In this document: positions 1 to 29,205 of the stretch, piece by piece | Numbering within the stretch: position 1 is the stretch's first letter | Layout: each line of letters starts with the position of its first letter | From: a phage | Length of the DNA: 29,205 nt | Direction: 5' to 3' (one strand) | Assembly: GCA_021683455.1 (NCBI GenBank) | Contig: GCA_021683455.1_3051.3 | Notes under the pieces: generated by a model | Told to the model about the DNA's origin: nothing | The model's input: the letters and a program-made list of their open reading frames with translations, nothing else | Database searches by the model: none | Program-made: the position numbers and the translations under genes

Positions 1-1
1 T

Positions 2-427
2 ACGCGTGAAGAAGCTATTAAATGCGAGTTATATTATCAACGATTGCATGATGCAGTTAAAAATCCATTATTCTTTAATATGTCATATGCTGCTCCAGAA
101 GGTTCATTTGGAAGAGATAATAAAGGACAAAATCATCCATTATATGGTTCTCATAATTGTAAAGGAAATATACATTCACATGATCCATTAACAGGAAAAT
201 CTGCCTTTTTGCCTTATATTCCAGAAGGTTATGTAAAAGGAAGGTCAAATAAATTTAAAGCTTCATCACATAATAAAGGTAAAAAATGGTATAATAACGG
301 AGTTAAGCAAATGTTATGTCATGAACCTCCTGGTCCTGAATGGACAAAAGGAAAAATTAAAGAACTGGTTTCAAAAGCAGCTAAATTAGGATGGAAAAGA
401 CACCATGAAAATACTAAACTTGGGTGA
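2..427 (+). CDS. 5'-truncated ORF of unknown function; C-terminal region carries motifs reminiscent of homing-endonuclease linker/DNA-binding modules
   Basis: Frame is open from window start (first in-frame codon at 2); the ORF-track start at 44 is a TTG. Motifs GQNHPLYGSHN and KGKKWYNNG resemble repeated modules of phage GIY-YIG/HNH homing endonucleases (recalled from memory, not searched). Overlaps gene 47 start by 23 nt. Confidence 0.35.
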   Translation, partial: TREEAIKCELYYQRLHDAVKNPLFFNMSYAAPEGSFGRDNKGQNHPLYGSHNCKGNIHSHDPLTGKSAFLPYIPEGYVKGRSNKFKASSHNKGKKWYNNGVKQMLCHEPPGPEWTKGKIKELVSKAAKLGWKRHHENTKLG

Positions 428-1424
428 TTGGCATTTAGGCGTTAAAGCTGATGATGAGTGGATTCGCGGTATTCAAATTGATGGAATTAAGCAAGCGATA
501 GAATATTCTAAGAAAAACGGAATTACTGTATGGATTCAATATGGTGATATTTTTGATGTGCGAAAAGCAATCACACATAAAACTATGGAGTTTGCCCGTG
601 AAATAGTTCAAATGCTTGATGATGCTGGAATCACATTACATACTATTGTAGGAAATCACGATCTCCACTACAAAAATGTAATGCATCCAAATGCTTCTAC
701 TGAGCTTTTGGCTAAATATCCTAATGTTAAAGTGTATGATAAGCCTACTACAGTAGATTTTGACGGATGTTTGATTGATTTAATTCCTTGGATGTGTGAA
801 GAAAATACTGGTGAAATTCTTGAACACATCAAAACTTCATCTGCTTCTTTTTGTGTTGGTCACTGGGAACTGAATGGATTTTATTTTTATAAAGGAATGA
901 AATCTCATGGTCTTGAACCTGATTTCCTTAAGACTTATAAAGAGGTGTGGTCTGGTCACTTCCATACTATCTCTGAGGCTGCTAACGTCAGATATATTGG
1001 GACACCATGGACACTAACTGCAGGTGACGAGAATGACCCTCGTGGGTTCTGGATGTTTGATACAGAAACAGAACGAATGGAATTTATTCCAAACAACACT
1101 ACTTGGCATCGTAGAATTCATTATCCATTTAAAGGAAAAATTGACTATAAAGATTTTACAAATCTATCAGTACGTGTTATAGTAACTGAAGTAGACAAAA
1201 ATCTGACGAAGTTCGAATCTGAACTAGAAAAAGTTGTGCATTCATTACGAGTTGTGTCAAAGATTGATAACTCTGTCGAGTCAGATGATAGTGAAGAAGT
1301 TGAAGTTCAATCTCTTCAGACATTGATGGAAGAATACATTAATGCAATTCCAGACATCACTGATTCTGATCGCGAAGCACTTATTCAATATGCAAATCAG
1401 TTATATGTAGAGGCAACACAATGA
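405..1424 (+). CDS. 47: Recombination/repair nuclease subunit gp47 (Mre11-like phosphoesterase)
   Basis: 339 aa; calcineurin-like phosphoesterase motifs GDWHLG, GDIFD, GNHD, GHWE, GHFH; precedes the Rad50-like gene as in T4. Confidence 0.9.
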   Translation: MKILNLGDWHLGVKADDEWIRGIQIDGIKQAIEYSKKNGITVWIQYGDIFDVRKAITHKTMEFAREIVQMLDDAGITLHTIVGNHDLHYKNVMHPNASTELLAKYPNVKVYDKPTTVDFDGCLIDLIPWMCEENTGEILEHIKTSSASFCVGHWELNGFYFYKGMKSHGLEPDFLKTYKEVWSGHFHTISEAANVRYIGTPWTLTAGDENDPRGFWMFDTETERMEFIPNNTTWHRRIHYPFKGKIDYKDFTNLSVRVIVTEVDKNLTKFESELEKVVHSLRVVSKIDNSVESDDSEEVEVQSLQTLMEEYINAIPDITDSDREALIQYANQLYVEATQ

Positions 1425-1684
1425 CTTTTGATGAATTTAAAAATGTTATGATGAGTCAGCATTTTGAATGCGAAGTAAAAGATGATATTGGGCATAAAGA
1501 AATTATTGAATATTGGTTTGAACCGCTAGAAGTTGAAGATAATTGTATTAAAAAGGTTACGGTATGCACTGATTGGGCCGTATCTTTTAACTTCAACATT
1601 TTAGATAATGATACACCTAAATCATTACAAGATATGGCTGTATCTTGTATTAAGGATGCATACTGTGAAGTTTTCGACATTTGA
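1421..1684 (+). CDS. Small hypothetical protein (position of T4 46.2)
   Basis: 87-aa ORF; ATG overlaps gene 47 stop (ATGA), suggesting translational coupling. Confidence 0.55.
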   Translation: MTFDEFKNVMMSQHFECEVKDDIGHKEIIEYWFEPLEVEDNCIKKVTVCTDWAVSFNFNILDNDTPKSLQDMAVSCIKDAYCEVFDI

Positions 1685-1871
1685 CATTAATGATGAATTC
1701 ATAGCAAATATTGATTATACCGAAGAAGATTCTAGATATGTTGGAATAATTTATATCACATCAAAAGTAGCACAAGGTGTTGTTTGCATGGCTGAATTTG
1801 ATGAATACTTTTTAGATTATGATGATATGATAGAATGGTCTAAAAGATACATTAAAAGGAATCTTTTGTGA
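1656..1871 (+). CDS. Small hypothetical protein (position of T4 46.1); start uncertain
   Basis: ORF open 1608..1871; internal ATG at 1656 or GTG at 1665 (AAGGA 8 nt upstream) are more plausible starts; stop overlaps gene 46 GTG start (GTGA). Confidence 0.4.
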   Translation: MHTVKFSTFDINDEFIANIDYTEEDSRYVGIIYITSKVAQGVVCMAEFDEYFLDYDDMIEWSKRYIKRNLL

Positions 1872-3550
1872 AGAATTTTAAACTAAACCGAGTTAGGTAT
1901 CAAAATATAATGTCAGTAGGTGGAAATCCTATTGACATTCAATTAGATAAGGTTCAAAAAACTCTTATTACTGGACGAAATGGCGGTGGTAAGTCTACTA
2001 TGTTAGAAGCCATCACATTTGGGCTTTTTGGCAAGCCATTTCGTGATGTAAAGAAAGGTCAATTAATAAACAGCACAAATAAGAAAGAACTTTTAGTTGA
2101 ACTGTGGATGGAATATGATGAGAAAAAGTACTATATCAAAAGAGGACAAAAACCAAACGTTTTCGAAATCACCGTTAACGGTACACGTCTTAATGAATCT
2201 GCCAGCAGTAAAGATTTCCAAGCAGAATTTGAACAGCTTATCGGAATGTCATATGCCAGTTTCAAGCAGATTGTTGTCCTTGGTACAGCAGGGTATACCC
2301 CTTTCATGGGTTTGTCGACCCCTGCGCGAAGAAAGCTTGTGGAAGACCTGCTTGAGGTAGGAACATTAGCTGAAATGGATAAGCTTAATAAAGCACTAAT
2401 ACGTGAATTAAATTCACAAAACCAAGTGCTTGATGTTAAAAAAGATAGTATTATCCAACAAATTAAAATATATAATGATAACGTTGAACGCCAGAAAAAA
2501 TTAACGGGTGACAACCTTACTCGTCTGCAGAATATGTACGATGATTTGGCAAAAGAAGCTAGAACGCTAAAATCGGAAATAGAAGAAGCTAATGAAAGAT
2601 TAGTTAATATTGTTTTGGATGAAGACCCGACTGATGCATTTAATAAAATCGGTCAAGAAGCAGTTTTAATTAAATCAAAAATTGACTCGTATAATAAAGT
2701 CATTAATATGTATCACGAAGGTGGATTATGTCCAACCTGCTTGTCACAATTAAGTTCCGGTGATAAAGTTGTTTCTAAAATTAAAGATAAAGTTTCTGAA
2801 TGTACGCATTCGTTTGAACAGCTTTCAACACACCGTGATAATTTAAAAGTTCTTGTTGATGAATACCGAGATAATATTAAAACTCAGCAGTCGTTGGCAA
2901 ATGATATTCGCAATAAAAAGCAATCTCTAATCACGACGGTAGATAAAGCTAAAAAAGTTAAAGCAGCTATAGAAAAAGCATCTTCTGAGTTTATTGACCA
3001 TGCTGATGAAATAGCACTGCTTCAAGAAGAACTTGATAAAATTGTTAAGACAAAAACTAATTTAGTAATGGAAAAATACCACCGAGGAATTTTGACTGAT
3101 ATGCTCAAAGATTCTGGTATTAAAGGTGCTATTATTAAAAAGTACATTCCATTATTTAATAAGCAGATTAACCATTATCTTAAAATAATGGAAGCGGATT
3201 ATGTGTTTACATTAGATGAAGAATTTAATGAGACAATTAAATCACGTGGTCGTGAAGATTTTAGTTATGCTTCATTTAGTGAAGGTGAAAAGGCACGAAT
3301 CGATATTGCTCTTTTATTTACTTGGCGTGATATTGCTTCTATCGTATCTGGTGTTAGTATTAGTACATTAATTCTTGATGAAGTGTTTGATGGGTCATTT
3401 GATGCCGAAGGTATTAAAGGTGTAGCTAATATTATAAATTCAATGAAAAACACTAATGTTTTTATAATTTCGCATAAAGACCATGACCCGCAAGCATACG
3501 GTCAGCATCTTCAAATGAAGAAAGTTGGTCGATTTACTGTAATGGTTTAA
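1868..3550 (+). CDS. 46: Recombination/repair ATPase subunit gp46 (Rad50/SbcC-like)
   Basis: 560 aa; Walker A GRNGGGKST, CPTC zinc-hook-like motif in the central coiled-coil region, signature-like SEGEK, Walker B LILDE, H-loop ISHK; GTG start with AAGGA SD. Confidence 0.9.
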   Translation: MKNFKLNRVRYQNIMSVGGNPIDIQLDKVQKTLITGRNGGGKSTMLEAITFGLFGKPFRDVKKGQLINSTNKKELLVELWMEYDEKKYYIKRGQKPNVFEITVNGTRLNESASSKDFQAEFEQLIGMSYASFKQIVVLGTAGYTPFMGLSTPARRKLVEDLLEVGTLAEMDKLNKALIRELNSQNQVLDVKKDSIIQQIKIYNDNVERQKKLTGDNLTRLQNMYDDLAKEARTLKSEIEEANERLVNIVLDEDPTDAFNKIGQEAVLIKSKIDSYNKVINMYHEGGLCPTCLSQLSSGDKVVSKIKDKVSECTHSFEQLSTHRDNLKVLVDEYRDNIKTQQSLANDIRNKKQSLITTVDKAKKVKAAIEKASSEFIDHADEIALLQEELDKIVKTKTNLVMEKYHRGILTDMLKDSGIKGAIIKKYIPLFNKQINHYLKIMEADYVFTLDEEFNETIKSRGREDFSYASFSEGEKARIDIALLFTWRDIASIVSGVSISTLILDEVFDGSFDAEGIKGVANIINSMKNTNVFIISHKDHDPQAYGQHLQMKKVGRFTVMV

Positions 3551-3564
3551 TTTATAAGAGATTA

Positions 3565-3588
3565 TGCTTTAATTTATTAGAGTATAAT
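3565..3588 (+). promoter_or_regulatory. MotA-dependent middle-type promoter upstream of the 45.2-rpbA-45 genes
   Basis: MotA-box-like TGCTTTA (3565..3571), 11-nt spacer, TATAAT (3583..3588). Confidence 0.45.
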
Positions 3589-3605
3589 CTCTATGGAGGA
3601 AAAAC

Positions 3606-3794
3606 ATGGAATATTCAACTGGACAGCATCTATTAACTATTCCTGAAATAAAACGATATATTCTGAGAAATAATTTTTCTAATGAAGAGCATATAGTTAC
3701 TGAATCTATGCTTAGGAATGCATTTAAAGCAGAATATACAAAAATAATGTCCAATAGAAATGAAGCTTGGACTGTTACTGATTATTATGACTAA
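3606..3794 (+). CDS. Small hypothetical protein (position of T4 45.2)
   Basis: 62-aa ORF with GGAGG SD 6 nt upstream; downstream of a MotA-box promoter. Confidence 0.5.
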   Translation: MEYSTGQHLLTIPEIKRYILRNNFSNEEHIVTESMLRNAFKAEYTKIMSNRNEAWTVTDYYD

Positions 3795-3803
3795 AGGTGT
3801 ATT

Positions 3804-4193
3804 ATGACTAAAATTACTGTGAATTATACTGTTGATGTAAAAGATATTCAGCCAAAACACGTGCGTTCTGACTCAAATCCGCAAAACCAAAATAAAATTC
3901 GTCGCGCATGGGTTTTGTCTCTTTCTGATAACGCAATGGAAGTTATTCAGAACAAAATTAAATCTGCACCTGCTCGTCATGCATATTATGAAGCTATCGA
4001 TCGTGAAGTAAGTAATAAATGGATTGAACTAATGCGCAAACATACGACAGAATCTCTAAATGCTGGTGCTAAATTTATTATGACTTCATGCGGTGAACGC
4101 CTTGAAGATGATTATTGCGGTAATGCAGATGAACGTCTAATTGTTGCTGCTCAAATTGTTGCGGAAACAATTGCTGCTGATTTTAATCGTTAA
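3804..4193 (+). CDS. rpbA: RNA polymerase-binding protein RpbA
   Basis: 129 aa, same length and position (between 46 and 45) as T4 rpbA; sequence recognised from memory. Confidence 0.7.
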
Positions 4194-4218
4194 TTGCTTT
4201 ATTAAATTAGTTATAAAA
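4194..4218 (+). promoter_or_regulatory. MotA-dependent middle-type promoter upstream of gene 45
   Basis: TTGCTTTA (4194..4201), 11-nt spacer, TATAAA (4213..4218). Confidence 0.45.
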
Positions 4219-4248
4219 TTAAATCTCATTTGAATTGAAGGAAATTAC

Positions 4249-4935
4249 ATGAAACTGTCTAAAGATACTACTGCTCTGCTTAAAAATTTCGCTACTATTA
4301 ACTCTGGTATTATGCTTAAATCCGGTCAATTTATTATGACTCGTGCAGTTAATGGTACAACTTATGCGGAAGCAAATATTTCTGACACTATTGATTTTGA
4401 TGTAGCAATTTACGATTTGAATGGTTTTCTCGGTATTCTGTCTTTAGTTAATGATGATGCAGAAATTTCCCAGTCAGAAGATGGAAATATTAAAATTGCT
4501 GATGCCCGTTCAACAATTTTTTGGCCAGCAGCCGATCCGAGTACAGTAGTTGCTCCTAATAAACCAATTCCATTCCCGGTAGCATCTGTTGTTACTGAAA
4601 TTAAAGCTGAAGACCTTCAACAGCTGTTGCGTGTATCTCGTGGTCTGCAGATTGATACAATTGCTATCACGGTAAAAGAAGGTAAAATCGTAATTAACGG
4701 TTTTAATAAAGTAGAAGATTCTGCTCTGACCCGTGTTAAATATTCTTTGACTCTTGGTGATTATGATGGTGAAAATACATTTAATTTCATTATCAATATG
4801 GCAAATATGAAAATGCAACCAGGAAATTATAAACTTCTGCTCTGGGCAAAAGGTAAACAAGGTGCTGCTAAATTTGAAGGTGAACACGCGAATTATGTAG
4901 TAGCTCTTGAAGCTGATTCTACCCACGATTTTTAA
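4249..4935 (+). CDS. 45: DNA polymerase sliding clamp gp45
   Basis: 228 aa; sequence recognised as T4-type gp45; immediately upstream of the clamp-loader genes. Confidence 0.9.
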   Translation: MKLSKDTTALLKNFATINSGIMLKSGQFIMTRAVNGTTYAEANISDTIDFDVAIYDLNGFLGILSLVNDDAEISQSEDGNIKIADARSTIFWPAADPSTVVAPNKPIPFPVASVVTEIKAEDLQQLLRVSRGLQIDTIAITVKEGKIVINGFNKVEDSALTRVKYSLTLGDYDGENTFNFIINMANMKMQPGNYKLLLWAKGKQGAAKFEGEHANYVVALEADSTHDF

Positions 4936-4938
4936 TAG

Positions 4939-4961
4939 AGGGCTTCGGCCCTTTATAATTT
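4939..4961 (+). terminator. Rho-independent terminator/attenuator hairpin between genes 45 and 44
   Basis: GGGC-UUCG-GCCC stem-loop followed by a TTTATAATTT run. Confidence 0.5.
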
Positions 4962-4986
4962 ACACTAAAACTTGAATGAGGAAATT

Positions 4987-5946
4987 ATGATTACCGTAAA
5001 TGAAAAAGAACACATTCTTGAACAGAAATATCGTCCATCTACTATCGATGAATGTATTCTTCCCGCCTTTGATAAAGAAACCTTTAAATCTATTACAAGT
5101 AAAGGTAAGATTCCACATATTATTCTTCATTCTCCTTCTCCAGGAACAGGTAAAACAACTGTAGCAAAAGCATTGTGTCATGATGTAAATGCTGATATGA
5201 TGTTTGTGAATGGATCAGATTGTAAAATTGATTTCGTTCGCGGTCCTTTGACTAATTTTGCCAGCGCCGCTTCATTTGACGGTCGTCAAAAAGTAATCGT
5301 TATTGATGAATTTGACCGTTCAGGATTAGCAGAGTCTCAGCGACATCTTCGTTCATTTATGGAAGCTTATAGTTCGAACTGTAGTATTATTATTACTGCT
5401 AACAATATTGATGGTATTATTAAACCGCTTCAGTCACGCTGCCGAGTTATTACGTTCGGTCAACCGACCGATGAAGATAAAATTGAAATGATGAAGCAGA
5501 TGATTCGTCGATTGACTGAAATCTGTAAACATGAAGGTATTGCTATAGCTGATATGAAAGTTGTAGCAGCTTTGGTTAAAAAGAATTTTCCTGATTTTCG
5601 TAAAACTATTGGCGAGCTCGATAGTTATTCATCTAAAGGTGTTTTGGATGCTGGTATTTTATCACTGGTTACTAACGATCGTGGTGCTATTGATGATGTT
5701 CTTGAGTCTCTCAAAAATAAAGATGTTAAACAACTCAGAGCTTTAGCACCAAAATATGCAGCCGATTATTCGTGGTTCGTGGGTAAACTTGCCGAAGAAA
5801 TCTATTCACGTGTAACTCCACAGAGTATTATTCGTATGTACGAAATTGTCGGCGAAAATAATCAGTATCATGGTATTGCAGCTAATACTGAATTGCATCT
5901 AGTTTATCTTTTCATTCAGTTAGCATGTGAAATGCAGTGGAAGTGA
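4987..5946 (+). CDS. 44: Clamp loader large subunit gp44 (AAA+ ATPase)
   Basis: 319 aa from ATG 4987 (GAGGAA SD); Walker [11 protein letters not shown], Walker [12 protein letters not shown] motif LQSRCRV. The ORF-track start at 4972 is an upstream in-frame extension. Confidence 0.9.
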
Positions 5947-5947
5947 T

Positions 5948-6511
5948 ATGAGCTTATTTGAAGATGATATTCAATTAAACGAGCATCAAGTTGCTTGGTA
6001 TTCAAAAGATTGGACAGCTGTCCAATCCGCTGCTGATTCTTTTAAAGAAAAAGCTGAAAATGAATTTTTTGAAATAATTGGAGCTATTAATAATAAAACT
6101 AAATGCTCTATTGCTCAAAAAGATTATTCAAAATTCATGGTTGAAAATGCATTATCACAATTTCCAGAGTGCATGCCAGCTGTATATGCTATGAATTTAA
6201 TTGGATCAGGCTTAAGCGATGAAGCTCATTTTAATTATCTAATGGCTGCAGTTCCTCGTGGTAAAAGATATGGTAAATGGGCAAAACTAGTTGAAGATTC
6301 CACCGAAGTATTGATTATTAAGTTACTTGCTAAGCGGTATCAAGTTAACACAAATGATGCAATTAACTATAAATCAATTCTTACTAAAAATGGAAAACTT
6401 CCTTTAGTATTAAAAGAACTAAAAGGTTTAGTCACGGATGATTTTTTGAAAGAAGTGACTAAGAACGTAAAAGAACAGAAACAACTCAAAAAACTAGCAT
6501 TGGAATGGTAA
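5948..6511 (+). CDS. 62: Clamp loader small subunit gp62
   Basis: 187 aa; start overlaps the gene 44 stop; synteny 44-62-regA. Confidence 0.85.
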
Positions 6512-6512
6512 A

Positions 6513-6881
6513 ATGATTGAAATTACTCTTAAAAAACCTGAAGATTTTCTGAAAGTAAAAGAAACTTTGACTCGTATGGGAATTGCTAATAATAAAGATA
6601 AAGTTCTGTATCAGTCCTGTCATATTCTTCAGAAAAAAGGACTATACTATATCGTTCATTTTAAAGAAATGCTTCGTATGGATGGCCGTCAAGTTGAAAT
6701 GACAGAAGAAGATGAAGTTCGTCGTGATTCGATTGCATGGCTGTTAGAAGATTGGGGACTGATTGAAATCGTTCCTGGTCAAAGAACTTTTATGAAAGAT
6801 TTAACTAATAACTTCCGAGTTATTTCTTTTAAACAAAAACATGAATGGAAACTCGTTCCTAAATATACGATTGGTAATTAA
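6513..6881 (+). CDS. regA: Translational repressor RegA
   Basis: 122 aa, matching T4 RegA length and position; sequence recognised from memory. Confidence 0.85.
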   Translation: MIEITLKKPEDFLKVKETLTRMGIANNKDKVLYQSCHILQKKGLYYIVHFKEMLRMDGRQVEMTEEDEVRRDSIAWLLEDWGLIEIVPGQRTFMKDLTNNFRVISFKQKHEWKLVPKYTIGN

Positions 6882-6882
6882 T

Positions 6883-7104
6883 ATGACTGCTATAACTCCG
6901 CAAGAATACATGGCGTCTCTTAAAGAAAAATATAATCTTTCTGCAACAGAAACACTTTTTGATTTACCAGAAAACCTCCAATTAAAATTTCAGGTAGAAT
7001 TTCAAAAATTAGTTCACCCAGAACAAAAATATTTTACTGCAGTAGTTAAGTCAATTAATGCAGATGGATTAACAATTTTTCACCGACAAACAGTACTAAT
7101 TTAA
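6883..7104 (+). CDS. Small hypothetical protein between regA and gene 43
   Basis: 73-aa ORF starting 2 nt after the regA stop; followed by a UUCG-loop terminator hairpin. Confidence 0.45.
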   Translation: MTAITPQEYMASLKEKYNLSATETLFDLPENLQLKFQVEFQKLVHPEQKYFTAVVKSINADGLTIFHRQTVLI

Positions 7105-7107
7105 GCA

Positions 7108-7127
7108 AGGGGCTTCGGCCCCTTATT
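7108..7127 (+). terminator. Rho-independent terminator hairpin upstream of gene 43
   Basis: GGGGC-UUCG-GCCCC stem-loop followed by TTATTT. Confidence 0.5.
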
Positions 7128-7145
7128 TGGAGTATAATATATCAA

Positions 7146-7182
7146 GAGCCTAATAACTCGGGCTATAAACTAAGGAATATCT
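7146..7182 (+). promoter_or_regulatory. Gene 43 translational operator (RNA hairpin next to the SD, bound by the polymerase for autogenous repression)
   Basis: GAGCC-UAAUAACUC-GGGCU hairpin followed by AUAAACUAAGGAAUAUCU and the AUG; matches the T4 gene 43 operator architecture as I recall it. Confidence 0.6.
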
Positions 7183-9879
7183 ATGAAAGAATTTTATATC
7201 TCTATTGAAACAGTCGGAAATAACATTGTTGAACGTTATATTGATGAAAACGGAAAGGAACGTACTCGTGAAGTAGAATATCTTCCAACTATGTTTAGGC
7301 ATTGTAAGGAAGAGTCAAAATACAAAGACATCTATGGTAAAAACTGCGCTCCTCAAAAATTTCCATCAATGAAAGATGCTCGAGATTGGATGAAACGAAT
7401 GGAAGACATCGGTCTCGAAGCTCTCGGTATGAACGATTTTAAACTCGCTTATATCAGTGATACATACGGTTCAGAAATTGTTTATGACCGAAAATTTGTT
7501 CGTGTAGCTAACTGTGACATTGAGGTTACTGGTGATAAATTTCCTGACCCAATGAAAGCAGAATATGAAATTGATGCTATCACTCATTACGATTCAATTG
7601 ATGATCGTTTTTATGTTTTCGACCTTTTGAATTCAATGTATGGTTCAGTATCAAAATGGGATGCAAAGTTAGCTGCTAAGCTTGACTGTGAAGGTGGTGA
7701 TGAAGTTCCTCAAGAAATTCTTGACCGAGTAATTTATATGCCATTCGATAATGAGCGTGATATGCTCATGGAATATATTAATCTTTGGGAACAGAAACGA
7801 CCTGCTATTTTTACTGGTTGGAATATTGAGGGATTTGACGTTCCGTATATCATGAATCGCGTTAAAATGGTTCTCGGTGAACGTAGCATGAAACGCTTCT
7901 CTCCAATCGGTCGAGTAAAATCTAAACTTATCCAAAATATGTACGGTAGCAAAGAAATTTATTCTATTGATGGCGTATCTATTCTTGATTATTTAGATTT
8001 GTATAAGAAATTCGCATTTACTAATTTGCCGTCATTCTCTTTGGAATCAGTTGCTCAGCATGAAACCAAAAAAGGTAAATTACCATACGACGGTCCTATT
8101 AATAAACTTCGTGAGACTAATCATCAACGATACATTAGTTATAACATCATTGACGTAGAATCAGTTCAAGCAATTGATAAAATTCGCGGGTTTATCGATC
8201 TAGTTTTAAGTATGTCTTATTACGCTAAAATGCCTTTTTCTGGTGTAATGAGTCCTATTAAAACTTGGGATGCTATTATTTTTAACTCATTGAAAGGTGA
8301 ACATAAGGTTATTCCTCAACAAGGTTCGCACGTTAAACAAAGTTTTCCGGGTGCATTTGTATTTGAACCTAAACCAATTGCTCGTCGATATATTATGAGT
8401 TTTGACTTGACGTCTCTGTATCCGAGCATTATTCGTCAGGTTAACATTAGTCCTGAGACTATTCGTGGTCAGTTTAAAGTTCATCCAATTCATGAATATA
8501 TCGCAGGAACAGCTCCTAAACCGAGTGATGAATATTCTTGTTCTCCGAATGGATGGATGTACGATAAGCATCAAGAAGGTATCATTCCAAAGGAAATCGC
8601 TAAAGTATTTTTCCAGCGTAAAGATTGGAAAAAGAAAATGTTCGCTGAAGAAATGAATGCCGAAGCTATTAAAAAGATTATTATGAAAGGCGCAGGGTCT
8701 TGTTCAACTAAACCGGAAGTTGAACGATATGTTAAGTTCAGTGATGATTTCTTAAATGAACTATCGAATTATACTGAATCTGTTCTCAATAGTTTGATTG
8801 AAGAATGTGAAAAAGCAGCTACACTTGCTAACACAAATCAGCTGAACCGTAAAATTCTTATTAATAGTCTTTACGGTGCTCTTGGTAATATTCATTTCCG
8901 TTACTATGATTTGCGAAATGCTACTGCTATCACAATTTTCGGCCAAGTTGGTATTCAGTGGATTGCTCGTAAAATTAATGAGTATCTGAATAAAGTATGT
9001 GGAACTAATGGCGAAGATTTCATCGCAGCAGGTGATACTGATTCGGTATATGTTTGTGTAGATAAAGTTATTGAAAAAGTTGGTCTTGACCGATTCAAAG
9101 AGCAGAACGATTTAGTTGAATTCATGAATCAGTTCGGTAAGAAAAAGATGGAACCTATGATTGATGTTGCATATCGTGAGTTATGTGATTATATGAATAA
9201 CCGTGAGCATCTGATGCATATGGACCGTGAAGCTATTTCTTGTCCTCCACTTGGTTCAAAGGGTGTTGGTGGTTTTTGGAAAGCGAAAAAGCGTTATGCT
9301 CTGAACGTTTATGATATGGAAGATAAGCGATTTGCTGAACCGCATCTAAAAATCATGGGTATGGAAACTCAACAGAGTTCAACACCAAAAGCAGTGCAAG
9401 AAGCTCTTGAAGAAAGTATTCGTCGTATTCTTCAAGAAGGCGAAGAGTCTGTCCAAGAATATTACAAAAACTTCGAGAAAGAATATCGTCAACTTGACTA
9501 TAAAGTTATTGCTGAAGTAAAAACTGCGAACGATATAGCGAAATATGATGATAAAGGCTGGCCAGGATTTAAATGCCCGTTCCATATTCGTGGGGTGCTA
9601 ACTTATCGTCGAGCTGTTAACGGTTTAGGTGTAGCTCCAATTTTGGATGGAAATAAGGTAATGGTTCTTCCATTACGTGAAGGAAATCCATTTGGTGACA
9701 AATGCATTGCTTGGCCGTCGGGCACAGAACTTCCAAAAGAAATTCGTTCTGACGTACTGTCTTGGATTGACTACTCAACTTTGTTCCAAAAATCGTTTGT
9801 TAAACCGCTTGCGGGTATGTGTGAATCGGCAGGTATGGACTATGAAGAAAAAGCTTCGTTAGACTTCCTGTTTGGCTGA
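7183..9879 (+). CDS. 43: DNA polymerase gp43 (family B, with 3'-5' exonuclease)
   Basis: 898 aa; exonuclease motif CDIEVTG, polymerase motif A DLTSLYPS, motif B KILINSLYG, motif C AGDTDS, KKRY motif. Contiguous ORF with no intein- or intron-like interruption. Confidence 0.95.
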   Translation: MKEFYISIETVGNNIVERYIDENGKERTREVEYLPTMFRHCKEESKYKDIYGKNCAPQKFPSMKDARDWMKRMEDIGLEALGMNDFKLAYISDTYGSEIVYDRKFVRVANCDIEVTGDKFPDPMKAEYEIDAITHYDSIDDRFYVFDLLNSMYGSVSKWDAKLAAKLDCEGGDEVPQEILDRVIYMPFDNERDMLMEYINLWEQKRPAIFTGWNIEGFDVPYIMNRVKMVLGERSMKRFSPIGRVKSKLIQNMYGSKEIYSIDGVSILDYLDLYKKFAFTNLPSFSLESVAQHETKKGKLPYDGPINKLRETNHQRYISYNIIDVESVQAIDKIRGFIDLVLSMSYYAKMPFSGVMSPIKTWDAIIFNSLKGEHKVIPQQGSHVKQSFPGAFVFEPKPIARRYIMSFDLTSLYPSIIRQVNISPETIRGQFKVHPIHEYIAGTAPKPSDEYSCSPNGWMYDKHQEGIIPKEIAKVFFQRKDWKKKMFAEEMNAEAIKKIIMKGAGSCSTKPEVERYVKFSDDFLNELSNYTESVLNSLIEECEKAATLANTNQLNRKILINSLYGALGNIHFRYYDLRNATAITIFGQVGIQWIARKINEYLNKVCGTNGEDFIAAGDTDSVYVCVDKVIEKVGLDRFKEQNDLVEFMNQFGKKKMEPMIDVAYRELCDYMNNREHLMHMDREAISCPPLGSKGVGGFWKAKKRYALNVYDMEDKRFAEPHLKIMGMETQQSSTPKAVQEALEESIRRILQEGEESVQEYYKNFEKEYRQLDYKVIAEVKTANDIAKYDDKGWPGFKCPFHIRGVLTYRRAVNGLGVAPILDGNKVMVLPLREGNPFGDKCIAWPSGTELPKEIRSDVLSWIDYSTLFQKSFVKPLAGMCESAGMDYEEKASLDFLFG

Positions 9880-9892
9880 TAGAATAAATCTA

Positions 9893-9913
9893 GGGACCTC
9901 CGGGTCCCTTTTT
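9893..9913 (+). terminator. Rho-independent terminator after gene 43
   Basis: GGGACC-UCCG-GGUCCC hairpin followed by TTTTT. Confidence 0.65.
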
Positions 9914-9997
9914 CATACAAGTAATATAAATCTATACTTATGAAAAACAGATGATTTTGGACCCTTTGAATTCATTAAAAATTTTTTCACAAAACTG

Positions 9998-10026
9998 TTT
10001 ACATCCCTGTTCTTCCATGGTACTAT
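9998..10026 (+). promoter_or_regulatory. T4-type early promoter
   Basis: -35 TTTACA (9998..10003), 17-nt spacer, -10 TACTAT (10021..10026); AAACTGTTTAC context. Confidence 0.5.
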
Positions 10027-10063
10027 ATCAATATCAACTACTGATACAGATTTGGAGAATAAA

Positions 10064-10300
10064 ATGAAAATTGTTATGGGATGCTTAGCAGTTTGTTTAG
10101 CTGCATTAGCAGCAGTTCCATTTGTTAGTGTTGAAAATGATACTCAACCTGTGATTGAATCTAGCACCGTTATTCACACTAATGGTAAAATATCAGTTAA
10201 AATTGATGATAATCTTCATGTGAATACAAATGGGTCTTTAGGTGTGCAAATGGGTAATATCTGCATAAGCACTACTGGAGTAATTACTACTTGCATTTGA
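10064..10300 (+). CDS. Small secreted/membrane protein with N-terminal signal peptide
   Basis: ATG at 10064 with GGAG SD; hydrophobic N-terminus MKIVMGCLAVCLAALAAV; first gene after an early promoter. The ORF-track start at 10052 is a TTG. Confidence 0.5.
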   Translation: MKIVMGCLAVCLAALAAVPFVSVENDTQPVIESSTVIHTNGKISVKIDDNLHVNTNGSLGVQMGNICISTTGVITTCI

Positions 10301-10310
10301 GGAAATTATT

Positions 10311-10691
10311 ATGAAAATCGCTATTTTGGTTATTGCATTAGGTCTTACTGGTTGTGTAGCTCAAGGACCGGTAGTAAATCAGTCTGATGTAGGAAAAATT
10401 GTAAACTGTTCAAGCAAATTTTATAATCCTAATGTCAAGTGTTATAAAGAAGCTCCAAAGCAAACAGTAGAACAAATGCAGGCAAATTTTGACGAAGCTA
10501 TTCGTCCAGATGAATCTGCTCAAGCATATCGTAATTCGGATGTAATTACACGCGAAGAAAAAATTGAAAACTACTGCGCCGAGCTTTGGGCAAATTGGGC
10601 TAATAATTACCAATGGCGTACCGGTAAAAATGCTCCGATGGAGTATGTAGTGAATTCTTATAATTCATGCGTAAAAAATTTGACTAAGTGA
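10311..10691 (+). CDS. Putative lipoprotein
   Basis: Signal peptide ending in lipobox LTGC (MKIAILVIALGLTGC); GAGGA SD; 126 aa. Confidence 0.55.
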   Translation: MKIAILVIALGLTGCVAQGPVVNQSDVGKIVNCSSKFYNPNVKCYKEAPKQTVEQMQANFDEAIRPDESAQAYRNSDVITREEKIENYCAELWANWANNYQWRTGKNAPMEYVVNSYNSCVKNLTK

Positions 10692-10698
10692 GGAAAAC

Positions 10699-10950
10699 AT
10701 GGAAACTTTAGTAGCAGGTTCAATTTTTATGGTTTTAGTTTCAGGTGTGTTGGCTATTATTATATACATGCTTCCATGGTTTATCGCCTTGATGCGTGGG
10801 TCAAAATCGACAGTAGGAATCTTTTTCACATCTTTACTGTTTAACTGGTCAATTATTGGTTGGTTTATTACATTTATTTGGTCAATTGCGGGTGAAACTA
10901 AAAAGTCTGCACAGCCAAATCAGGTAATTATCATCAGAGAGAAGGAATGA
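10699..10950 (+). CDS. imm: Imm-like two-transmembrane-segment membrane protein (superinfection immunity candidate)
   Basis: 83 aa with two hydrophobic segments; length and position between 43 and 42 match T4 imm. Assignment by synteny and length, not by a sequence search. Confidence 0.5.
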   Translation: METLVAGSIFMVLVSGVLAIIIYMLPWFIALMRGSKSTVGIFFTSLLFNWSIIGWFITFIWSIAGETKKSAQPNQVIIIREKE

Positions 10951-11096
10951 AAAGCAAAATTATAACAGTGTTGCTTTTAATCTTGATGATTATAATAAGT
11001 ATATACTATAGTGTAACGGTTCCTCCTATGATTCCAACTATTATTTTAGGTTGGGGTTTATTACTGTTACAAGTTAAATATGAATGTATCAATTGA
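10947..11096 (+). CDS. Small single-pass membrane peptide (49 aa)
   Basis: ATG overlaps the preceding stop (ATGA); hydrophobic core ITVLLLILMIIISIYY; below the 60-aa ORF-track cutoff. Confidence 0.4.
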   Translation: MKSKIITVLLLILMIIISIYYSVTVPPMIPTIILGWGLLLLQVKYECIN

Positions 11097-11103
11097 GGTT
11101 TAA

Positions 11104-11844
11104 ATGATTAGTGACTCTATGACAGTTGAAGAAATCCGTCTTCATTTGGGGCTTGCATTAAAAGAAAAAGATTTCGTAGTTGATAAAACTGGTGTTAAAA
11201 CTATTGAAATTATTGGCGCATCATTTGTAGCAGATGAACCGTTTATTTTTGGCGCTCTTAATGATGAATACATTCAGCGCGAACTTGAATGGTATAAATC
11301 TAAGAGTTTGTTTGTTAAAGATATTCCAGGTGAAACACCGAAGATTTGGCAACAAGTAGCATCTTCTAAAGGCGAAATTAACTCGAATTATGGTTGGGCT
11401 ATTTGGTCAGAAGATAACTATGCCCAGTATGATATGTGTTTAGCTGAACTTGGTCAAAACCCTGATTCTCGACGTGGTATCATGATTTATACTCGTCCAT
11501 CCATGCAATTTGACTACAATAAAGATGGTATGTCAGATTTCATGTGTACTAATACAGTACAGTACCTGATTCGTGATAAGAAAGTCAATGCAGTAGTAAG
11601 CATGCGCTCAAATGACGTGGTCTTCGGATTCCGTAATGATTATGCATGGCAAAAATACGTATTAGATAAATTAGTATCTGATTTGAATGCCGGCGATTCA
11701 ACTCGTCAGTATAAAGCAGGTTCTATTATATGGAATGTTGGAAGTCTTCATGTATATTCTCGTCATTTTTACTTGGTTGATCATTGGTGGAATACTGGCG
11801 AAACTCATATTGTGAAAAAAGACTATAAAGGTGAGTGGAAATGA
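11104..11844 (+). CDS. 42: dCMP hydroxymethylase gp42
   Basis: 246 aa, the T4 gp42 length; thymidylate-synthase-like fold with candidate catalytic Cys in FMCTN. Confidence 0.9.
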   Translation: MISDSMTVEEIRLHLGLALKEKDFVVDKTGVKTIEIIGASFVADEPFIFGALNDEYIQRELEWYKSKSLFVKDIPGETPKIWQQVASSKGEINSNYGWAIWSEDNYAQYDMCLAELGQNPDSRRGIMIYTRPSMQFDYNKDGMSDFMCTNTVQYLIRDKKVNAVVSMRSNDVVFGFRNDYAWQKYVLDKLVSDLNAGDSTRQYKAGSIIWNVGSLHVYSRHFYLVDHWWNTGETHIVKKDYKGEWK

Positions 11845-12683
11845 TTCAATTCGTAATTCCAAGTTATCAGCGTGTCGGGGCAGTTTCTGCCCTTGATATG
11901 TTTCCGACTGATTATGAACCCCATATTGTAGTGCGTGAACATGAAGAAAAAGCTTATTATGATGCCTATGGGTCTAGAGCTAAAATTATAACTATTCCTG
12001 ATGATGTAAACGGAATTGCCGGTACTCGTAAAGCAATTACTGATATGTATGCAGGTCAACGAATCTGGATGATTGACGATGATACTACTATTCGTATGAG
12101 TTCAATGCGAAAAAGAGATGACCGTCGTTGTGTAGATAAAGTCAATCAATTGACTCATGAACAGTTCTATGAATTGATTCAATACGTCGAAGATGCCATG
12201 GATTGCGGGTATTATCACGGTCATGCTCGCCTACCAATTTTTAAAATTACTTCATCTTGGGGTAATTATCGTGAAAACTCATATGGATTCACGAATACAT
12301 GGTATGACCTCGGAAAACTTACGACAGAACAAATTGGGTATGGAAAAATTGATTTGTGCGAAGATATGTATGCATTTCTCAATTTAATTAATCAAGGTTA
12401 TCCGCATTTGGCCTTGTTCAAATATCTGGTTGTATCTGGAAAAGCACAAGCTCCTGGCGGGTGCAGTTCAATTCGTAGTAATTCTAAACATAATAGAGCG
12501 CTTGAGCAAATCAATAGAGAGTTTCCAGAGCAAGCTCGTTGGAAAACTTCTAATATTGAAAAACGAAAATCGTTGGGTGAAGAAGACGAGCCATTAAAGG
12601 TTCTTCGCATGTGTGTTTCACGTAAAGAAAAATCAGAAGCATTTCATAAGTTTAATGCTATTCATCCAATAGCAGTTGATTAA
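11841..12683 (+). CDS. Putative DNA-sugar glycosyltransferase (GT-A/GT2-like), occupying the locus where T4 carries beta-glucosyltransferase
   Basis: 281 aa from ATG 11841 (ATGA overlap with gene 42 stop); N-terminal FVIPSYQR and acidic WMIDDD (DXD-like) motifs typical of GT-A fold transferases; does not resemble T4 beta-gt as I recall it. Confidence 0.55.
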   Translation: MIQFVIPSYQRVGAVSALDMFPTDYEPHIVVREHEEKAYYDAYGSRAKIITIPDDVNGIAGTRKAITDMYAGQRIWMIDDDTTIRMSSMRKRDDRRCVDKVNQLTHEQFYELIQYVEDAMDCGYYHGHARLPIFKITSSWGNYRENSYGFTNTWYDLGKLTTEQIGYGKIDLCEDMYAFLNLINQGYPHLALFKYLVVSGKAQAPGGCSSIRSNSKHNRALEQINREFPEQARWKTSNIEKRKSLGEEDEPLKVLRMCVSRKEKSEAFHKFNAIHPIAVD

Positions 12684-12707
12684 TGCCTAAATTTATTGTG
12701 TTATAAT
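12683..12707 (+). promoter_or_regulatory. Possible middle-type promoter upstream of uvsX
   Basis: Imperfect MotA-box ATGCCTAA (12683..12690), 11-nt spacer, TATAAT (12702..12707). Confidence 0.35.
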
Positions 12708-12760
12708 TACTCTATCTTTAACCAGTGAGGAAAATATAATGATGCCTATGGAAAAAATGA

Positions 12761-13942
12761 ATGTCTATTGCAGATTTAAAATCCCGTTTGATTAAAGCTT
12801 CCACTTCTAAAATGACTGCTGAACTGACTACATCTAAATTCTTTAATGAAAAGGATGTAATCCGTACAAAAATCCCAATGCTTAATATTGCTATTTCTGG
12901 TGCGATTGATGGCGGTATGCAGTCTGGTTTAACTATTTTCGCAGGGCCTTCTAAACACTTTAAATCAAATATGTCTTTGACTATGGTTGCAGCATATTTG
13001 AACAAATATCCTGACGCGGTTTGTCTATTCTATGATAGTGAATTTGGTATTACTCCAGCTTATTTACGATCCATGGGAGTTGACCCGGAACGAGTAATTC
13101 ATACGCCGATTCAGTCAGTTGAACAGCTGAAAATTGATATGGTGAATCAGCTTGAAGCTATTGAGCGTGGTGAAAAAGTTATTGTATTCATCGACTCAAT
13201 CGGTAATATGGCTTCTAAGAAAGAAACGGAAGATGCCTTGAATGAAAAATCTGTGGCAGATATGACTCGTGCTAAATCGCTGAAGTCATTATTCCGTATT
13301 GTTACTCCTTACTTTAGCATTAAAAATATTCCATGCGTTGCGGTTAACCATACAATTGAAACAATTGAAATGTTTAGTAAAACCGTGATGACAGGTGGTA
13401 CAGGCGTAATGTATTCGGCTGATACTGTATTCATTATCGGTAAACGTCAGATTAAAGATGGTTCTGATCTTCAGGGGTATCAATTTGTTCTAAATGTAGA
13501 AAAATCTCGTACCGTTAAAGAAAAAAGTAAATTCTTTATTGATGTTAAATTTGACGGTGGTATCGATCCTTATTCTGGATTGTTAGATATGGCTCTAGAA
13601 TTAGGATTTGTAGTAAAACCTAAAAATGGTTGGTATGCTCGTGAATTTCTTGACGAAGAAACCGGCGAGATGATTCGCGAAGAAAAATCTTGGCGTGCAA
13701 AAGATACCAACTGCACTACATTCTGGGGTCCTTTATTTAAGCATCAACCATTCCGAGATGCTATTAAACGTGCTTATCAGTTAGGTGCTATTGATAGTAA
13801 TGAAATTGTTGAAGCTGAAGTTGATGAATTGATTAATTCAAAGGTTGAAAAATTTAAATCTCCAGAAAGTAAAAGTAAATCAGCTGCTGATTTAGAAACT
13901 GACCTCGAGCAGTTAAGTGATATGGAAGAATTTAATGAATAA
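12761..13942 (+). CDS. uvsX: Recombinase UvsX (RecA/Rad51-like)
   Basis: 393 aa; Walker A GPSKHFKS, Walker B-like VIVFIDSIG; N-terminus MSIADLKSRLIKASTSK resembles T4 UvsX. Confidence 0.9.
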   Translation: MSIADLKSRLIKASTSKMTAELTTSKFFNEKDVIRTKIPMLNIAISGAIDGGMQSGLTIFAGPSKHFKSNMSLTMVAAYLNKYPDAVCLFYDSEFGITPAYLRSMGVDPERVIHTPIQSVEQLKIDMVNQLEAIERGEKVIVFIDSIGNMASKKETEDALNEKSVADMTRAKSLKSLFRIVTPYFSIKNIPCVAVNHTIETIEMFSKTVMTGGTGVMYSADTVFIIGKRQIKDGSDLQGYQFVLNVEKSRTVKEKSKFFIDVKFDGGIDPYSGLLDMALELGFVVKPKNGWYAREFLDEETGEMIREEKSWRAKDTNCTTFWGPLFKHQPFRDAIKRAYQLGAIDSNEIVEAEVDELINSKVEKFKSPESKSKSAADLETDLEQLSDMEEFNE

Positions 13943-14279
13943 AGATGATTTAGATTTAGATCTAGAAATTATCGATGAATCCCCCTCCGAAGAGGGGGAA
14001 GAAGAAAGAAAAGAACGTCTTTTTAATGAATCTCTTAAGATAATTAAATCTGCCATGGAAAATGTTATCCAGGAGATTGTCATTAAACTAGAAGATGGTT
14101 CTACACACATTGTGTATGTGACAAAATTAGATTGGGTTGATGGAAAGGTTGTAATGGACTTTGCTGTTCTTGACCAAGAAAGAAAAGCTGAGTTAGCTCC
14201 TCATGTAGAAAAATGTATTACAATGCAACTACAAGATGCATTTAATAAAAGGTCAAAGAAAAAATTTAAATTCTTTTAA
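13935..14279 (+). CDS. 40: Head vertex assembly chaperone gp40
   Basis: 114 aa from ATG 13935, overlapping the uvsX 3' end; acidic N-terminal region; located between uvsX and gene 41 as in T4. Confidence 0.65.
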   Translation: MNKDDLDLDLEIIDESPSEEGEEERKERLFNESLKIIKSAMENVIQEIVIKLEDGSTHIVYVTKLDWVDGKVVMDFAVLDQERKAELAPHVEKCITMQLQDAFNKRSKKKFKFF

Positions 14280-14288
14280 GGAGTAAGT

Positions 14289-15716
14289 GTGGTAGAAATT
14301 ATTCTTTCTCATCTTATATTTGATCAAGCTTATTTTTCAAAAGTTTGGCCATATATGGATTCAGAATATTTTGAAAGTGGTCCAGCTAAAAATACATTCA
14401 AATTAATTAAATCTCATGTTAATGAGTACCATAGCGTTCCATCTATTAATGCGCTAAATGTTGCATTAGAAAATAGTTCATTTACTGAAACAGAATATTC
14501 TGGTGTAAAAACACTTATTTCAAAACTGGCTGATTCTCCAGAAGACCACAGCTGGTTAATAAAAGAAACAGAAAAATATGTTCAGCAAAGGGCGATGTTT
14601 AATGCTACGTCTAAAATAATCGAAATTCAAACCAATGCTGAGCTTCCTCCAGAAAAACGAAATAAGAAAATGCCAGATGTAGGTGCTATTCCTGACATCA
14701 TGCGCCAAGCATTATCAATTTCATTTGATAGCTACGTTGGCCATGATTGGATGGATGACTATGAAGCACGTTGGCTATCTTATATGAATAAAGCTCGTAA
14801 GGTTCCATTTAGACTCAAAATTCTAAATAAAATTACAAAAGGCGGAGCTGAAACAGGAACACTGAACGTTTTAATGGCTGGCGTTAACGTTGGTAAATCA
14901 TTAGGACTTTGTTCATTAGCAGCAGATTATTTGCAGCTTGGTCATAACGTTCTTTATATCTCCATGGAAATGGCAGAAGAAGTCTGTGCTAAACGTATTG
15001 ATGCTAATATGCTTGATGTTTCTCTTGATGACATTGATGATGGACATATTTCTTACGCTGAGTATAAAGGAAAAATGGAAAAATGGCGTGAGAAATCTAC
15101 TCTCGGTCGTTTAATCGTTAAGCAATATCCTACTGGTGGAGCAGACGCTAATACATTTCGATCACTTTTAAATGAATTGAAGCTCAAAAAGAATTTTGTT
15201 CCAACAATCATTATTGTCGACTATCTAGGTATTTGTAAATCTTGCCGCATCAGAGTTTATTCAGAAAATAGTTACACAACTGTTAAAGCTATTGCAGAGG
15301 AATTACGTGCTCTGGCTGTTGAAACAGAAACTGTTCTTTGGACTGCAGCACAGGTTGGTAAACAAGCTTGGGACTCTTCTGATGTTAACATGAGTGATAT
15401 CGCAGAATCTGCTGGTCTTCCAGCAACAGCTGATTTTATGCTTGCAGTCATTGAAACCGAGGAGCTAGCAGCTGCTGAACAACAACTCATTAAGCAAATC
15501 AAATCACGATATGGTGATAAGAATAAGTGGAATAAGTTTTTGATGGGTGTTCAAAAAGGAAATCAAAAATGGGTAGAAATTGAACAAGATTCTACTCCAA
15601 CAGAAGTGAGTGAAGTAGCAGGTTCACAACAGATTCAGGCTGAACAGAATCGCTATCAAAGAAACGAATCAGCTCGAGCTCAGTTAGATGCTTTGGCAAA
15701 TGAATTAAAATTTTAG
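14289..15716 (+). CDS. 41: Replicative DNA helicase gp41 (DnaB-like)
   Basis: 475 aa; GTG start with AAGGAG SD; Walker A GVNVGKS in the C-terminal RecA-like domain. Confidence 0.9.
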   Translation: MVEIILSHLIFDQAYFSKVWPYMDSEYFESGPAKNTFKLIKSHVNEYHSVPSINALNVALENSSFTETEYSGVKTLISKLADSPEDHSWLIKETEKYVQQRAMFNATSKIIEIQTNAELPPEKRNKKMPDVGAIPDIMRQALSISFDSYVGHDWMDDYEARWLSYMNKARKVPFRLKILNKITKGGAETGTLNVLMAGVNVGKSLGLCSLAADYLQLGHNVLYISMEMAEEVCAKRIDANMLDVSLDDIDDGHISYAEYKGKMEKWREKSTLGRLIVKQYPTGGADANTFRSLLNELKLKKNFVPTIIIVDYLGICKSCRIRVYSENSYTTVKAIAEELRALAVETETVLWTAAQVGKQAWDSSDVNMSDIAESAGLPATADFMLAVIETEELAAAEQQLIKQIKSRYGDKNKWNKFLMGVQKGNQKWVEIEQDSTPTEVSEVAGSQQIQAEQNRYQRNESARAQLDALANELKF

Positions 15717-15745
15717 TTTACAAGCTGACAAGACTATGGTATAGT
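15717..15745 (+). promoter_or_regulatory. T4-type early promoter upstream of dmd
   Basis: -35 TTTACA (15717..15722), 17-nt spacer, -10 TATAGT (15740..15745). Confidence 0.5.
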
Positions 15746-15774
15746 AGTCTTGTTGGTTAAATGAGGAGATTGTT

Positions 15775-15957
15775 ATGGAATTGGTAAAGGTAGTTTTTAT
15801 GGGGTGGTTTAAGAATGAAAGCATGTTTACTAAAGAAACCACAATGATGAAAGATGACGTTCAATGGGCTACTACTCAATATGCTGAAGTTAATAAAGCA
15901 TTAGTTAAAGCTTTCATTGATGACAAGAAAGTATGTGAAGTAGATTGCCGAGGATAA
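15775..15957 (+). CDS. dmd: Dmd-like protein (discrimination of mRNA degradation; antitoxin against RnlA/LsoA)
   Basis: 60 aa, the T4 Dmd length; first ORF downstream of gene 41 behind its own early promoter; GAGGAG SD. Confidence 0.6.
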   Translation: MELVKVVFMGWFKNESMFTKETTMMKDDVQWATTQYAEVNKALVKAFIDDKKVCEVDCRG

Positions 15958-15958
15958 T

Positions 15959-16216
15959 ATGCATATTGTTTTATTTAAACCTACTCCATATAACGTCAGG
16001 AAAAATACGCAATTCAAAGCACTTATTGCAGATACATGGGAATTGGTGCTAGATATTCCAGCAGAAGAAAGTCCTCCATTTGGTCGAGTGGAATTTATTA
16101 AGTTTGCTGTACGTCCTACGAAGAGGCAGATTCGTCAATGCAAAAGATATTTTCGTAAGATCGTTAAGTTAGAGAAACAGTTTGTAACATGTGATTATGC
16201 AGAAGTTTTAAAATAG
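15959..16216 (+). CDS. Small hypothetical protein (position of T4 61.4)
   Basis: 85-aa ORF; GAGGA SD; ATG 2 nt after the dmd stop. Confidence 0.5.
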   Translation: MHIVLFKPTPYNVRKNTQFKALIADTWELVLDIPAEESPPFGRVEFIKFAVRPTKRQIRQCKRYFRKIVKLEKQFVTCDYAEVLK

Positions 16217-16219
16217 CTG

Positions 16220-16248
16220 TTTACTTTTGTTGGAAATTGAGATATTAT
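16220..16248 (+). promoter_or_regulatory. T4-type early promoter upstream of sp
   Basis: -35 TTTACT (16220..16225), 17-nt spacer, -10 TATTAT (16243..16248). Confidence 0.4.
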
Positions 16249-16276
16249 ATAAACATAAACTACTGAGGAGATTATC

Positions 16277-16570
16277 ATGAAAAAATTTATTTTTGCTACA
16301 ATTTTTACTTTGGCTTCTTGTGCTGCTCAGCCTGCTATGGCAGGTTATGATAAAGATTTGTGTGAATGGTCTATGACTGCAGATCAGACTGAAGTTGAAA
16401 CTCAAATTGAAGCGGATATTATGAATATTGTTGAGCGCGATCGTCCTGAAATGAAAGCTGAAGTGCAAAAACAACTTAAGTCTGGCGGTGTAATGCAGTA
16501 TAATTATGTTCTGTATTGCGATAAAAACTTTAATAACAAAGATATCGTAACCGAAATCACAGGTGAATAA
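16277..16570 (+). CDS. sp: Spackle-like periplasmic protein (superinfection exclusion / lysozyme inhibitor)
   Basis: 97 aa with a cleavable signal peptide (MKKFIFATIFTLASCAAQPAMA); length and position match T4 sp (61.3). Confidence 0.6.
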   Translation: MKKFIFATIFTLASCAAQPAMAGYDKDLCEWSMTADQTEVETQIEADIMNIVERDRPEMKAEVQKQLKSGGVMQYNYVLYCDKNFNNKDIVTEITGE

Positions 16571-16571
16571 T

Positions 16572-17204
16572 ATGATTTATTATATGCACAAAAATCCACC
16601 GTTTAAATACGGTAAATTTCCTGGTGCACAATGTTATAATATAACGCCTGATGAAAATAACCGTGGATATCTTATTGGCACAATTTTTGTAATTGTTAAA
16701 GATAACGAAATCGTTGCCTGGGCAGATTTTAAAGGTACAACATATGATGTTAATCCGGTGCCTTTCACATATTACAATTTAATGGATTTGGCATACGATT
16801 ATAATTGGTTTAATCATGACACGTTGGCTCATATTGAAGGTGTAGGATTTGACATCTCTTATTCTAGCTACTCATTGTGTCCTATGAGTCGGGCTCATAA
16901 AGAACCTGAATATTTTTCATTTAGGAAACGTGTAAACTTTAAACGCAACACAGAGCATGTCGGTGGAATCTTTGTTAAAGATAATCGAATTACTCGCATT
17001 ATTTATCCTTTGGGCTGTGGTCAAAAAGATATTGATGTTGATTTAGACTTTACTGAAAACATCATTAATCATATTGCTTCTGTGTATTTTGGTATCGATC
17101 ACAAAATTGTAATATGTGGATATGAATTACCGTTTGAAGAACAGTCTAAAGTAAATGTTTCTATTGACGATCAAATTTTTAATGCTTTTATGAATAAAGG
17201 TTAA
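16572..17204 (+). CDS. Hypothetical protein (position of T4 61.2); C-terminal tail shared with the next ORF
   Basis: 210 aa from ATG 16572; ends ...SIDDQIFNAFMNKG. Confidence 0.55.
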   Translation: MIYYMHKNPPFKYGKFPGAQCYNITPDENNRGYLIGTIFVIVKDNEIVAWADFKGTTYDVNPVPFTYYNLMDLAYDYNWFNHDTLAHIEGVGFDISYSSYSLCPMSRAHKEPEYFSFRKRVNFKRNTEHVGGIFVKDNRITRIIYPLGCGQKDIDVDLDFTENIINHIASVYFGIDHKIVICGYELPFEEQSKVNVSIDDQIFNAFMNKG

Positions 17205-17208
17205 TATG
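17160..17208 (+). repeat. Direct repeat copy 1 (3' end of the 61.2-position ORF plus stop/start junction)
   Basis: About 46/49 nt identical to 17518..17566, including CAAATTTTTAATGCTTTTATGAATA and GGTTAATATG. Confidence 0.7.
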
Positions 17209-17562
17209 TATAGTTCTGAATTTTCATATTTAAAAATGGAAAAAATTTCATACGATTTTATAGATGAAAAGGTTTATTACAGTTTCCATGAACCACGTTT
17301 TAATAGTGAGGTTGGGTTTATTGTAGTAAAAGACAATTTCATTTTAAAGATATATTCGGCATTAAAGGATTTTCACTACGAAAATATTAACCTAAAATTT
17401 GATAAAGAAAACGTTCGTAATTGCGCAGTAACAATTACAGGAAATAAAGGCACATGTGTTATGCTATCTGATGAAATTAATGATTTGCTAAATGATGCCG
17501 AAAAGGTTGCTATTCCATCTATTGATGACCAAATTTTTAATGCTTTTATGAATAGAGGTTAA
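17206..17562 (+). CDS. Hypothetical protein (position of T4 61.1); C-terminal tail shared with the previous ORF
   Basis: 118 aa; ends ...SIDDQIFNAFMNRG. Confidence 0.55.
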   Translation: MYSSEFSYLKMEKISYDFIDEKVYYSFHEPRFNSEVGFIVVKDNFILKIYSALKDFHYENINLKFDKENVRNCAVTITGNKGTCVMLSDEINDLLNDAEKVAIPSIDDQIFNAFMNRG

Positions 17563-17566
17563 TATG
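17518..17566 (+). repeat. Direct repeat copy 2 (3' end of the 61.1-position ORF plus stop/start junction)
   Basis: See copy 1; the two copies are 358 bp apart. Confidence 0.7.
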
Positions 17567-17728
17567 AAAACATATAAAGAATTTATTAAAGAAGATATGG
17601 TAGCTGGAGATTCAGGTGGTAATCCTGAAAATATCTCTACTGGAACAACGTCGGGCGCTGTAGTAAATAAAGGTCCTGAACAGATTCCTAAAAAGAAAAA
17701 AGAGGAATCTAAAGAAAAAGAAGAGTAA
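17564..17728 (+). CDS. Small hypothetical protein (54 aa), Lys/Glu-rich C-terminus
   Basis: ATG 2 nt after the preceding stop; stop 2 nt before the gene 61 ATG; below the ORF-track cutoff. Confidence 0.35.
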   Translation: MKTYKEFIKEDMVAGDSGGNPENISTGTTSGAVVNKGPEQIPKKKKEESKEKEE

Positions 17729-17730
17729 AA

Positions 17731-18759
17731 ATGTCATCAATATCTTGGATTGATAATGAGTTTGCATATCGTGCATTAGCTCATTTACCTAAATTCACAC
17801 AAGTAAATAATAGTTCAACTTTTAAATTACGGTTTAGATGCCCTGTTTGTGGAGATTCAAAAACCGACCAGAATAAAGCCCGTGGATGGTATTACGGTGA
17901 TAATAATGAAGGAAATATTCATTGTTATAACTGTAACTATCATGCACCAATCGGAATATATTTAAAGGAGTTTGAACCTGATTTATATCGTGAGTATATC
18001 TTTGAAATAAGAAAAGAAAAAGGTAAAAGCCGTCCAGTAGAAAAACCTAAAGAACTTCCTAAACAACCTGAGAAGAAAATAATTAAATCTCTTCCGTCAT
18101 GTGTTAGATTAGATAAACTGGTGGAAGACCATCCAATTATAAAATATGTAAAAGCTCGTTGTATTCCAAAGGATAAATGGAAATATCTTTGGTTTACAAC
18201 CGAATGGCCTAAATTAGTTAATAGCATAGTACCGGGAACATATAAAAAGGAAATTTCTGAGCCTCGTCTTGTTATTCCAATTTATAATGCTAATGGAAAA
18301 GCCGAGTCGTTTCAAGGGCGTGCATTAAAGAAAGATGCTCCTCAAAAATATATCACCATTAAAGCTTATCCTGAGGCAACAAAAATATATGGAGTCGAAC
18401 GAGTTAAAGATGGTGATGTATATGTTCTAGAAGGACCTATAGATTCACTTTTTATTGAAAATGGTATAGCTATTACGGGTGGTCAATTAGACCTAGAAGT
18501 TGTTCCATTTAAAGATAGACGAGTGTGGGTTTTAGATAATGAACCTCGTCACCCTGACACTATCAAACGAATGACTAAATTAGTTGATGCAGGAGAAAGG
18601 GTTATGTTTTGGGATAAATCTCCCTGGAAATCAAAAGATGTCAATGATATGATTAGAAAGGAAGGTGCAACCCCTGAACAAATTATGGAATATATGAAAA
18701 ATAATATTGCCCAGGGGTTAATGGCTAAAATGCGGTTATCTAAATATGCTAAGATTTAA
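17731..18759 (+). CDS. 61: DNA primase gp61
   Basis: 342 aa; N-terminal zinc-ribbon cysteines (CPVCGDS ... CYNCNYH); TOPRIM-like EGPIDS and DNEPR motifs. Confidence 0.9.
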   Translation: MSSISWIDNEFAYRALAHLPKFTQVNNSSTFKLRFRCPVCGDSKTDQNKARGWYYGDNNEGNIHCYNCNYHAPIGIYLKEFEPDLYREYIFEIRKEKGKSRPVEKPKELPKQPEKKIIKSLPSCVRLDKLVEDHPIIKYVKARCIPKDKWKYLWFTTEWPKLVNSIVPGTYKKEISEPRLVIPIYNANGKAESFQGRALKKDAPQKYITIKAYPEATKIYGVERVKDGDVYVLEGPIDSLFIENGIAITGGQLDLEVVPFKDRRVWVLDNEPRHPDTIKRMTKLVDAGERVMFWDKSPWKSKDVNDMIRKEGATPEQIMEYMKNNIAQGLMAKMRLSKYAKI

Positions 18760-18956
18760 ATTAACCCAACTAAAGCAAATGCTAAATCTACAAATGTATC
18801 AAGAGTAACTACTGGAATATTAATACCATGCGCAATTGCAACAGGTGATAGAATAAAGTTCCAGAGTAAAATTCCTACCATAGCAGAAATAGTAAAAGCT
18901 ATACGTTTCTTATTACCTTTGATGGCATTAACAAGTGCCATTAATTTTTGTACCAT
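18756..18956 (-). CDS. Small hydrophobic membrane protein encoded antisense to the early gene block
   Basis: 66 aa; on the minus strand a strong SD (AAGGAGG) lies 4 nt upstream of the ATG; stop overlaps the gene 61 stop (TTAA, convergent). The only minus-strand ORF with a credible ribosome-binding site. Confidence 0.5.
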   Translation of the reverse strand: MVQKLMALVNAIKGNKKRIAFTISAMVGILLWNFILSPVAIAHGINIPVVTLDTFVDLAFALVGLI

Positions 18957-18968
18957 ATGTCCTCCTTA

Positions 18969-18993
18969 TTGCTTTATATATTTATTGTATAAT
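18969..18993 (+). promoter_or_regulatory. MotA-dependent middle-type promoter upstream of gene 56
   Basis: MotA box TTGCTTTA (18969..18976), 11-nt spacer, TATAAT (18988..18993). Confidence 0.5.
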
Positions 18994-19027
18994 TAATCTA
19001 CTAACCCATGAATTGAAAGGAAAAATA

Positions 19028-19546
19028 ATGGCTTACTTTAACGAATGTGCTCATTTGATCGAAGGTGTTGATAAAGCAAATCGTGCATATGCTGAGAATA
19101 TTATGCACAATATTGACCCACTGCAGGTTATGCTTGATATGCAGCGGCATTTACAGATTCGTTTGGCTAATGATAAACCAGAAACAAATCGTCATCCTGA
19201 TTCACTTGAAACTGCAGGAGAAGTTCTTGCTTGGCTGCGAAACCAAGACGATTATATCGCAGATGAAACTCGCGAACTATATACTTCTCTTGGTGGTATG
19301 AGTAATGGTGAAAAAGAAGCTTCTGCTGTATGGAAACCTTGGAAGAAACGTTATTCTGAAATGCAATCCAAGAAAATTCAAGATTTATCTCCCGAAGATC
19401 AGCTTGAAATTAAATTTGAACTGATTGACCAATTTCACTTTTTCATGAATAAATTTATTGCTCTTGGAATGTCAGCTGAAGAAATCTTTAAACTTTATTA
19501 CCTGAAAAATGCTGAAAACTTCGCTCGTCAAGACCGAGGTTATTAA
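19028..19546 (+). CDS. 56: dCTP pyrophosphatase gp56 (MazG-like)
   Basis: 172 aa from ATG 19028 (GAAAGGAAA SD); MazG-type motif LETAGEV; N-terminus MAYFNECAHLIEGVDKA resembles T4 gp56. The ORF-track start at 18935 is an upstream extension through the promoter. Confidence 0.85.
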   Translation: MAYFNECAHLIEGVDKANRAYAENIMHNIDPLQVMLDMQRHLQIRLANDKPETNRHPDSLETAGEVLAWLRNQDDYIADETRELYTSLGGMSNGEKEASAVWKPWKKRYSEMQSKKIQDLSPEDQLEIKFELIDQFHFFMNKFIALGMSAEEIFKLYYLKNAENFARQDRGY

Positions 19547-19740
19547 TGGTTCGTTTAAATAAGCGTCAGCTTAAGAAAGCCCATAAGAAACGTATTGACC
19601 AGCTATTTAAAGATTATAACAAGGAGCTCGTATGTGAGCTCTTAACTAATCAACTTCGTATGGTTGAAGTTATAGAAGGTCCTGACGAAATTTTTGTCAG
19701 TGAAGAAGCTTTAAAATTAATTATAGAGCATTCAAAATGA
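19546..19740 (+). CDS. Small hypothetical protein (soc.2-like position)
   Basis: 64 aa; ATG overlaps the gene 56 stop (TAATG). Confidence 0.5.
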   Translation: MVRLNKRQLKKAHKKRIDQLFKDYNKELVCELLTNQLRMVEVIEGPDEIFVSEEALKLIIEHSK

Positions 19741-19946
19741 AATTTGATTTCTACGCGTGGCAAAAAGCCGGGAGACCGGCTACTCGAGCATTTGGTTCTG
19801 ATGGATATAATATTAGAGCTCATTGGAAATTTAATGCTCCAGAAGATTATTCTCCGGTAATTATTAACGGTGATGTTGTTATATTAACTAAAATCGGATA
19901 TTTTAACGTTCCGCGAGAATTTATTATAAATAATTATGTAATTTAA
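19737..19946 (+). CDS. Small hypothetical protein (soc.1-like position)
   Basis: 69 aa; ATGA overlap with the upstream ORF. Confidence 0.5.
   Translation: MKFDFYAWQKAGRPATRAFGSDGYNIRAHWKFNAPEDYSPVIINGDVVILTKIGYFNVPREFIINNYVI
19925..19932 (+). promoter_or_regulatory. T4 late promoter upstream of soc
   Basis: Exact TATAAATA, about 30 nt upstream of the soc ATG; the only exact match I found in the window. Confidence 0.5.
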
Positions 19947-19962
19947 ATAAAAGGAGAATTAC

Positions 19963-20220
19963 ATGGCTAGTACTCGCGGTTATGTTAATATCAAAACATT
20001 TGACCAAGCAGTTGATGGTGGTACAATTCAGGGTAAAGAAATTTCTGTAGCTTTCCCTCTTTATTCTGATGTTCACAAAATTTCTGGTGCTCATTATCAG
20101 ACATTCCCTTCTGAAAAAGCAGCATATTCTACAGTATATGAAGAAAATCAGCGTACTGAATGGATCACTGCTAATGAAGGTCTTTGGACTGTTACACCTA
20201 CTCCAGGCGTCGGTGGTTAA
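19963..20220 (+). CDS. soc: Small outer capsid protein Soc
   Basis: 85 aa; N-terminus MASTRGYVNIKTF and internal KEISVAFPLYSDVHKISGAHYQTFPSEKAAYSTVYEENQRTEWI recognised as Soc; preceded by TATAAATA and AAGGAG SD; followed by a terminator. Confidence 0.8.
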   Translation: MASTRGYVNIKTFDQAVDGGTIQGKEISVAFPLYSDVHKISGAHYQTFPSEKAAYSTVYEENQRTEWITANEGLWTVTPTPGVGG

Positions 20221-20228
20221 ATAATTTA

Positions 20229-20253
20229 AGGAATCCTTCGGGATTCCTTTTTT
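20229..20253 (+). terminator. Rho-independent terminator after soc
   Basis: AGGAAUCC-UUCG-GGAUUCCU hairpin followed by TTTTTT. Confidence 0.65.
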
Positions 20254-20263
20254 CATTTTATGG

Positions 20264-20292
20264 TTTACATGTCAAAATGAATATGGTATAAT
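20264..20292 (+). promoter_or_regulatory. T4-type early promoter
   Basis: -35 TTTACA (20264..20269), 17-nt spacer, -10 TATAAT (20287..20292). Confidence 0.55.
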
Positions 20293-20318
20293 AAAAATAT
20301 CTTATAGAGGAGAACACT

Positions 20319-20525
20319 ATGCTAAATCGTTGGATTAAACCAAATCAAACACTAGATGAAATCATTGCTAGCCATGTGCTAAACAAGTATTTGTGTATGC
20401 CTTGGCATACAGAAGTAGTAGTGCATTCATTCATGATGCACAAAGATGGTTCTGTCGAATTTAATGCAGAGATTCGATATGATTATGACGATAAGCAAGT
20501 CGAATTCAAAAGAGGCTTTTTGTAA
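20319..20525 (+). CDS. Small hypothetical protein
   Basis: 68 aa; AGAGGAG SD; first ORF after the early promoter downstream of soc. Confidence 0.5.
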   Translation: MLNRWIKPNQTLDEIIASHVLNKYLCMPWHTEVVVHSFMMHKDGSVEFNAEIRYDYDDKQVEFKRGFL

Positions 20526-20866
20526 TGTTTATCTTTAATTGGTTTAAAAATTTCTTTACGGATTTTTTCTCTACGACTCCTGGAGAAGGTGTAGTTCCTA
20601 TTTCAAATGACTACCTTCCTTTAACTGTAGTTGAGTATGTTTATATGGGAGATGGAACAGTAGAAGCAGTTACTATGACTTATGAAGAAGCCCAAGAATA
20701 TTATAAAAATCCTTGGCGCTGGTCAGTACCTACTACATCATCTAACGTACAGAATACACAGTCTAGTTCTGATTCATATGATACTAATGTTCCTGTTCAT
20801 GTATGGACGGGCGATTCATGTGGAAGTTCTTGTGATTCTGGTTGTTCATCTACATCTTGTGATTGA
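20525..20866 (+). CDS. Hypothetical protein with Ser/Cys-rich C-terminal tail
   Basis: 113 aa; TAATG overlap with the upstream ORF; C-terminus [17 protein letters not shown]. Confidence 0.5.
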
Positions 20867-20874
20867 GGAAAATT

Positions 20875-21360
20875 ATGGAAGCGATTTTGTTTGAAATGTA
20901 TATTAGCAGTAATAGCATGTCGTTTGCTAAAGATGTTCCAATTACTGTAGCAGTAATGATTGATAAGGGTTATTGTGACCCAATGTATCTCGTAAAAAAA
21001 TTCGTTTCAATGCCAGTTCCAGAAGATGCTGAAATAAAACTTAAAAAGATTGGTATTATTGAAACTGTACAAAATATTCCATTTAGAGCAATTGAAGCAT
21101 TTACTAAATCAGAATACATTAATGTTAACACAGAAAAATATAATGATGAACCTTTATCTTTTTATTCATATGATTCAGCATATAGTTGGGAAATAGATAA
21201 AGGAAATAAGTTTATAATTGTGGACGAAGATGCTTTATCATATTTTATTACTTCTTTATGGAATAATTTAAATCCAAATTTGCTAAAAATTCATGAATTT
21301 GACGGTGTCCATACTATTGTTTTAGGTAAAATAAATGAAAGCTCTCAAGAAGATTCTTGA
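20875..21360 (+). CDS. Hypothetical protein (161 aa; possibly mrh-like by length and position)
   Basis: ATG at 20875 with GAGGA SD; the ORF-track start at 20863 is a TTG. The mrh suggestion rests only on length and rough synteny. Confidence 0.45.
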
Positions 21361-21538
21361 ATGGTTCAATAGACCAAACTCAATGTATATTGATGATGGT
21401 TGGGTTGAACAAGCAAATAAAGAAATGCAGAACGAGTCAGAAGAATGGATGAAATCAATGATTAGTGCTGAGAAAGAAAAGAAATTAGAACGCTCAGCGC
21501 TTAAATTGATGAGAGACATCTATGGTGATAAATCATGA
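21335..21538 (+). CDS. Small hypothetical protein
   Basis: 67 aa; AGGT SD; overlaps the preceding ORF by 26 nt. Confidence 0.4.
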
Positions 21539-21699
21539 CCAAAGATATGACGTTAGAAGAGGCAAAGGCTAAAGCAAATGAAGCTTTGGATTTGCTTCTT
21601 AAAATTGGCAGTAAAATGATGGAAGAAAATGAGAAATATATCCAGGAAAACAAAATTCCTGATGGTCCATTAGTAGGCAAAAGGAAATCACATGATTGA
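21535..21699 (+). CDS. Small hypothetical protein (54 aa)
   Basis: ATGA overlap with the upstream stop; below the ORF-track cutoff. Confidence 0.35.
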
Positions 21700-22162
21700 A
21701 GTAGCAAAATTATATTCAATAGAATTTATGTCCAAAGAAGGTAAATCAGTAAATACACTTGATAAAAAGTGCTCATTAATTATTCCTTTAGCAGAAAATC
21801 CGGATATTTTAATTAAAGATATAAAAGAAAGAAAATATCCAGAAAATGTTATTCTAATTATAAAGCATACTGAAGATATTTTGCAGAATACTGATTCACC
21901 ATTTTCTTCTTCTGAAGCTTTAACTATTAAAGGCTATAAAAGAGCTCATGAATATGGTCTTTTTGACATGTTTGAAGACGATAAAGTTAAATTAGCGAGT
22001 CAACCTTCTAAAAGTAAAACATTCATTATTGAAGATATTAAAGATATAAATGCATTTGTTAAGATGGTCTGGGCTCATTTTGATGTTGGACTACGCTGGA
22101 GAATGTCCGAAGAAGAAAGAAAGATTATTGAAGCTAATCGTCAATTTGGTTTTTATCGCTAG
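21692..22162 (+). CDS. Hypothetical protein
   Basis: 156-aa ORF; its ATG overlaps the end of the preceding small ORF. Confidence 0.5.
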
Positions 22163-22170
22163 GAATTAGT

Positions 22171-22353
22171 ATGGATTTATTTGAGATGTTAGAAGATAAT
22201 CATTCTACGAATATCCAGAATGATTCTAGTGATTATAAGAAAGAGTACCGTATAGTATTACAGAATTATGGAATTGAAGCCCCAGATGCTCTTCTAGAAG
22301 AACTAGCTTCATACCATCTTGACCCTCCGCCTTGGGCTCCCTGGGCAAAATAA
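22171..22353 (+). CDS. Small hypothetical protein, acidic
   Basis: 60-aa ORF; AGGAA SD. Confidence 0.4.
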   Translation: MDLFEMLEDNHSTNIQNDSSDYKKEYRIVLQNYGIEAPDALLEELASYHLDPPPWAPWAK

Positions 22354-22365
22354 TTTAAAAAGTTG

Positions 22366-22394
22366 TTTACTTTCCTTTCTAACGATGATATGAT
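22366..22394 (+). promoter_or_regulatory. T4-type early promoter upstream of modB
   Basis: AAAGTTGTTTACT context; -35 TTTACT (22366..22371), 17-nt spacer, -10 TATGAT (22389..22394). Confidence 0.5.
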
Positions 22395-22420
22395 AGCTTC
22401 TGAAGTATACGGAGGCTATC

Positions 22421-23044
22421 ATGATTATTAATCTTGCAGATGTTGAACAGTTATCTATAAAAGCTGAAAGCGTTGATTTTCAATATGATATGTATAAAAA
22501 AGTCTGTGAAAAATTTACTGACTTTGAGCAGTCTGTTCTTTGGCAATGTATGGAAGCCAAAAAGAATGAAGCTCTTCACAGACAGTTGAATAAAATCATT
22601 AAAAAGCATTTAACTAAATCGCCTTATCAATTATATCGTGGTATATCAAAATCGACAAAAGAACTTATTAAAGATTTACAAGTTGGAGAAGTGTTTTCAA
22701 CGAACAGGGTAGATTCATTTACTACTAGTTTGCACACAGCATGTGGTTTTTCTTATTTTGAGTATTTCACTGAAATAATTTTTCGCTTAAAAACTGATAA
22801 AGCTTTTAATTATTCTGACCATATCAGCGATATTATACTTTCTTCTCCTAATACTGAGTTTAAGTACACGTATGAAGATACTGACGGGTTAGATTCAGAA
22901 AGAACTGATAACTTAATGATGATTGTGCGTGAACAAGAATGGATGATTCCAATTGGAAAGTATAAAATAACTTCTATTTCAAAAGAAAAATTACACGATT
23001 CATTTGGAACATTTAAAGTTTATGATATTGAGGTAGTTGAATGA
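22421..23044 (+). CDS. modB: ADP-ribosyltransferase ModB
   Basis: 207 aa, the T4 ModB length; R-S-E motifs of mono-ADP-ribosyltransferases (LYRGIS, FSTNR, EQEWMIP); GGAGG SD; own early promoter. Confidence 0.7.
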   Translation: MIINLADVEQLSIKAESVDFQYDMYKKVCEKFTDFEQSVLWQCMEAKKNEALHRQLNKIIKKHLTKSPYQLYRGISKSTKELIKDLQVGEVFSTNRVDSFTTSLHTACGFSYFEYFTEIIFRLKTDKAFNYSDHISDIILSSPNTEFKYTYEDTDGLDSERTDNLMMIVREQEWMIPIGKYKITSISKEKLHDSFGTFKVYDIEVVE

Positions 23045-23641
23045 AATACTCAGTAATGCAACTAAAAGATTTTAAAATAAAATCAATGGATGCATCGGTG
23101 CGTGCTTCTATTCGTGAAGAATTACTTTCTGAAGGGTTTAATTTATCTGAAATTGAACTTTTAATTCATTGTATTACTAATAAGCCAGATGACCATACTT
23201 GGTTAAATGAAATAATCAAATCTCGTTTGGTTCCAAACGATAAACCTCTTTGGAGAGGTGTTCCAGCTGAGACTAAGCAGGTGTTAAATCAAGGAATTGA
23301 TATTATTACATTTGATAAAGTCGTATCAGCTTCATATGATAAAAATATAGCTCTACATTTTGCTTCCGGTTTAGAGTATAACACAGGTTATTTTTGAATT
23401 CAAAGCTCCTATGGTATTCAATTTCCAGGAGTATGCTATAAAAGCTCTACGCTGTAAAGAATACAATCCAAACTTTAAGTTTCCGGATAGCCATCGTTAT
23501 CGTAATATGGAATTAGTTTCAGATGAACAAGAAGTAATGATACCAGCTGGAAGTGTATTTAGAATTGCAGATAGATATGAGTATAAAAAGTATTCAACAT
23601 ACACTATCTATACTCTTGATTTTGAAGGATTTAATCTATAA
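23041..23641 (+). pseudogene. modA: modA-like ADP-ribosyltransferase with interrupted reading frame
   Basis: N-terminal ORF 23041..23397 (118 aa, with LWRGV and VSASYD motifs) ends at TGA; the catalytic EQEVMIP region continues in the +1 frame, which is open from 23375 to 23641 (the ORF track lists it from ATG 23411). Break point is at a T5 run (23391..23395). Confidence 0.55.
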
Positions 23642-23699
23642 TGGAAGGACTTAGATTCATTATACCATGAAATTTTTAAAGCATTTTTACATAAAGTTG

Positions 23700-23729
23700 T
23701 TTACAAGCTAAGGTAAAAATGTTATAGTA
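23700..23729 (+). promoter_or_regulatory. T4-type early promoter upstream of the srd-like gene
   Basis: AAAGTTGTTTACA context; -35 TTTACA (23700..23705), 17-18-nt spacer, -10 TATAGT (23724..23729). Confidence 0.5.
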
Positions 23730-23763
23730 TAGTAGTCAACCGTCCGTAAGATGTGAGAAAAAT

Positions 23764-24519
23764 ATGAAACTGCATAATATGTCTAATAATCAAATTCGTA
23801 AAATTAAACGTCGTTTAGAGCATACTCAGGCATCTGCTAAAAGACGTTCTAAAGATTTTAACTTAGACTTCAATTACATTAAGAACATTTTAGATCAAAA
23901 AGTTTGTGCCTATTCGGGAGAACCTTTTGATAATCGTATTGAAGGAGAGAAATTATCATTAGAACGTTTTGATAATAACATTGGATACATTAAAGGGAAC
24001 GTTATTGCAGTAAAGAAAAAGTATAATACATTTCGTTCTGATTATACTTTAGAAGAGTTGATTGAAAAGCGTGATTTATTTGCTTTGCGAATTGGTCGTT
24101 CATCTGCGAAAAAAGTTCATAAACTAAATTTAGATGAAAAGAAATGGGCTAAAATCAAAAAGACTTATAATCAAATTAAAGCTATACAGAAAAAACGTGA
24201 AAACCGAATTGAACACATTTCTCAGCTTTCTAAATCAAAACAAACTTCTGACGTTAAGCTAACGATTATAGCACTTAAAGCTCGTATTGATGGTTCTCGT
24301 ATAGCAGAAGGTGCTGAAGTTGTTAAACTGAACGTTCTTCTTAAAGGCTCGGATTGGAAAATTGTGAAAAAGTTGTCAGAAGCAGAAATGCAATATGATA
24401 TGTGTGATAAAATTATTCAAGGTGTAGAGCGGTATCAAAACTTGTCTTTTATTGATAAACTTAAACTGAAAAGAGGATACCCGCTAAATTGTTCAATTTT
24501 TAAACTTATCCGAGGATAA
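23764..24519 (+). CDS. srd: Basic hypothetical protein, positionally equivalent to T4 srd
   Basis: 251 aa; Lys/Arg-rich; own early promoter; located between modA and dda. Symbol assigned by synteny only. Confidence 0.4.
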   Translation: MKLHNMSNNQIRKIKRRLEHTQASAKRRSKDFNLDFNYIKNILDQKVCAYSGEPFDNRIEGEKLSLERFDNNIGYIKGNVIAVKKKYNTFRSDYTLEELIEKRDLFALRIGRSSAKKVHKLNLDEKKWAKIKKTYNQIKAIQKKRENRIEHISQLSKSKQTSDVKLTIIALKARIDGSRIAEGAEVVKLNVLLKGSDWKIVKKLSEAEMQYDMCDKIIQGVERYQNLSFIDKLKLKRGYPLNCSIFKLIRG

Positions 24520-24520
24520 T

Positions 24521-24832
24521 ATGGTTTATGTATATGCGATAGTTTACCGAGACAAAGACGGATTTACGGCGCCAGTTCCGCTTGATGAACATCGTCCTGC
24601 TGTATTTTTTGAATGGAATATTGCTGACAAAGTATTTACCACTCTTAAAGAGCAGTATCGACTAGCTTTAGGTATGGGAATTCCAAGATTAGTTGAAACT
24701 CCACGCAAGTTTTGGTTTAATAAAATAGAAGTTAAACACGTTAAGCCTGATGTAGACACACAAAGATTATATCGGCGAATTTTAGATACTGGGCGTGTTG
24801 TTAGTATTCCAATTGCAGGGACTTTCCGATGA
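24521..24832 (+). CDS. Small hypothetical protein (dda.1-like position)
   Basis: 103 aa; GAGGA SD; stop overlaps the dda start (ATGA). Confidence 0.5.
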   Translation: MVYVYAIVYRDKDGFTAPVPLDEHRPAVFFEWNIADKVFTTLKEQYRLALGMGIPRLVETPRKFWFNKIEVKHVKPDVDTQRLYRRILDTGRVVSIPIAGTFR

Positions 24833-26148
24833 CATTTGATGATTTGACAGAAGGCCAGAAAAATGCCTTTAACATCGTTATGAGGGCTATTAAAGAAAAG
24901 AAACATCATGTAACTATTAATGGACCTGCTGGTACTGGTAAGACTACTCTTACTAAGTTCATCATTGAAGCTTTAATATCAACAGGCGAAACTGGTATCA
25001 TTTTGGCAGCTCCTACACATGCAGCTAAAAAGATTCTTTCAAAACTGTCGGGGAAAGAAGCGAGTACTATTCACAGTATTCTTAAAATTAACCCAGTTAC
25101 GTATGAAGAAAATGTTCTTTTTGAACAGAAGGAAGTACCAGATTTAGCTAAATGCAGGGTATTAATCTGCGACGAAGTGTCAATGTATGATAGAAAGCTA
25201 TTTAAAATTCTGCTTTCGACTATTCCGCCGTGGTGCACAATAATTGGAATAGGTGATAATAAGCAAATTAGACCTGTTGACCCAGGAGAAAACACTGCTT
25301 ATATCAGTCCATTTTTTACACACAAAGATTTTTATCAATGTGAACTTACTGAAGTTAAACGCAGTAATGCTCCTATTATTGATGTAGCTACTGATGTTCG
25401 CAACGGTAAGTGGATTTATGATAAAGTTGTTGACGGTCATGGAGTACGTGGATTTACTGGTGATACCGCTTTACGCGATTTTATGGTAAATTATTTTTCA
25501 ATCGTCAAATCACTAGATGATTTGTTTGAAAATCGCGTAATGGCATTTACGAATAAATCTGTTGACAAGTTAAATAGCATTATTCGTAAAAAGATTTTTG
25601 AAACTGATAAAGATTTTATTGTCGGTGAAATTATTGTAATGCAAGAACCGTTAATTAAAACGTATAAAATTGACGGAAAACCGGTATCAGAAATTATTTT
25701 TAATAACGGACAATTAGTTCGTATTATAGAAGCAGAGTATACATCAACCTTTGTTAAAGCTCGTGGTGTTCCTGGAGAATATCTAATTCGTCATTGGGAC
25801 TTAACAGTAGAAACTTACGGCGATGATGAATATTATCGTGAAAAGATTAAAATAATTTCATCTGATGAAGAGCTATATAAGTTTAACCTATTTTTAGGTA
25901 AAACGGCAGAAACTTATAAAAATTGGAACAAAGGCGGAAAAGCTCCATGGAGTGATTTTTGGGATGCTAAATCACAGTTCAGTAAAGTGAAAGCACTTCC
26001 TGCATCAACATTCCATAAAGCTCAGGGTATGTCTGTAGACCGTGCTTTCATTTATACGCCTTGTATTCATTATGCAGATGCTGAATTAGCTCAACAACTT
26101 CTTTATGTTGGTGTAACACGTGGTCGTTATGATGTGTTTTATGTGTGA
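24829..26148 (+). CDS. dda: DNA helicase Dda (SF1B)
   Basis: 439 aa; Walker A GPAGTGKTT, motif II CDEVSM, GDNKQ, motif VI VGVTRGR. Confidence 0.9.
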   Translation: MTFDDLTEGQKNAFNIVMRAIKEKKHHVTINGPAGTGKTTLTKFIIEALISTGETGIILAAPTHAAKKILSKLSGKEASTIHSILKINPVTYEENVLFEQKEVPDLAKCRVLICDEVSMYDRKLFKILLSTIPPWCTIIGIGDNKQIRPVDPGENTAYISPFFTHKDFYQCELTEVKRSNAPIIDVATDVRNGKWIYDKVVDGHGVRGFTGDTALRDFMVNYFSIVKSLDDLFENRVMAFTNKSVDKLNSIIRKKIFETDKDFIVGEIIVMQEPLIKTYKIDGKPVSEIIFNNGQLVRIIEAEYTSTFVKARGVPGEYLIRHWDLTVETYGDDEYYREKIKIISSDEELYKFNLFLGKTAETYKNWNKGGKAPWSDFWDAKSQFSKVKALPASTFHKAQGMSVDRAFIYTPCIHYADAELAQQLLYVGVTRGRYDVFYV

Positions 26149-26154
26149 GGCTAT

Positions 26155-26415
26155 ATGATTAACATCAATTCAAAATATTTAAATCGTCTAATAGATGGTA
26201 TAAGGAAGCATACTAATAAGCAAGATAATCTCGATGTTATGGTAACAGGAGCTGAGCTCCTTCATAAGCTTTATCTTATAAGTGATACTATATTAGCAAT
26301 TAAACGAATTGAAAAACAATCATATCACAGTAATACAGATACGGTAATTACACTAGATGAAAGTGTCTGTAAATTACTAATTAAATTTGAGGAAGCTATT
26401 CGTGGAAATAACTAA
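26155..26415 (+). CDS. Small hypothetical protein
   Basis: 86 aa; GAGG SD 6 nt upstream. Confidence 0.5.
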   Translation: MININSKYLNRLIDGIRKHTNKQDNLDVMVTGAELLHKLYLISDTILAIKRIEKQSYHSNTDTVITLDESVCKLLIKFEEAIRGNN

Positions 26416-26647
26416 AGACCAGTTTTATCTGCTTCAAGATAAAGTAAGCGAAATTTATGAAATAGCTTATAGTAAAAATCGCAAAAACGTGAAAATTGAA
26501 TCAGGCAAGTTAATGCTTCAATTGGAAGAAATTGAACGAGATTTAATTGCGTTAGAATTCTTTTGCGGCGAAGTGAAAACTGTCACAATCAGTGATTATG
26601 TTTTGGGTGAAATTAACCATCTTTATAAGGCGGTTATTAATGATTGA
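26402..26647 (+). CDS. Small hypothetical protein; start uncertain (GTG 26402 or TTG 26387)
   Basis: ORF overlaps the end of the previous gene; GAGG 9 nt upstream of GTG 26402. Confidence 0.4.
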   Translation: MEITKDQFYLLQDKVSEIYEIAYSKNRKNVKIESGKLMLQLEEIERDLIALEFFCGEVKTVTISDYVLGEINHLYKAVIND

Positions 26648-26882
26648 ATTAAGTTGGTATCAGTTTAAATCTCTTATGGCAAATGTTAAAGCTGTCATTG
26701 AAGAAAATCCAGGACCTGAAAATGTAACTATTCGTGAAAAAGCTTCAAAGATAGTATACAGTCTTGAAGAGATGCAAAAAGATATTGAATCTATGGCAAA
26801 ATTTATGGATGAGCCTATTAATAAAGTTTATATTCAAGATTATACTGTAGGTCAAATTCGCGATTTAGCGAGGAAAGTTTAA
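26640..26882 (+). CDS. Small hypothetical protein
   Basis: ATG 26640 overlaps the preceding stop; its own stop overlaps the dexA start (TAATG). The ORF-track start at 26592 is a longer upstream extension. Confidence 0.4.
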   Translation: MIELSWYQFKSLMANVKAVIEENPGPENVTIREKASKIVYSLEEMQKDIESMAKFMDEPINKVYIQDYTVGQIRDLARKV

Positions 26883-27565
26883 TGTTTGATTTTATTATAG
26901 ATTTTGAAACAATGGGAAGCGGTGAAAAGGCAGCTGTTATTGATTTGGCTGTTATTGCCTTTGACCCTAATCCAGAAGTCGTTGAAACATTTGATGAATT
27001 AGTTTCACGTGGCATTAAAATCAAATTTGATTTAAAAAGCCAAAAAGGACATCGTCTTTTTACTAAAAGCACTATCGAATGGTGGAAGAATCAATCTCCT
27101 GAAGCTCGAAAAAATATTGCGCCATCAGATGAAGATGTAAGCACTATCGATGGCATTGCAAAATTTAATGATTACATCAATGCGCATAATATCGATCCTT
27201 GGAAATCTCAAGGCTGGTGCCGTGGAATGTCGTTTGATTTTCCAATTTTAGTCGATCTCATTCGCGATATTCAACGTCTTAACGGCGTTTCCGAGAATGA
27301 GCTTGATACATTTAAGTTAGAACCGTGTAAATTCTGGAATCAGCGTGATATTCGTACCAGAATTGAAGCACTTCTCCTTGTTCGTGATATGACCACGTGT
27401 CCTCTTCCAAAAGGAACTTTAGATGGATTCGTTGCACATGATTCTATTCATGACTGTGCGAAAGACATCCTGATGATGAAGTATGCTTTGCGCTATGCTA
27501 TGGGTCTTGAAGATGCTCCGTCAGAGGAAGAGTGCGATCCTCTGTCTCTTCCAACAAAACGATAA
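26882..27565 (+). CDS. dexA: Exonuclease A (DexA), DEDDh-type 3'-5' exonuclease
   Basis: 227 aa; motifs IDFETMG (D-x-E), AHDSIHDCAKD (H-x4-D); positioned after dda as in T4. Confidence 0.75.
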   Translation: MFDFIIDFETMGSGEKAAVIDLAVIAFDPNPEVVETFDELVSRGIKIKFDLKSQKGHRLFTKSTIEWWKNQSPEARKNIAPSDEDVSTIDGIAKFNDYINAHNIDPWKSQGWCRGMSFDFPILVDLIRDIQRLNGVSENELDTFKLEPCKFWNQRDIRTRIEALLLVRDMTTCPLPKGTLDGFVAHDSIHDCAKDILMMKYALRYAMGLEDAPSEEECDPLSLPTKR

Positions 27566-27573
27566 AAAGTTGT

Positions 27574-27602
27574 TTACTTCCTCGGTTAGTTGTGGTATTA
27601 TA
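27574..27602 (+). promoter_or_regulatory. T4-type early promoter upstream of the motB-region ORF
   Basis: AAAGTTGTTTACT context; -35 TTTACT (27574..27579), 17-nt spacer, -10 TATTAT (27597..27602). Confidence 0.5.
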
Positions 27603-27628
27603 ACACCATAGCTACTGAGGATAATAAA

Positions 27629-28141
27629 ATGAAAATTTATCGTGTTGAATCATCATTTAGCGCATTAAATGATGATAGTGGTATAGTGAAAATTAGGCAA
27701 GAGTTGTGCGTTCAATCAACTCCTTATCGTGGATTTGATTCTATGAAAACTCGAACTTGGCTAAAATTTTGCGGTATTAATTCATCGTCATTTCATCATC
27801 ATAGCGATAATTATGAAAGCCATGAAAGTATTCCTATTCCACACGATGATAAGTTATTAGTTGAAAATGCTAATGATGTTATTAAAACTAAATGGAATAA
27901 AGATTATTCACAATTTGAAAATTATATTCCGTTGTGGCTTATTGCATTATATCATTTTGCTTTCGCTAGTGAATATGATATGATGAGATGGTTCACCCGA
28001 GAAGAGCGTGAAGACTTAAAAGATCGTGGAATGTACATTGCGATTTATGAAGTTCCTGAAGATGAAGTTATCATTGGCGGGCATCAAGTAATGTTCCGCA
28101 AGTCACATGCTGAACTCGTAGATTTTATTGAAATGAGATAA
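27629..28141 (+). CDS. Hypothetical protein (motB-region position)
   Basis: 170 aa from ATG 27629 with GAGGA SD; the ORF-track start at 27590 is a TTG inside the promoter -10 region. Confidence 0.5.
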   Translation: MKIYRVESSFSALNDDSGIVKIRQELCVQSTPYRGFDSMKTRTWLKFCGINSSSFHHHSDNYESHESIPIPHDDKLLVENANDVIKTKWNKDYSQFENYIPLWLIALYHFAFASEYDMMRWFTREEREDLKDRGMYIAIYEVPEDEVIIGGHQVMFRKSHAELVDFIEMR

Positions 28142-28143
28142 TT

Positions 28144-28686
28144 ATGAAATTTAATTATAATCCTGAATACATACCAAATCCTGTAGATAAACCGTTTGAT
28201 ATGGATATAGCAAGCATGTACGGCACTCTTGTTAAACCATTAGAAATTAAGGAAACATTCATGACTGCTCGGACCATCGAAATTGGCAAAACCTACAAAC
28301 TGGTTGAAACTGAAATTAAAACTACTGAACTAAATTTGGGTTATAAAGCATTGACTAGTGTTTTTGGTGAAGGCGAGTTTGTGGTTAAAAGCTTTTCAAA
28401 AAGTAACTGGCATGATAAGAATAAAGCTTACGTGATTCGAGTACAACGTTTAGATAATGATGAAGTAATTAAAACTATAGTTTTTGAAGCAGAGTTCATC
28501 CTCTTTCAAGAATGCGATCCTACTGACCTTTTAACTCGTGCGGTAGCTATCAAGACTCCATTTATTTCGGTCTGTGGTTGGGTAACAGACCAGTGGATTG
28601 AAGATGGTGTTGAACTTCTGAACGTTGTTCATGCAGGTGATTTTAGTGTAGTACCTCGTAGCGCGGTGGTAGCTATTTTAAATTAA
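28144..28686 (+). CDS. Hypothetical protein; paralog of the next ORF
   Basis: 180 aa; C-terminal motif WVTDQWIEDGVELLNVVHAG. Confidence 0.5.
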   Translation: MKFNYNPEYIPNPVDKPFDMDIASMYGTLVKPLEIKETFMTARTIEIGKTYKLVETEIKTTELNLGYKALTSVFGEGEFVVKSFSKSNWHDKNKAYVIRVQRLDNDEVIKTIVFEAEFILFQECDPTDLLTRAVAIKTPFISVCGWVTDQWIEDGVELLNVVHAGDFSVVPRSAVVAILN

Positions 28687-28689
28687 TAG

Positions 28690-28718
28690 TTTACAAACTC
28701 TTGGGACCAGAGTATAAT
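28690..28718 (+). promoter_or_regulatory. T4-type early promoter upstream of the terminal partial ORF
   Basis: -35 TTTACA (28690..28695), 17-nt spacer, -10 TATAAT (28713..28718); the -10 lies in the loop of a GGGACC/GGTCCC inverted repeat. Confidence 0.5.
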
Positions 28719-28762
28719 GGTCCCGTGGAGTATAAAATCTTTTTAACAAGTGAGAGATAATT

Positions 28763-29205
28763 ATGATTATTAATATTGGTGAATTAGCTCGTGTATCTGA
28801 TAAATCCCGTTCTAAAGCAGCAGGAAAATTGGTTGAAATTGTAAGCATTCAGCTTAAACACGGTGTTAAAGATGAAGATTCTGAAGTAAAAGTGCGTATC
28901 ATTCCTAAAGATGGAAAGTCTAAACCTCAGTTTGGCTATGTTCGTGCGAAATTTCTTGAATCTGCGTTTTTGAAAGCTGTTCCTGCTAAAGGAATTGAAA
29001 CGATTGATACTTCGCATGTAGGCGTAGACTTTAAGTGGAAACTCGGTCAAGCTATTAAGTTCGTTGCTCCTTATGAATTCGAATTTACTGAAGATGAGGA
29101 AGGGGTTGTTCAAAAACACCGTACTCGTGCTATGTGCGCATACATTACTGATCAGTGGGTAGAAGACGGTGTTAAGCTGTACAACGCGGTATATTTAGGA
29201 ACATA
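28763..29205 (+). CDS. 3'-truncated ORF (runs off the window end); paralog of the preceding ORF
   Basis: ATG 28763 behind an early promoter; no stop before the window end; contains ITDQWVEDGVKLYNAVYLG. The ORF track instead lists a minus-strand ORF here, which I consider spurious. Confidence 0.5.
   Translation, partial: MIINIGELARVSDKSRSKAAGKLVEIVSIQLKHGVKDEDSEVKVRIIPKDGKSKPQFGYVRAKFLESAFLKAVPAKGIETIDTSHVGVDFKWKLGQAIKFVAPYEFEFTEDEEGVVQKHRTRAMCAYITDQWVEDGVKLYNAVYLGT

Follow-up and report, generated by a model that had tools for sequence, protein, structure and literature searches.

An endonuclease gene at the 47.1/47 junction

The window (the whole stretch of phage DNA analysed, 29,205 nucleotides) very probably opens inside a free-standing Seg-type GIY-YIG homing endonuclease gene that is inserted between 47.1 and 47 of a T4-like coliphage, and whose product, by analogy with known systems, would cleave and home. 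In frame 2 of the + strand, no stop codon interrupts the window's sequence before the TGA at 425–427; the 141 codons that precede it translate to TREEAIKCELYYQRLHDAVKNPLFFNMSYAAPEGSFGRDNKGQNHPLYGSHNCKGNIHSHDPLTGKSAFLPYIPEGYVKGRSNKFKASSHNKGKKWYNNGVKQMLCHEPPGPEWTKGKIKELVSKAAKLGWKRHHENTKLG. This stretch (2–427) was the 3′ two-thirds of the gene (residues 67–207 and the stop codon). The complete ORF has 624 nt and 207 codons, for example in phages REP2 (L001:3804-4427) and PaulHMueller (L002), and codons 1–66 precede the window. The fragment was 99.3% identical to the REP2 protein over residues 67–207, and the missing N-terminus was read from REP2 (MKKYITYLTIYSGDKLPPFYIGSTSLDRHLAGYHGSV...).

The initial annotation, made from the window alone, had described a truncated ORF at the edge with two short motifs and a 23-nt overlap with the start of gene 47. 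Both motifs were found to be encoded (GQNHPLYGSHN at 125–157, KGKKWYNNG at 275–301), and the overlap spanned 405–427, since the gene 47 ATG is at 405. It had also proposed that extension upstream would recover the N-terminal catalytic domain, and phages 99% identical to the window did supply an N-terminus with a GIY-YIG catalytic domain.

The fragment matched PHROG 10820 (E 4e-55). With the full protein, the same family was matched at 1e-94, and phrog_314, the general ‘homing endonuclease’ family, at 5e-18. The full protein had 170 homologues at E ≤ 1e-3 in a database of 5.8 billion proteins; in many of them only the first ~110 residues were common, followed by NUMOD3 repeats. The identity to REP2, the PHROG 10820 match and the 170 homologues argue that the ORF is a real gene and no chance reading frame. 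Of 599 phage records returned by a megablast search with positions 1–1500 of the window, almost all from Tequatrovirus, the ORF part was covered in only 73. The ORF was complete in these, under labels that ranged from ‘HNH endonuclease’ and ‘putative homing endonuclease’ to ‘hypothetical protein’. The reading frame was intact and 97.6–100% identical in ~68 records. No paralogue was found within the window, and the other 207-aa ORF there (22421–23044) was unrelated.

Catalytic domain and class assignment

The full protein had a single Pfam match, GIY-YIG (PF01541, residues 4–84, E 3e-4), with a score of 21.4 bits, just under the gathering cut-off of 22.6 bits; T4 SegA itself passed this model with 37 bits. 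When 42 diverse homologues were scanned one by one, GIY-YIG was detected in 13 (E ≤ 0.01) and NUMOD3 in 20. In the alignment of these 42 sequences, Y33, S39, E75 and N92 were invariant, and Y7, T9, Y11, G13, Y20, I21, G22, S23, G35, K40 and R68 were at least 90% conserved. The ‘GIY’ motif of the first strand, upstream of the window and read from REP2, was present as the variant Y-I-T-Y-L-T-I-Y; the ‘YIG’ motif of the second strand, also upstream, was present as F-Y-I-G-S-T. The window itself encoded the C-terminal end of the catalytic domain (2–100, + strand), including its last helix and catalytic residues. These were Glu75 (codon GAG, 26–28), the predicted metal-binding catalytic glutamate, and Asn92 (codon AAT, 77–79), which by its position is probably the counterpart of the conserved GIY-YIG asparagine (I-TevI Asn90). 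Position 27, which may correspond to the conserved arginine of the helix after YIG (I-TevI Arg27), was Arg in this protein and Lys or Arg in most displayed relatives, with less than 90% conservation.

A profile of the family aligned with T4 SegA (probability 94.5%, E 7.9e-8), including the Y-I/Y-G...G-Y-x-G-S and D-V-V-x-x-P...N motifs. T4 SegF had no detectable similarity to the same profile in hhalign. The overall hhalign match with the I-TevI catalytic domain (query identical to 1ln0) was not significant; in the local alignment of that match, Glu75 paired with I-TevI Glu75. Sequence searches of the PDB with the protein and with the family profile returned nothing meaningful, so the link to I-TevI comes from fold comparison only, and an NCBIfam search returned noise only. 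The AlphaFold model, built on the alignment, had pLDDT >90 for residues 1–95, in the order strand-strand-helix-helix-strand-helix. The modelled domain had the GIY-YIG fold, a three-stranded antiparallel sheet with flanking helices. The only meaningful Foldseek matches in the PDB were to GIY-YIG nucleases, and the top three were chains of the I-TevI catalytic domain.

Taken together, the Pfam match, the conserved residues, the SegA profile match and the predicted fold place the protein among the Seg-type GIY-YIG nucleases, which makes the ‘HNH’ label wrong. Given the sub-threshold Pfam score, membership of the GIY-YIG family rests on the motifs, the catalytic residues, the fold and the link to SegA. 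The initial annotation had left open an HNH (Mob-type) homing endonuclease, the label carried by PHROG 10820 and by many GenBank and RefSeq phage records. This identity was refuted by the Pfam result (GIY-YIG as the sole match, no HNH family at E ≤ 1), by Foldseek matches that contained no HNH structure, and by the profile homology to T4 SegA. In addition, the protein had no H-N-H motif, and T4 MobB lacked both short motifs searched. We regard an HNH enzyme as next to impossible here, and the GIY-YIG assignment corrects a widespread mis-annotation.

Linker and C-terminal modules

Residues 96–120 were poorly ordered in the model. Beyond residue 120, β-hairpins were predicted at residues 123–136 and 161–172 and a terminal helix at 186–201; strands 161–164 and 169–172 had a pLDDT of ~93. 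The motif GQNHPLYGSHN (125–157, + strand) lay in a flexible linker with a pLDDT of ~50. Its first ten residues aligned to G-x-N-N-P-x-Y-G-K-x-H-S-E-E of relatives, the point at which Pfam starts a NUMOD3 unit, and the helix that follows in the NUMOD3-bearing relatives was missing from this protein. The motif is accordingly a degenerate remnant of a NUMOD3 unit start, no longer a module. The second motif is part of a KGKKWYNNG...PGPEW unit (275–343, + strand) with the consensus KGxxWxNNG, modelled as a β-hairpin and presumed to bind DNA. This unit of ~30 residues was kept in close relatives and occurred twice in one homologue (P0067). The pattern W-x-x-N/D-G was found in 35 of 120 homologues and was absent from T4 SegA, SegF and MobB. 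The unit may represent a previously undescribed DNA-binding module.

The initial annotation had compared both motifs to nucleotide-binding (NUMOD) modules. The comparison held for GQNHPLYG, which aligned to NUMOD3 starts in paralogues. It failed in that no NUMOD family matched the protein (Pfam, E ≤ 1) and KGKKWYNNG matched no Pfam model at the same threshold. Pfam also revealed no recognisable helix-turn-helix or zinc-finger domain. The C-terminal modules were conserved across genera.

Insertion site and overlap with gene 47

The downstream neighbour is gene 47 (405–1424, + strand), which encodes the Mre11/SbcD-like recombination nuclease subunit and differed from T4 gp47 at 3 of 339 residues. 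In T4 the order is a-gt, 47.1 (141 nt) and gene 47, with no ORF between them, and the 47.1 stop codon overlaps the gene 47 start codon (ATGA). Aligned to T4, REP2 had a clean insertion of 601 nt at the gene 47 start codon, with both flanks near-identical. The ORF takes the ATG that starts gene 47 in T4 and that overlaps the 47.1 stop, and gene 47 of the carriers starts at a second ATGAAAA inside the last codons of the ORF. A 7-nt direct repeat thus flanks the insertion. The right copy of ATGAAAA is at 405–411 (+ strand; placed by the REP2/T4 alignment), and the left copy is the ORF's own start, outside the window. As a result, the last seven codons and the stop codon of the ORF overlap codons 1–8 of gene 47 (23 nt, 405–427, + strand). 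Overlaps of the same kind were found in homologues from Klebsiella (17 nt), Dhakavirus (14 nt) and Aeromonas (23 nt) phages.

The ORF was free-standing and transcribed in the same direction as its neighbours, and its start codon was coupled to the 47.1 stop. In a scan for promoters and terminators, promoter-like sites were fewer than in shuffled sequence, and no terminator-like site was found on the coding strand. Upstream of the window, a region identical in T4 (L001 3625–3668) contained a GGGC-UUCG-GCCC hairpin after a-gt, followed by TAGCTTTA, 12 nt and a TATAAT that overlapped the 47.1 start codon. By eye, the arrangement resembles a T4 MotA-dependent middle promoter that could serve the ORF and gene 47.

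Distribution and alleles in Tequatrovirus

The initial annotation had proposed a free-standing, 5′-truncated homing endonuclease as a variable insertion beside gene 47, and a comparison of the junction among related phages. The GIY-YIG domain and the absence of the ORF from T4 support this proposal, and the ORF was missing at the exact site from most Tequatroviruses as well. It was present in ~67 of ~550 Tequatrovirus records (~1 in 8) and absent from ~482 (~88%).

Carriers differed from T4 by four synonymous substitutions in codons 3–6 of gene 47 (positions 413, 414, 419 and 422 of the window, + strand; gene 47 nt 9, 10, 15 and 18), with ATT TTA AAT TTA in T4 and ATA CTA AAC TTG in the carrier. 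The next difference from T4 in gene 47 was at nt 114. The cluster of four changes departs only modestly from chance expectation (p ~0.08 with a uniform nucleotide model, ~0.02 with a codon model). Gene 47 of ORF-less phages is the presumed carrier of the homing site, and the codon 3–6 cluster is a candidate for an altered, self-immune target site. Two short diagnostic queries were run over the ~550 Tequatrovirus records of the phage collection; the counts are records, not independent phages. The ORF-type codons were found in 76 records, 67 with the ORF and nine without it, and the T4-type codons in 474 records, 473 without the ORF and one with it. Because the two sites are tightly linked, and linkage alone gives co-segregation, this association by itself is no proof of function. 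Pattern scans of IMG/VR yielded six ORF-less junctions, all T4-type and too few for an allele table, and no ORF-carrying junction.

The nine ORF-less records with ORF-type codons were BCPEco_001, BCPSen_003, PBM-1, Ec_YwIITB1, SHFML-26 (two records), UGKSEcP1, UGKSEcP2 and EPIMAM01. These hybrids occurred on two different gene 47 backgrounds and shared the ORF-linked C at −105 in 47.1, which was found in none of six T4-type ORF-less sequences. The simplest reading would be that these phages lost the ORF precisely, by way of the ATGAAAA repeats, and kept the carrier codons. The only ORF carrier with T4-type codons was ERS-1 (L012, PP337211), a record of 175 kb marked ‘UNVERIFIED_ORG’ with scattered 1-nt indels, possibly the product of chimeric or error-prone assembly. 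Should the record be genuine, self-immunity would not require the four changes. Since single-base indels occur throughout this assembly, its broken ORF is no evidence of decay. An apparent deletion of the ORF in KNP1/KNP5 was rejected, since the gap consists of 99 consecutive N and the record is unverified.

Homologues in other genera and lateral movement

Homologues 50–72% identical to the Tequatrovirus protein were located directly upstream of gene 47, most of them overlapping it, in Klebsiella phage SmallBear, Dhakavirus QL01, Mosigvirus AV116, Winklervirus LC53 and Aeromonas Biquartavirus L9-6, so that the same insertion site was occupied in six genera. A member of the family 45–48% identical was found upstream of a different conserved gene, that for topoisomerase, in Yersinia phage TG1, which also speaks for lateral movement. 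The initial annotation had viewed the ORF as a mobile insertion typical of T-even mosaicism. The presence/absence polymorphism bears this out; with relatives at the same site in six genera, the insertion is not merely a recent T-even event. Across genera, ORF identity tracked gp47 identity (51–72% versus 52–76%), which makes long residence at the locus plausible. The tracking is equally compatible with prolonged vertical inheritance accompanied by losses and with repeated homing.

Within Mosigvirus, AV116 (with the ORF) and RB69 (without it) were ~99% identical through a-gt.4 and unrelated between a-gt.4 and gene 47. In gene 47, nt 1–360 were 60–73% identical and nt 361 onward 90–100%. The 5′ end of gene 47 of AV116 was common to only six of 218 records. 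The foreign stretch (L019 1678–3160, against L023 1699–2520 in RB69) replaced a-gt.3 and a-gt.2 of RB69; it started where a-gt.4 ends, took in the ORF and reached nt ~360 of gene 47. With a divergent gene 47 5′ end and near-identical flanks, the ORF is thus at the centre of a sharply bounded foreign block. A donor of this block was not found among the lineages compared, where the best match for the gene 47 5′ end was 70% (Serratia phage LC53). By these comparisons the block shows lateral transfer of the ORF. The endonuclease gene also explains why a mosaic boundary falls locally within the 5′ part of gene 47.

Other variable loci

Between gene 42 and uvsX, a position at which T4 has beta-gt and the homing endonuclease gene segA, the window encoded a 282-aa ORF (11835–12683) with a Pfam TAGT (TET-associated glycosyltransferase) match (E 1e-9). 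The T4 beta-gt and SegA proteins had no tblastn match anywhere in the window, and no match in the window was found for T4 dam methyltransferase or segF. In the region 18935–19925, gene 56 (dCTPase), in T4 the immediate neighbour of segF, was 69% identical to T4 in protein and ~75% in DNA, between flanks of 87–97%. At 16563–17562 the window also encoded a full-length AdfA (anti-DarT factor, T4 61.2; Pfam E 2e-136) and, directly after it and roughly at the position of T4 61.1, a 118-aa ORF that matched only the C-terminal half of AdfA (E 2e-8). The shorter ORF may be an incomplete duplicate or a paralogue that has diverged.

Several relatives carried other homing endonuclease genes nearby: REP2 between gene 46 and rpbA (L001 7553–8266, − strand), PaulHMueller between rpbA and gene 45 (L002 8190–9077), and SHFML-26 just after 46.1 (L015 2981 onward). 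The window had plain 46, 45.2, rpbA and 45 in this region, without these genes. No record in the phage collection was better than ~97% overall to positions 1–25000 of the window. The best matches spanned 29–30.5 kb for the 25 kb query, and the window therefore derives from a mosaic Tequatrovirus with several kb fewer insertions here than its nearest sequenced relatives.

Proposed homing cycle and alternative readings

By analogy with I-TevI and T4 SegA to SegG, the following cycle is proposed; homing and exclusion behaviour have been reviewed for I-TevI and T4 SegB, SegE, SegF and SegG (PMC2988022, PMC2993671). In a mixed infection, the enzyme would bind the uninterrupted 47.1/47 junction, or the first gene 47 codons, of an ORF-less phage, as a monomer and through its C-terminal modules. 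The tethered GIY-YIG domain would then make a staggered double-strand break nearby. Phage recombination would repair the break off the carrier genome, by which the ORF and flanking markers would be copied into the recipient. The carrier itself would be protected because the insertion splits the site and codons 3–6 of gene 47 are recoded by the four synonymous changes. Marker exclusion, which the initial annotation had suggested for mixed infections, would be expected from the same analogy.

Two other accounts of the gene differ in what it does today. It could be a nuclease gene that has long resided in the gene 55 to 47 region, passed on mostly by vertical descent and repeatedly lost, and that is kept for a benefit to the phage, such as the exclusion of competitors or action on host or satellite DNA, and not by active homing. 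The homologues directly upstream of gene 47 in six genera and the parallel identities of the ORF and gp47 agree with this account, as do the overlap with gene 47 common to three genera (a ...H/N-E-N... tail over MKI) and the ORF-less genomes with ORF-type markers on both sides, which look like precise deletions. However, ~88% of Tequatrovirus records dispense with the gene, and the sharply bounded foreign block in Mosigvirus shows lateral transfer. Long persistence, loss and re-invasion are also predicted by the homing cycle, so that this account, which we consider unlikely as an alternative, differs from homing in emphasis and does not exclude it. It is still less likely that the ORF is a decaying, catalytically dead relic that now serves only as a spacer or translational context for gene 47. 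Such a relic would agree with a NUMOD3 region that is degenerate relative to paralogues, with the lack of a recognisable DNA-binding domain and with the existence of several ORF-less derivatives. It is at odds with a frame that has stayed intact at 97.6–100% identity in ~68 records, with the preservation of all conserved GIY-YIG positions, and with C-terminal modules that are conserved across genera and modelled with confidence; moreover, the KNP1 gap consists of N and the apparent ERS-1 frameshifts lie in an indel-rich assembly.

The active homing endonuclease thus remains the preferred reading. A further-reaching form of it, to which we give little credence at present, is that the family is a distinct, ancient Seg-like lineage dedicated to the gene 47 start. 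This lineage would have gone through cycles of invasion, precise loss and re-invasion in at least six genera of Straboviridae, with WYNNG...PGPEW hairpins in place of NUMOD modules, and precise loss would leave resistant sites. The target, gene 47, encodes the Mre11-like nuclease that resects the very breaks that homing needs. On this reading, cutting the gene 47 start of a competitor could transiently disable its recombination nuclease, giving exclusion beyond drive.

Comparison with known systems

The element is of a known kind: dozens of Seg-like GIY-YIG genes have been tallied in genomes related to T4 (PMC2993671, Table 5), and the ORF already appears as a putative homing endonuclease in some deposited records. 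In literature searches, no paper was found on the protein or on an endonuclease at the 47.1/47 junction. Noteworthy features are the wrong HNH label, a constant placement at the start of gene 47 in six genera, the natural alleles that lack the ORF and seem resistant, and a hitherto undescribed C-terminal module. The work adds a putative Seg-like endonuclease for which a clear-cut empty site, a candidate for a resistant allele and derivatives lacking the ORF are all available. As a natural series, these lend themselves to the study of how homing endonucleases come and go in T4-like phages, and some of the phages are easily obtained from the BASEL collection. Practical value is modest, and no new kind of system is implied.

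Like T4 SegA, with which it shares a homologous catalytic domain, the ORF is free-standing, transcribed in the same direction as its neighbours and patchily distributed among T4-like phages. Unlike segA, which lies between uvsX and beta-gt, it occupies the 47.1/47 site. SegA also has a Pfam-detectable NUMOD3 and a different C-terminus, whereas the protein described here has the WYNNG/PGPEW hairpins that are absent from SegA. I-TevI is encoded by a group I intron (T4 td), and the ORF is not in an intron; in contrast to I-TevI, with which it has no significant sequence similarity, its product has no detected zinc finger or helix-turn-helix. The closest parallel in expected biology is with SegF and SegG, for which intronless homing and localized marker exclusion have been described (PMC2988022, PMC2993671), although SegF has no detectable profile similarity to this family. 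As in those systems, the neighbour of the endonuclease gene is essential, the presumed target is in that neighbour's coding sequence in ORF-less phages, polymorphism beside the insertion would mark resistant and sensitive alleles, and flanking DNA would be co-converted. Cleavage and exclusion are demonstrated for SegF and SegG; for the present protein they are inferred.

What the first reader, a model, noticed from the sequence alone, without database searches (positions are those of the whole stretch)
10064..10691. Secreted small protein and lipoprotein encoded immediately downstream of DNA polymerase, next to the Imm-like gene
Behind an early promoter after gene 43 lie a 78-aa protein with a signal peptide and a 126-aa protein with a textbook lipobox (LTGC). 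They are followed by the 83-aa two-TM Imm-like protein and a 49-aa single-TM peptide. Four consecutive envelope-targeted small proteins expressed early is the pattern expected for superinfection exclusion or receptor-masking functions. I cannot say from memory whether T4 has counterparts of the first two.
Basis: partly seen in the sequence, partly recalled or inferred. Interest (0 to 1): 0.45.

Follow-up and report, generated by a model that had tools for sequence, protein, structure and literature searches.

The report
T4 Imm.1 lipoprotein plus accessory ORF
The two small genes after the DNA polymerase gene of this T4-like phage are real: one is an optional secreted or membrane-anchored protein that T4 lacks, and the other is the uncharacterised T4 lipoprotein gene imm.1, which sits next to the superinfection-immunity gene imm in every related phage examined and so probably works with it.

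Summary
The window is a Tequatrovirus (T4-like) segment. After gene 43 come a terminator hairpin, a conserved early-type promoter, orf78 (10064-10300), a 126-aa lipoprotein gene (10311-10691), imm, a 49-aa hydrophobic ORF, then gene 42.

The 126-aa protein is the ortholog of T4 Imm.1 (Pfam DUF5481, about 99% identical). It has a conserved lipobox, no Asp at +2, and paired cysteines. It is under very strong purifying selection (dN/dS 0-0.03). In T4 it is early at both RNA and protein level.

orf78 is a real but dispensable, faster-evolving gene (dN/dS about 0.3). It occurs in about 326 phage records against about 502 for Tequatrovirus imm.1. T4 lacks it through a clean 247-bp ATG-to-ATG difference.

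New here: an Imm.1-type lipoprotein gene sits beside imm in all seven Tevenvirinae genera sampled and three metagenomic lineages. This holds across four different genomic arrangements, one of them directly beside spackle.

Best reading: Imm.1 is an outer-membrane-tethered periplasmic partner of the Imm system that blocks genome delivery. Receptor masking is unlikely.

No function has been tested, and Imm alone excludes T4 when expressed from a plasmid. These are known genes of unknown function; interest is moderate.

The parts
9892..9909 (+). Terminator-like GC-rich hairpin with a T run, just after the gene 43 stop codon (9879)
   Evidence: 7-bp stem, 5 GC pairs; 4 such sites found against 0.6 expected. 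Conserved in T4 with a compensable change.
9998..10026 (+). Sigma-70/T4-early-type promoter-like site: TTTACA, 17-nt spacer, TACTAT, with TG before the -10 and an A/T-rich tract upstream
   Evidence: Both hexamers are invariant between the window and T4 while adjacent spacer bases differ. T4 imm.1 is classed as an early transcript.
10064..10300 (+). orf78: accessory 78-aa protein (phrog_4189). It has an N-terminal signal peptide or signal anchor and a roughly 55-aa beta-rich periplasmic part with two C-terminal Cys. Absent from T4.
   Evidence: Absence from T4.
10311..10691 (+). imm.1 ortholog: 126-aa lipoprotein precursor (Pfam DUF5481). Lipobox LTGC with Cys15, Val at +2, and four further Cys (33, 44, 89, 120).
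   Evidence: (239 bits against a cut-off of 27).
10699..10950 (+). imm: 83-aa inner-membrane superinfection immunity protein
   Evidence: PF14373; phrog_1039; 100% identical to Imm of T6, RB32 and others.
10947..11096 (+). orf49: 49-aa hydrophobic peptide (phrog_3610). Its ATG overlaps the imm stop codon (ATGA), which suggests translational coupling. Unannotated in the T4 RefSeq record; called 42.1 in RB32.
16277..16570 (+). sp (spackle): the other T4 superinfection-exclusion gene, 5.3 kb downstream in this window. In Mosigvirus it lies directly after imm.1-imm.
   Evidence: PF25676, E 5.8e-45. Mosigvirus arrangement.

Best explanation
What is shown. The region is the superinfection-immunity cluster of a T4-like phage. 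It is transcribed from an early promoter downstream of the gene 43 terminator. The 126-aa ORF is the ortholog of T4 imm.1. Its product carries a type II (lipoprotein) signal sequence, so it should be lipid-modified at Cys15 and cleaved by signal peptidase II.

What is inferred about its location. None of the homologs has Asp at +2, so the Lol pathway should sort it to the inner leaflet of the outer membrane. That would leave a roughly 111-residue periplasmic protein. It would consist of a flexible N-terminal tether with a conserved G-x-V-V-x-x-S-x-V-G-K / YNP motif and a C-terminal helical hairpin clamped by a Cys89-Cys120 disulfide.

What is inferred about its function. Imm.1 is probably the periplasmic, outer-membrane-tethered partner of Imm. 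Imm is the inner-membrane protein that binds the tape-measure protein gp29 of a superinfecting phage and stops genome translocation. The most likely action is that Imm.1 engages the incoming tail-tip or tape-measure apparatus, or Imm itself, in the periplasm. This would make the block faster or more complete. Imm.1 would be an enhancer rather than an essential component.

orf78. This is a separate, dispensable add-on. It is exported or anchored in the inner membrane with a small beta-rich periplasmic domain. It is carried by about two thirds of Tequatroviruses and evolves faster. Its likely role is a strain-specific modifier of envelope or exclusion functions.

My confidence by layer: gene identity and lipoprotein nature about 0.95, functional coupling to Imm about 0.5, the specific mode of action about 0.25.
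For: Identity:
- Pfam DUF5481, E 5e-72.
- The gene aligns base for base with T4 imm.1 between genes 43 and imm.

Lipoprotein nature:
- The strict lipobox pattern is met.
- The lipobox Cys is kept in 8 of 9 aligned divergent homologs, and in every additional homolog inspected, down to 18-21% identity.
- The +2 residue is V, G, A, Q or S, and never D.

Periplasmic location:
- C89 and C120 are invariant.
- C33 and C44 are present together or absent together.

Structure:
- Only the C-terminal helix hairpin (81-125) is predicted with confidence, at pLDDT 85-92.

Constraint:
- dN/dS is 0-0.03, as low as for the DNA polymerase gene.

Expression:
- Conserved promoter.
- T4 imm.1 is early at RNA and protein level, the same class as sp.

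Linkage to imm:
- tblastn finds Imm.1 in 657 phage records. Imm at 60% identity or more is found in 658.
- A whole-library phmmer search finds only 6 representative clusters. Four are divergent (P0018-P0021) and two are fragments 96-97% identical to the query. Each of the four divergent ones lies directly upstream of a PF14373 gene.
- The pair occurs in four arrangements:
  1. 43>imm.1>imm>42: Tequatrovirus, Gelderlandvirus, Karamvirus, Jiaodavirus.
  2. dmd>(DUF7279 ORF in L008-L010)>imm.1>imm>sp: Mosigvirus.
  3. frd.3>imm.1>imm>orf49: metagenomic locus L005.
  4. 43>imm>orf47>lipoprotein: Gaprivervirus, Dhakavirus.
.

Known mechanism of Imm:
- Imm binds the gp29 tape-measure protein (bioRxiv 10.64898/2026.03.06.709160).

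orf78:
-.
Against: - No experiment addresses Imm.1 or orf78. I found no paper on imm.1 or DUF5481 function.
- The 2026 Imm-gp29 study does not mention imm.1. It shows that Imm alone, expressed from a plasmid, lowers T4 plating. Imm.1 is therefore not required for Imm activity.
- From memory (Lu and Henning 1989), disruption of imm alone abolishes immunity. Imm.1 would then not be sufficient.
- Gene order is generally conserved in T4-like phages. Adjacency within a single genus therefore carries little weight, and the argument rests on the rearranged arrangements.
- Homology of the 147-167-aa lipoproteins of Karam-, Jiaoda-, Gelderland-, Dhaka- and Gaprivervirus to DUF5481 is only suggestive: Pfam gives no hit, hhalign gives 92% probability over the N-terminal half including the signal peptide, and Foldseek against BFVD gives E 0.02.
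- One homolog (P0018) has Phe in place of the lipobox Cys. Lipid anchoring is therefore not absolutely required.
- The structure model is poor for residues 1-80.
- Outer-membrane sorting is inferred from the E. coli +2 rule only.
Confidence: 0.45

Rival explanations
1. Receptor masking (one of the two functions the first reader proposed). Imm.1 and/or orf78 would bind the phage's outer-membrane receptor from the periplasmic side and block adsorption or triggering by later phages. This is how the T5 Llp lipoprotein acts on FhuA, and how Cor acts in T1 and phi80.
For: Imm.1 is a predicted outer-membrane lipoprotein that is made early, like Llp. orf78 is variable and accessory, as might be expected of a receptor-specific factor.
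Against: Every Tequatrovirus Imm.1 hit is at least 95% identical. T4 and T6 are among the records with a hit, and from general knowledge they use different receptors (OmpC/LPS and Tsx).

There is no sequence or fold similarity to any solved structure, Llp included. The model was poor, so this is weak evidence.

Classical work (from memory) shows that superinfecting T-even phages still adsorb and eject DNA into the periplasm.
Confidence: 0.1
2. Imm.1 has an envelope function unrelated to Imm. Examples would be protecting the infected cell from lysis from without, modulating lysis inhibition, inhibiting a host periplasmic or outer-membrane defence, or inhibiting a muramidase in the way lipoprotein lysozyme inhibitors do. 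Its adjacency to imm would then reflect only a shared early 'envelope' transcription unit.
For: Imm works without it when expressed from a plasmid. In Mosigvirus the cluster also contains sp and 61.2/AdfA, so this neighbourhood collects several envelope and defence-related genes. The family has no recognisable functional domain.
Against: The lipoprotein gene follows imm specifically through four different arrangements. Its other neighbours (43, 42, dmd, sp, frd.3) change. Co-occurrence is near perfect, at 657 against 658 records.
Confidence: 0.3
3. orf78 is a dispensable 'moron' with no role in exclusion. It would be a small exported protein that persists by linkage and is being lost in some lineages.
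For: It is absent from T4 and from all outgroup lineages examined. It has decayed or is fused in Shigella phage CT01. Its hydrophobic segment varies in length through 7-aa duplications. The structure model is of low confidence. It has no family beyond Tequatrovirus.
Against: dN/dS of about 0.3 over 37-41 substitutions shows selection on the protein. It is retained in 326 records with an intact frame and a good Shine-Dalgarno sequence. Two C-terminal Cys and the repeat motifs T-N-G-x-[IL]-x-V are conserved.
Confidence: 0.35

Closest known systems
T4 Imm.1 (gene imm.1, NP_049661, UniProt P18057; Pfam DUF5481)
   Same: It is the ortholog. The gene occupies the same position between 43 and imm and is about 99% identical in protein. 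The lipobox is equivalent (LTGC here, LAGC in T4) and the cysteines are the same.
   Different: It is one residue longer at the C terminus because of a 1-nt indel. In T4 the gene directly follows the leader and Shine-Dalgarno sequence that here belong to orf78.
T4 Imm (PF14373) and Spackle (PF25676), the two characterised T-even superinfection-exclusion proteins
   Same: All are early, small and targeted to the envelope. imm is the immediate neighbour, and sp is the next neighbour in Mosigvirus.
   Different: There is no sequence similarity to either. Imm is an integral inner-membrane protein. Sp is a soluble periplasmic inhibitor of the gp5 lysozyme. Imm.1 is a lipid-anchored protein whose target is unknown.
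T5 Llp and the Cor proteins of T1, phi80 and N15 (superinfection-exclusion lipoproteins that block FhuA)
   Same: Each is a small phage-encoded outer-membrane lipoprotein, made early or from a prophage, that acts against later-arriving phage.
   Different: No homology was detected. Imm.1 is nearly invariant across phages that use different receptors, so a receptor-plug mechanism is unlikely.
HK97 gp15 and other inner-membrane exclusion proteins that target the tape-measure protein
   Same: The proposed pathway is the same: a block of genome delivery at the tape-measure step. The 2026 preprint draws this comparison for Imm.
   Different: Those are single inner-membrane proteins. A lipoprotein partner has not been described for them.

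Membership tests
T4 Imm.1 / Pfam DUF5481 | Match to the family HMM above the gathering score | tested here: met
   239.2 bits against a cut-off of 27, covering the whole profile 1-103. Also matches phrog_1754 at 5e-44.
T4 Imm.1 / Pfam DUF5481 | Orthologous position and near-identity to T4 imm.1 | tested here: met
   Collinear alignment with T4 positions 26636-27013. tblastn gives 99.2% identity to AF158101 imm.1.
Bacterial lipoproteins (Lgt/LspA/Lnt substrates) | Positively charged n-region, hydrophobic h-region and a lipobox [LVI][ASTVI][GAS]C | tested here: met
   MKIAILVIALGLTGC matches the strict pattern. There is also a weak Pfam LPAM_1 hit.
Bacterial lipoproteins (Lgt/LspA/Lnt substrates) | Conservation of the lipobox cysteine among homologs | tested here: met
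   Kept in 8 of 9 sequences in alignment A5, and in the CkP1, Metamorpho, UGJNEcP3 and PhAPEC2 homologs. The exception is P0018, which has Phe.
Bacterial lipoproteins (Lgt/LspA/Lnt substrates) | Actual lipid modification and outer-membrane localisation | not testable with these tools
   This needs palmitate labelling, globomycin treatment and membrane fractionation. Here only the +2 rule (no Asp) could be applied.
Sec signal peptide proteins (applies to orf78) | n-h-c architecture with a signal peptidase I site | tested here: inconclusive
   K2, the hydrophobic stretch 3-23 and ALA|A sites are present. However, the hydrophobic stretch is long enough for a membrane anchor and is 7 or more residues longer in some alleles. 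SignalP was not available.
Receptor-blocking exclusion lipoproteins (T5 Llp, Cor) | Sequence or fold similarity to Llp or Cor | tested here: not met
   No Pfam, PHROG-function or PDB match. The fold test is weak because the model had a pLDDT of 64.
Receptor-blocking exclusion lipoproteins (T5 Llp, Cor) | Specific binding to the phage's own outer-membrane receptor | not testable with these tools
   Indirect evidence is against it: all Tequatrovirus hits are at least 95% identical, although T4 and T6 use different receptors (general knowledge).
T4 Spackle (PF25676) | Match to the Spackle HMM | tested here: not met
   Neither ORF matches. The true sp gene is at 16277-16570.
o-spanins (Rz1-type outer-membrane lipoproteins) | Gene embedded in or next to an i-spanin gene within a late lysis cassette | tested here: not met
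   The neighbours are gene 43, imm and gene 42. The gene is early in T4.

The most novel reading that the evidence does not exclude
T-even superinfection immunity would not be the work of Imm alone. It would be carried out by a conserved trans-envelope module with three parts:
- an outer-membrane lipoprotein (Imm.1);
- the inner-membrane protein Imm;
- in many lineages, a translationally coupled hydrophobic peptide of about 47-49 aa (orf49).

In this reading Imm.1 captures or mispositions the tail tip or tape-measure protein of a superinfecting phage in the periplasm, and Imm then blocks pore formation. orf78 would be a lineage-specific fourth component that tunes specificity.
Probability: 0.3. 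Interest if true: 0.6.

Novelty: already known. Interest (0 to 1): 0.35.

Why it matters
Imm has been known for 50 years, and its target, the tape-measure protein gp29, was reported only in a 2026 preprint. Its constant companion imm.1 has apparently never been studied: I found no paper on it, and RefSeq even labels it 'iduronate sulfatase'.

Three results make it a well-defined, easily testable candidate for a missing component of T-even superinfection exclusion or envelope protection:
- Imm.1 is a conserved lipoprotein.
- Its sequence is as constrained as that of the DNA polymerase.
- It moves with imm through four genome arrangements in seven genera.

If it has a role, current single-protein models of Imm, and plasmid assays that use imm alone, underestimate the natural system. 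If it has none, the finding is ordinary annotation of a T4-like phage.

Tried and rejected
- **Literature.** Searches for DUF5481 and imm.1 found nothing on function. The T4 genome review PMC150520 is not held.
- **Word-indexed homolog search for Imm.1.** It returned only near-identical proteins.
- **Exhaustive phmmer search for Imm.1.** It gave just six representative clusters, so there is no bacterial relative to borrow a function from.
- **NCBIfam and PADLOC.** Only sub-threshold noise was found: YidC, DRT, a Type I restriction-modification specificity-subunit model, and 2TM-TIR.
- **PDB sequence-profile search.** For Imm.1 it matched only the BamE lipoprotein signal peptide, at E of about 3. 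For orf78 it returned noise.
- **AlphaFold2 models.**
  - Imm.1: mean pLDDT 64, with only the C-terminal hairpin confident.
  - orf78: pLDDT 54.
- **Foldseek for Imm.1.**
  - Against PDB: nothing at E of 0.001 or better.
  - Against BFVD: only its own family, plus 'Lipoprotein' entries of Citrobacter and Klebsiella T4-like phages.
  - orf78 was not fold-searched because its model is too poor.
- **SlyB resemblance.** After the lipobox there is a short motif, GC....GDV..ASE, that resembles the N terminus of E. coli SlyB. hhalign gave only 17% probability, so I rejected it as evidence.
- **Pfam on distant positional homologs.** The S16, Roth51, TH44 and CUA3 lipoproteins gave no DUF5481 hit.
- **Alternative start codons.**
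  - TTG at 10052 for orf78 is rejected because it overlaps the Shine-Dalgarno sequence.
  - The 94-aa extended Imm start is rejected for this phage because of in-frame stop codons.

Full report
**What is there**

The window is a segment of a Tequatrovirus (T4-like phage). A 1.2-kb query covering the finding matches 534 phage records at 80-99% identity, nearly all of them Escherichia, Shigella or Yersinia T4-like phages.

The local gene order is as follows:
- gene 43, DNA polymerase: 7183-9879
- orf78: 10064-10300
- a 126-aa ORF: 10311-10691
- imm: 10699-10950
- a 49-aa ORF: 10947-11096
- gene 42, dCMP hydroxymethylase: 11104-11844

Each small ORF has a good Shine-Dalgarno sequence. Between gene 43 and orf78 lie two signals:
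- a terminator-like hairpin at 9892-9909;
- a promoter-like site, TTTACA-17-TACTAT, with an extended -10 TG, at 9998-10026.

Both hexamers are identical in T4 while neighbouring bases differ.

**The 126-aa ORF is T4 imm.1**

It matches Pfam DUF5481 at 239 bits, against a cut-off of 27, and phrog_1754. It aligns base for base with T4 imm.1 (NP_049661) and is about 99% identical in protein.

The N terminus, MKIAILVIALGLTGC, fits a strict lipoprotein pattern, with Cys15 and Val at +2. T4 has LAGC at the same place.

The family is very narrow. An exhaustive phmmer search of 1.8 billion representative proteins found only six clusters. Aligning these shows three things:
- the lipobox is kept in all but one;
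- Cys89 and Cys120 are invariant;
- Cys33 and Cys44 are present together or absent together.

This is the pattern expected for two disulfides in an oxidising (periplasmic) compartment. No homolog has Asp at +2. By the E. coli Lol sorting rule, which is established knowledge and not tested here, the protein should therefore go to the outer membrane.

AlphaFold2 gives a confident model only for a C-terminal helical hairpin (residues 81-125, pLDDT 85-92). The N-terminal two thirds are poorly predicted. No solved structure resembles it.

**It is a real, strongly constrained, early gene**

Against six other Tequatroviruses, imm.1 shows 9-14 synonymous but only 0-1 non-synonymous differences (dN/dS 0-0.03). 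This is as low as for the flanking DNA polymerase and gene 42 segments.

A time-resolved T4 transcriptome and proteome study lists imm.1 (P18057) as early at both RNA and protein level, in the same class as sp and dmd (PMC9697503 supplement).

**orf78 is an accessory gene that T4 lacks**

T4 has no counterpart. Exactly 247 bp are missing, from the ATG of orf78 to the ATG of imm.1. Both genes begin ATGAAAAT, so in T4 imm.1 sits directly behind what is here the orf78 leader and Shine-Dalgarno sequence. This junction fits a microhomology-mediated deletion or insertion.

The more distant lineages examined also lack orf78. A gain within Tequatrovirus is therefore as plausible as a loss in T4.

Distribution and variation:
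- tblastn finds orf78 in 326 phage records, against 502 for Tequatrovirus-type imm.1. Identities run from 99% to below 60%.
- In the same phage pairs where Imm.1 is 99-100% identical, orf78 is 77-82% identical. Its dS is 0.39-0.42, against about 0.13-0.25 in the flanking gene 43 and gene 42 segments, and its dN/dS is 0.28-0.34.
- So it is a genuine coding gene under weaker constraint, with older or mosaic alleles.
- In Shigella phage CT01 it is partly deleted and is annotated as fused to imm.1.

Predicted protein features:
- K2 is followed by a 21-residue hydrophobic stretch with possible ALA|A cleavage sites.
- Alleles differ by 7-aa tandem duplications inside this stretch, and one allele gains a lipobox-like LAAC that UniRef names 'Lipoprotein'.
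- Whether it is a cleaved signal peptide or a membrane anchor therefore remains open.
- The remaining roughly 55 residues are predicted to be beta-rich, at low confidence.
- They contain three T-[NT]-G-x-[IL]-x-V-like repeats and two conserved C-terminal cysteines.
- No family or structure match exists beyond phrog_4189.

**The lipoprotein travels with imm**

This is the main new result. Imm.1 occurs in 657 phage records, and Imm at 60% identity or more occurs in 658. Every divergent Imm.1 lineage I could place on a contig has a PF14373 (Imm) gene as its immediate neighbour, even though the surroundings differ. There are four arrangements:

1. **43 > imm.1 > imm > 42.**
   - Seen in Tequatrovirus and in two metagenomic lineages 32-41% identical (L004, L006).
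   - The same layout, with 147-148-aa lipoproteins, occurs in Gelderlandvirus S16, Karamvirus CkP1 and Jiaodavirus Roth51 and Metamorpho.
2. **dmd > imm.1 > imm > sp > 61.2.**
   - Seen in Mosigvirus; the metagenomic loci L008-L010 also carry a DUF7279 ORF before imm.1.
   - Here the pair sits beside the other exclusion gene, spackle.
3. **frd.3 > imm.1 > imm > orf49.**
   - Seen in metagenomic locus L005.
4. **43 > imm > orf47 > 166-167-aa lipoprotein.**
   - Seen in Gaprivervirus TH44 and in Dhakavirus UGJNEcP3; CUA3, whose genus is not given in its record, shares the layout.
   - The order is permuted relative to T4.

The longer lipoproteins share several features with Imm.1:
- the lipobox;
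- a G-[DEP]-x-V-x-A-x-E-[VI]-G motif just after it;
- a conserved Tyr;
- the two C-terminal cysteines.

Formal homology, however, is only suggestive: Pfam gives no hit, hhalign gives 92% probability over the N-terminal half, and Foldseek gives E 0.02. An Imm homolog in an unrelated Acinetobacter phage has no lipoprotein neighbour.

**Interpretation**

Imm is an inner-membrane protein that blocks genome entry. A 2026 preprint shows that it binds the tape-measure protein gp29, and that Imm alone from a plasmid reduces T4 plating. That work does not mention imm.1 (bioRxiv 10.64898/2026.03.06.709160).

Given the linkage, the early expression and the predicted outer-membrane, periplasm-facing location, the best-supported reading is as follows. 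Imm.1 is an accessory periplasmic component of the same barrier. It acts on the incoming tail tip or tape-measure protein, or on Imm itself. This is inference, and no step of it has been shown.

Receptor masking is unlikely. All Tequatrovirus Imm.1 hits are at least 95% identical, including in phages that, from general knowledge, use different receptors. A role in another envelope function remains a serious rival. Examples are resistance to lysis from without, lysis inhibition and counter-defence.

orf78 may be a strain-specific modifier or simply a dispensable moron.

**Comparison and novelty**

Both genes are already present in databases. imm.1 is annotated in T4 as a 'hypothetical predicted membrane protein', and orf78 appears as a hypothetical protein in hundreds of phages. 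As a sequence feature, the finding is therefore already known.

What I could not find in the literature I searched is:
- a function for either gene;
- recognition that Imm.1-type lipoproteins form a constant module with imm, and often with a translationally coupled 45-49-aa peptide, across Tevenvirinae.

This is a clear and cheap hypothesis to test, which makes the finding of moderate interest.

Noticed in passing
window 10947-11096; T4 locus L002 3228-3377 (minus strand); L014 1740-1883; L012 1734-1871; L020 about 1692-1829; L005 1341-1490: The 49-aa hydrophobic ORF after imm is not annotated in the T4 RefSeq record, although it is intact there (92% identical). RB32 calls it 42.1. Its ATG overlaps the imm stop codon (ATGA) in Tequatro-, Gapriver- and Dhakavirus, and the motif MIPT[IL]I[LI]GW...Y[EN]C[FI]N is conserved. 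It looks like a real gene that is translationally coupled to imm. Mosigvirus lacks it.
   Followed up: partly
window 10660-10700 compared with T4 L002 3626-3658: A 2026 preprint used a 94-residue Imm that starts at an earlier ATG in T4. In this phage a 1-nt indel places in-frame stop codons there (IIHA*KI*LSEENMETLV). The extension is therefore not conserved, and the 83-aa start is the conserved one.
   Followed up: yes
orf78 alleles P0008, P0014, P0015 (alignment A2): The hydrophobic N-terminal segment of orf78 carries tandem 7-aa (21-bp) duplications in some phages. P0015 also has an expanded IDIDIDIE run. One duplication creates a lipobox-like LAAC.
   Followed up: partly
L019 (Shigella phage CT01) 1009-1846: orf78 is partly deleted or frameshifted here. 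The record annotates a 179-aa ORF that runs into imm.1. This is either decay of orf78 or a mis-called start.
   Followed up: no
NC_000866 T4p046; RB18 KMB98_gp047; ECML-134; JLBYU31: RefSeq and several GenBank records name imm.1 'iduronate sulfatase'. Other records call it 'immunity protein'. Nothing in Pfam, NCBIfam or PDB supports a sulfatase, so this looks like a propagated annotation error.
   Followed up: partly
window 11835-12683: The gene after 42 encodes a 282-aa TAGT-family glycosyltransferase (PF20691, E 1e-9). T4 instead has the 351-aa beta-glucosyltransferase followed by segA, so this phage differs from T4 in its hydroxymethylcytosine glycosylation genes. The ORF starts with GTG and overlaps the end of gene 42.
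   Followed up: partly
L023 (Acinetobacter phage IME284) 1486-1808: An Imm-family gene in an unrelated Obolenskvirus is also followed by an overlapping 37-aa single-TM ORF, but has no lipoprotein neighbour. This may be a parallel to imm-orf49, or it may be chance.
   Followed up: no
window 9951-10067: A 38-aa ORF overlaps the promoter region upstream of orf78. Some metagenome gene calls (P0005, P0006, P0011) read it through into orf78. It is most likely not a gene.
   Followed up: no

Follow-up and report, generated by a model that had tools for sequence, protein, structure and literature searches.

Which glycosyltransferase stands downstream of gene 42 in this phage, and what sugars would it leave on the hydroxymethylcytosine (hmC) of the phage DNA? 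The question matters because the defences by which a host can attack a phage depend on the sugar pattern of its hmC. An initial annotation had proposed that a GT-A type transferase replaces the beta-glucosyltransferase gene (beta-gt) of T4 at this position and that a different hypermodification of the DNA is implied.

The window, by which we mean the whole stretch of 29,205 nucleotides that was analysed, represents the early/replication region of a T4-like coliphage (Tequatrovirus). Genes 47, 46, rpbA, 45, 44, 62, regA, 43, imm.1, imm, 42, ba-gt, uvsX, 40 and 41 follow one another in that order, all on the plus strand, and this order is colinear with that of phage AR1, at 95-98% DNA identity. 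The features at and around the transferase gene are:

7183-9879, plus strand: gene 43
11104-11844, plus strand: gene 42, dCMP hydroxymethylase, 246 aa (Pfam PF00303 and identity to T4 gp42)
11827-12772, plus strand: segment without DNA homology to T4 (blastn of the window against T4)
11830-11844, plus strand: putative coupling junction, GGTGAGTGG then ATGA (read from the sequence)
11841-12683, plus strand: ba-gt (also ggt or TAGT), almost certainly encoding a beta-glucosyl-HMC-alpha-glucosyltransferase, 280 aa
12761-13942, plus strand: uvsX

Synteny was established at this locus, with ba-gt lying between gene 42 and uvsX as in the annotation of AR1, T2 and T6. The gene 42 product matched the thymidylate-synthase family PF00303 (58 bits) and is identical to T4 gp42 at 238 of 246 residues (97%), the differences being clustered in the last 17 residues; gene 42 is likewise annotated in AR1, T2 and T6.

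The reading frame of ba-gt runs from an ATG at 11841-11843 to a TAA at 12681-12683, exactly where the initial annotation had placed it, and its 843 nt comprise 280 codons and a stop; the length of 281 aa given earlier included the stop codon. The proposed overlap with gene 42 was also found, as the gene 42 stop TGA (11842-11844) lies on the ba-gt start codon to form an ATGA at 11841-11844. The purine-rich, Shine-Dalgarno-like GGTGAGTGG at 11830-11838 is situated 3-11 nt 5' of the ba-gt ATG, and T2 and T6 have identical DNA at this junction. Gene 42 therefore appears, as judged from the sequence, to be translationally coupled to ba-gt, with co-expression via the ATGA overlap. A GTG start at 11835 was set aside because the ATG is the annotated start in T2, AR1 and QOTSP and M-IQFVIPSY opens the family alignment. 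A consensus scan for promoters around the ba-gt locus gave results no better than shuffled sequence, and no credible promoter or terminator signal was detected by consensus scanning of the gene 42/ba-gt interval, which is consistent with co-transcription of the two genes. Within ba-gt codons 13-18 the terminator scan flagged a perfect 7-bp GC-rich hairpin (GGGGCAG-TTT-CTGCCCT; 11877-11893, plus strand) followed by a weak T-tract; the sequence is also present in T2 and T6 and may represent an mRNA structure.

Elsewhere in the window, an ORF of 82 aa, hydrophobic at its N-terminus (10052-10300, plus strand), lies between gene 43 and imm.1; positions 10078-10310 had no DNA match in T4, and the AR1 equivalent is annotated as hypothetical (ar1_049). 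The ADP-ribosyltransferase gene modA (23041-23641, plus strand) is split into ORFs of 118 and 76 aa with a break near 23381, where, relative to the intact 200-aa AR1 gene, one AC unit is absent from an ACACAC run; the split gene is either a frameshifted pseudogene or the product of a sequencing error.

Comparison with T4 by blastn established the boundaries of the swapped segment. Homology to T4 DNA stops at 11826, in the last codons of gene 42, and restarts at 12773, at the start of uvsX, with 946 bp here in place of approximately 1.9 kb of T4 DNA that carries beta-gt and the homing endonuclease gene segA (T4 record ~23556-25496). Unlike in T4, there is no segA between ba-gt and uvsX (12684-12772), where the intergenic spacer is just 77 nt. 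The best BLASTP segment between the ba-gt protein and the 351-aa T4 beta-gt was 10 residues long (E = 0.28), and a Pfam search of the ba-gt protein gave no match to PF09198. Together, these data upheld the earlier proposal that a different transferase, with no full-length alignment to T4 beta-gt, occupies the beta-gt slot next to gene 42. Synteny of the TAGT gene with T4 beta-GT has also been stated by the authors of a study of phage QOTSP, one of the Durham-collection Tequatroviruses with HPLC/MS nucleoside data (PMC13390438). In a 2026 survey, the combination of alpha-GT and TAGT was the majority state in T4-like phages, with the alpha-GT and beta-GT of T4 being found in only 6 of 753 genomes (PMC13216743).

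The identity and family membership of the protein were established by several searches. It is identical at all 280 residues to the annotated beta-glucosyl-HMC-alpha-glucosyltransferase of AR1, and it differs from the QOTSP enzyme at two positions (278/280, 99.3%; D24N and H106R) and from that of T2 at three (277/280, 98.9%; R11H, H106R and P251S). Against the reading frame in the T6 GenBank record the identity is 277/280 with an amber counted (Q10 amber, Y40N and D55G), and at the DNA level the QOTSP locus is 98.8% identical to that of the window. Megablast of positions 11000-12900 identified 640 phage records, the best of them 98.5-99.1% identical; where they align with the ORF, these mostly bear the annotation "beta-glucosyl-HMC-alpha-glucosyl-transferase". 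The same annotation predominates in the 689 phage records found by tblastn with the protein, 472 of which are at least 95% identical and which include T2, RB32 and RB6. The protein also matched Pfam PF20691 (TAGT, "TET-associated glycosyltransferase") with 39.1 bits against a gathering cut-off of 27.5, over profile positions 2-205 of 205, and PHROG 842 (phrog_842, "beta-glucosyl-HMC-alpha-glucosyltransferase") with E = 6e-89; its basic C-terminal 70 residues fall outside the Pfam domain. The Pfam score, the PHROG match and the number of tblastn records establish ba-gt as a genuine gene rather than an ORF that arose by chance. Based on these data, we are highly confident that 11841-12683 encodes the T2/T6-type beta-glucosyl-HMC-alpha-glucosyltransferase (ba-GT, g-gt, TAGT; PF20691), a second-sugar transferase that the initial annotation had listed as one alternative and that is now favoured by the T2 identity, both family matches, synteny and the literature on near-identical genes. 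Gene, product and position alike are already known, as this is the T2/T6 ba-GT itself, on record for decades and included in the annotation of hundreds of genomes. Winkler and Rüger reportedly cloned and sequenced the T2 and T6 genes in 1993.

The two motifs noted earlier, FVIPSYQR and WMIDDD, are both present, and a third segment is of interest with regard to catalysis:

11850-11873, plus strand: FVIPSYQR, residues 4-11, first strand and loop of the nucleotide-sugar-binding Rossmann-like domain
12066-12083, plus strand: WMIDDD, residues 76-81, DXD-type motif D79-D80-D81
12357-12365, plus strand: C-E-D, residues 173-175, candidate catalytic base

In a family alignment of 10 sequences, which was also the input for an AlphaFold2 model, I6, P7, S8, Y9 and R11 are invariant, as are M77, D79, D80, D81 and D175, and E174 is nearly invariant. 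A sequence search of the PDB for a solved structure of this family returned only chance matches (E > 1), and we therefore relied on the model and a fold search. The model is of moderate confidence (pLDDT 70, pTM 0.72); its N-terminal alpha/beta domain is good, and residues 126-151 and 203-211 have pLDDT below 50. A strand at residues 3-7 (pLDDT ~88) falls within the FVIPSYQR region, and WMIDDD comes after a strand at residues 74-77, as in GT-A enzymes. With this moderate-confidence model, the fold search matched GT-A glycosyltransferases only (chondroitin synthases, TarP and GalNAc-transferases), so that the fold class is GT-A with a DXD-type motif and not the two-domain GT-B fold. By analogy with GT-A enzymes in general, FVIPSYQR would have a role in UDP binding, and D79-D80-D81 is the presumed site for a divalent metal and the diphosphate of UDP-glucose. 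The catalytic base of GT2 enzymes lies ~95 residues after the DXD motif. Judged by conservation and spacing, D175 of the C-E-D segment is a candidate for the base in catalysis by an inverting GT-A enzyme. A 2026 NAR paper presented an AF3 model of T6 TAGT that is GT-A and sister to GT2, with alpha-GT and beta-GT being GT-B (PMC13216743). The agreement of our model and the invariant residues with that paper indicates that the GT-A/DXD reading in the initial annotation was right.

For the chemistry and the knockout phenotype we draw on published work on near-identical genes. In the proposed pathway, gp42 would make hm-dCMP, hmC would then be built into phage DNA, and a phage alpha-glucosyltransferase, probably encoded just upstream of the window, would put alpha-linked glucose on about three-quarters of the hmC. 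ba-GT, using a metal coordinated by its DDD motif to bind UDP-alpha-glucose, would then add a second glucose from host UDP-glucose in beta-1,6 linkage to produce gentiobiosyl-hmC. Such a step would invert the UDP-alpha-glucose linkage to beta, which fits a GT2-like inverting GT-A enzyme. Deletion mutants of T6 showed that the gene is required for conversion of alpha-glucosyl-hmC to gentiobiosyl-hmC, only alpha-glucosyl-hmC being left without it (PMC11078745; bioRxiv 10.64898/2026.02.25.707755). In QOTSP DNA, HPLC/MS found 5-hmdC at about one-third and alpha-gentiobiosyl-mdC at about two-thirds, beta-glucosyl-mdC being absent (PMC13390438). The T6 deletions and the QOTSP nucleosides are the literature basis on which ba-GT of this phage is predicted to carry out beta-1,6 transfer from UDP-glucose onto alpha-glucosyl-hmC DNA.

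The window opens within an endonuclease gene that would separate alpha-gt from gene 47; alpha-gt itself is not in the window. Positions 2-427 (plus strand, frame 2) encode a homing endonuclease of the HNH type, of which the C-terminal part lies in the window (phrog_10820, E = 4e-55); its end, at 427, overlaps the start of gene 47 at 405. In ECO4, the closest genome, this endonuclease sits between alpha-gt and gene 47, and in AR1 and T6 alpha-gt is directly upstream of gene 47; based on this placement in the closest genomes, we infer that alpha-gt is present in this phage. ECO4 and REP3 carry the phrog_10820 endonuclease at this position, whereas T6 and AR1 lack it and T4 has 47.1 instead; it has the look of a mobile element inserted into the interval from alpha-gt to gene 47.

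Among known systems, the ba-gt genes of T2, T6 and AR1 share with the window gene its length and its position between gene 42 and uvsX, and those of T2 and T6 the ATGA coupling; beyond the T2 and T6 substitutions given above, nothing of substance sets them apart. T4 beta-glucosyltransferase (PF09198, 351 aa) resembles ba-GT in occupying the slot downstream of gene 42, in its UDP-glucose donor and beta linkage, and in acting after alpha-GT. It differs in having a GT-B rather than a GT-A fold, with no sequence similarity, and its acceptor is bare hmC, whereas that of ba-GT is alpha-glucosyl-hmC; in addition, the T4 gene is followed by segA and does not overlap gene 42, unlike ba-gt. Cellular inverting GT-A enzymes of the GT2 family (such as BcsA, TarP and chondroitin polymerase) are only 6-17% identical to the ba-gt protein, which differs from them in using a sugar on DNA as its acceptor and in being small and soluble with its basic C-terminal 70 residues.

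Of the alternatives to efficient second-sugar transfer, the one that survives best is that the activity of this allele is low, as in T2, and yields a few percent of gentiobiosyl-hmC in DNA that is mainly mono-alpha-glucosylated. We consider this unlikely, though it has precedent in the T2 gene, which at 98.9% identity yields only about 5% gentiobiosyl-hmC; the published value for T6 is 72%, a 14-fold gap (bioRxiv 10.64898/2026.02.25.707755). The T2 and T6 enzymes are ~98-99% identical, and a gap of this size between near-identical enzymes means that the extent of di-glucosylation is not predictable from sequence. The Durham phages fall into two classes (PMC13390438). The intermediate ratios of three of them, EL, BGP and Geo, also lend some weight to low activity. 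Against it, the window protein is only two residues from the enzyme of QOTSP, with its roughly two-thirds gentiobiosylation, and at R11, invariant in the family, and P251, nearly so, it has retained the residues that T2 has changed (R11H and P251S; T2 ba-gt, NC_054931.1 1501-2343).

The two T2 substitutions are a possible cause of the low gentiobiosyl-hmC of that phage. That small allelic differences in ba-GT, and not expression or partner effects, set the extent of gentiobiosylation is a decidedly doubtful reading in our view. If it were true, an allele with the consensus at both positions, such as that in the window, would give high di-glucosylation like that of T6 and QOTSP, and the long-known gap between T2 and T6 would be testable by a two-residue swap.

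The T6 record (MH550421.1 ~3951-3953, minus strand) has TAG where the window (11868-11870) and T2 have CAG, at ba-gt codon 10. As a consequence the T6 CDS 'ggt' is annotated from Met20, with 261 aa and without the strand bearing the invariant IPSYQR. An amber at this codon is odd given the 72% gentiobiosyl-hmC of T6, and it could be a mutation of the stock, a sequencing error or the sign of a functional, N-terminally shortened enzyme.

It is very improbable that the protein is a first-sugar transferase acting on bare hmC and so performs the function of T4 beta-gt through another fold, even though ba-gt lies exactly in the T4 beta-gt slot and some phages with TAGT homologues have neither alpha-GT nor beta-GT (PMC13216743). 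Phages with a near-identical gene have no beta-glucosyl-mdC and leave about one-third of their hmC bare (PMC13390438), and T6 without the gene retains alpha-glucosyl-hmC and lacks gentiobiosyl-hmC. Classical work on the T2 and T6 enzymes reportedly found no transfer of glucose to unglucosylated hmC DNA.

Transfer of a non-glucose sugar, such as the arabinose of RB69-like Mosigvirus phages, is hardly conceivable here despite the general variation in sugars among T-even relatives, as the protein is identical or near-identical to enzymes of phages with gentiobiose DNA, gp42 is of the T4 type and not the diverged 5-hydroxy-dCMP synthase of arabinosylating phages, and no sugar-precursor gene cluster was found among the window ORFs or in the syntenic AR1 annotation. 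The 97% identity of gp42 to the T4 enzyme points to hmC as the base, and not the 5-hydroxy-C of arabinosylating Mosigviruses. Like ba-GT, the DNA arabinosyltransferases of the Mosigviruses RB69 and NP are phage-encoded and attach sugar, as the first or the second unit, to modified cytosine; they are described as having a 5-hydroxy-dC precursor and a different sugar, and the loci involved differ from that of ba-gt, one being a sugar-precursor cluster and the other lying near rIIA. Of the different hypermodification implied by the initial annotation, then, a second sugar on glucosyl-hmC is supported and a non-glucose sugar is not.

Recognition of ba-gt predicts DNA chemistry of the T6/T2 type, and not of the T4 type, for this phage. 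Gentiobiosyl-hmC DNA resists the Brig1 glycosylase in vitro (PMC11078745), and BapA is unable to remove glucose from it (bioRxiv 10.64898/2026.02.25.707755); it is still cut by GmrSD/BrxU-type enzymes (PMC13390438; PMC13216743). Although it brings no new biology, the recognition of ba-gt is useful for annotation and for the prediction of host range.

Follow-up and report, generated by a model that had tools for sequence, protein, structure and literature searches.

Why should two neighbouring genes of a T-even phage end in the same 14-residue peptide, encoded each time by nearly the same stretch of DNA? The question is raised by a locus of the window (i.e. the whole stretch of DNA that was analysed, 29,205 bp), a contig deposited under an Escherichia coli assembly (protein L5O72_004638) and therefore phage sequence within a bacterial genome submission. 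The window is of the Tequatrovirus type represented by RB32 and RB51, and the 1.6-kb region of interest is 96-98.6% identical to many T-even genomes. Genes occur in the order 41, dmd, 61.4 (tifA), sp, 61.2, an extra ORF, 61.1 and 61 (Table 1), in the T-even region with dmd, tifA and adfA that has been named the anti-toxin island (PMC9391042). The two genes with a common end are adfA (gene 61.2; ORF 1) and the extra ORF (ORF 2), designated below as the short gene. The repeat is probably the 3' end that two old paralogs of the AdfA family have in common, an end that would be constrained as a peptide and would act in addition as a handle for recombination.

Table 1. Coordinates of the repeat copies, of the cassette and of the genes that surround them in the window
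Feature	Position	Strand	Description
sp (spackle, 61.3)	16277..16570	+	Pfam T4_Spackle, E 5.8e-45; upstream neighbour of adfA
adfA (T4 gene 61.2, anti-DarT factor A)	16572..17204	+	210 aa from the first ATG; Pfam PF23813
Repeat copy 1	17160..17208	+	Codons for SIDDQIFNAFMNKG; weakened Shine-Dalgarno-like AAAGGT (17196-17201); stop TAA (17202-17204); base T; ATG of the short gene (17206-17208)
Short gene (RB32ORF033c type), candidate AdfA paralog	17206..17562	+	118 aa; phrog_4122, E 6.7e-73
358-bp cassette	17209..17566	+	Body of the short gene and one repeat copy; equally 17160-17517
Repeat copy 2	17518..17566	+	Codons for SIDDQIFNAFMNRG; Shine-Dalgarno-like AGAGGT (17554-17559); stop TAA (17560-17562); base T; ATG of 61.1 (17564-17566)
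Gene 61.1	17564..17728	+	54 aa; phrog_1823, E 7e-34; annotated in T4 and RB51; start inside copy 2

The repeated gene ends and their surroundings

A repeat finder run on the window reported here a single direct-repeat family of 49 nt, with 46 of the 49 positions identical between the two copies (94%) and a start-to-start spacing of 358. Together with the ORF ends, this confirms what a sequence-only reading of this DNA had described, namely two copies about 94% identical and 358 bp apart that encode the same 14-residue tail. Only three bases distinguish the copies, resulting in two synonymous changes (GAC GAT versus GAT GAC) and in a K/R replacement (AAA versus AGA). Both ORFs end in SIDDQIFNAFMN(K/R)G, each tail being separated from the next ATG by TAA and one T. 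The string GGTTAATATG is found in the window only at 17199 and 17557, and a degenerate back-translation of DDQIFNAFM has two matches there, both of which are the tails, for none expected from shuffles. The DNA of copy 2 is identical to that of the single tail of T4 adfA.

The short gene is annotated in RB51 and RB18 as RB32ORF033c, "similar to gp61.2". The sequence-only reading had placed it at the position of 61.1, a label that is wrong because the true 61.1 is the 54-aa ORF located immediately downstream; the short gene is an additional one that lies between 61.2 and 61.1.

Some other features were detected in the surroundings of the locus. A 66-aa ORF of the RB32ORF030w type, for which the Sf21 annotation gives a predicted membrane protein, is located on the minus strand (18756-18956) and overlaps the primase stop, while dam, which in T4 occurs between 61 and 56, is absent from the window. 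In the T2 reference (L004, about 1940-1972), the insertion of one nucleotide close to the 3' end of sp results in an altered Sp C-terminus; this insertion is absent from three other T2-type loci (L007, L026 and L027) and may correspond to a sequencing error or to a strain-specific frameshift. Finally, in the same island of a distant T4-like contig (L042, 371-991), gene 41 and dmd are separated by a gene for an HNH endonuclease.

An invariant tail and a 358-bp cassette

In every relative recovered, the C-terminal end follows the pattern (S)(I/V)DDQIFNAFM(N/K)(R/K)(G/D). Carriers of this tail include the AdfA proteins of T4, of RB69-like phages and of a 60%-identical variant, the one-domain proteins of the 033c/037 types and a 145-aa "038" type; they are distributed over Tequatrovirus, Mosigvirus-like phages, Gaprivervirus and more distant T4-like contigs, and their genes are always located directly after sp, a slot occupied by one or two tail-bearing genes in each T4-like genome examined. 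When the phage collection was searched with the tail by tblastn, matches were obtained at 846 places in 684 records, all of which are T4-like genomes. Among one-domain relatives the tail is invariant down to 26% identity of the body, and the linker that precedes it is variable in both length and sequence. Comparison of orthologs gave a pN of about 0 for the tail and a pS of 0.14-0.65, similar to that of the gene body; on the strength of these substitution patterns, the tail peptide is shown to be held by selection at the protein level. Structure prediction further suggests that it forms a short amphipathic helix carried by the variable linker. The end of gp43 that binds the gp45 clamp (ASLDFLFG, encoded in the window) was considered as a counterpart of the tail, and the likeness, merely generic (hydrophobic/aromatic), is not claimed.

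The family itself is restricted. When 1.84 billion representatives were searched exhaustively with a profile, only 7 clusters were retrieved at E <= 0.001, of which one is probably spurious, and a word-indexed protein search likewise pointed to a very small family. In IMG/VR, 15 loci were found; no distant relatives are at hand that could suggest a function. The 145-aa "038" proteins are tied to it by the tail, the position and one Foldseek match only, and sequence tests of their body against AdfA (hhalign and Smith-Waterman among them) detected no significant similarity. In Gaprivervirus-like loci (L006, L010, L034-L037 and L040), a 145-aa tail protein is encoded directly after sp and is followed by an ortholog of the short gene; JS98-like relatives (L016-L021) have the 145-aa type only.

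Alignments of T4, RB18, T2 and the window delimited a cassette of 358 bp, the register of which is ambiguous within the repeat (see Table 1). T4 and RB18 differ by one gap of 358 bp, which can be placed anywhere along 40 identical nt, and the flanks are 96.3% and 98.5% identical; the indel corresponds to exactly one repeat period and leaves one copy of the repeat. As read from two sequences, in which deletion and insertion look alike, such a gap is the pattern that crossing-over between the copies, or the reverse event, leaves behind. In T4, adfA is directly followed by 61.1 and the short gene is missing, while RB18, L024/25 and L041 combine an adfA allele of the T4 type with the short gene. 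A third arrangement, encountered in T2 and in three metagenomic contigs, consists of the short gene without adfA, preceded by the last ca. 13 nt of the tail; no clean repeat or microhomology accounts for the endpoints of this T2-type adfA deletion. T2 has been described as having no adfA homolog (PMC11257639), which is true for the full-length gene and, to judge from the sequence of its short gene, untrue for the family.

In the phage collection, the adfA-tail-033c junction was detected in 158 records, the short gene in about 294-299 and the N-terminal half of adfA in 487, corresponding in a rough census to ca. 158 genomes with both genes, ca. 140 with the short gene only (T2 type) and ca. 330 with adfA only. 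The same searches revealed neither a three-copy nor a 033c-033c arrangement, the candidates for the latter being ordinary loci matched in two pieces; of the one- and three-copy variants that had been suggested to exist in related genomes, only those with one gene were thus encountered, next to the two-gene ones. By comparison of these natural variants, the repeat is shown to delimit a cassette that is gained or lost, which supports at the sequence level the earlier proposal that it is a substrate for the recombinational deletion of the ORF in between. In experiments, T4 recombines around dmd-tifA at microhomologies of 6-10 bp (PMC9391042); since such lengths suffice, a repeat of 49 bp is a plausible substrate, and it qualifies as a recombination handle because roughly 45 of the same bases occur twice in direct order.

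Whether the two tails of a genome also exchange sequence was addressed by comparison with a null model in which the same peptide is drawn with the codon usage of the genome. About 5.4 differing codons are then expected, two or fewer having a P of 0.037 and zero a P of 0.0006. The two synonymous differences of the window are only marginally fewer than this expectation, and no synonymous difference separates the two tails within RB18, RB33 or L031/32, a group to which genomes of the L024 type are also counted. In L024 and L025, both tails share an AAC codon seen nowhere else, and in L010 and L036 the two tails are identical while those of the sister phage VR25 differ at three codons. A permutation test was significant overall and across genera (P 0.004), a signal that a shift in codon usage could mimic, and gave P values of 0.15 and 1.0 within genera, with n = 5 each. 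A metagenome scan for two-copy loci added 4 contigs only, too few to strengthen the test. On balance, these data lean towards sporadic gene conversion between the two tails.

Alternatively, constraint on the protein could suffice: the same peptide would be written with few codons, the tails would not recombine with each other and the short gene would be exchanged via longer flanking homology. Such a scenario accommodates the normal variation of synonymous sites in the tail among orthologs, the marginal deficit of differing codons in the window and the lack of significance of the within-genus permutation tests. It does not sit easily with the several genomes devoid of synonymous differences, with the AAC codon common to both tails of L024/L025, with the homogenisation of L010/L036 relative to VR25, or with an indel between T4 and RB18 of exactly one repeat period that leaves one copy, and it is considered unlikely.

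Ancestry of the two genes and their stop/start junction

ORF 1 matches PF23813 over its full length (E 1.6e-136; 452.8 bits for a cut-off of 27), its residues 1-210 being aligned to profile positions 1-211. DarT1 is a toxin that AdfA binds, and in the RB69 protein R164H is a one-residue switch that turns binding on (PMC11257639). In the alignment, His167 of ORF 1 (within TENIINHIAS) is paired with R168 of the RB69-like protein, a residue that has number 164 when counting starts at MHKN; ORF 1 has therefore a His at the position equivalent to R164H, as in the DarT1-binding allele (PMC11257639). The residue of ORF 2 aligned with this specificity position is an Asn. The adfA gene of the window is otherwise a mosaic, its first ca. 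170 nt (16572 to ca. 16745) being distant from T4 and RB18 and resembling RB69-like phages while the rest is ca. 95% T4-like. Across the phage collection, identity of the N-terminal half of adfA is bimodal (90-99% versus 60-80%).

ORF 2 also scores above the Pfam cut-off of 27 for AdfA (34.1 bits, residues 22-118 on profile positions 113-211), a match that is largely driven by the tail: once the 14 residues are removed, no Pfam model is matched, that of AdfA included. With the tail, BLASTP aligns it with AdfA residues 111-210 (36% identity over 106 residues, E 1e-9); without it, the E-value is 0.008 and ca. 32% identity is found over 62 residues (21-77 of ORF 2 with 111-171 of AdfA). Since the tail-less Pfam search is blank and HH-suite probabilities are low, with shallow profiles, homology of the bodies rests on several weak tests that agree. 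For the tail-less protein, hhalign gave a P of 0.0096 with very shallow profiles and, with deeper ones, of 4.8e-4 with the C-terminal half of AdfA and 3.2e-3 with its N-terminal half, the two halves of AdfA matching each other with a P of 1.7e-3. Smith-Waterman alignment of the ORF 2 body to AdfA gave a z of 4.1 (P 0.0055; 2000 shuffles), and that of the body of P0031, a 26%-identical family member, to the C-terminal half of AdfA a z of 4.9.

Predicted structures point in the same direction. The AlphaFold2 model of ORF 2 (pLDDT 84, core >90) consists of one beta5-alpha-beta-alpha module, a flexible linker and a tail helix at 106-115 (pLDDT 54-58), and secondary-structure elements occur in the same order in the AdfA model (pLDDT 71.5), where a five-strand/helix/strand pattern is present twice and is followed by a linker and a tail helix at 198-206. 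AdfA is accordingly predicted to be composed of two beta5-alpha-beta modules, a linker and the tail helix. When the ORF 2 model was used to search BFVD with Foldseek, a nameless 212-aa protein was retrieved (E 3e-4, 32% identity), taken to be AdfA-like from its length and identity, and Foldseek also matched the 145-aa VR25_038 (E 8e-4). Searches gave no NCBIfam match, and neither a solved structure (by sequence) nor an informative fold match was found for the family. The dN/dS of the short-gene body (0.13-0.33) indicates that the gene is real and under purifying selection.

These results suggest that the two genes are paralogs, the tail-free similarity being weak but reproducible (P about 0.005 to 0.0005, with matching predicted folds), and that one domain is likely present three times at the locus, as a fused pair in AdfA and singly in the short gene. 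A full-length alignment, proposed earlier as a check of paralogy, leaves a similarity that outlasts removal of the tail and that is faint, the bodies being ca. 30% identical. The possibility that the tail is the only similarity, or a coincidence, is made unlikely by this residual signal and by the presence of the tail in every homolog examined.

In another scenario, the 3' half of adfA would have been duplicated in tandem only recently in this lineage, and the repeat would be the part not yet diverged, which would agree with the adjacency and common orientation of the genes and with the alignment of the short protein to AdfA 111-210. Bodies that are only ca. 32% identical over 62 residues argue against this scenario, as do orthologs of the short gene (44-50% identical) that occupy the corresponding place in Gaprivervirus as well as in T4-like contigs that are more distant, and one-domain members that represent the more widespread form. 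A recent event is very unlikely, and what can be retained of the tandem duplication or module exchange first proposed are the paralogy and the gain or loss of a module, the duplication itself being old (bodies ca. 30% identical).

Both copies of the repeat have, to judge from the sequence, the layout of a translationally coupled junction, with TAA-T-ATG preceded by AAAGGT or AGAGGT inside the upstream ORF, 4 nt before the spacer. Stop-1nt-ATG junctions (TAATATG, TGATATG or TAAAATG) were found at six or more gene boundaries of the window, often after GAGG or GGA (e.g. 15957-15959, 16570-16572 and 24519-24521), and their frequency indicates that this type of junction is generic for gene packing in T-even phages. 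Among relatives, the junction occurs as TAATATG, TGATATG, TAAAATG or TAGTATG, while the peptide is invariant. In the two-gene genomes sampled (L002-L041), the upstream tail always ends in KG or RD (AAA GGT, AGA GAT or CGA GAT); RG, encoded by (A/C)GA GGT, is the ending found in the downstream copy and in all single-copy genomes sampled. The departures of the upstream copy make the GAGG motif ahead of the short gene weaker, alter the C-terminus of the protein and correspond to at least three independent mutational routes. The preserved junction had been read as a conserved re-initiation signal, an idea that was abandoned given the same junction type at other boundaries and the difference between the copies in precisely their Shine-Dalgarno part.

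On the same grounds, it is extremely unlikely that the two ends converged because both downstream genes need the same re-initiation context. The GAGG/AAGG motif in the last codons, 4-5 nt before the next ATG, and the stop and start separated by 1 nt are what such convergence would produce; however, only the last ca. 10 nt are usable for translation and the two copies have 42 nt of coding sequence in common, the junction differs from one relative to another when the peptide does not, unrelated boundaries have the junction without the peptide, and it is in the Shine-Dalgarno part that the copies differ.

Finally, gene shuffling in T4-type genomes is known to take place at promoter/stem-loop cassettes that are repeated between genes, the PeSLs, in which short boundary repeats flank genes that are absent from close relatives, as observed here (PMC2839356, PMC4122927). 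PeSLs are defined by an intergenic early promoter and a stem-loop terminator, whereas the present repeat consists of the coding end of a protein and of a ribosome-binding site: its copies have no terminator-like hairpin, their promoter-like matches are at the level of shuffled sequences (16 versus 13.2), and the RNA around each copy has no stable fold when compared to shuffles (z = +1.9 and -0.2). With a peptide that is invariant, synonymous sites that are free to vary and none of these RNA, terminator or promoter signals, the constraint bears on the peptide and not on a DNA or RNA element. It is thus most improbable that a PeSL, the target of a homing endonuclease (no endonuclease gene lies beside the cassette in the window) or a regulatory RNA overlaps these coding ends.

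A proposed role for the tail and significance for the AdfA family

The reading favoured here, i.e. two old paralogs with a common, peptide-constrained 3' end that also serves for recombination, would work as follows. In the anti-toxin island of T-even phages (dmd, tifA/61.4, sp, adfA), adfA and its one-domain relative of the RB32ORF033c type would be immediate neighbours, and each repeat copy would superimpose two signals, one for the invariant C-terminal peptide and one composed of the ribosome-binding site, stop and start that serve the next gene. Crossing-over between the copies would remove or add exactly one 358-bp unit, giving the T4 arrangement upon removal, and occasional gene conversion would homogenise the two tails. 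The tail, modelled with low pLDDT, may be a docking element common to all family members, while the body domains, including the residue that decides DarT1 binding, may set the specificity for the target; the short paralog would then be a putative second anti-toxin factor with a different target.

A more specific version of this mechanism is offered tentatively, as a possibility on the doubtful side. The tail would be both a docking peptide for one shared partner and a portable recombination handle, with the 118-aa gene as the putative second anti-toxin factor. The partner could be a surface that is conserved in toxins of the DarT type, or else a factor of the phage or of the host that acts at the replication fork; the handle would let phages add, drop and perhaps exchange specificity domains, and the systematic departures of the upstream copy, which affect its final two residues and the ribosome-binding site, could tune the balance of the two proteins.

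Several known systems can be compared with this locus. In the short-homology ("minihomology") recombination of T4, which yields deletions and amplifications between direct repeats (Srikant et al. 2022, PMC9391042, and earlier T4 studies cited therein), as here, the indel equals the repeat period, one copy is left and the breakpoint is ambiguous, and the dmd-tifA amplifications observed experimentally took place in the same neighbourhood. Here, by contrast, the repeat has 49 bp instead of 6-10 bp, is selected as a coding sequence and is known from natural variants. Neither the short paralog nor the shared tail is mentioned in the two articles on AdfA and on this recombination (PMC11257639 and PMC9391042), LeRoux et al. 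2022 being outside the scope of the comparison. When set against AdfA itself (T4 gp61.2, RB69 AdfA, PF23813), ORF 1 is a full-length member with the DarT1-binding His and ORF 2 lies above the Pfam cut-off, both in the dmd-tifA-adfA island; ORF 2 differs in having one domain of the two, a Pfam match that depends on the tail and an Asn at the specificity position.

In polymorphic toxin/immunity modules, a short motif precedes the variable C-terminal toxin domain, as do VENN in CdiA and PxxxxDPxGL in Rhs. By analogy, the tail would be a short invariant peptide-coding segment beside variable specificity domains and might provide homology for swapping them; in contrast to these motifs, it is placed after the variable domain, at the very end of the protein, and gain or loss was seen rather than swaps of bodies.

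The finding is a modest extension of the AdfA family and of the short-homology recombination of T4, and not a new kind of system. Its interest comes from adfA, one of a small number of T4 genes for which an anti-defence role is known. If the favoured reading is true, the anti-toxin island would hold a second member of this family in about 300 sequenced T-even phages, T2 included, the most conserved part of the family would be its tail of 12-14 residues, and the repeat that encodes this tail would explain, at the base-pair level, why close relatives differ by exactly the short gene.

Follow-up and report, generated by a model that had tools for sequence, protein, structure and literature searches.

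A conserved minus-strand gene between genes 61 and 56 of T-even phages is predicted to encode a small late membrane protein

The window analysed here, a stretch of 29,205 nucleotides, comes from a Tequatrovirus and is 98.8% identical to phage MLF4. Gene 61, which encodes DNA primase, lies on the plus strand at 17731..18759, and gene 56, the dCTPase/dUTPase gene, follows on the same strand at 19028..19546. Between the two, an ORF of 66 codons runs on the minus strand at 18756..18956, with its ATG at 18954-18956. It is convergent with gene 61, and its stop (18756-18758) overlaps the TAA of that gene (18757-18759) in a shared TTAA; gene 56 is its divergent neighbour, at an ATG-to-ATG distance of 71 nt. 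A Shine-Dalgarno sequence, AAGGAGG (18961..18967, minus strand), precedes the start codon with the 4-nt spacer ACAT. This heptamer occurs a single time on both strands of the 29 kb window, and the ORF has the strongest ribosome-binding site found there. The remaining minus-strand ORFs of at least 60 aa are each nested inside a plus-strand gene, and the 66-aa ORF is the only gene on the minus strand within the window. On all of these points (the position and strand of the ORF, its strong Shine-Dalgarno sequence, the overlapping stops and the plus-strand location of every other credible gene) the preliminary description of this DNA proved correct. Given that the window holds 86 ORFs of at least 60 aa, the length of the ORF alone is within chance; its intergenic position, unique Shine-Dalgarno sequence, late-promoter box and conservation, combined, are beyond it.

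The ORF is not a new discovery. Hundreds of T4-like genomes already carry it under the label "hypothetical protein", and it belongs to a PHROG family: a profile search against phage protein families, as the preliminary description had proposed, matched the 66-aa protein to PHROG 2024 with E = 1.4e-31 (residues 2-66 against profile positions 1-65 of 65), and the distant members P0077-P0079 match the same family at E = 3e-21 to 3e-14. T4T dam.1 (ADJ39749), RB69ORF029w (NP_861719), bas37_0144 and MLF4 gp218 are the same gene, sharing its length, strand, slot and overlap with the primase stop and showing no material difference; each is annotated as "hypothetical protein", with no function assigned. 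In the reference T4 record, NC_000866, the ORF is left unannotated, and it is the T4T record that names it "dam.1". No mention of "dam.1" or "ORF029w" was found in the literature searched, and Petrov et al. 2010 mention T4T but not the 66-aa ORF.

The ORF had also been described as lying where no dam-like gene is present, at the locus that holds the dam methyltransferase gene in T4. The absence is confirmed: T4 Dam used as a tblastn query finds no homologue in the window (best E = 6.3), and T4 has 919 bp (dam plus flanks) in place of the window's 40 bp at 18968-19007. A connection between the ORF and the missing gene does not hold, since T4 has both side by side. Its copy of the ORF directly adjoins dam and is 97% identical to the window ORF, which rules out the ORF as a substitute for dam. 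The dam-less arrangement is common to at least 40 Tequatrovirus records, these being the best-matching ones; the nucleotide matching merges pieces up to 1100 bp apart, so that a dam insertion would leave a match unsplit, and the 80%-coverage count is unsuited to estimating the number of dam-less phages. The dam-less locus is an ordinary polymorphism. With respect to T4, gene 56 of the window is only about 76% identical and gene 61 about 97%.

When the 66-aa protein was searched by tblastn, 693 phage records matched, 687 of them near full length. Full-length homologues occupy this slot in at least seven genera of the Tevenvirinae: as a lone opposite-strand gene between 56 and 61, the ORF is found in Tequatrovirus, Mosigvirus, Gaprivervirus, Dhakavirus, Jiaodavirus, Kanagawavirus and Gelderlandvirus as well as in metagenomic T4-like phages, and it is absent from the 56-61 junction of Krischvirus RB49. 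In DK-13, Bp7 and the metagenomic relative L028, other genes separate it from gene 61; the gene keeps its one opposite-strand place between 56 and 61 even where its flanking genes come and go. Among 1.84 billion representative proteins, a profile search returned only seven sequences at E <= 0.001. Each of those examined proved T4-like and syntenic, and there is therefore no outside context from which a function could be borrowed. Orthologues within Tequatrovirus share 90-100% identity, and those of Mosigvirus and Gaprivervirus are 45-57% identical to them; dN/dS ranges from 0.07 to 0.22 in Tequatrovirus, from 0.10 to 0.13 in Mosigvirus and from 0.24 to 0.68 in Gaprivervirus. Between genera, synonymous sites are saturated, yet the length of the ORF and its motifs are retained. 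The preliminary description had held that frameshifts or stops in close relatives would speak against the ORF; the frame instead stays open. These comparisons indicate that the protein is under purifying selection and that the minus-strand ORF is real, a genuine accessory gene belonging to the T-even phages (subfamily Tevenvirinae).

Upstream of the Shine-Dalgarno sequence, on the minus strand, is a putative gp55-type late-promoter -10 box, AATAAATA (18979..18986), located 22 nt 5' of the ATG. It matches the consensus TATAAATA at seven of eight positions, with A at -13, a substitution that is the commonest natural variant of the late -10 box (9/50 T4 late promoters; PMC2988020). No -35 element accompanies this TATAAATA-type box, which is the sequence pattern of late, gp55-dependent genes. 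The ATAAATA core is present in three copies in the window, where 19 +/- 4 are expected; the copy discussed here begins 23 nt from the ATG, and a second one belongs to the soc promoter. Among the lineages compared, NATAAATA recurs 20-41 nt 5' of the ATG in 11 of 12, despite diverged flanks and against a background of 1.6e-4 per position, in genomes that avoid the motif elsewhere; Melville is the one lineage from which the box is absent. The match is 7/8 in most lineages, the distance of 41 nt comes from one relative, and the GGAGG or GGAG core of the Shine-Dalgarno sequence is present in every lineage compared. The transcription start is predicted near 18973 on the minus strand, which would give a leader of about 17 nt. 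For the T4 counterpart (NC_000866; ORF 17738..17938, plus strand, with the box GATAAATA at 17709-17716), the predicted 5' end is at about 17722; 150 T4 TSSs are reported in a T4 NAD-cap/dRNA-seq preprint. On this comparative evidence the gene falls in the late class, and the ORF is apparently expressed late. Because the late-promoter box is conserved upstream of it, the opposite orientation of the ORF is the plain T4 late-strand orientation, with a putative late promoter of its own; "antisense" means no more than this.

The plus strand of the same region carries two further elements. As the preliminary description had it, a MotA-type middle promoter lies upstream of gene 56: a consensus match extends over 18967..18993, with the MotA box TATTGCTTTA at 18967-18976, an 11-nt spacer and the -10 sequence TATAAT at 18988-18993. 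This match overlaps the late -10 box on the opposite strand, and its equivalent is annotated as "predicted middle promoter" in phage fPS-90. The other element is a terminator-like hairpin with a T-run (18919..18949), 3' of gene 61 on the early strand and within codons 3-13 of the small ORF. It folds at -11 to -16 kcal/mol in the window and T4, and a terminator is annotated in fPS-90. The hairpin is absent outside Tequatrovirus; for this reason it does not define the gene, and it was rejected as the cause of conservation at the 5' end of the ORF.

The product is a small, hydrophobic protein of membrane type, as had been proposed. Its N-terminus has a net charge of +5 and an amphipathic stretch, and two hydrophobic stretches follow, with Kyte-Doolittle means of about 2.0 and about 1.9 (the second covers residues 47-66, at 1.86); the earlier picture of a basic amphipathic N-terminus followed by hydrophobic segments is thus upheld, and a membrane location is predicted and almost certain. 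An AlphaFold2 model (mean pLDDT 79) has helices at residues 2-14, 16-42 and 52-63. Column conservation across 76 unique sequences identifies Trp32, Asn33, Pro38, Gly44 and Pro48 as invariant or near-invariant. The C-terminal 24 residues, HGINIPVVTLDTFVDLAFALVGLI, are hydrophobic, carry a net charge of -2 and have no basic residue, the protein ending in ...ALVGLI. Charge distribution was compared across eight lineages, and the topology predicted from composition is N-in/C-out, comprising a basic cytoplasmic N-terminus, one transmembrane helix (residues ~19-42) and the acidic 24-residue tail; the stretch 47-66 could instead be a second membrane span. Searches of Pfam, NCBIfam and PADLOC with the 66-aa protein and distant family members gave nothing informative. 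The family profile produced a sole chance match among PDB sequences (E = 3.2), and Foldseek of the AlphaFold2 model returned no matches in PDB and family members only in BFVD.

The sole phenotype on record comes from a close relative, Bas37, whose copy of the gene is dispensable under laboratory conditions. That copy, bas37_0144, is 201 nt long, on the same strand, and overlaps the primase gene by 4 nt (bioRxiv 10.1101/2025.11.20.689424, supplement). In Tn-seq, 20 of its 24 TA sites were hit and it was classed as Non-essential, and the Bas37 genes reported as conditionally essential on five clinical isolates or against Mokosh do not include it (bioRxiv 10.1101/2025.11.20.689424). On CFT073 and CFE299 it showed no significant change, the two comparisons giving log2 fold changes of +0.33 and +0.20, with an adjusted p = 1 (bioRxiv 10.1101/2025.11.20.689424).

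Several other explanations of the locus were weighed against this evidence. The ORF could be a chance, untranslated frame in a conserved regulatory spacer made of a terminator and promoters; ORFs of such length are common by chance in this AT-rich window, and the early-strand hairpin, like the promoter of gene 56, falls inside or beside this one. The frame, however, is open at 45-57% amino-acid identity and also at greater distances, where synonymous sites are saturated. Its dN/dS lies well below 1, the hairpin is confined to Tequatrovirus whereas the ORF extends further, and the Shine-Dalgarno sequence is unique. The comparative data effectively refute this reading, which we regard as scarcely credible. 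Nor do they favour the convergent-transcription cassette that had been suggested, in which coding would be secondary and late transcription would run antisense into gene 61, lowering primase late in infection, or would disturb the middle promoter of gene 56. We found no intrinsic minus-strand terminator within 3.7 kb downstream, the late -10 box sits in the spacer of the gene 56 middle promoter in this window, and several T4 sites are known at which transcription of the two DNA strands takes place at different times (PMC2988020). Against a primary role of this kind, the amino-acid sequence is under purifying selection and neither target is conserved: it is other genes that adjoin the ORF on the gene 61 side in DK-13, Bp7 and L028, and T4, with dam and a different upstream sequence, lacks the promoter overlap. 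Such a role is therefore very unlikely, although an incidental effect of this sort may arise in some phages. A counter-defence or exclusion factor, required only against competing phages or where the host carries a particular membrane-associated defence, would suit an accessory gene whose distribution is limited to one subfamily, whose slot is hypervariable and which is dispensable on K-12. Counter-defence and exclusion genes are mostly early, and a late promoter would be unusual for one. Many T4 accessory genes of this kind have proved to be anti-defence genes (bioRxiv 10.1101/2025.11.20.689424). On the other hand, bas37_0144 was not conditionally essential on the five clinical isolates or against Mokosh, its fold changes in the two comparisons given above were slight, and no PADLOC match was found; we consider this role unlikely.

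The suggestion that the protein is holin- or toxin-like is not supported. A holin, pinholin or antiholin-type lysis protein, forming or gating membrane lesions at the end of infection, would be small, hydrophobic and probably late, as this product is, and at least one transmembrane helix is predicted both by hydropathy and in the AlphaFold2 model. A few records label homologues "holin" or "putative holin" (the UniRef name for OE5505; KP1079), and one distant member weakly matches the holin family phrog_11161 (E = 0.012). These labels, however, have the look of names assigned automatically to a small membrane protein. No holin family of Pfam or NCBIfam is matched, no lysis gene adjoins (the neighbours are replication and nucleotide-metabolism genes), the Bas37 orthologue tolerates transposons, and the charged region is N-terminal, with no hydrophilic charged C-terminal domain. 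T4, moreover, already has holin T, the antiholins RI and RIII, and spanins. Class II/III holins and pinholins (S21 68, T7 gp17.5) resemble the protein in having 60-70 aa, one or two hydrophobic helices and late expression, as predicted here, and differ from it in their charged C-terminal cytoplasmic tail, holin HMM match and lysis-cassette context, and in the dispensability of the present gene's orthologue. The T4 antiholin RI, which is encoded apart from the other lysis genes and expressed late, is likewise a small envelope protein of T-even phages, in which a membrane segment at the N-terminus is followed by a short periplasmic portion, a topology that is predicted for the 66-aa protein. There is no sequence similarity, and in RI a signal-anchor domain that can be released is joined to a folded periplasmic domain, ~70 residues long, which binds holin T, whereas the 66-aa protein is predicted to have only the 24-residue tail and a long basic cytoplasmic N-terminus. 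A holin-type identity is thus quite improbable; an accessory, non-essential lysis modulator is counted under our main explanation instead. As for a type I toxin, Ldr_toxin was hit by one homologue only, with an E value of 0.1 and a score of 13 bits where the cutoff is 27. Toxins such as Hok, Ldr and TisB are controlled by an antisense RNA, and an Rfam search of 18300-19400 found no RNA family. Finally, the first 42 residues could be a cleavable Sec signal peptide, the product then being a secreted or released hydrophobic, acidic peptide of 24 residues (HGINIPVVTLDTFVDLAFALVGLI). The n-region is basic, Pro38 would be at -5, in Tequatrovirus and Gaprivervirus the A-I-A before H43 places small residues at -3/-1, 74 of the 76 unique sequences have A, T or S at position 42, and Gly44 is invariant. 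Yet the hydrophobic core, at 18-24 residues, is longer than a cleaved signal usually has (h-region 7-15) and of the kind seen in signal anchors; position -3 is Leu in Mosigvirus, and position -1 is Thr in several genera. We hold cleavage to be unlikely.

We conclude that this accessory gene, dispensable in the laboratory, probably has a late product, an N-in/C-out inner-membrane protein of 66 residues that would act by intramembrane binding, plausibly in a late envelope role. According to this explanation, RNA polymerase modified by gp55/gp33/gp45 would transcribe the gene late into a short-leader message, whose translation would yield the membrane protein and place its acidic, amphipathic tail in the periplasm or at the interface. 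The conserved Trp32, Asn33, Pro38, Gly44 and Pro48 would lie close together in the turn and in the helix's outer half. An Asn that is buried and invariant classically drives helix-helix association in membranes; together with the location of the conserved residues, it makes intramembrane binding the most likely mode of action. MgrB, AcrZ and T4 Imm, which bind larger membrane proteins, offer a parallel, each being a single short hydrophobic protein with conserved residues within the membrane helix, and such residues point to helix-helix recognition here as well; none of them is homologous to the 66-aa protein, and Imm, unlike it, is an early gene product with two membrane spans. Late in infection, the protein may bind itself or another phage or host envelope protein within the membrane and thereby modulate an envelope event, plausibly lysis timing, lysis inhibition or late exclusion.

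The more specific proposal, that an unstudied late protein binds an envelope partner through its Asn-containing transmembrane helix and so tunes lysis timing, lysis inhibition or late exclusion, is put forward tentatively, as a rather speculative one. If it is true, and lysis timing or the envelope turns out to be the target of the product, a new component would be added to a classic phage system that is among the best studied. Meanwhile, owing to its omission from NC_000866 and from the annotations based on that record, gene-level tables of T4 transcriptomics, proteomics and Tn-seq skip a gene that is conserved in at least seven genera of the Tevenvirinae.

The phage is a Tequatrovirus, presented in the reverse of the T4 GenBank orientation; over 1.2 kb around the small ORF it shares 98.8% identity with Escherichia phage MLF4 and 97.8-98% with RB3 and RB5-RB10. 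The ORF (18756..18956, minus strand, 66 residues) is preceded by a Shine-Dalgarno sequence, AAGGAGG (18961-18967, minus strand), which is the sole copy in the window with both strands counted; the spacer ACAT separates it from the ATG. Its stop codon (18756-18758, minus strand) overlaps that of primase gene 61 (TAA, 18757-18759) within TTAA, and all other minus-strand ORFs of at least 60 aa found in a scan of the window fall inside plus-strand genes. The window holds 86 ORFs of at least 60 aa, and the length of this one is not significant by itself; unlike length alone, its features taken together are. The preliminary description had reported the ORF, its Shine-Dalgarno spacing, the stop overlap and the lone minus-strand position, and the sequence bears out every detail. 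The MotA-type promoter it proposed for gene 56 (ATG at 19028) is likewise seen as a MotA-box/-10 consensus match at 18967-18993 (plus strand), whose counterpart in fPS-90 carries the annotation 'predicted middle promoter', and no Dam or SegF homologue was found in the window, in agreement with the missing dam-like gene.

The small ORF is a real, conserved gene whose product was already on record as hypothetical (dam.1, RB69ORF029w, PHROG 2024). The profile search against phage proteins that had been proposed matches it to PHROG 2024, a function-unassigned family, at E = 1.4e-31. It is annotated as hypothetical protein gp218 in the MLF4 record, called dam.1 in the independently sequenced T4T record and listed as RB69ORF029w in RB69, while a Kanagawavirus record contains it unannotated. 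By tblastn it is found in 693 phage records, near full length in 687, with 90-100% identity among Tequatrovirus copies and 45-57% in Mosigvirus and Gaprivervirus. More distant relatives of 61-69 residues, which also match PHROG 2024, were recovered when a profile was run against 1.84 billion representative proteins.

In all genomes inspected (Tequatrovirus, Mosigvirus, Gaprivervirus, Dhakavirus, Jiaodavirus, Kanagawavirus, Gelderlandvirus and three metagenomic T4-like phages), it is the sole opposite-strand gene between 56 and 61. The flanking genes change between phages, and the small ORF is intact throughout: toward 56, T4 has dam, fPS-90 a homing endonuclease, and Bas37, PEi20 and the metagenomic relative L028 additional small genes; toward 61, DK-13 and Bp7 carry a homing endonuclease and L028 a gene of 124 aa. 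The small ORF is missing from Krischvirus RB49, which falls outside the subfamily and has 14 nt between 56 and 61. By the Nei-Gojobori method most Tequatrovirus pairs have a dN/dS of 0.07-0.22, the opposite of the poor conservation named beforehand as evidence against a gene; the values are 0.10-0.13 for Mosigvirus and 0.24-0.68 for Gaprivervirus. Synonymous sites are saturated in comparisons between genera, yet length and motifs are kept. The low dN/dS and this persistence exclude both a chance ORF and a purely regulatory spacer.

Both sides of the small ORF form an insertion hot spot, occupied by dam, GIY-YIG/HNH homing endonucleases or small ORFs depending on the phage. T4 and the window align at 97% identity across gene 61 and the small ORF, ending 11 nt upstream of its ATG (window 18967); beyond this point T4 has 919 bp (leader, dam and dam promoter region) versus 40 bp in the window, so that dam is an indel on the small ORF's promoter side. 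In gene 56 the alignment to T4 picks up again, at only ~76% identity. The mosaic boundary at 18967/19008 is sharp, with gene 61 and the small ORF at ~97% and gene 56 (19028..19546) at ~76% to T4. Among the best 40 nucleotide matches to the window, only primase, hypothetical protein and dCTPase lie under the match. A link between the ORF and the missing dam, with the former replacing the latter, is unsupported, as T4 and Bas37 carry both; the absence of dam is an ordinary polymorphism, uninformative about the small ORF.

Upstream of the small ORF, a putative late -10 box, AATAAATA, lies at 18979-18986 (minus strand), 22 nt from the ATG. The T4 late-promoter consensus is TATAAATA; 32 of the 50 listed T4 late promoters are perfect and 9 of 50 have A at -13, and late transcripts of both polarities are possible (PMC2988020). 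AATAAATA is exactly the A(-13) variant. The 7-mer ATAAATA occurs three times on the two strands of the window against 19 +/- 4 expected, a roughly six-fold under-representation that fits selection against stray late promoters. One copy is that of the small ORF (18979-18985, minus strand); another (19926-19932, plus strand) belongs to the only perfect TATAAATA in the 29 kb, at 19925-19932, 30 nt upstream of the soc ATG; the third (17000-17006, minus strand) is antisense within the 61.2-like gene. Despite changing alignable upstream sequence, NATAAATA is found 20-41 nt upstream of the small ORF ATG in 11 of 12 lineages (background in the compared loci, 1.6e-4 per position); Bp7 has a perfect TATAAATA, and Melville only ATTAAATA. 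A search of the upstream minus strand turned up no sigma-70-like promoter. We infer from these sequence features that the small ORF is served by a late, gp55-dependent promoter, which would start transcription near 18973 and give a leader of ~17 nt carrying the Shine-Dalgarno sequence.

The antisense box inside the 61.2-like gene (16563..17204), GATAAATA at 17000-17007 (minus strand), is kept at the equivalent place in T4 (5830-5837 in our numbering of the T4 locus, L002) and in MLF4. No plausible minus-strand ORF follows it, since an ATG overlaps the box; it may be an antisense late promoter. The 61.2-like gene and the adjacent ORF at 17206..17562 (both plus strand) each end in SIDDQIFNAFMN(K/R)G. 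Relative to T4, the window has a ~310-nt extra segment in this 61.1/61.2 region, where 49 nt of T4 matches twice and Bas37 has a 357-nt gene; the arrangement suggests either a tandem paralogue or a mosaic junction.

Eight divergent lineages share one protein architecture: a polar N-terminal region of 14-23 residues (net +1 to +5) with Lys/Arg right before the hydrophobic core, a hydrophobic helix of ~24 residues, and a C-terminal tail of 22-25 residues (net 0 to -2) containing an amphipathic 11-mer. The N-terminal region of the window protein has a net charge of +5 and an amphipathic stretch. Across 76 unique sequences Trp32 and Gly44 never vary, substitutions at Asn33, Pro38 and Pro48 are rare, and position 34 is aromatic in 75 (F in 71, Y in 4). 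An AlphaFold2 model from an 18-sequence alignment (mean pLDDT 79) places helices at 2-14, 16-42 and 52-63. As modelled, the last of these is not long enough to cross a bilayer, although the hydropathy of the last hydrophobic stretch (1.86) would allow a second span. The positive-inside rule most favours a single-pass, N-in/C-out topology, which would leave a short tail in the periplasm or at the membrane interface. A P-x-A-x-(A/S/T) pattern ahead of Gly44 resembles a signal-peptidase site, and cleavage there is a minor alternative. For the single-pass protein, the invariant Asn in mid-membrane beside Trp suggests helix-helix association, with itself or a partner, since such residues are established as mediating it in membrane proteins.

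The preliminary description had also raised holin-like, toxin-like and regulatory convergent-transcription readings. A 'holin' label does appear on scattered homologue records, with no profile match behind it; holins typically have a charged C-terminal domain and a lysis context, whereas the small ORF protein lacks the former and is encoded away from the latter. The toxin-like reading is unsupported. The protein matched nothing in Pfam, NCBIfam or PADLOC, and nothing in the PDB by sequence or fold; a BFVD fold search returned family members only, and Rfam gave no match at the locus. As for a regulatory cassette, no minus-strand intrinsic terminator was found downstream of the small ORF, and late transcripts hence probably run antisense into gene 61. 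This run-through cannot be the conserved function, because the downstream gene varies by phage. The late -10 box also sits within the spacer of the divergent gene 56 middle promoter in the window (18967-18993) and fPS-90, not in T4; two temporally distinct polymerase forms would compete over these shared 27 bp. On the early strand, a terminator-like hairpin with a T-run (18919..18949, plus strand) lies downstream of gene 61 in codons 3-13 of the small ORF, so that one stretch of bases both encodes the conserved N-terminal helix and may act as a terminator; T4 has the hairpin, the fPS-90 record annotates it as a terminator, and outside Tequatrovirus it is missing.

The Bas37 orthologue, bas37_0144 (201 nt, plus strand, overlapping the primase gene by 4 nt), is classed Non-essential by HIDEN-SEQ, with transposons at 20 of 24 TA sites, compared with 1 of 27 for the essential dCTPase gene (bioRxiv 10.1101/2025.11.20.689424). 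In the two host comparisons available to us its log2 changes are +0.33 and +0.20 (adjusted p = 1 in both). The study does not report bas37_0144 among the conditionally essential Bas37 genes.

The main practical point is that a conserved gene is missing from the reference T4 annotation. The T4 copy (NC_000866 17738..17938, plus strand; 4239..4439 in L002) is 97% identical and lies within the 309-bp dam-61 gap, without annotation in the RefSeq record; the T4D annotation used in the 2025 HIDEN-SEQ study omits it too, giving no gene-level T4 value. Because both annotations omit it, gene-level T4 datasets have no entry for it. Of the original interpretation, the real gene and the small membrane protein stand, and the holin, toxin, dam-replacement and regulatory-cassette readings do not. 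Taken together, our results support a late-expressed, small inner-membrane accessory protein that is Tevenvirinae-specific and dispensable in the laboratory. Our best guess at its role, held with low confidence, is that late in infection it would bind an envelope protein within the membrane.

What the first reader, a model, noticed from the sequence alone, without database searches (positions are those of the whole stretch)
23041..23641. modA ADP-ribosyltransferase reading frame is split at a T-run, in a context resembling the prfB +1 frameshift site
The N-terminal 118-aa ORF (23041..23397) carries the Arg and Ser motifs of the R-S-E ADP-ribosyltransferase signature (LWRGV, VSASYD) but stops at TGA 23395..23397. 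The catalytic Glu motif (EQEVMIP) lies downstream in the +1 frame, which is open from 23375 to 23641. Together the parts give about 199-200 aa, the size I recall for intact T4 ModA. The break is at ACA GGU UAU UUU UGA A: an SD-like AGGU three nt upstream of a UUU codon followed by UGA, where +1 slippage re-pairs Phe-tRNA on UUU and then reads GAA. That is the architecture of the E. coli prfB (RF2) programmed +1 frameshift. Three explanations are open: a true pseudogene (modA is non-essential, and I recall it being toxic when cloned), a homopolymer sequencing or assembly error, or genuine RF2-responsive +1 frameshifting that would tie production of a host-RNA-polymerase-modifying enzyme to termination efficiency.
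Basis: partly seen in the sequence, partly recalled or inferred. Interest (0 to 1): 0.65.

Follow-up and report, generated by a model that had tools for sequence, protein, structure and literature searches.

The report
modA broken by two-base deletion
In this T4-like phage the non-essential, host-toxic gene modA is knocked out by loss of one AC unit from a short ACACACA repeat; its likeness to the bacterial prfB frameshift signal is a side effect of ordinary codons, so this is an ordinary recent loss-of-function mutation.

Summary
The split is real. modA runs 23041..23397 (118 aa, Arg and Ser motifs) and continues in the +1 frame to 23641 (catalytic EQE motif).

The lesion is not in the T-run. 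Every relative examined has TATAACACACAGGTTATTTTTGAA, while the window has TATAACACAGGTTATTTTTGAA. One AC unit is missing at 23381..23385. The five T's are invariant and are normally read ATT TTT GAA (Ile-Phe-Glu).

No other sequence carries this allele:
- none of about 493 matching phage records;
- no hit for a junction probe in 50,697 phage records;
- none in the IMG/VR, metagenome or genome collections.
The only match is a Logan contig from run SRR17762126, identical to the window over the 6,357 nt compared.

About 55 other genes in the window are intact. Both modA halves are 100% identical in protein to an intact ModA, so the lesion is young.

At least ten other, different modA lesions occur in other T4-like sequences. 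ModA is reported to be toxic to E. coli, and its deletion did not change early-transcription shut-off.

The prfB likeness is shallow. UUU_UGA matches a rare prfB variant. The SD-like pairing is weak (-3.7 versus -10.7 kcal/mol), the base after UGA is A rather than C, and nothing is conserved.

Verdict: a recent null allele made by replication slippage, at most incidentally leaky.

The parts
22421..23044 (+). modB, the intact paralogous ADP-ribosyltransferase (207 aa). Its stop overlaps the modA start (ATGA).
   Evidence: ORF. PHROG 832, E 6e-42. 97.6% identical to the G4507 ModB over its full length in one frame.
23041..23397 (+). modA 5' part: a 118-aa ORF with the Arg72 (LWRG) and Ser (VSAS) motifs. 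It ends at TGA 23395..23397 after 3 out-of-frame codons (GGT TAT TTT).
   Evidence: The exact 118-aa product is on record only from Logan contig SRR17762126_219.
23381..23385 (+). The lesion: ACACA where relatives have ACACACA. One AC unit is lost (nt 341-342 of intact modA, codons 115/116).
   Evidence: Alignment A1. Pairwise indel listing. The same 2-nt gap against all 20 other loci fetched.
23391..23397 (+). TTTTTGA: the T5 run plus the first stop in the shifted frame. In intact genes the same bases are read ATT TTT GAA.
   Evidence: Invariant columns in alignment A1. The sequence itself.
23375..23641 (+). modA 3' part in the +1 frame. From 23381 it encodes the wild-type residues T-Q-V-I-F-E-F-K... 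through the catalytic E163-Q-E165 to the normal stop. It includes the ATG ORF 23411..23641 (76 aa).
   Evidence: 100% identity to residues 115-200 of G4507 ModA. PHROG 832.
23764..24519 (+). srd, the downstream neighbour. It is intact and fixes the T4-type gene order modB-modA-srd-dda.1-dda.

Best explanation
The window comes from a Tequatrovirus (T4-like phage) whose modA gene carries a recent, genuine 2-bp deletion. One AC unit was lost from the short tandem repeat ACACACA. This is the kind of change expected from slipped-strand mispairing during replication (the Streisinger model, from established knowledge).

Shown:
- The deletion moves translation into a frame that stops three codons later, at a TGA that happens to overlap the T5 run.
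- The resulting 118-aa product lacks the EXE motif. E165 is required for activity.
- The allele is unique to this phage, and no further damage has accumulated in the gene.
- modA has been hit independently by many other lesions in other T4-like sequences.

Inferred:
- The allele is a null, or nearly null.
- It is tolerated, and perhaps favoured, because ModA is dispensable in the laboratory and toxic to the host.
- Any +1 slippage of Phe-tRNA on UUU_UGA is incidental and low-level. It would give a ModA variant (TGYF-EFK in place of TQVIFEFK) altered in a block conserved with ModB.
For: - The 2-bp gap lies in the AC repeat, and the T-run is unchanged.
- Allele distribution: 0 of 493 phage records reach 99% identity or more on an 81-nt probe. 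A 39-nt junction probe has no match in 50,697 phage records. There are no exact matches in IMG/VR, metagenome or genome contigs.
- The same allele is in a Logan contig from run SRR17762126, identical to the window over 6,357 nt.
- Of about 55 G4507 proteins mapped onto the window, only ModA is split between frames. The sequence is therefore not generally error-prone.
- Both modA halves are 100% identical in protein to G4507 ModA. The gene differs from KMB42 modA by 1 substitution plus the deletion.
- All 7 places shown (of 13 contigs read) that encode an identical ModB carry a 200-aa ModA.
- Independent modA lesions elsewhere: a +5 AGTAT duplication at nt 334; +T in the T5 run; +C at nt 204; K93*; W71*; a 157-aa product ending at M157 (residue 158 is Glu in intact ModA); a frameshifted tail starting after codon 56; a 54-aa truncation in phage ELT1; an in-frame 52-aa deletion in Sf25; an in-frame 33-aa duplication in UFV10.
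- ModA synthesis is highly toxic to E. coli, and a modA deletion does not change early-transcription shut-off (PMC2988021). E165A abolishes ADP-ribosylation (PMC11404850).
Against: - The window and the Logan contig may rest on the same reads, so the allele has not been confirmed in an independent sample or by another technology.
- I could not inspect reads, coverage or allele fraction.
- The stop context UUU_UGA_A is slip-capable, so 'null' could really be 'strongly reduced'.
- I did not measure how often neighbouring genes are broken. 'modA is hit unusually often' is therefore not established. The lesions show only that modA loss is tolerated and recurrent.
Confidence: 0.82

Rival explanations
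1. Sequencing or assembly artefact: the phage really has ACACACA and an intact modA, and two bases were dropped by the basecaller or assembler.
For: - The allele is seen in one sample only.
- No relative shares it.
- The gene is otherwise perfect. That pattern fits an error as well as it fits a very young mutation.
Against: - The same bases appear in the Logan contig from run SRR17762126.
- No other gene among about 55 in the 29-kb window is frameshifted, so the per-base indel error rate is very low.
- Loss of a whole dinucleotide unit in a three-unit repeat is not the usual homopolymer-type error (my own knowledge, not tested here).
- Different modA lesions shared by several contigs from different sources show that real modA knock-outs exist. 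An example is the +5 duplication, found in ENA, IMG and NCBI contigs.
Confidence: 0.11
2. Programmed or usefully leaky prfB-like +1 frameshifting. Ribosomes pausing at UGA with Phe-tRNA on UUU slip to the overlapping UUU and read GAA. This makes a 199-aa ModA at a level set by RF2 activity, so an otherwise toxic enzyme is produced at a low, termination-coupled dose.
For: - UUU_UGA allows perfect re-pairing, and TTTTTGA is a rare natural prfB shift site (21 genomes; PMC12421855).
- AGGU lies 3 nt 5' of the UUU codon.
- The +1 frame is open and encodes an undamaged C-terminal half.
- 'Savior indel plus low compensatory frameshifting' is a known phenomenon in herpesvirus thymidine kinase (PMC5009743).
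Against: - Not conserved. Every relative reads these bases in frame as Q-V-I-F-E, and the allele occurs once.
- SD/anti-SD pairing is -3.7 kcal/mol, matched or beaten by 21% of all 13-mers in the window. E. coli prfB gives -10.7, reached by 0.2%.
- The G of AGG is a variable wobble base (CAA in T2, RB18 and L008).
- The base after UGA is A, whereas C is nearly universal and important in prfB.
- UUU_U is reported to be much less efficient than CUU_U (PMC5009743).
- No local RNA structure is predicted (z = -0.34).
- The trans-frame product would lose a residue and replace Q-V-I in a block conserved between ModA and ModB.
- A T-run or stop coincidence of this kind is expected in about 2% of random lesions.
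Confidence: 0.04
3. Split enzyme: the 118-aa N-terminal fragment and a 76-aa C-terminal fragment, re-initiated at ATG 23411, are both made and associate into an active transferase.
For: ATG 23411 lies 14 nt after the stop, so termination-reinitiation is geometrically possible. Gene callers report the 76-aa ORF on many contigs.
Against: - There is no SD-like sequence before ATG 23411; the preceding bases are TTCAAAGCTCCT.
- The 76-aa ORF is called wherever modA is broken upstream, by unrelated lesions. It is a by-product of an internal Met codon (M125).
- The cut falls inside the conserved block shared with ModB, and the segment QVIFEFKAP would be missing from both fragments.
Confidence: 0.02

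Closest known systems
Bacteriophage T4 ModA (UniProt P39421), an Arg-specific R-S-EXE ADP-ribosyltransferase that modifies Arg265 of both RNA polymerase alpha subunits
   Same: - Same locus and gene order (modB-modA-srd-dda).
- Both halves are 100% identical in protein to an intact Tequatrovirus ModA.
- The R72, Ser and E163-Q-E165 motifs are all present in the DNA.
   Different: The reading frame is interrupted after codon 115 by a 2-bp deletion. Standard decoding gives a 118-aa product without the catalytic EXE motif.
prfB (release factor 2) programmed +1 ribosomal frameshift site, AGGGGG-UAU-CUU_UGA_C
   Same: - In-frame UGA directly after a NUU codon, followed by U, so the P-site tRNA can re-pair in +1.
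- A UAU codon precedes the shift codon.
- A purine-rich AGG lies upstream.
- The functional part of the protein is in the +1 frame.
- The heptamer TTTTTGA is a rare natural prfB variant.
   Different: - The SD-like element is 4 nt and weak (-3.7 versus -10.7 kcal/mol).
- A rather than C follows UGA.
- The shift codon is UUU, not CUU.
- The site is absent from all orthologues, having been created by a unique deletion.
- There is no autoregulatory logic linking RF2 to ModA.
Slipped-strand (Streisinger-type) frameshift mutations at short tandem repeats, first described in phage T4 (from my own knowledge; no paper was consulted on this)
   Same: Loss of exactly one repeat unit from a three-unit dinucleotide repeat, with no other change nearby. 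Other modA lesions in the same 20-bp stretch are also repeat-associated: a 5-bp duplication next to GTATA, and +T in T5.
   Different: Nothing substantive. This is a textbook example.
'Savior indel' with low-level compensatory frameshifting (herpes simplex thymidine kinase G-run mutants; PMC5009743)
   Same: An indel inactivates a gene whose full activity can be disadvantageous, next to a slip-prone run that could give a trickle of product.
   Different: Here the indel is not in the slippery run. No product or phenotype has been measured. The restored protein would not be wild type in sequence.

Membership tests
T4 ModA/ModB ADP-ribosyltransferases (R-S-EXE) | Sequence homology to ModA across the whole domain | tested here: met
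   The two pieces match PHROG 832 at profile positions 1241-1358 and 1367-1439. They match residues 1-115 and 115-200 of G4507 ModA at 100%. The precomputed Pfam hit PF26816 (Mod_ADP_RT) is listed for both ORFs. The local Pfam copy gave no hit even for an intact ModA, so it cannot serve as a test.
T4 ModA/ModB ADP-ribosyltransferases (R-S-EXE) | Arg, Ser and Glu-x-Glu catalytic motifs | tested here: met
   LWR72G and VSAS lie in the 118-aa ORF. E163-Q-E165 lies in the +1-frame part. E165A is catalytically dead (PMC11404850).
T4 ModA/ModB ADP-ribosyltransferases (R-S-EXE) | One continuous ORF of about 200 aa that places all three motifs in one polypeptide | tested here: not met
   The frame is broken after codon 115, with a stop at 23395..23397. 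Relatives have a 603-nt CDS.
T4 ModA/ModB ADP-ribosyltransferases (R-S-EXE) | ADP-ribosylation of RNA polymerase alpha Arg265 | not testable with these tools
   This needs infected-cell biochemistry.
prfB-type programmed +1 frameshift | Shift codon CUU (rarely UUU) directly 5' of an in-frame UGA, with the continuation in +1 | tested here: met
   UUU_UGA at 23392..23397, with the +1 frame open to 23641. TTTTTGA occurs in 21 prfB genes (PMC12421855).
prfB-type programmed +1 frameshift | Strong SD-like sequence (consensus AGGGGG) 3 nt 5' of the shift codon | tested here: not met
   Only AGGU is present. Duplex with the 16S 3' tail is -3.7 kcal/mol versus -10.7 for E. coli prfB, and 21% of window 13-mers do as well. 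The G is polymorphic in relatives.
prfB-type programmed +1 frameshift | C immediately 3' of UGA (a weak terminator) | tested here: not met
   The base at 23398 is A. C is reported as almost universally conserved and important.
prfB-type programmed +1 frameshift | Conservation of the interrupted architecture among orthologues | tested here: not met
   0 of 493 records. No junction match in 50,697 phage records. 0 in IMG/VR, metagenome and genome contigs. All 20 fetched relatives lack the deletion.
prfB-type programmed +1 frameshift | Demonstrated trans-frame product responsive to RF2 | not testable with these tools
   This needs a reporter assay or mass spectrometry.
Slipped-strand indel at a short tandem repeat | The indel equals a whole number of repeat units inside a tandem repeat, with the flanks unchanged | tested here: met
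   ACACACA to ACACA. There is only 1 substitution elsewhere in 601 nt compared with KMB42.
Slipped-strand indel at a short tandem repeat | The allele is present in the DNA molecule, not only in a consensus | tested here: inconclusive
   It is present in the Logan contig from SRR17762126. Reads, platform and allele fraction could not be examined.

The most novel reading that the evidence does not exclude
The 2-bp deletion is an attenuating ('savior') allele rather than a clean null. It would have been selected because full ModA dosage is costly on the isolation or propagation host. It happens to place a UUU_UGA shifty stop three codons downstream, so a small fraction of ribosomes, dependent on termination efficiency, slip +1. 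They would make a 199-aa ModA variant (TGYF-EFK) that keeps some activity.
Probability: 0.04. Interest if true: 0.5.

Novelty: already known. Interest (0 to 1): 0.15.

Why it matters
It matters little beyond annotation. The gene should be labelled a modA pseudogene, or a frameshifted allele, caused by a 2-bp deletion. It should not be annotated as two hypothetical proteins or as a recoding site.

The wider pattern is a modest lead: many independent modA lesions occur across T4-like phages and metagenomes. It fits ModA being dispensable or costly on many hosts. It also fits a recent transposon screen in which the ModA orthologue of phage Bas37 is labelled in a plot of gene fitness on a host expressing the Mokosh defence system. 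If modA loss is selected rather than merely tolerated, it would point to a host-dependent cost of modifying RNA polymerase alpha.

If the 4% reading were true, it would be a natural case of a toxic phage enzyme being dosed through a newly arisen shifty stop.

Tried and rejected
- T-run length change as the lesion: rejected. T5 is invariant in the aligned relatives.
- Transcriptional slippage on the T-run: rejected by inference. The run is only 5 T's, whereas known slippage sites recalled from the literature are longer. Not tested.
- A stimulatory RNA structure around the site: none found. The MFE is -15.8 kcal/mol and z = -0.34 against shuffles.
- A minus-strand gene across the region: none of 40 aa or more.
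- Local Pfam scan: no hit even for intact ModA. The local library evidently lacks PF26816, so PHROGs was used instead.
- PDB sequence search for a solved ModA structure: none. I therefore made no structure-based judgement of the trans-frame product.
- Tiemann et al. 1999 and 2004 (PMC6157369, PMC523198): not held. Toxicity and dispensability are cited from the review PMC2988021 instead.
- Literature searches for reports of modA frameshifts or pseudogenes in T4-like phages, and for SRR17762126: nothing relevant.
- Loci L014 and L015 (apparent 44- and 46-bp deletions): discounted, because the translations show X runs from N-filled, low-coverage scaffolds.
- Junction probes for the +5 duplication and +T alleles found no GenBank phage record. 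Those alleles are known only from metagenome and other assemblies.
- I did not run the large protein-database searches or structure prediction. They could not change the verdict.

Full report
WHAT IS THERE

The window is a stretch of a T4-like phage (Tequatrovirus) genome. A 901-nt query around the finding matches 503 phage records at 90-99% identity, and the features under the match are annotated modB, modA and srd. The whole window is at best about 97% identical to any record, so the phage itself is not in that collection.

The gene order is modB (22421..23044), modA (23041..23641), srd (23764..24519), a 103-aa ORF, then dda (24829..26148).

An ATG ORF at 23041..23397 gives 118 aa ending LEYNTGYF, followed by TGA. 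An ATG ORF at 23411..23641 gives 76 aa. The +1 frame is open from 23375. Both pieces match consecutive parts of PHROG 832, 'RNA polymerase ADP-ribosylase'. They match residues 1-115 and 115-200 of an intact 200-aa ModA at 100% identity.

WHERE THE FRAME IS BROKEN

Alignment with five relatives and pairwise comparison with 20 loci show a single indel. Relatives read GAG TAT AAC ACA CAG GTT ATT TTT GAA TTC (E Y N T Q V I F E F). The window reads GAG TAT AAC ACA GGT TAT TTT TGA.

One AC unit of ACACACA is missing (window 23381..23385, nt 341-342 of modA). The run of five T's is identical in all five aligned relatives. In intact genes it is read Ile-Phe, and the 'UGA' is the last T of TTT plus the GA of GAA.

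The T-run merely contains the first stop of the shifted frame. A re-count of T or G residues would not address the real lesion.

HOW WIDESPREAD THE ALLELE IS

- None of 493 matching phage records reaches 99% identity on an 81-nt probe. The best are 97.6%, which is the two gap columns.
- I designed a 39-nt junction probe so that only a sequence sharing the deletion can supply megablast's 28-nt word. It finds nothing in 50,697 phage records.
- Exact-pattern scans of IMG/VR, JGI metagenome contigs and 185,579 species' genomes also find nothing.
- The exact 118-aa protein is on record once, on Logan contig SRR17762126_219 (19,294 nt). That contig is identical to the window over the 6,357 nt compared.
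- The 7 places shown (of 13 contigs read) that encode a ModB identical to the window's all carry an intact 200-aa ModA.

REAL MUTATION OR ERROR

I mapped the proteins of the relative G4507 onto the window. Of about 55 genes, only modA is split between frames. Two short partial matches are diverged ends of intact ORFs. The sequence is therefore of high quality.

The Logan contig carries the same bases, though possibly from the same reads. I could not examine the reads.

The modA gene differs from that of phage KMB42 by one substitution plus the deletion. Either the lesion is very young or it is an error. I put the artefact at about 0.11.

CONTEXT: modA IS OFTEN BROKEN

Cluster and contig look-ups turned up many different lesions in other T4-like sequences:
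- a 5-bp AGTAT duplication at nt 334 (135-aa product, several contigs from ENA, IMG and NCBI);
- +T in the T5 run (119 aa);
- +C at nt 204;
- K93* and W71*;
- a 157-aa product ending at M157, where intact ModA has Glu at residue 158 (found in phage 11B_SA_NWU);
- a frameshifted tail starting after codon 56;
- a 54-aa truncation in phage ELT1;
- an in-frame 52-aa deletion that removes the R and S motifs in Sf25;
- an in-frame 33-aa duplication in UFV10.

Three of these, together with the window's deletion, fall within nt 334-352. That stretch is made of short repeats (GTATA, ACACACA, TTTTT).

A T4 transcription review states that ModA synthesis is highly toxic to E. coli, and that a modA deletion does not change early-transcription shut-off (PMC2988021). 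E165A abolishes activity (PMC11404850), so a 118-aa product lacking E163/E165 is inactive.

I did not measure whether modA is broken more often than its neighbours. T2's modB is also split.

THE prfB RESEMBLANCE

Defining features of the prfB site, taken from PMC5009743 and PMC12421855, are:
- an SD-like AGGGGG;
- a 3-nt spacer;
- CUU_UGA;
- C after the stop;
- near-universal conservation.

The window has UUU_UGA, and TTTTTGA is a rare natural prfB variant found in 21 low-GC genomes. However, UUU_U is reported as much less efficient than CUU_U. The following base is A. The SD-like element is AGGU, with a duplex energy of -3.7 kcal/mol against -10.7 for E. coli prfB. In the window, 21% of all 13-mers pair at least as well as the site, and 0.2% pair as well as prfB.

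The G of AGG is the wobble base of a Gln codon and is A in T2, RB18 and L008. No local RNA structure stands out. About 1.8% of random lesions of this frame class in the window's genes would end on TTT TGA.

The likeness is therefore a by-product of reading Gln-Val-Ile-Phe-Glu codons out of frame. Some incidental slippage cannot be excluded. It would give TGYF-EFK in place of TQVIFEFK, one residue shorter, inside a block conserved between ModA and ModB (TQVIF versus TEIIF).

VERDICT

This is a recent loss-of-function allele of a known, dispensable, host-toxic phage gene, made by loss of one unit of a dinucleotide repeat (confidence 0.82). It is not a programmed frameshift (0.04). It is ordinary, and it should be annotated as a frameshifted modA.

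Noticed in passing
modA nt 334-352 (window 23374..23395); loci L008:1458-1469 and L009:1479-1484: Three different independent frame-breaking lesions fall within about 20 bp of modA: a +5 AGTAT duplication, the window's -2 AC, and +T in the T5 run. The stretch is made of short repeats (GTATA, ACACACA, TTTTT), so it looks like a local mutational hotspot.
   Followed up: partly
Proteins P0002-P0021; loci L008-L013: At least ten distinct modA-disrupting lesions (frameshifts, nonsense codons, an in-frame 52-aa deletion, an in-frame 33-aa duplication) occur across T4-like phages and metagenome contigs. I did not establish whether modA is hit more often than neighbouring genes.
   Followed up: partly
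L005 (phage T2, LC348380.1) 20-641: In T2 the paralogue modB is annotated as two pieces (a 429-nt 'ModB' and a 129-nt hypothetical). A mod gene is therefore also broken in a classical laboratory phage.
   Followed up: no
L002 (phage vB_EcoM-UFV10, OP555981.1) 638-1339: modA carries a 99-bp in-frame tandem duplication that repeats residues AIKALRCKEY...SDEQE (233-aa product). It could be real or an assembly artefact.
   Followed up: no
window 6841..7104 (+): There is an extra ORF (up to 87 aa, MNGNSF.../MTAITPQEYMASLKEKYNL...) in a roughly 300-nt gap between regA (6513..6881) and DNA polymerase gene 43 (7183..9879). In the close relative G4507 this gap is only 78 nt.
   Followed up: no
Cluster members P0005, P0006, P0009, P0010, P0017, P0019: ModA fragments are deposited as 'hypothetical protein' of Enterococcus faecalis and Salmonella enterica on very short contigs. 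This suggests T4-like phage DNA contaminating bacterial genome assemblies.
   Followed up: no
bioRxiv 10.1101/2025.11.20.689424: In a figure legend of a transposon screen on a host expressing the Mokosh type I defence system, the ModA orthologue of phage Bas37 is labelled in a plot of gene fitness. This hints that ModA may be conditionally useful against a host defence, which would fit its frequent loss on permissive hosts.
   Followed up: no
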